Shown: positions 1 to 5,289 of the stretch, piece after piece
Numbering within the stretch: the stretch's first letter is position 1
Layout: every line of letters starts with the position of its first letter
IMG/VR virus record: IMGVR_UViG_3300020044_012721
Location: 1-5,289 of that record
Length of the DNA: 5,289 bases
DNA from: a virus
Direction: 5' to 3' (one strand)
Notes under the pieces: generated by a model
Database searches by the model: none
Seen by the model: only the letters and a program-made list of their open reading frames with translations
Told to the model about the DNA's origin: nothing
Translations under genes and position numbers: made by a program

Positions 1-121
1 AGACAAACAGCTACGGGAGTACGCGTCGCACTGCAATTAGACGCAGAATCACAAACCGACTTAGGAAGCGACGCCACGTTAGCCGCTTCTTTGTAATACT
101 TGGTACCGACTGCGGCTTGAT
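1..121. repeat. Left copy of the exact 121-nt terminal direct repeat (identical to 5169-5289)
   Basis: Base-by-base comparison: agacaaacagctacgggagt...ggtaccgactgcggcttgat is identical at 1-121 and 5169-5289. Confidence 0.97.
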
Positions 122-548
122 TGCAGCCGACGTTATCAATGCACCACTCGGTAGTCTGTGGCGAAGTTGAATACCCGACATTCTGACCGTTGCAAGTCGG
201 ATACGCTGTCCCACGCGTGAACCAGAAATAGCCGCCAGTCGTCGAGCAATGCCCGATGGCCTGACCGGCGTAATACGCCTCAAGGCCCGCTTTCGCCGTA
301 GGCCAGCCAGCGTTGCCCGCTGCTATGGTGCAGTCGGTAACATTCATCGTCCCGCACTTGACCCACGGGCCCGCCGCCCACGTGGGACTAGAACCACGGG
401 CCAACATGCGCCGTTGAGTCTGCGTCCCGTCCGAGTGCTGATTAGGACCGCAGGGCGCGGGGTTGTCGGCGTGTGCGGCAGAGAGATGAATCAGTCCGAC
501 GAGAATAGCAAGTAGGACGCTACGACAAGCGCCAGTAACAATATCCAT
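1..548 (-). CDS. 5' part of the gpIII-like adsorption/minor coat protein gene; runs off the left window edge and continues at 5289..4259 across the circular junction
   Basis: ATG at 548-546, preceded by GGAG about 8 nt upstream (ggagatggaaggATG). My manual translation is open to position 1: MDIVTGACRSVLLAILVGLIHLSAAHA/DNPAPCGPNQHSDG...GTKYYKEAANVASLPKSVCDSASNCSATRTPVAVC. It has a clear Sec signal peptide with an AHA cleavage motif. The frame (548 mod 3 = 2) matches track ORF 4259..5245 after subtracting 5168 (5245 -> 77). The track omits it because there is no in-window stop. Confidence 0.85.
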   Translation of the reverse strand, partial: MDIVTGACRSVLLAILVGLIHLSAAHADNPAPCGPNQHSDGTQTQRRMLARGSSPTWAAGPWVKCGTMNVTDCTIAAGNAGWPTAKAGLEAYYAGQAIGHCSTTGGYFWFTRGTAYPTCNGQNVGYSTSPQTTEWCIDNVGCNQAAVGTKYYKEAANVASLPKSVCDSASNCSATRTPVAVC

Positions 549-576
549 CCTTCCATCTCCGAATCCTCGCCGGGAG

Positions 577-602
577 AAAAAAGGGGACGGATACCCGTCC
601 CC
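577..602 (-). terminator. Rho-independent terminator immediately downstream of the major coat protein gene
   Basis: Minus strand reads GGGGACGG-GTAT-CCGTCCCC followed by TTTTTT (plus strand A-run 577-582, stem 583-590/595-602). This is an 8-bp GC stem, a 4-nt loop and a T6 tail, 8 nt after the coat gene stop at 610-612. Confidence 0.85.
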
Positions 603-609
603 TATTCCG

Positions 610-798
610 TCACATTGCGCGACGAACCCACTTGAACGCCTTGATGGCGACAAGCAGAAGCAGCACAGCGCCGCCGATCGCCGTCACAGGGGCCACCTGC
701 GCGCCGATATCCGTCACGACGTCATCGACGTCAACAGCCGCCGCGAAGGCCGGCGAGGCCAGCAGCGAAAGCGCTGCCACCGTCAGGTACTTACGCAT
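610..798 (-). CDS. Major coat protein (gpVIII-like), 62-aa precursor
   Basis: Internal ATG (798-796) of track ORF 610..1026, preceded by GAGGAG about 8 nt upstream. Sequence: MRKYLTVAALSLLASPAFA/AAVDVDDVVTDIGAQVAPVTAIGGAVLLLLVAIKAFKWVRRAM. It has a signal peptide, an acidic N-terminus, a hydrophobic core and a basic C-terminus (K,K,R,R), the classic inovirus coat layout. The terminator follows. Confidence 0.88.
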   Translation of the reverse strand: MRKYLTVAALSLLASPAFAAAVDVDDVVTDIGAQVAPVTAIGGAVLLLLVAIKAFKWVRRAM

Positions 799-800
799 AA

Positions 801-1034
801 TCAACTCTCCTCGATCTGCTTTTTGAAAACCCGAAAGAACCAAGCGACAGACCAAAGACCAATGACCGCCGCAGCAATCAAGCCTGCCCCTTCTAACGAG
901 AGCTCGGGCAATACTCCCGTATCCGACAACACCAACGACGGAACCCCCCCCGCATCGGTGCACGCAGCTTCCAGCGTCGTGACCACAGTCGGCGTAGACG
1001 TCGGAGATGCACAAACGAAAATCCATTCAGCCAT
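801..1034 (-). CDS. 77-aa small membrane protein in the gpVII/gpIX position (putative minor virion or assembly protein)
   Basis: ATG at 1034-1032 is the first start after an in-frame TAG seven codons upstream. Stop TGA at 803-801 lies 2 nt before the coat gene ATG. The C-terminus has a hydrophobic segment, GAGLIAAAVIGLWSVAWFFRVF, followed by the basic KK. There is no signal peptide and only a weak SD. The assignment rests on position only. Confidence 0.55.
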   Translation of the reverse strand: MAEWIFVCASPTSTPTVVTTLEAACTDAGGVPSLVLSDTGVLPELSLEGAGLIAAAVIGLWSVAWFFRVFKKQIEES

Positions 1035-1112
1035 ACACGCCGGGGGACCCCCGAACTACACCCAAGCAATCGGCTCCGCCGTGCCGAGCCGCTCAGGGGC
1101 CCCCCTAACCTC

Positions 1113-1388
1113 TTATGCGGCCTTCGCCGAGTTACCAGACGCCAGCGGCAACAGTTCAATCAACCGGATTTCTAACCGGCCGCGCTCCCCGAACTGGAAA
1201 CAGCGCGGGCCAGTGATGTAGAGCCCGACCGGATACGGAGCACGGTCAGACAACTTAACCTTGACCTCTATCGGAAAAGCCTTGCCGGTATGCAGCCAGC
1301 CGACTTGCGACCGTGAGACACCCTTGCGGCCGTCGAACTCGTACGGCTTTTCGGTCACAGCTGCATCCTTGATTTCTACGCGAAGCAT
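1113..1388 (-). CDS. ssDNA-binding protein (gpV-like), 91 aa
   Basis: ATG at 1388-1386 with AGAGGGA about 6 nt upstream; it overlaps the Rep 3' end by 13 nt. Sequence: MLRVEIKDAAVTEKPYEFDGRKGVSRSQVGWLHTGKAFPIEVKVKLSDRAPYPVGLYITGPRCFQFGERGRLEIRLIELLPL... This aligns by eye with M13 gpV recalled from memory (MIKVEIK..., GVSR, YPVLVKITL, YAPGLYTV, FKVGQFGSLMIDRLRLVP). It also sits directly after Rep. Confidence 0.8.
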   Translation of the reverse strand: MLRVEIKDAAVTEKPYEFDGRKGVSRSQVGWLHTGKAFPIEVKVKLSDRAPYPVGLYITGPRCFQFGERGRLEIRLIELLPLASGNSAKAA

Positions 1389-2095
1389 TGAACGTCCCTC
1401 TTTTGAATTGCGAACCATTCACCAACGGCCGGCCAGTAGGACGGCCACCACTCCCCCGTCAGACGGGAGAACCAACCCCCTCCCGGTGCACGCAACACGC
1501 GATCCTCGGGCATGCACCTTTCGCGCTGATAGCGCGGAAGAACCCACCACGTGCGTTCGAGCCTTGCGGCCGGTTCGAGGCCACCGAACCCGGAAAGACG
1601 ACAGCCACGCGGAAACCAAAGGCCATCGCTTGAGCGGCCCTTAGAGCAGTACTTAACGAGATACCCGACAGGCTTGCGCGCCCACTCAATGCGCGTCATC
1701 CCGTGAGGCCACCAGCCTTGCTTGTCGGGCTTTGGCATCGTGAGCCCAGGACGAAGCCAGAAAACGACGTGATAGTGGACGCGCCCGTTTTTCTGTAACT
1801 CCGCAACCCACACGTAGCGCGCAGCCTCGTTGCGACGCGCCAGCCACTTGCGAACGTGCATCAAGAAGTTGGAGACATGACGAGCGCCCCAATAGACGTC
1901 GGGCCGATAGGTGAGCGTTACCATGGCGGTTTTCACCCGGAACCCCGCCCCGGTAGTCTGTGACTGCAACAAGTCAGCAGACCGACTGACACTCTTGAAC
2001 ACCCGACCCAAGCGAGAGTCCCAAACAAGTGTCGGGAGGTTGTCGCCCTCCCCCGTCCCACTTGTTTGTGATCTGACAAGCCCAGTGGAGGTCAC
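1376..2095 (-). CDS. Rolling-circle replication initiator (HUH endonuclease superfamily, gpII-like), 239 aa
   Basis: GTG start at 2095-2093 with a strong GAGGAGG 7 nt upstream. The three RCR motifs occur in order: motif I MVTLTY (aa 58-63), motif II HUH as HYHVVFW (aa 107-113), motif III catalytic Tyr as YLVKYCSK (aa 145-152). An alternative start at Met58 cannot be excluded. Confidence 0.85.
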   Translation of the reverse strand: MTSTGLVRSQTSGTGEGDNLPTLVWDSRLGRVFKSVSRSADLLQSQTTGAGFRVKTAMVTLTYRPDVYWGARHVSNFLMHVRKWLARRNEAARYVWVAELQKNGRVHYHVVFWLRPGLTMPKPDKQGWWPHGMTRIEWARKPVGYLVKYCSKGRSSDGLWFPRGCRLSGFGGLEPAARLERTWWVLPRYQRERCMPEDRVLRAPGGGWFSRLTGEWWPSYWPAVGEWFAIQKRDVQCFA

Positions 2096-2340
2096 GCGTC
2101 TACCTCCTCTGTCGACGCCGCCGCCTCAGCCCGACGCACGCGCCTGAACGCCTCCACGAACTGCGACAGCTGCCCCCGCGCCATGCGTTCCGCTTCCTCG
2201 GGGGACGACGCCCACCCGAAAGCGACCGTTTGCGACTCGCGCAACGCGTTGCGAATGACGAACCCGTACCCATACCCGACCGGCAACACCCGCCACTCAA
2301 GCGGAGCGGCATCAGCGACCACGAACGGTTGCCACTTCAT
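2092..2340 (-). CDS. Hypothetical 82-aa protein, first gene after the intergenic region, translationally coupled to Rep
   Basis: Internal ATG (2340-2338) of track ORF 2092..2583, preceded by AAGGCGGGGG. Sequence: MKWQPFVVADAAPLEWRVLPVGYGYGFVIRNALRESQTVAFGWASSPEEAERMARGQLSQFVEAFRRVRRAEAAASTEEVDA. Its TGA overlaps the Rep GTG (GTGA at 2092-2095). The 81-aa N-terminal extension in the track is R/P/G-rich and runs through the structured intergenic DNA, so I rejected it. I recognise no family. Confidence 0.5.
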   Translation of the reverse strand: MKWQPFVVADAAPLEWRVLPVGYGYGFVIRNALRESQTVAFGWASSPEEAERMARGQLSQFVEAFRRVRRAEAAASTEEVDA

Positions 2341-2495
2341 ACGGCCCCCGCCTTCGCGTAGTAGTCGCGCGCCCACGTGCGAGAACCAAGGCACAGCGGG
2401 CAAGTAACCGCCGACAGCATCAGTGTCGCGCGGTGAGCGGAACCCACTGGCCACGCCCCCGGTCCCCACTCCGCTACACAAGCGATGGACGGCAG

Positions 2496-2528
2496 GGTTG
2501 GCCCGTAATGAAAAACGCCCCGGCCACC
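2496..2528 (-). other. Stem-loop with an AT-rich loop (candidate origin or nick-site hairpin)
   Basis: Plus strand GGTTGGCC (2496-2503) pairs with GGCCACC (2522-2528): 7 bp with one bulged T. The 18-nt loop reads GGGGCGTTTTTCATTACG on the viral (minus) strand. The structure is seen; the function is inferred. Confidence 0.4.
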
Positions 2529-2566
2529 TTGCGATGACTGGGGCGCTATCCCGGAGGTCGAGGGGT

Positions 2567-2584
2567 GGTGGCCCTCGGGCCACC
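2567..2584. other. Perfect GC-rich hairpin GGTGGCCC-TC-GGGCCACC
   Basis: 8-nt perfect inverted repeat around a TC centre. Effectively a 7-bp stem with a 4-nt loop. Confidence 0.6.
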
Positions 2585-2613
2585 TACCTGCGGAATGGTC
2601 ATGCACTTGGAAC

Positions 2614-2646
2614 CCCTCCCGTGCGAGTCAGAATGACTCGGGAGGG
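2614..2646. other. Bulged 14-bp hairpin immediately adjacent to the iterons
   Basis: CCCTCCCG(tgc)GAGTCA-gaa-TGACTCGGGAGGG. Arms 2614-2630 and 2634-2646, a 3-nt bulge (2622-2624) and a 3-nt loop. Confidence 0.7.
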
Positions 2647-2649
2647 AAT

Positions 2650-2687
2650 ATAGCTACCCCTAGCTATGGATAGCAACCCCTAGCGAT
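2650..2687. repeat. Two 20-bp-phased iterons / operator-like palindromes
   Basis: ATAGCTACCCCTAGC (2650-2664) and ATAGCAACCCCTAGC (2670-2684) match at 14/15. TAGC begins at 2651, 2661, 2671 and 2681, and TAG again at 2701, so the phasing is exactly 10 bp. Unit 1 is a perfect 7-bp inverted repeat, ATAGCTA-CCCC-TAGCTAT (2650-2667). Unit 2 is a degenerate copy, ATAGCAA-CCCC-TAGCGAT. Confidence 0.8.
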
Positions 2688-2762
2688 AGGTATTTGTACC
2701 TAGACCATGCTGACCGCCGGTACCGCAGGAGGTTTGTGCAACGTGGCGGACGCGAACCCGGC

Positions 2763-2790
2763 AGGCGACACGATATACATTATGCGAACT
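2763..2790 (-). promoter_or_regulatory. dif-like XerC/XerD recombination site (putative phage attP)
   Basis: Minus strand AGTTCGCATAA-TGTATA-TCGTGTCGCCT versus E. coli dif GGTGCGCATAA-TGTATA-TTATGTTAAAT. The XerC arm matches 9/11, the central region 6/6 and the XerD arm 5/11. Plus strand 2774-2788 reads TATACATTATGCGAA, which I recall as the attP/dif core reported for Xanthomonas filamentous phages. It is one of the two AT-rich patches in the intergenic region (the other is at 2506-2515). Confidence 0.75.
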
Positions 2791-2840
2791 CGCCGCCCGT
2801 TGAGGCCTGCGGCTTAGGACAAGGCAGACGGCTACGCCTC

Positions 2841-2858
2841 GGGCCTTCGGCCCTTCGG
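2841..2858. other. Mini-hairpin GGGCC-TTC-GGCCC overlapping a tandem CCTTCGG x2
   Basis: 5-bp stem with a 3-nt loop at 2841-2853. CCTTCGG occurs at 2844-2850 and 2852-2858. Confidence 0.5.
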
Positions 2859-2860
2859 AT

Positions 2861-2891
2861 GGCGCGGGCCCGCTACGCGGGCCCCTGCGCC
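2861..2891 (-). other. Strong GC hairpin enclosing the pI/Zot stop codon (candidate packaging signal or non-canonical terminator)
   Basis: GGCGCGGGCCCGC (2861-2873) pairs with GCGGGCCCCTGCGCC (2877-2891): 8 + 5 bp with a 2-nt bulge. On the minus strand the stop codon TAG (2875-2873) sits at the hairpin tip, spanning loop positions 2875-2874 and the closing pair C2873-G2877. No T-run follows. Confidence 0.55.
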
Positions 2892-3961
2892 CCACCTAGT
2901 GGCGACGGAACGGGCTTAGGTGTCGCTGAACGTGCCGCCGCCGATTCGGGCTCCAGTGGAGCCTGCTGCGGCCCTTGTGACGCATCAAGGCGTCGTATGT
3001 TCTCGGCCTTCGCATCGAAGTCCGGCCGGGTCGGGTCAAAAATGCCGCGCTTCACGAAGGCGAGGCATTGCCGATATTCAACATCAATTTCAGCGCCGAA
3101 CTGATCCGCGCAACGACACTGCGGCGGACCCTTCCGACCGCCGATGGGCTCAATAACCATCGTCATGCAGCCGGCCACGCGTGGCGCCGTGATTTCTTGC
3201 GCGATCTCATCATAACGCGGAGCCGACCAGCCCCAACGATCAGACCGCGTACGAAACGCGGCCGGGTCCCAACGATTGGCAGTCCGATGCGGCTGCGCTT
3301 CCTGCTTGGCCGCAATCGTGGCGGTTTCGAGCTTGTCCCCGACCGGATCACGCAGCGACATGAAAGCCAACACACCGCACGCAATCGCCCCCACGACAGA
3401 ACCGCCAAGAATCGCCAGCTTCTTAATCGGTAGCTCTTTCTTGACCGTATGCATATCACTGGATTTGTACCAGCCGTAGCGTTCTTTCGGATACGGAAAG
3501 GACTCGGTTAACGCCAGCGATTGCACGCTGCGGTCATGCGGATCGACTTGCCTTTCCCACTGCCGGACGGTTGCCTTGTCCTGACCGAAGGTGCGCGTAA
3601 TGTGATAGTGCCGCCCGACCAGCTTGCGCACCGCGATGTCGAGCAGTTGCGGGTGCTGCGTTATCAGGTAGATATCGAAACCGCGATGCCGGTGCGTCTC
3701 AAATTCCGACACCCAACGCGGTACCTGGGCCCCTTGCTTGCGTGGCGGAAATACCCGTTGCGCCTCATCAATGACAACGATTGACCCGTCCGGCAAGTCA
3801 AACCAACTCGCAGGCTCATCGAGCGCCAACCACGGCAACACCAAATCCGGAATGCCGGACTGGTAGACGTTACGGCCGGACTCCTGCCGCAACTTTTCCA
3901 CCAGCCCCAACGTGTAAAGGGTTTTCCCGTTACCCGGTTGCCCCGTGACGAGAACGAGCAT
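2873..3961 (-). CDS. zot: Assembly/export ATPase, pI / Zot (zonula occludens toxin-like) family, 362 aa
   Basis: N-terminal MLVLVTGQPGNGKTLY contains Walker A GQPGNGKT (3920-3943), resembling M13 pI MAVYFVTGKLGAGKTL. Walker B is IVVIDEAQ (3758-3781). A single central TM segment, LAILGGSVVGAIACGVLAFM (aa 182-201), precedes a periplasmic C-terminal domain. The ATG at 3961 lies 1 nt after the upstream gene's stop (TAGcATG). Confidence 0.93.
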   Translation of the reverse strand: MLVLVTGQPGNGKTLYTLGLVEKLRQESGRNVYQSGIPDLVLPWLALDEPASWFDLPDGSIVVIDEAQRVFPPRKQGAQVPRWVSEFETHRHRGFDIYLITQHPQLLDIAVRKLVGRHYHITRTFGQDKATVRQWERQVDPHDRSVQSLALTESFPYPKERYGWYKSSDMHTVKKELPIKKLAILGGSVVGAIACGVLAFMSLRDPVGDKLETATIAAKQEAQPHRTANRWDPAAFRTRSDRWGWSAPRYDEIAQEITAPRVAGCMTMVIEPIGGRKGPPQCRCADQFGAEIDVEYRQCLAFVKRGIFDPTRPDFDAKAENIRRLDASQGPQQAPLEPESAAARSATPKPVPSPLGGAQGPA

Positions 3962-3962
3962 G

Positions 3963-4262
3963 CTATTGGAGCGTCAGACGCTTAAGTATCGGCTGCGCCA
4001 ACCCGCGCCACGTAATCACCGAGAAACCGGCCGACAGCACCACTTGCATAGCGTCATCAACTCGGGCCATGACAAGAATAGACAAGATCGACGCGCCAGC
4101 CCCGGACAGATTCGACCAAATGCCGGCCGTTACGGTATCCCAAAGCGTCGAGATACCGACGTACGCAACAATGGTAAAGCCGATGCCAACCAGCGCCCGA
4201 ACGACCAGCCCAACAATGGCCGTACCAAGCGCGGCCGTAATCGCTGCTGCGACAGGAATCAT
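3963..4262 (-). CDS. gpVI-like small integral membrane protein (minor coat / assembly), 99 aa
   Basis: Internal ATG (4262-4260) of track ORF 3963..4364 overlaps the gpIII-like stop as ATGA. Sequence: MIPVAAAITAALGTAIVGLVVRALVGIGFTIVAYVGISTLW...ILSILVMA...VVLSAGFSVITW. It is highly hydrophobic with about 3 TM segments. It sits between the adsorption protein and pI/Zot, as gpVI does in Ff phages and small hydrophobic proteins do in many Zot-encoding phages. Confidence 0.7.
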   Translation of the reverse strand: MIPVAAAITAALGTAIVGLVVRALVGIGFTIVAYVGISTLWDTVTAGIWSNLSGAGASILSILVMARVDDAMQVVLSAGFSVITWRGLAQPILKRLTLQ

Positions 4263-5289
4263 GATTTCACCACTCCACGAAAGACCATCAACGCCGCAAA
4301 GAAATAAGCGAAGGCCATCACCACCGGCGCAAACGTCGTTGCCATCGAGCAGGCCGGCCCCCACACGTTCAACGAATAGGCGTGACCGAAGACAGTAATC
4401 GAGAGATTGTCCGGACAGGACGCAGCCGACAGAGGCCCGTTAGCATCGACTGTGCCAATGTCCAACGGCTCCGGATCACCCAACGCTGTGCCGTCCATCT
4501 CCTCAGCCGAGAAGCCCATATCGCTCGCGGTCGCCCCATTCGGATCGACACAGCGATTCCGCCATGATTGATCGAGGATGGCGCACTCCATGACGTTACC
4601 GGAACACGTCGGCGGAGCGTCACACGTCACGCCCCCACTCGCTGAGTCATCAGATTCGTCGGGCCCCGTGCCCGTCCCTGTGCCCGTACCGGATGAATAA
4701 CCAGACCCACCGGCCGCACTGGTCGCACCCGGATCCGACGTCCCTGCCGCCGGCACCGCTGACGCATTGGCCGCAGCCGTAACGGTCGCGCTGTTATAAT
4801 AGTTGTATGTCGGTGAGCCCGTCGTGGTCCCCGCATTGTTCTGAACATCAGCGGTATAGGTGCGCGTAGGCGTGGCCGGAGTGTTGCGATTGCCAGCCGT
4901 CGAAGGGACCGGGGGCGTCGCGGCATCCGGACCGCAAACCACCTCACCCGACGCTGTAGCCTGACAGCCAGCCTTCGGAGTCTTATCGAGACAAATCCAC
5001 TTGTTATTCAGGTAGCCGCACTGGCCGCCCGTTTTCCCCATGCAATATTCGCCGAGGCATTTTTCCGGATCCTGAGCCCCCGCAGCGCCGCTATTAGAAG
5101 TCGGTAACGCTGGACTCGTCGGGCAATCAGACGTCGTAACCTGATACGTACCGATGCAACTTCCACCGAGACAAACAGCTACGGGAGTACGCGTCGCACT
5201 GCAATTAGACGCAGAATCACAAACCGACTTAGGAAGCGACGCCACGTTAGCCGCTTCTTTGTAATACTTGGTACCGACTGCGGCTTGAT
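4259..5289 (-). CDS. 3' part of the gpIII-like adsorption/minor coat protein gene; the full protein is 485 aa when joined to 548..1 across the junction
   Basis: The frame stays open from the track ORF start (GTG at 5245, an internal Val codon) to the right window edge. The Cys-rich N-terminal half is followed by a long low-complexity T/S/A/G/P linker (about 4631-4933) that includes GTGTGTGTG (4664-4690). After it come a four-Cys segment (aa 208-232 of track ORF 4259..5245) and a C-terminal hydrophobic anchor, ATTFAPVVMAFAYFFAALMVF-RGVVKS. This matches the M13 g3p plan. 548 + 910 nt = 1458 nt = 486 codons. Confidence 0.85.
   Translation of the reverse strand, partial: QAAVGTKYYKEAANVASLPKSVCDSASNCSATRTPVAVCLGGSCIGTYQVTTSDCPTSPALPTSNSGAAGAQDPEKCLGEYCMGKTGGQCGYLNNKWICLDKTPKAGCQATASGEVVCGPDAATPPVPSTAGNRNTPATPTRTYTADVQNNAGTTTGSPTYNYYNSATVTAAANASAVPAAGTSDPGATSAAGGSGYSSGTGTGTGTGPDESDDSASGGVTCDAPPTCSGNVMECAILDQSWRNRCVDPNGATASDMGFSAEEMDGTALGDPEPLDIGTVDANGPLSAASCPDNLSITVFGHAYSLNVWGPACSMATTFAPVVMAFAYFFAALMVFRGVVKS
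5169..5289. repeat. Right copy of the exact 121-nt terminal direct repeat (identical to 1-121)
   Basis: Same comparison as above. It fits either the overlap of a circular contig or the start of a second tandem phage copy. Confidence 0.97.

Follow-up and report, generated by a model that had tools for sequence, protein, structure and literature searches.

In Vibrio, Xanthomonas, Ralstonia, and Yersinia, toxins are moved and virulence is altered by phages that use dif for integration, and current work asks how XerCD becomes activated on the unusual attachment sites of these phages. For the Xanthomonas filamentous phages Cf1c, XacF1, and phiLf, a 15-mer has been published as the core of the Xer attP/dif site, and a Xer recombination site is annotated in phiLf. 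The sites read ACTTCGCATAA TGTATA GAGGGTGGGTA in Cf1c and XacF1 and AATTCGCATAA TGTATA GAAGGTGCCGT in phiLf. Integration at dif has been shown experimentally for XacF1 and phiLf-UK. XacF1 (ORF12) and phiRSS0 of Ralstonia solanacearum (ORF13) are known to have attP within the 3′ end of an HTH repressor encoded on the opposite strand. The relationship of phiRSS0 to phiRSS1 has been published; phiRSS1 is a repressor-less, free-phage derivative. DUF3653, the domain of XafT, was reported by Midonet et al. in all dif-integrated phages of Xanthomonadales.

XafT, described in 2019, combines an HTH with a DUF3653 domain and is encoded beside attP by TLCphi, a satellite phage of V. cholerae; TLCphi without XafT integrates below the level of detection. 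In a V. cholerae library, FtsK-driven integration tolerated only XerD arms very close to dif, and XafT-driven integration accepted almost any arm that kept T1 or G5, the latter being the base contacted by XerD. XafV was reported in a 2026 preprint, and the attP of VGJphi was found to be a poor substrate without it. IMEXs (integrative mobile elements exploiting Xer) that lack an activator have been reported to be trans-activated by XafT or XafV. The XafT-negative "CTX-II" Vibrio inoviruses (Commun Biol 2025, PMC12715192) are seen mostly where other IMEXs form an array with them, a sign that they may depend on their neighbors.

The window analyzed here is the whole of the 5,289-nt viral sequence IMGVR_UViG_3300020044_012721. 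Because its first 121 bases recur at its end (positions 1–121 = 5169–5289), it was taken to be a complete circle of 5,168 nt; its G+C content is 60.6%. Pfam was scanned ORF by ORF, and custom HMM profiles were run on all stop-to-stop segments in six frames. Every recognizable gene lies on the minus strand, and the Inoviridae core genes (pII, pV, pVIII, pIII, pVI, and pI) are all present. These are a rolling-circle replication initiator, Rep (pII-like; 1376–2095, PF23343, E = 6e-35), a ssDNA-binding protein (pV-like; 1113–1418, PF02303), the major coat protein (pVIII-like; 610–798, PF05356, E = 1e-16), a pVI-like minor coat protein (DUF2523; 3963–4262, PF10734), the Zot/pI assembly ATPase (2873–3961, PF05707, E = 1.7e-20), and a pIII-like adsorption protein. 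The gene of the last spans the circular junction, starting at 547 and running from 547 to 1 and then from 5168 to 4259, so that the N-terminal part with its signal peptide is found at 1–547 and the C-terminal part at 4259–5168. A small hydrophobic virion protein, ORF77 (801–1034, phrog_4644), is kept in relatives. On the strength of this gene set on a small circle, the phage is a complete small inovirus. Pfam detected no integrase, transposase, recombinase, or secretin among all sizeable ORFs and all intergenic ORFs. Rep is ~40% identical to Rep of Cf1c, XacF1, and phiLf. Zot is ~36% identical to that of Ralstonia phages and 52–57% identical to that of a swarm of circular 5–6-kb metagenomic contigs, the nearest Zot being 57% identical. 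A blastn search of the whole genome against 50,697 phage records gave zero matches.

The 778-nt intergenic region between zot and Rep contains a dif-like 28-mer, AGTTCGCATAATGTATATCGTGTCGCCT, which was found once in the genome, on the minus strand (2790–2763). It consists of a XerC arm, AGTTCGCATAA (2790–2780), a central hexamer, TGTATA (2779–2774), and a non-canonical XerD arm, TCGTGTCGCCT (2773–2763). A sequence-only reading had counted 9/11, 6/6, and 5/11 matches to E. coli dif (GGTGCGCATAA TGTATA TTATGTTAAAT) in these three parts, and the counts hold on direct reading. The same reading had named the 15-mer TTCGCATAATGTATA (plus-strand TATACATTATGCGAA, 2774–2788) as the dif/attP core of Xanthomonas filamentous phages. 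This was confirmed: an identical 15-bp core is present in Cf1c, XacF1, Cf16-v1, phiLf, and phiLf-UK (Inoviridae: Coriovirus and Lophivirus). The 15-mer has a single exact match in the genome, and a chance origin of the site was ruled out by shuffling, with 0 of 200 shuffled sequences containing the 15-mer even when one mismatch was allowed. The order XerC arm, center, XerD arm runs in the direction of the genes. The zot stop codon lies 82 nt upstream of the XerC arm, so that upon integration zot would be the last gene of the prophage and a regenerated dif would come next. The XerD arm retains T1, T4, G5, T6, and T11 of dif, and its inner half, TCGTGT, matches the TTATGT of dif at 4/6 positions, a closer match than is seen in the arms of Cf1c or phiLf. 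When the intergenic DNA was compared with all 240 loci, the common parts were confined to the Rep start and the dif core, which fits either an insertion of the site or a deletion of genes beside it. Judged by its sequence, the site is a putative attP of the TLC/Xanthomonas-phage design.

Two other types of attP used by filamentous phages were compared with this site. In a CTX-type attP, a forked hairpin is formed by two inverted dif-like sites in the ssDNA genome; one dif-like site is present here, and nothing further speaks for such an arrangement. A search of both strands with CGCATAATGTATA at up to three mismatches matched only the site at 2763–2790, XerD-arm-like 11-mers were no commoner in the genome than expected by chance, and the packaged strand folded around the site gave no forked hairpin with a partner site. 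These scans and the fold bear out the earlier observation that a second dif-like half-site is missing. The site is not CTX-like because the second site is absent, and the hairpin, now vanishingly improbable, was rejected.

VGJphi shares with the phage a double-stranded attP in a filamentous genome and a XerC arm that is nearly identical (ACTTCGCATTA). Its attP, taken from its record, reads ACTTCGCATTA TGTCGGC TTATGGTAAAA, however, with a near-canonical XerD arm (TTATGGTAAAA) and a 7-bp center (TGTCGGC) that is unlike dif and homologous on the XerC side only, whereas the site described here has a degenerate arm and a 6/6 center. VGJphi also carries ORF154, a DUF3693 repressor, and ORF136/XafV, with a weak DUF3653 match, at its site, and this phage has neither. 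The VGJphi-like XerC-first design suggested from the sequence is thus unlikely as stated: with its good XerD arm and foreign, non-dif center, the VGJphi attP is the reverse of this site, which is for that reason not VGJ-like. Within positions 6102–6900 of VGJphi (L240), ORF136 had a weak Pfam DUF3653 score, and ORF154 was composed of an HTH and a DUF3693 domain; VGJphi and Cf1c/phiLf thus have one two-gene module in common, with attP at its junction.

The Xanthomonas phages resemble this phage in their dif-matching XerC arm and center, in a non-canonical XerD arm with G5, in the orientation of the site relative to the genes, and in having no integrase. They differ from it in that an HTH/DUF3693 regulator gene on the opposite strand carries attP within its 3′ end, beside a DUF3653 gene, and in genome size (6.0–7.3 kb, versus 5.2 kb for this phage); the Zot of this phage is nearer to Ralstonia and Steroidobacteraceae elements than to the Xanthomonas phages. 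TLCphi is similar in its dif-like XerC arm and center, in a degenerate XerD arm with T1 and G5, and in that integration would be expected to leave the prophage between an attP-like site and a dif site. As in TLC-type elements, a bona fide XerD arm is lacking here, and the center, TGTATA, is the one that most dif sites have among the candidate host groups. TLCphi encodes XafT beside attP, whereas no homologue was detectable in this phage. In phiRSS0, a repressor in reverse orientation has attP (dif) within its 3′ end and the Zot family is related, but the Ralstonia dif sequence differs from that of the phage site. The CTX-II inoviruses can be likened to the phage by their published description: they target dif, have no XafT, and form prophages that end with zot, although they still begin with the repressor rstR and belong to another host group.

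To place the site among relatives, 239 loci encoding Zot relatives were taken from genomes, metagenomes, and IMG/VR and scanned for dif-like sites. At least 11 integrated relatives were found. At the Rep/repressor end, each has a site whose right arm is unlike dif, and a short way beyond zot each has a complete dif (TTATGT…). Xer recombination of dif with such an attP would be expected to leave just this attL/attR pattern. The Zot proteins of these relatives are 28–46% identical to that of the phage. In the nearest case, a Steroidobacteraceae MAG (L004/L007; Zot 46% identical), a 5-kb prophage is flanked by ACTTCGCATAATGTATA|TATTTTTCAGG and ACTTCGCATAATGTATATTATGTTAAAA, with ordinary host genes on either side. 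The others are located in a second Steroidobacteraceae chromosome (L009), a gammaproteobacterial MAG (L027), Lysobacteraceae (L047), Dyella (L048), Xanthomonas (L053), a Lysobacterales MAG (L054), Lysobacter (L055), Luteimonas (L059), Thermomonas (L067), and a metagenome contig (L083). The site of the phage has the same place, just downstream of zot, and the same orientation and design as the attP or attL of these relatives. The sequence-only reading had assigned the phage to the IMEXs. The support for this comes from homology, in that relatives are integrated at dif, and the phage combines a dif-like site with the lack of an integrase or transposase of its own; scans of 50,697 phage records, IMG/VR, and the Zot relatives turned up neither an integrated copy of the phage itself nor one of its hybrid junctions. 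The exact 21-mer of center plus phage arm was absent from IMG/VR, and a look-up of contigs encoding the exact Zot of the phage gave no record. Taken together, the 28-mer probably is the attP of a small integrative filamentous phage that mimics the host dif and brings no recombinase of its own.

The same relatives bear on a different function, in which the site would be a multimer-resolution site like plasmid cer or psi, with XerCD resolving replicative-form dimers and not integrating the phage. Xer sites are known from the literature to serve in this way on multicopy plasmids, and the phage replicates as a circular dsDNA form. The plasmid sites, however, have near-canonical XerD arms and ~200 bp of accessory sequence, none of which could be recognized here; relatives whose site has this design sit integrated at dif, and the closest relatives replicate without such a site. 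Dimer resolution as the role of this site is highly improbable.

The XerD arm had been described as degenerate and as raising a mechanistic question. The arm is indeed non-canonical, but a non-dif arm is the rule for the whole class: Cf1c, XacF1, and phiLf also have one, so that the "poor XerD arm" is the normal design. Among 25 distinct phage-side XerD arms, G5 was present in 20 (binomial p about 6e-7, a value that overstates independence because the sites are related) and T6 in 16. G/A at positions 1–2 and T at position 11 were likewise favored. By sequence comparison, then, the "degenerate" arm is constrained across many lineages, with G5 and T6 kept, and this conservation is what the V. 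cholerae library experiments would predict. The arm of the phage has both T1 and G5.

Each of the other attP-bearing relatives examined carried at least one of two companions, a DUF3653 gene and an HTH repressor that overlaps attP; the phage was the sole genome seen with a dif-like site and neither companion gene. No DUF3653/XafT/XafV-like ORF or HTH repressor was detectable in its genome. Pfam, including the DUF3653 model, gave no match to any intergenic ORF, and a custom DUF3653 profile run on six frames of the whole genome gave noise (best E = 0.23), although positive controls were recovered by the DUF3653 searches. Likewise, tblastn of ten repressor and DUF3653 proteins against the genome returned noise, bar one weak match at a 37-codon frame, and tblastn of VGJphi ORF136 and ORF154 returned noise only. 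The phage-encoded Xer activator that had been envisaged for this site therefore found no candidate of the DUF3653/XafT/XafV kind by Pfam, custom profile, or tblastn.

DUF3653 ORFs adjoin dif in phiLf, Cf1c, and the prophages of Lysobacteraceae, Xanthomonas, and Luteimonas (L047, L053, and L059) as judged by Pfam, and the custom profile added about 25 loci to these. Of the Xanthomonadales-type loci retrieved, nearly all have such a gene next to dif, so the likely host group is one in which helpers are frequent. Beside the dif of the Steroidobacteraceae prophage L004 is an HTH ORF whose DUF3653-like motif is borderline. Two other relatives, L009 and L083, are integrated singly with a repressor present and a DUF3653 gene not detectable, which suggests that an activator in cis is not obligatory.

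Three attP-bearing clade members (L172, L174 = L081, and L175 = L085 = L008) have an opposite-strand HTH repressor (HTH_3) that contains attP. The profile built from these repressors matched >60 other related loci, the phage genome not being among them. Its best match in the genome was a 37-codon open frame across the site (…NPAGDTIYIMRTRRPLRPAA; 2704–2814, plus strand), at E = 0.03. The frame (…AGDTIYIMRTRR…) weakly resembles the C terminus of the L172 repressor (…AGLDDLYIMRTRR…), about half of the match (YIMR) being forced by the dif sequence itself, and may be a decayed remnant of a repressor C terminus. The twelve closest relatives of the phage (L160–L171, mostly circular) had no dif-like site even at four mismatches and no repressor by profile search; the clade relatives that bear the site are slightly more distant and have different Rep genes. 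Phages L084 and L175 are 99% identical, yet the whole site falls in a 54-nt in-frame block of L175 (2276–2329, inside the HTH repressor gene) in place of which L084 has TTT (1769–1771). This difference suggests that the attachment site comes and goes as a small cassette. Its variability between phages that are 99% identical, together with its absence from the closest relatives, indicates that the site is easily lost, and in this phage it may be on its way out. The distribution of site and repressor and the L084 deletion further suggest that lysogeny equipment is patchy and mobile in the clade.

In the main rival reading, the same data are those of a relic, an integrative ancestor with attP in the 3′ end of an opposite-strand repressor gene having lost its lysogeny module to become purely episomal and "superinfective" as phiRSS1 is relative to phiRSS0. 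The absence of repressor and DUF3653 genes, when L172, L174, and L175 have attP within the repressor, would fit such a history, as would the weak resemblance of the frame across the site to a repressor C terminus, the lack of both site and repressor in the closest relatives, the missing block of L084, and the published phiRSS0/phiRSS1 precedent. The XerC arm and center are nevertheless intact over 17 bases, and the right arm keeps T1, G5, and T6; an intact site amid an unrecognizable gene remnant argues mildly for selection on the site and not on the gene. Moreover, phiRSS1 lost attP along with its repressor, whereas this phage kept attP. We consider loss of the module by an integrative ancestor unlikely, and equally unlikely the corollary that the site survives out of use since the deletion is recent.

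The remaining intergenic coding potential is limited to ORF82 (2092–2340, minus strand), the only ORF without an assignment between attP and Rep; it lies 423 nt from the site, and its stop codon overlaps the Rep start (GTGA). No homologues were found in relatives, Pfam, or PHROGs, and a search against 1.84 billion protein representatives matched ORF82 itself only. An AF2 single-sequence model (pLDDT 86.8) consisted of four strands and a long helix, for which PDB and BFVD gave no match at E ≤ 0.001. Lacking a homologue, family, or structural neighbor, ORF82 found no support as a hidden Xer activator.

An autonomous IMEX would need either an inner arm that suffices for XerCD/FtsK or a new, non-HTH Xer activation factor in the form of ORF82. 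The inner arm is nearer to dif (4/6) than in Cf1c or phiLf, and ORF82, an orphan with a confident fold, is coupled in translation to Rep and lies near attP. These points are countered by the distance of ORF82 from the site, its unlikeness to HTH proteins, the lack of fold similarity to any protein, phage proteins included, and the narrow arm tolerance of FtsK-driven integration in V. cholerae, and autonomy on either ground is quite improbable. If it were true, Xer-mediated lysogeny would need neither a repressor nor a DUF3653 protein, and the 28-bp site would be the sole lysogeny equipment of a 5.2-kb phage.

Other features of the large intergenic region could be recognized by their symmetry. 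Two tandem 20-bp near-palindromic units, ATAGCTACCCCTAGCTATGG and ATAGCAACCCCTAGCGATAG (2650–2669 and 2670–2689, within 2647–2689, minus strand), lie 74 nt beyond the XerD arm and overlap the sole sigma-70-like promoter match of the region, which points to ORF82/Rep. The stretch 2647–2689 is a candidate operator/promoter or origin element. G+C-rich hairpins at 2567–2584 and 2614–2646 are candidate origin or packaging-signal structures, a role we infer from the sequence.

If the 28-mer does act as attP, as we favor, the conserved left arm would be bound by host XerC, and the right arm would recruit XerD weakly and cooperatively through T1, G5, and T6. The 6-bp dif-identical center would let the exchanged strands pair with dif, making both exchanges possible. 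Integration would produce an attL composed of the host XerC arm, the center, and the phage arm TCGTGTCGCCT, beside the ORF82/Rep end, and would regenerate a complete dif after zot, so that host dimer resolution would be preserved. The expected junctions are NNNNCGCATAATGTATATCGTGTCGCCTGCCGGG joined to non-phage DNA (attL) and …GGGCGGCGAGTTCGCATAATGTATATTATG… (attR). As a poor substrate, the non-canonical arm would shield the prophage from FtsK-driven excision. We infer the use of this copy of the site and every catalytic step from rules carried over from V. cholerae and E. coli.

By analogy, integration may rely on a DUF3653 activator that another element, already resident at dif, provides in trans. 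This is put forward tentatively, because V. cholerae sites of such a design need an activator and because the VGJphi attP is poor without XafV. Failing a helper, a rare XerC-first exchange resolved by replication could provide an autonomous route, which is rather unlikely. The phage would then be either a minimal Xer-dependent element, helped in trans or dependent on rare XerC-first events, or a recent relic. Present evidence makes it an unremarkable representative of an established class and not a new mechanism. An attP accompanied by neither repressor nor activator makes it a handy natural test case for helper dependence in trans, and the Xanthomonas/TLC-type site design is extended to a new clade of ~5-kb environmental inoviruses.

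The hosts of this clade are probably Steroidobacterales or Xanthomonadales-like. The center TGTATA and the arm TTCGCATAA were found in dif sites from Steroidobacteraceae, Luteimonas, Thermomonas, Lysobacter, Dyella, Xanthomonas, and Stenotrophomonas, this arm being common to Steroidobacterales and many Xanthomonadales/Lysobacterales. The XerC arm AGTTCGCATAA itself occurs at the dif end of the Lysobacteraceae prophage L047. The nearest genome-borne Zot relatives belong to Steroidobacteraceae MAGs, of the order Steroidobacterales. These comparisons suggest that the host of the phage is likely a high-G+C gammaproteobacterium of the Steroidobacterales/Xanthomonadales neighborhood. The Xanthomonadaceae-like host originally put forward proved too narrow, because the arm spans several orders and it is Steroidobacteraceae that contain the nearest genomic relatives. 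A 6-kb sequence labeled as part of a Vicinamibacterales MAG (L008, DAIRVG010000258.1) is essentially the same phage as L175/L085. Binning has probably misplaced a free phage genome in an acidobacterial MAG here, and the label is thus unusable as host evidence.

Several arrangements were noted among the relatives in passing. The major coat protein gene, single in this phage, is present in two tandem copies in L161 (1168–1350 and 1365–1547), L162, L163, L165, L168, and L172. The record IMGVR_UViG_3300048838_000969 (L169) consists of two head-to-tail copies of a phage like L170, as a tandem prophage or the assembly of an RF dimer would. Beside the chromosomal dif of Stenotrophomonas sp. NPDC077420 (L069, 10776–13817) and Dyella marensis CS5-B2 (L072, 9125–12799), tandem units of ~1.5 and ~1.8 kb, respectively, are 99–100% identical to one another and look like arrays of miniature Xer-dependent elements.
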